Source: Amoeboradix gromovi X-113 (Eukaryota; Fungi; Sanchytriomycota). From it: a DNA stretch of 8,587 nucleotides. Below are positions 1 through 8,587 of this stretch, in pieces. Position 1 is the stretch's first letter, and each line of letters starts with the position of its first letter. Below the pieces are notes generated by a model. That model saw only the letters and a program-made list of their open reading frames with translations, was not told where the DNA came from and ran no database searches. The stretch lies in contig JADGIF010000437.1 in the NCBI GenBank assembly GCA_018985225.1, positions 1 to 8,587 on the forward strand, given 5' to 3'. Both the position numbers and the translations under genes were made by a program.

Positions 1-28
1 ATCTAAAGTAAAAGCTCAAATATTAAAT

Positions 29-2335
29 TTATTCAATGTTCTCTGACAGATAAGAGACTATGCGCTTTTTGTGTATAGTTCCTAGAAAACCTCCATTAAT
101 GTCCACCACACATGCATACCGTATACCTAATTTCCAAAAGAGCTGCAAAACGAAATCCTGAGAAGCTCTTGGCGAAACAATTATAGGTGTGTAGTTCACA
201 AAAATTGTAAAATCGTTACTGTCATCATCTTTATTCAAGTTATTTCGCATAAAACAACAGTTTGCTTCTAATCCATTTGCCCGCACCGACTTCAATCCAA
301 ATCTTAGTTCGCTTTCGTCAATAAACCCAGCCAGTTTGTCCTTCAGTAATATTGGGAACCCCACATCCACTCGCGATTCCTCATTTTGTTTTAGTTTCAA
401 CAATAGCGACTTTGTTGAGTTATTCTCTTCAATATATATGCAGGTCTCGGAGACATCCATTACTAAATCTATAAACGCACTGGTTTTTTGACCTAAAATA
501 CGGCCGTCTTCTAGGAATATCTCTGGCTTTATGCTTGGCAATTCTGACGGTATATCTAGCAGTTTTGGATTTAAAAAAGGAAGATGATTAAATTCGATTT
601 GGCGCTCAGTTAACGACAATTTATTAAAGAAATTGGCTGTCCAACTAGCCACCAACGTCGCGATCATTATCGGAATTACAAAATGCATGTTTCCTGTCAA
701 TTCATAAAATATAACTACAGAAGATACAGTTAGCCTAGTGACTCCACTCAATGCTGCCGCTGATCCAACTAAGGCATATGAGCTTGCCACTATACATTCT
801 GCACCTGGGTCACACAATTCAAGCCAGCTGGTCCGTTTTAATAAAAACTCAAAAATATGACCTAAAGCTCTACCCATGAGGCCTCCGACCATCATAGTCG
901 GTAGGAATGTACCGCCGGGTACTTTCAGTCCGGTTGTTATGACAAACATGGCTGTTTTTATCACAAAGGCGTACCCTAAATAGAATAACTTGGACTCATT
1001 TGAACTGCATAGCAGTCCTTCTTTTTTATCTTTTGTACAAGTTGTAAATAGTTCAGCCAACAAACCAGGTATACTCAGCTGTGTGATATCAAAGTTAAAG
1101 GACAAAACAGCCGTTACTGTACAAATTACTAAAACTTCTAAAATAGGGAATTTTTGCAAATACACAAGTCTATACTTGGCAAGATATATAACACAATCAT
1201 TAAATACAACTCCAAATAAGCCTCCAAACAATCCCAGTAATGCATAAGGAATTAACTCTATTCCATACCAAGTGTGAACTTGAGTAACTTGGAACAAAAC
1301 AAGGCGATCCTTATTAACATTTATTAATTTAACAGTTAGCGCTGCTACCATTGCAGAGAAATAAGATCTTATCATTGTTTTAGAAGGAAAATAATACGAG
1401 GTTTCTTCTAAACTAAATAAAACACCACCGACTGGACTTCCAAAAGCAGCAGACACACCAACAGCAGTTGCGCAGCTTAGTAACTCTCTCTTTTTAGCTT
1501 CATTTCTGTTGTACTTGTCGCTAAATCTGCTAAGTATGTTACCAATGCAACAGCTAATATGTACTAATGGACCTTGAACCGATAAAACTAATCCAGAGGC
1601 AACTGCAAATAAAAGACCAAATATTTTAACTATCAAGGTTCTGGTGCCAAGATACCCCCTGATTATAAAACCGCTAAGAATGGTTTTAATTTCTGGCAGT
1701 CCACTATTTGCACCATAAGGAGAAACAATTTCAGGATATGAGTTAGAATTGGGTTGTTTATATGCAAACTCAAGAGTTATAGCAACGGCTAAGTACCCAA
1801 AAAGCAACGAAAATAAAAAATAAATGGAGAAGTCTACAAACATGGAATTTGAGTTTTTAAAGAATGTTAGTGAAGACCATGGCAGCCATGATGAGCAGTT
1901 GCCCAGTAAATATCGACAGCATTTACTTCTATGATACAGCACATTGTCTATACAGTATCCCGCTTTTATATCCTGCAGATATACAGCAAAATATACCAAA
2001 AACACCTGAACTACTCCTACACTTACACCTAGTATAAACAGTAACATCCAAACTTGCATTTCCTTCCATAACCAGTTTATTGCTGATGTTGTGGGCATCC
2101 TTAAATATGCTTTATACTGTAAGGCGTCATGAAACCAGTCTATAGTATTATAGTCATGATAATCTATACGCTGTCCGTGAGTAGCCAAATTATCGTATGA
2201 CCTTAGTTTCCGTTCTTTTCTTTTAACATTTTGAGATAGCGAGTACCTTTTACGCATTGTAATTGAGACGAATGAGGATAGTTTCAAAAATTTGGACCTG
2301 CACGTTAAATCATAAAGTAGCTCATACAGTGGCAT
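29..2335 (-). CDS. CLC-family chloride channel/transporter (ClC-3/4/5 / fungal Gef1-like) with two C-terminal CBS domains; atypical pore residues. The real start may be the second Met (ATG at 2257, MRKRYS...)
   Basis: Uninterrupted 768-aa ORF with CLC signatures: TIDW, NSGLPEIKTILSGF (GSGIPE motif), SGLVLSVQGPLVH (GKEGP motif position), AAFGSPVGGVLFSLEETSYYFP, VPGGTFLP, LSGVTRLTVSSVVIFYELTG. CBS-like segments GFPILLKDKLAGFI and TPIIVSP...LFWKLGIRYACVV...LGTIHKK. Confidence 0.96.
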   Translation of the reverse strand: MPLYELLYDLTCRSKFLKLSSFVSITMRKRYSLSQNVKRKERKLRSYDNLATHGQRIDYHDYNTIDWFHDALQYKAYLRMPTTSAINWLWKEMQVWMLLFILGVSVGVVQVFLVYFAVYLQDIKAGYCIDNVLYHRSKCCRYLLGNCSSWLPWSSLTFFKNSNSMFVDFSIYFLFSLLFGYLAVAITLEFAYKQPNSNSYPEIVSPYGANSGLPEIKTILSGFIIRGYLGTRTLIVKIFGLLFAVASGLVLSVQGPLVHISCCIGNILSRFSDKYNRNEAKKRELLSCATAVGVSAAFGSPVGGVLFSLEETSYYFPSKTMIRSYFSAMVAALTVKLINVNKDRLVLFQVTQVHTWYGIELIPYALLGLFGGLFGVVFNDCVIYLAKYRLVYLQKFPILEVLVICTVTAVLSFNFDITQLSIPGLLAELFTTCTKDKKEGLLCSSNESKLFYLGYAFVIKTAMFVITTGLKVPGGTFLPTMMVGGLMGRALGHIFEFLLKRTSWLELCDPGAECIVASSYALVGSAAALSGVTRLTVSSVVIFYELTGNMHFVIPIMIATLVASWTANFFNKLSLTERQIEFNHLPFLNPKLLDIPSELPSIKPEIFLEDGRILGQKTSAFIDLVMDVSETCIYIEENNSTKSLLLKLKQNEESRVDVGFPILLKDKLAGFIDESELRFGLKSVRANGLEANCCFMRNNLNKDDDSNDFTIFVNYTPIIVSPRASQDFVLQLFWKLGIRYACVVDINGGFLGTIHKKRIVSYLSENIE

Positions 2336-2827
2336 TCGATATTTTATGGTCCAATAGCTAGGGAAATGTTTTTTCGATATAATTTCTTCTCTATCAGCTA
2401 GGTTCTTCGCTATTTACTCGCAGTAACTCAGTGAGTTCCAGATTTGGTTCATGCGCTCATATACCTTTTGGTAAATGGCTGAAGTAGTGACTGCTTAAGT
2501 ATTGTTGACATTAACTGGCAGGATTGGTGCATGCATCAGTAATTCTTTGCTCTAGAGTGTTCCGATCTTCTTTCTTTTCATGCAATAGTAAACAGAAGAC
2601 AATAAAACATTTTATGACTGCAAAGATTTGTTAAGACTTGTTATAAGCAATCATATTCATTATTCTGTACTTACCTAAATTGATCGTAGTACAAGCATCC
2701 TACTGATGTAGTGAATAGCATTAAATAAACTTATCATTATTTCTCTTATGAGACCTAATGATTTAAATACGTTTTATATTTGATGTCGATTTTGTTACAG
2801 AAAAATGGCCGAGCCATTTTCTAAGCC
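2336..2827. promoter_or_regulatory. Divergent (head-to-head) intergenic/promoter region shared by the CLC and kinase genes
   Basis: Non-coding, AT-rich interval between two divergent starts, and the longest intergenic stretch in the window. Individual elements are not mapped. Confidence 0.55.
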
Positions 2828-4687
2828 ATGTCATCCGTTACTGCTTCCCAAAAAAATGTCATTGGGAACTACAGATTGGAGAAAACAGTTGGTTCAGGAA
2901 CATATGGTAAAGTTAAGTTAGCGAAGCATATTATCACGAATGACAAATTTGCTGTTAAAATTATAGATAAATCAAGTATTTCAACTCAAAAACAAATAGC
3001 GCGTATCCAGAGAGAAATTAGGTTTTTAAAGTTGCTACAGCATCCAAATATAGTTAAGGTTTATGAAGTTTTTGAATCTCCAAATCAGATATTTATAGTT
3101 ATGGAATACATTCAAGGTGGTGAACTTTTTGATTATATTGTAGCTCATAAAAGAATTAAGGAAAAGGAAGCGCGCACGTTTTACAGGGAAATATTGAGCG
3201 CGGTGGACTATTGCCACCGTAACGGTGTAATTCATAGAGATTTAAAGCCAGAAAACTTACTATTAAATGACAACAAGAGTATGAAGATTATAGACTTTGG
3301 ATTCGGGAATATTTTCTTTCCAGATGGACTTTTAGACACCTTTTGCGGTTCACCATTCGTATTTTTAATTAACTTAGTATGCAGCACCTGAAATGATTCT
3401 TGGAAAGAAGTATGAAGGTCCTGAAGTAGACATGTGGTCACTTGGAGTTATTTTGTTCGCACTATTATGCGGGCATTTACCTTTTGATGATGAGAATATT
3501 AAGGAGCTGTACAAAAAGATATCTGGAGGACAATACATTATTCCAAGTTATATTTCACCTGGTATCTTGTCATTAATTTAGAGGCTAAAAACCTAATTCA
3601 ACGTCTTATTACCGTAGATCCTAGGAAAAGAGGCACATTGCCTGAAGTTCTACAGCATCCCTGGTTGAATGAAGGTTTCGATGGACCGCCGGAGAATCAT
3701 TTGCCTAAACGACCAACTATTACTGATATTAAACTATTAGACCCTGAAATACTCACAAGAATGGCTGCTTTTGGACATACTACAGAGGAGATTCAAAAGG
3801 CTTTTGAATCTGATCAATCGCAGAATAGACCAAATCCAATAAGATCAACCTATTTTCTGCTTCAAGAGATGATGGAGAAAGAGCGCAGAAAGTCCAGTGC
3901 AGGCCAGTCCCAAGGCACATTATCCAATGAAGAAAGGAAGAGCACTACTTTATTTGCAATTACAGAAGACAAACCACTGTCGCCTAATAACAACATAGAA
4001 AATGCGAAGAACAACTTTCCTTCTATGCCGCAAGTTACACCAGAAAGAGATAGAGGTCGCAGAGCATCTGCATTCGATACCAGAACACCCCAGCCTGATA
4101 GACAACGGAACTCAACAGCGGACGGTACGAAACAACAAGTTACCGTCTCTTCTCAAAATCTTTCGCCTACTAACGGACCAAAATCGGCTCCTGTACAGAG
4201 TGTAAACACTTTGCAAGTCCCTACATCTGAAGACAAAGGTAGAAGACATTCAGAAACAACTATAGAGTCTGATACGAGCGATAGGAGTTTAAATGACGGG
4301 TCGGATCCTGCTATCAAATCATTAACTAGCTGGTTCTTGAACAATCAAACAACTTCGAACAAACAGCCAGCAGAAATAATTGGGGAGGCAGTAAGGGTTT
4401 TAAAAGAAAATGGGATTCATTATGCTATTGATGGCTATTCAATTGAATGTGTTCAAGACGAAAAGCTCACAGAACAGGAATTCCAGTCATATCAATCAAA
4501 AGATATAAGAAGAGGGTCCATCATGGCCATACCACCGCAAATGTCGAAGAATGCAGTAGTATTTAGAATTGAAGTTGGAAAAGTGCCCAAGATAAGCATG
4601 CACGGAATTACATTCAAGAGAATCAGTGGTGGAGTATGGAACTATAAAAAGATTTGCAACAAGATTGTGCAGCAAATGAATTTATAA
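2828..4687 (+). CDS. MARK/Par-1/Kin1-family (AMPK-related, CAMK group) Ser/Thr kinase, 606 aa; spliced as join(2828..3358,3378..3561,3582..4687); kinase domain + UBA-like region + disordered linker + C-terminal KA1 domain
   Basis: Motifs [19 protein letters not shown] and DFG are present. Removing two tiny introns restores the activation loop DTFCGSPF|YAAPE and the end of the domain, ISP|[29 protein letters not shown]. The KA1-like C-terminus is [41 protein letters not shown]. Exon lengths 531+184+1106=1821 nt keep the frame. Confidence 0.95.
3359..3377 (+). other. 19-nt spliceosomal intron (phase 0) in the kinase gene
   Basis: GTATTTTTAATTAACTTAG. GT...AG ends, branch-like TTAAC next to the 3' TAG. 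Removal gives the conserved GSPF-YAAPE with no indel. Confidence 0.95.
3562..3581 (+). other. 20-nt spliceosomal intron (phase 1) in the kinase gene
   Basis: GTATCTTGTCATTAATTTAG. Removal creates the codon G|AG (Glu) and joins ISP to [17 protein letters not shown], the conserved kinase subdomain X-XI region. Confidence 0.95.
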
Positions 4688-4706
4688 ATAAATTAAATAC
4701 TTTATT
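4687..4706. terminator. Back-to-back polyadenylation signals of convergent genes (AATAAA + at 4687-4692; AATAAA - at 4701-4706)
   Basis: Each gene ends TAAATAAA on its own strand, and only 18 nt separate the two stop codons. Confidence 0.65.
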
Positions 4707-5480
4707 TAGGTGTCTTTCATAGATTCTTTGATTTCTTTATTTATAAATGATTTAACATTAAGTTCTTGTTGAATTTCTTGAGTCGATTCTCTTCTCTGCC
4801 TCCTTAAGTCCTTAATGTTAGTTCGTAATTCCATGTTCTCCTTTTCCAGATGTTTAACTCGCAAAAACAACTCGCTGTTCTCGATGTAGTTGTCATCTGT
4901 TTGAGTTTCTTGATTTTGAAAACTTGAAAATTCATCAGATATGGAGCTTTTAGATTCTGATCTGTTCCAGTTCATCAGTCGAGAAACAGGTCTCTTCTTC
5001 TTATCGATTTCCTGTTGCTCTGAAGCTTGCGATTTCTGCTTCTCCTTCTATATAAGTTATAACTACTTTATCAAAATATGCTTGCATATCAAGAGAGTCA
5101 GAAAATGATTGAGGTCTAGAACTACTGCTAGATCTTTTTTGCCGTGTTATAGTGGGACTTGCTGATACAGTCTGTTCTATCTCGCTATCTGTATAGTTTC
5201 CCCGTGATTGCCTTGACAAAAAGGAGCTAGACCCATCATTACTTTTTCTGTGTTCACTCTTAAATTCAGATGAAGTGCTTTGATGTAGTTCTATCTTACT
5301 TTTCCTTGTATTCAGGCTTCCCTTAGAGTTTTTTGAGGAGTTGTCATTATACTCTACTGTAGGCTTTCTCTTAAGTTTTAGATCTTTGTTATTTTCAACT
5401 TCTTTAGATTCGTTCTTATTGTAATCTTCAGATTTGAACGCGAACAACTTGTTCATGTGGCTTTTTTCAGGCTTTATCAT
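4706..5480 (-). CDS. Hypothetical Ser/Lys-rich disordered protein with a TQT motif and C-terminal coiled coil, about 251 aa; complement(join(4706..5047,5067..5480)); frame is also open upstream to ATG 5564
   Basis: The ORFs 5001..5564 and 4706..4975 join in frame on removing a 19-nt GT-AG intron, giving ...MQAYFDK|KEKQKSQASEQQEIDKKKRPVSRLMNWNRS.... I chose the start at MIKPEK because the preceding 28 codons differ in composition and abut the upstream gene's stop; the start is uncertain. Confidence 0.75.
5048..5066 (-). other. 19-nt spliceosomal intron (phase 0)
   Basis: Minus strand GTAGTTATAACTTATATAG has the same GTA...TAAY...TAG design and size as the kinase introns, and its removal fuses two frameshifted ORFs. 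No homology control is available, so it is less certain than the kinase introns. Confidence 0.85.
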
Positions 5481-5564
5481 TGAAAATCTGGAATACCATT
5501 TAGCATTAAAGATAGCGGATATCAGAATGCCATTAAACCAAGGTGTAAATAGGTAAACAGTCAT

Positions 5565-6791
5565 TTATTCTTTTGATTTCAGATCCCTCCTGACTAAAGT
5601 TTGATGTTGATGGCTTCTGTTCAATGTCTGCATCAGTATTTCACTGCTTGATTCTTTAGACCTTAAGAATCTGACCTCGTTCCATAATACCTTGTTTCTT
5701 TCCCGCAGCTCATCCACGGTATCGTTTTGCTTAATTATTGCATCATCGTACTCTCTAACTTTTGTGGTCAATGCTTCGTTCAACTTCCAAAGTTGGCCTA
5801 CTAGGGCGTTTGACATAACTAAAAGATCTTCCGTTTGGCATTCCTGATTAACTGTCGTACTTTTTTGAAAACTTAGCAACAGTTCCTCGTCTGTCTGTGT
5901 CATCATTTCATTGAATTGTTTGTTAATCGCTTCAAACACATCAATAGCTGTCTGGATTTCCTTATCCACCAGCAGTCGCTCTTCTGTTTCAACTAGTTCT
6001 ATTGGACTTTTCTTCCTTGTGGATTCTTTTTCAAATAATTCGTCCATTTCCTCTAAAGATACTTTGATCCCGTCATTTATTGATATTTCAACATCAATAT
6101 TACCCTCAAACGACTCACGTATATTTCCTGATACAAACTTGACTGAGTCTTGTGACCTGGGTTGAACAAGACTGTCAGTTAGATAGCTCAATTTTCTCAG
6201 AAATTGATCAGTGGGATCATTACTATCTTTGAGGTTATTATTTGAAGCGGTTTGATGATTTCTCTGCGCAAGACTATTTAGCTCATCTATAATGTTAACT
6301 ATTTCTTTGTCAGTAGCTGTCTTCAGAATCGTTTTAGCTCTTGTAACCGGTGCAACGCCTAGGTACGGCACCAAATAGTCATATGAGACATATTGCTTAT
6401 CTTCCTCCCTTACACTAGGTGTGGATATTACTGGCTGTGTGTTCTCTTCTTGTTCTCTCGTCTGCAACAGGTTTTCTAAATCTTTTAGGCTCAAGTTACC
6501 AGATTCTTTTACATTTTGTTGCGAAGTTGTCAAGGATATCTTTGAAGAGTTGGGTGTACTTTTAACTACTTCCTCTATCAGTCTCATATTAAAATGTGGT
6601 TGTATATGCACCGATTTAACTTTACGTTCCTTTCTGTTAGGAACCAGCGTTCTTTTAGTGACATCTTCATTTCTTTTTCTATTGCTCAATTTGGAAAATA
6701 ATGATGTTGATTCCTTGTCTACAGCTTTATCCAAAACTCCCTCTTGAACAGTGCTCTGTCGTGAGCTTGTTTTTGAGTAAATCGCGCTCAT
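5565..6791 (-). CDS. Hypothetical 408-aa protein; disordered N-terminus, three spaced QT motifs, C-terminal coiled coil
   Basis: Long ORF in AT-rich DNA with ATG and TAA. Heptad-like C-terminal region LVGQLWKLNEALTTKVREYDDAIIKQNDTVDELRERNKVLWNEVRFLR. AATAAA overlaps the stop. No family recognised. Confidence 0.8.
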   Translation of the reverse strand: MSAIYSKTSSRQSTVQEGVLDKAVDKESTSLFSKLSNRKRNEDVTKRTLVPNRKERKVKSVHIQPHFNMRLIEEVVKSTPNSSKISLTTSQQNVKESGNLSLKDLENLLQTREQEENTQPVISTPSVREEDKQYVSYDYLVPYLGVAPVTRAKTILKTATDKEIVNIIDELNSLAQRNHQTASNNNLKDSNDPTDQFLRKLSYLTDSLVQPRSQDSVKFVSGNIRESFEGNIDVEISINDGIKVSLEEMDELFEKESTRKKSPIELVETEERLLVDKEIQTAIDVFEAINKQFNEMMTQTDEELLLSFQKSTTVNQECQTEDLLVMSNALVGQLWKLNEALTTKVREYDDAIIKQNDTVDELRERNKVLWNEVRFLRSKESSSEILMQTLNRSHQHQTLVRRDLKSKE

Positions 6792-6832
6792 ATAAAAATG
6801 GGTAACAGTATAAATTCATTTGTTTTTTATTG

Positions 6833-7849
6833 TTATAAACTCTCTATATTCGACGGTGACACCCCAAAGCTTTCTAAGTCGTTCGAGAGTCGCTCAACAT
6901 GAATTGTTAATCTTTTATTTTCAGTTCTCAGCACTTCAACCTCGGTTCTCATTTCCTTTAATTGCGTAAACAGCTCTTGGTTCATTGTTGTAAGCATAGA
7001 ATCTCTGTTCAATGCTGACTCCGACTGTATGACTGCTCTATCTACTCTCTGTGGATTGTTTAAGGATCCTATATCGGTCATATTACTGTTGCCATGAGAA
7101 GGACTTTCCGTTCTGTTTCTACTAAGCACATCTTGTAGTGAATTTAATGAATGATGCATTCCTGTAAACATGCTGTTAGGTCTTGGTTCGGTCACATATT
7201 TGTTTTGTGTTTCGGGGCGAGTGGATTCAAGCGACTGCTTCGGAGCCAATCTCGCGTTAAGTCTATTTACTCTACTAGCTGTCAAAGTATAATATCCATC
7301 ACCTAGCACGTCTTTGTCACTGCTTTGAGATCGTAGCGATGGATCATCTTTGTTTCTATTCATTGATATCCCAGAATTTGTGTCTGTTACTAAATTTCTA
7401 TTCTTTGATGTTAATGATATGTGAAGATTTGGAGTAGAAAAGAATCCATGATCATCGTGAAATGAACTGCTTTTTGTTGATCTATTTAAATCAGCCAGAC
7501 TAGCAGAAATTAACGGTTCAAATCCGGGGCCACTAACATTATGCAAGGAAATAAATAAACTTTTATCATAGGGACTTTTCCTTACCAGTGGACTAGAATC
7601 AACATCCATCGGTTCATTTTTGAGTATTTTATGTGCAATTTTAGTAAGAAGAGGAGTGCGTTTAGTCATATATAGTTTATCAGGACCATTCCGCGTGTAT
7701 CTGACAGTTCGAGATATTGTATTTCCAGCCAAATAATCATTTACTCTAAGCTCCTCTAACGAATACTTATCGTACCCAGAGCAGCCGGTAATACTAAGAA
7801 GTCTACCATCCTCGAACGGAACTGATTGAAAAGTACCAGTCTGAATCAT
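6833..7849 (-). CDS. GLEBS-motif (Nup98/Nup116-like Rae1/Gle2-binding) protein with C-terminal coiled coil, about 338 aa from MIQTGT (frame open to 7906)
   Basis: N-terminal LLSITGCSGYDKYSLEELRVNDYLAGN matches the Nup98-type GLEBS pattern (IT.M.EY..KS.EELR.EDY). No FG repeats. C-terminal heptads ELFTQLKEMRTEVEVLRTENKRLTIHVERLSNDLE. Confidence 0.75.
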   Translation of the reverse strand: MIQTGTFQSVPFEDGRLLSITGCSGYDKYSLEELRVNDYLAGNTISRTVRYTRNGPDKLYMTKRTPLLTKIAHKILKNEPMDVDSSPLVRKSPYDKSLFISLHNVSGPGFEPLISASLADLNRSTKSSSFHDDHGFFSTPNLHISLTSKNRNLVTDTNSGISMNRNKDDPSLRSQSSDKDVLGDGYYTLTASRVNRLNARLAPKQSLESTRPETQNKYVTEPRPNSMFTGMHHSLNSLQDVLSRNRTESPSHGNSNMTDIGSLNNPQRVDRAVIQSESALNRDSMLTTMNQELFTQLKEMRTEVEVLRTENKRLTIHVERLSNDLESFGVSPSNIESL

Positions 7850-8200
7850 GGAGACCAGAGAAAAGTGGCTTGTTGCACGAATTGTGAGTAAAATTAATTG
7901 ACACATAAGTTTGGATTAATCCCTAATTCCAGTCCTAGTTGGAGGCTGGTTGGACTAGACTAATCTAGCCCTTGTGGGATTAGTTTAACCAAAAAAAACC
8001 CTAATTTTAAACTGCTTTATGTAGTATTTGGGTAGCCATAGGCATAATTCTATGTTTCCAAAATTGTTTTTTCAGAAGATTATAATAAATACATCGTGAC
8101 AATGTGTAATTTGCTCATAAAAAGGATGCCTAGCAGAGTGTGACACTAAATAAATGTTCAAAAGCATTCATCGCTTTTTGACATCAATACCACTGTAACA

Positions 8201-8395
8201 ATGGAAAGCATTGATTTGGATACATCAAGTGGAGTTTTTGAAAAAATTGATGAAGCTATTTTACTTATAAAAGATCATGTGCATTCTATTGGAGAGTCAA
8301 TTGGATCAACTGGCGCCTTTGCAACAGATATTGCCGTTGGGCCATATTCTATCAAGCCGTTTGTCAAAACTATGGCTTCTATTTATTTAAAATGA
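8201..8395 (+). CDS. Short ORF (64 aa) of unknown status: small protein, first exon, or 5' part of a pseudogene
   Basis: The ACAATGG start context and protein-like composition favour coding. It ends in TGA without the AATAAA seen at other genes, and I found no GTA...TAG micro-intron that rescues it. Confidence 0.3.
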   Translation: MESIDLDTSSGVFEKIDEAILLIKDHVHSIGESIGSTGAFATDIAVGPYSIKPFVKTMASIYLK

Positions 8396-8587
8396 TGCAG
8401 GCAATTTGCTACAAGCATATCATATCCACGTGTCATAACTACTTTGAAACAAGACTTGACAACAGAGTACACTGTTATTGGAAATCAGTAATATAGCGCG
8501 ATTGACACGATTGATTATTTCCGGAACAGATATAAAGAGATCAACCAGTACAGAATTTATCAGATTTAACAACTATCAGACCCGAAT

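Follow-up and report, generated by a model that had tools for sequence, protein, structure and literature searches.

Are the three segments of 19 to 20 nucleotides that interrupt two genes of Amoeboradix gromovi spliceosomal introns, and does the rest of the genome carry introns of the same kind? The sequence studied here, referred to as the window, is a stretch of 8,587 nucleotides in contig JADGIF010000437.1 of A. gromovi X-113 (assembly GCA_018985225.1). From the comparisons below, it is very probable that sanchytrids, a group of alga-parasitising fungi, shrank ordinary introns to 19-21 nucleotides. The assembly has 10,549,678 bases and a G+C content of 36.4% in a 115-kb sample, beside the published 10.5 Mb and 36.27% (PMC8371127), and consists of 1319 contigs versus the 1167 published for A. 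gromovi. Its TPPP protein has 180 amino acids when counted from the second methionine, and the A. gromovi TPPP has been reported to have 180 amino acids (PMC10459994). Outside sanchytrids, the CLC channel and the kinase encoded in the window both have Paraphysoderma as their best named relative, and the kinase matches a Sanchytrium tribonematis protein at 92%, with which it also clusters in EukProt.

Putative introns in the window

The exons and putative introns of the two interrupted genes are as follows.

2828-3358, plus strand: exon 1 of a Kin1/MARK-type kinase gene, 177 codons (Pkinase, E 1e-53)
3359-3377, plus strand: intron 1, 19 nucleotides, phase 0, splitting F/Y of CGSPFYAAPE; predicted branch A at 3372
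3378-3561, plus strand: kinase exon 2 (Pkinase, E 3e-9; 93-95% identity with relatives)
3562-3581, plus strand: intron 2, 20 nucleotides, phase 1, an ancestral fungal intron; predicted branch A at 3576
3582-4687, plus strand: kinase exon 3, including the C-terminal KA1 domain (E 4e-16) and the stop codon; 66-76% identity with relatives
5067-5456, minus strand: exon 1 of a protein without a Pfam match (40% over 92 amino acids to L031 exon 1, E 2e-10)
5048-5066, minus strand: intron 3, 19 nucleotides, phase 0; predicted branch A at 5053
4706-5047, minus strand: exon 2 of the same gene, a conserved C-terminal stretch (61% over 108 amino acids to L031)

Excising 3359-3377 and 3562-3581 leaves one 606-codon Kin1/MARK-type frame with Pkinase and KA1 domains; the exons were searched individually, and joining was used solely for frame checks. 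When the Paraphysoderma ortholog was used for spliced alignment, with intron length free between 10 and 250 nucleotides, exactly the junctions of introns 1 and 2 were selected. Retention of introns 1, 2 and 3 would lead to a stop within 10, 6 and 21 codons, respectively. The original prediction had placed three introns here, exact in sequence, length and strand, and its claim that excision restores the kinase motifs is borne out by the single frame and by the alignment. It had further stated that two of the introns interrupt strongly conserved kinase motifs, which is true of intron 1, situated in an invariant motif, but not quite of intron 2, situated in a conserved yet more variable stretch.

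The true introns could instead be longer and use more distant GT and AG dinucleotides, for example 37 nucleotides for intron 1 and 35 for intron 2. Frame-compatible alternative pairs are indeed available, and additional in-frame AGs lie just downstream of intron 3. However, conserved kinase residues would be lost with the longer versions, the free-length alignment rejects them, and the range of 22-52 nucleotides shows no motif excess, which leaves this explanation with a very slim chance.

The original prediction had found no other introns, and the CLC channel gene and two further minus-strand genes, the other three complete genes of the window, likewise showed none. A fourth intron joining the open reading frames at 5565-6791 and 5001-5564 was ruled out, as their L031 orthologs are separate genes. 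Another GT-AG candidate, of 23 nucleotides (2499-2521), falls between genes and has no A at position -6. The CLC gene (29-2335) is arranged head-to-head with the kinase gene in the window, whereas in L031 (2583-4931) and L032 (778-3114) it is found on the strand of the kinase, 40-80 nucleotides upstream, indicating a local inversion. The minus-strand proteins at 5565-6791 and 6833-7906 have no Pfam match over the cut-off, and are syntenic and 39-47% conserved in L031.

Intron 2 is an ancestral intron shortened in place

The orthologous kinase was taken from three metagenomic relatives, L031, L032/L033 and L116; a scan of JGI metagenomes gave no close relative. The Paraphysoderma protein was aligned to the DNA of each relative and each outgroup with intron length left free. 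Intron 2 was found at the same codon and in the same phase in six of the seven outgroup fungi, where it spans 43-217 nucleotides (Paraphysoderma 70, Gonapodya 217, Zopfochytrium 43, Phlyctochytrium 70, Cladochytrium 50 and Obelidium 57), and this common position agrees with the earlier claim that the window carries spliceosomal-type introns of a fungal lineage. In sanchytrids the same intron has 20 nucleotides in the window and in L031, and 19 in L032 and L116; despite the difference between 19 and 20, the same frame is restored in each, and only by removal. The S. tribonematis kinase protein, judged from the protein only, ends in an intron 2 read-through of the same shape. These alignments, the strongest evidence in this study, indicate that intron 2 is an ancestral spliceosomal fungal intron reduced in place. 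The kinase gene holds this ancient intron, shrunk at least two-fold, together with a probably new intron, intron 1, of the same format.

The comparison with relatives also bears on whether the segments are frameshifting insertions, from sequencing or amplification errors or in pseudogenes, that mimic introns. The genome was obtained by whole-genome amplification (PMC8371127), and splicing is deduced here from DNA. Yet the same positions are occupied by different sequences in independent metagenome assemblies, and the motif described below is 19-fold in excess over the genome. Moreover, the protein of kinase exon 1 is 91-95% identical between the window and the sanchytrid relatives L031/L032 (73% for Paraphysoderma), whereas third codon positions are merely 51-58% identical. 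The relatives largely refute the insertion explanation, to which we assign a negligible probability.

Intron 3 has a counterpart among sanchytrid relatives only. At the corresponding site, the syntenic L031 gene contains a 19-nucleotide intron that differs in sequence, and both flanking exons match this L031 ortholog, from which the putative start methionine was assigned. The exon 2 stretch is probably a coiled coil.

Intron 1 is patchily distributed among sanchytrids

Intron 1 is present in L116 as a 19-nucleotide segment, 17 of whose 19 nucleotides are identical to those in the window, but is absent with an exact junction from L031, L032/L033 and S. tribonematis, and its position is empty in all seven outgroup fungi. 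In the tree, the window, L031 and L116 form one group without internal resolution. A gain within sanchytrids is the simplest reading of the distribution on this tree; sliding or repeated loss may also account for it. We have also observed near-neighbour introns at the CGSPF motif, 10 nucleotides upstream of the intron 1 position in five fungi and 6 nucleotides in Blastocladiella britannica (L118-L123; in L120 around 1003-1074). Such clustering may reflect a hot spot or sliding.

Anatomy of the introns

We have collected 29 supported introns, of which 15 have 19 nucleotides, 9 have 20 and 5 have 21, with an A+T content of 78%. They begin with GTA at +1 to +3 in 29 of 29 cases and end with AG in 29 of 29, although the methods looked for GT-AG ends only, and one filter, unlike the homology alignments, also imposed GTA and the A at -6. 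T occupies both +5 and +6 in 25 of the 29 and -3 in 27. The branch region has A at -10 (24/29), Y at -9 (28/29), T at -8 (29/29, imposed by no filter), A at -6 (29/29) and Y at -5 (29/29). The format is thus a 6-nucleotide donor (GTAnTT), a linker of 3-5 nucleotides, a 6-nucleotide branch motif and a fused 4-nucleotide acceptor. The branch motif is of the yeast type, would be able to pair with U2 and is fused to the acceptor; its use as a branch site is predicted.

The predicted branch A is nucleotide 14, 15 or 16 of the intron, always 6 nucleotides from the 3′ end. Because it is fixed at -6 in all 29, the lariat loop would be 14-16 nucleotides rather than the 10-14 given originally for the distance from donor to branch, though far below the roughly 50 nucleotides needed by the human B complex. 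In intron 3, which fits the consensus from -10 to -1, the branch A would accordingly be nucleotide 14, and the TAAC lying upstream would not supply it.

A sharp size class of 19-21 nucleotides across the genome

A refined consensus, built in part on the very introns to which it applies, has 268 matches at 19-21 nucleotides in the whole genome versus 14 for a reversed-pattern control, a 19-fold excess. At 16-18 nucleotides it has 6 matches versus 17 for the control, and over 22-52 nucleotides 111 versus 164, with a small tail at 22-24 nucleotides. When only donor and acceptor patterns were specified, with a free gap of 0-30 nucleotides, 81 of the first 100 matches were of 19-21 nucleotides and none was of 17 or 18. 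With a flat prior on lengths of 10-300 nucleotides, an ab initio model peaks above noise at 19, 20 and 21. In 30 other kinase domains, spliced alignment with length free between 10 and 120 nucleotides yielded eight introns, all of 19-21 nucleotides, and called no frameshift. The pattern counts cover one 3′ layout, and the free-length alignments gave no longer introns. Introns of this format have a floor at 19 nucleotides, and a longer class with this motif is absent; the sharp genome-wide length mode that had been anticipated is found at 19-21. Since the strict pattern captures 9 of the 21 supported introns outside the window, we estimate roughly 600 introns in the genome, within a range from several hundred to over a thousand.

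The three homology-supported introns of 21 nucleotides (L004, L005 and L019), a length that keeps the frame, all contain an in-frame stop. This may fit a need for retained introns to be visible to decay pathways, or the small sample and easier detection of such introns. A near-identical 24-nucleotide intron-shaped sequence occurs on 12 contigs (C67, C489, C590, C659, C678, C695, C722, C818, C859, C1021, C1038 and C1040), and a near-identical 36-nucleotide one on three (C423, C500 and C519). The 24-nucleotide element may be a mobile intron resembling introners, or else an intron carried by a transposon or a multicopy family.

Spliceosome inventory and a possible mechanism

The original prediction had suggested an inventory of snRNAs and spliceosomal proteins. 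Rfam models identify U2 (102 bits) and U6 (65 bits) in the genome, as well as a divergent U1 candidate (37.8 bits, E 2e-7, under the Rfam cut-off), and U1-70K, U1C, Luc7, SF3B2, Cwc25 and Isy1 are present. Slu7, Prp18, SF1-HH and Aquarius-N gave no match over the cut-off in a genome about 92% complete, in searches that had no eukaryotic positive control and in which the N-terminal part of SF3B1 was equally blank. As SF3B1 should be essential, these blanks may reflect divergence and cannot be read as losses. A canonical U2 20-mer has no match within 3 mismatches at the Rfam U2 locus (C363:3739-3933). Three near-identical 20-mers resembling the branch-pairing region of U2 lie at C383:11468, C656:20323 and C856:3309, and may be extra U2-like copies or a repeat.

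Might these segments be intron relics that mostly stay unspliced, or be removed without a spliceosome, by Ire1/HAC1-like cleavage or ribosomal bypass? Ire1-type introns of about 20 nucleotides occur in filamentous fungi. They have, however, CNG/CNG cleavage sites in hairpin loops rather than GT-AG, and all supported introns here end in GT and AG. Microsporidian short introns splice poorly (PMC6349667), and splicing efficiency may be low in sanchytrids too. But the GT, the AG and a U2-type branch motif are invariant in these A+T-rich introns, retention would truncate conserved kinases, and spliceosome genes are retained; relics or non-spliceosomal removal are accordingly improbable. With high confidence we regard the segments as ordinary U2-type spliceosomal introns, real and spliced, which Sanchytriomycota have compressed into one fixed, minimal format.

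In human, the B complex needs about 52 nucleotides between donor and branch, and 35 nucleotides abolish its assembly on a test substrate (PMC6692369). With a distance of 13-15 nucleotides here, the human B-complex geometry cannot hold, so the earlier argument that the introns are too short for the usual simultaneous U1/U2 geometry stands. The further idea of a modified or length-measuring spliceosome is not established, many U1, U2 and branching components being retained. We suggest that the major spliceosome would remove the introns as lariat loops of 14-16 nucleotides. Donor and branch would then be engaged sequentially or with trimmed contacts, given that the U1 and U2 pairing sites are about 2 nucleotides apart in a 19-mer. 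The acceptor would be set by its fixed distance to the branch A, whereby Slu7 and Prp18 would become dispensable, and the narrow sizes would result from deletion bias against a steric floor. Yeast can dispense with Slu7 and Prp18 where branch and acceptor are close together. We see roughly even chances for these last three steps, on engagement, acceptor choice and size. It is rather doubtful whether one can go further, to a ruler spliceosome for 19-21 nucleotides that has kept the U1 snRNP and dropped Slu7, Prp18 and SF1, assembles outside the usual simultaneous U1/U2 geometry and cannot splice longer introns, in a lineage that is still gaining introns of this format (intron 1 and possibly the 24-nucleotide element).

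Comparison with known tiny-intron systems

Tiny introns are already known as a kind. The original prediction had rightly cited Stentor and nucleomorphs as precedents, but its list was incomplete, lacking Mikrocytos (16-17 nucleotides), myxozoans (22-27), Dicyema and microsporidia (about 25). Stentor coeruleus has introns of 15-16 nucleotides, and Slu7 and Prp18 were not found in it (PMC9505925); in the sanchytrid genome these two proteins gave no match over the cut-off, with SF3B1 equally blank. Like those of sanchytrids, Stentor introns start with GTA, end with TAG, are narrow in size and have the branch A, predicted in sanchytrids, 6 nucleotides from the 3′ end (nucleotide 10 in introns of 15, nucleotide 11 in those of 16), a common feature that points to a shared structural constraint. 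The sanchytrid introns are 4-5 nucleotides longer and retain a clear branch motif of the yeast type that is missing from Stentor, and the lineages are unrelated.

Introns of chlorarachniophyte nucleomorphs have 18-21 nucleotides and those of Mikrocytos mackini 16-17 (PMC10245619). Both resemble sanchytrids in size class, narrow range, conserved sequence and reduced genome, but the sanchytrid introns reside in a fungal nucleus of 10.5 Mb that has about 7,000 genes and has retained many U1 components, whereas in Mikrocytos the spliceosomal proteins identified number just 17-19 and U1 was not found (PMC10245619).

Microsporidia are likewise holomycotan parasites with very short GT-AG introns, about 25 nucleotides long in Encephalitozoon cuniculi (PMC6349667). 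Microsporidian introns number a few dozen and are often 5′-biased and poorly spliced, the short ones at under 20% (PMC6349667), with one 76-nucleotide exception, in contrast to hundreds at 19-21 nucleotides in sanchytrids. Sanchytrids are sister to Blastocladiomycota (PMC8371127), so that their short introns have an origin separate from those of microsporidia. Myxobolids and Dicyema, with median intron lengths of 22-27 nucleotides (PMC13644364), are also parasites with introns shortened at conserved positions; their splice motifs are reduced, whereas sanchytrid introns are shorter and their motifs stronger and position-locked. Sanchytriomycota are a new lineage and a further independent origin of tiny introns, in fungi, and 19-21 nucleotides is below any fungal intron class that we found reported. 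Near-minimum spliceosomal introns have thus arisen independently in true fungi, near the model yeasts and in a culturable host-parasite system, which makes the lower limit of intron size testable.

The introns are missing from current annotations

In titles and abstracts, a coverage outside which most subscription journals fall, we found no publication on sanchytrid introns or splicing, and for this lineage the intron class is very probably unreported in print. Default minimum intron lengths are 21 in STAR (alignIntronMin) and 20 in HISAT2. For the A. gromovi genome paper, proteins were predicted with TransDecoder on contigs, and introns and splicing are never discussed (PMC8371127). The suspicion that the introns are unannotated thus proved correct, an open reading frame finder having been applied to genomic contigs. 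Public sanchytrid proteomes, which are used in phylogenomics, are truncated at several hundred introns. In EukProt the sanchytrid kinases end inside introns: one member has 187 amino acids, the length of the window open reading frame that reads into intron 1, and the Sanchytrium kinase fragment has 244.
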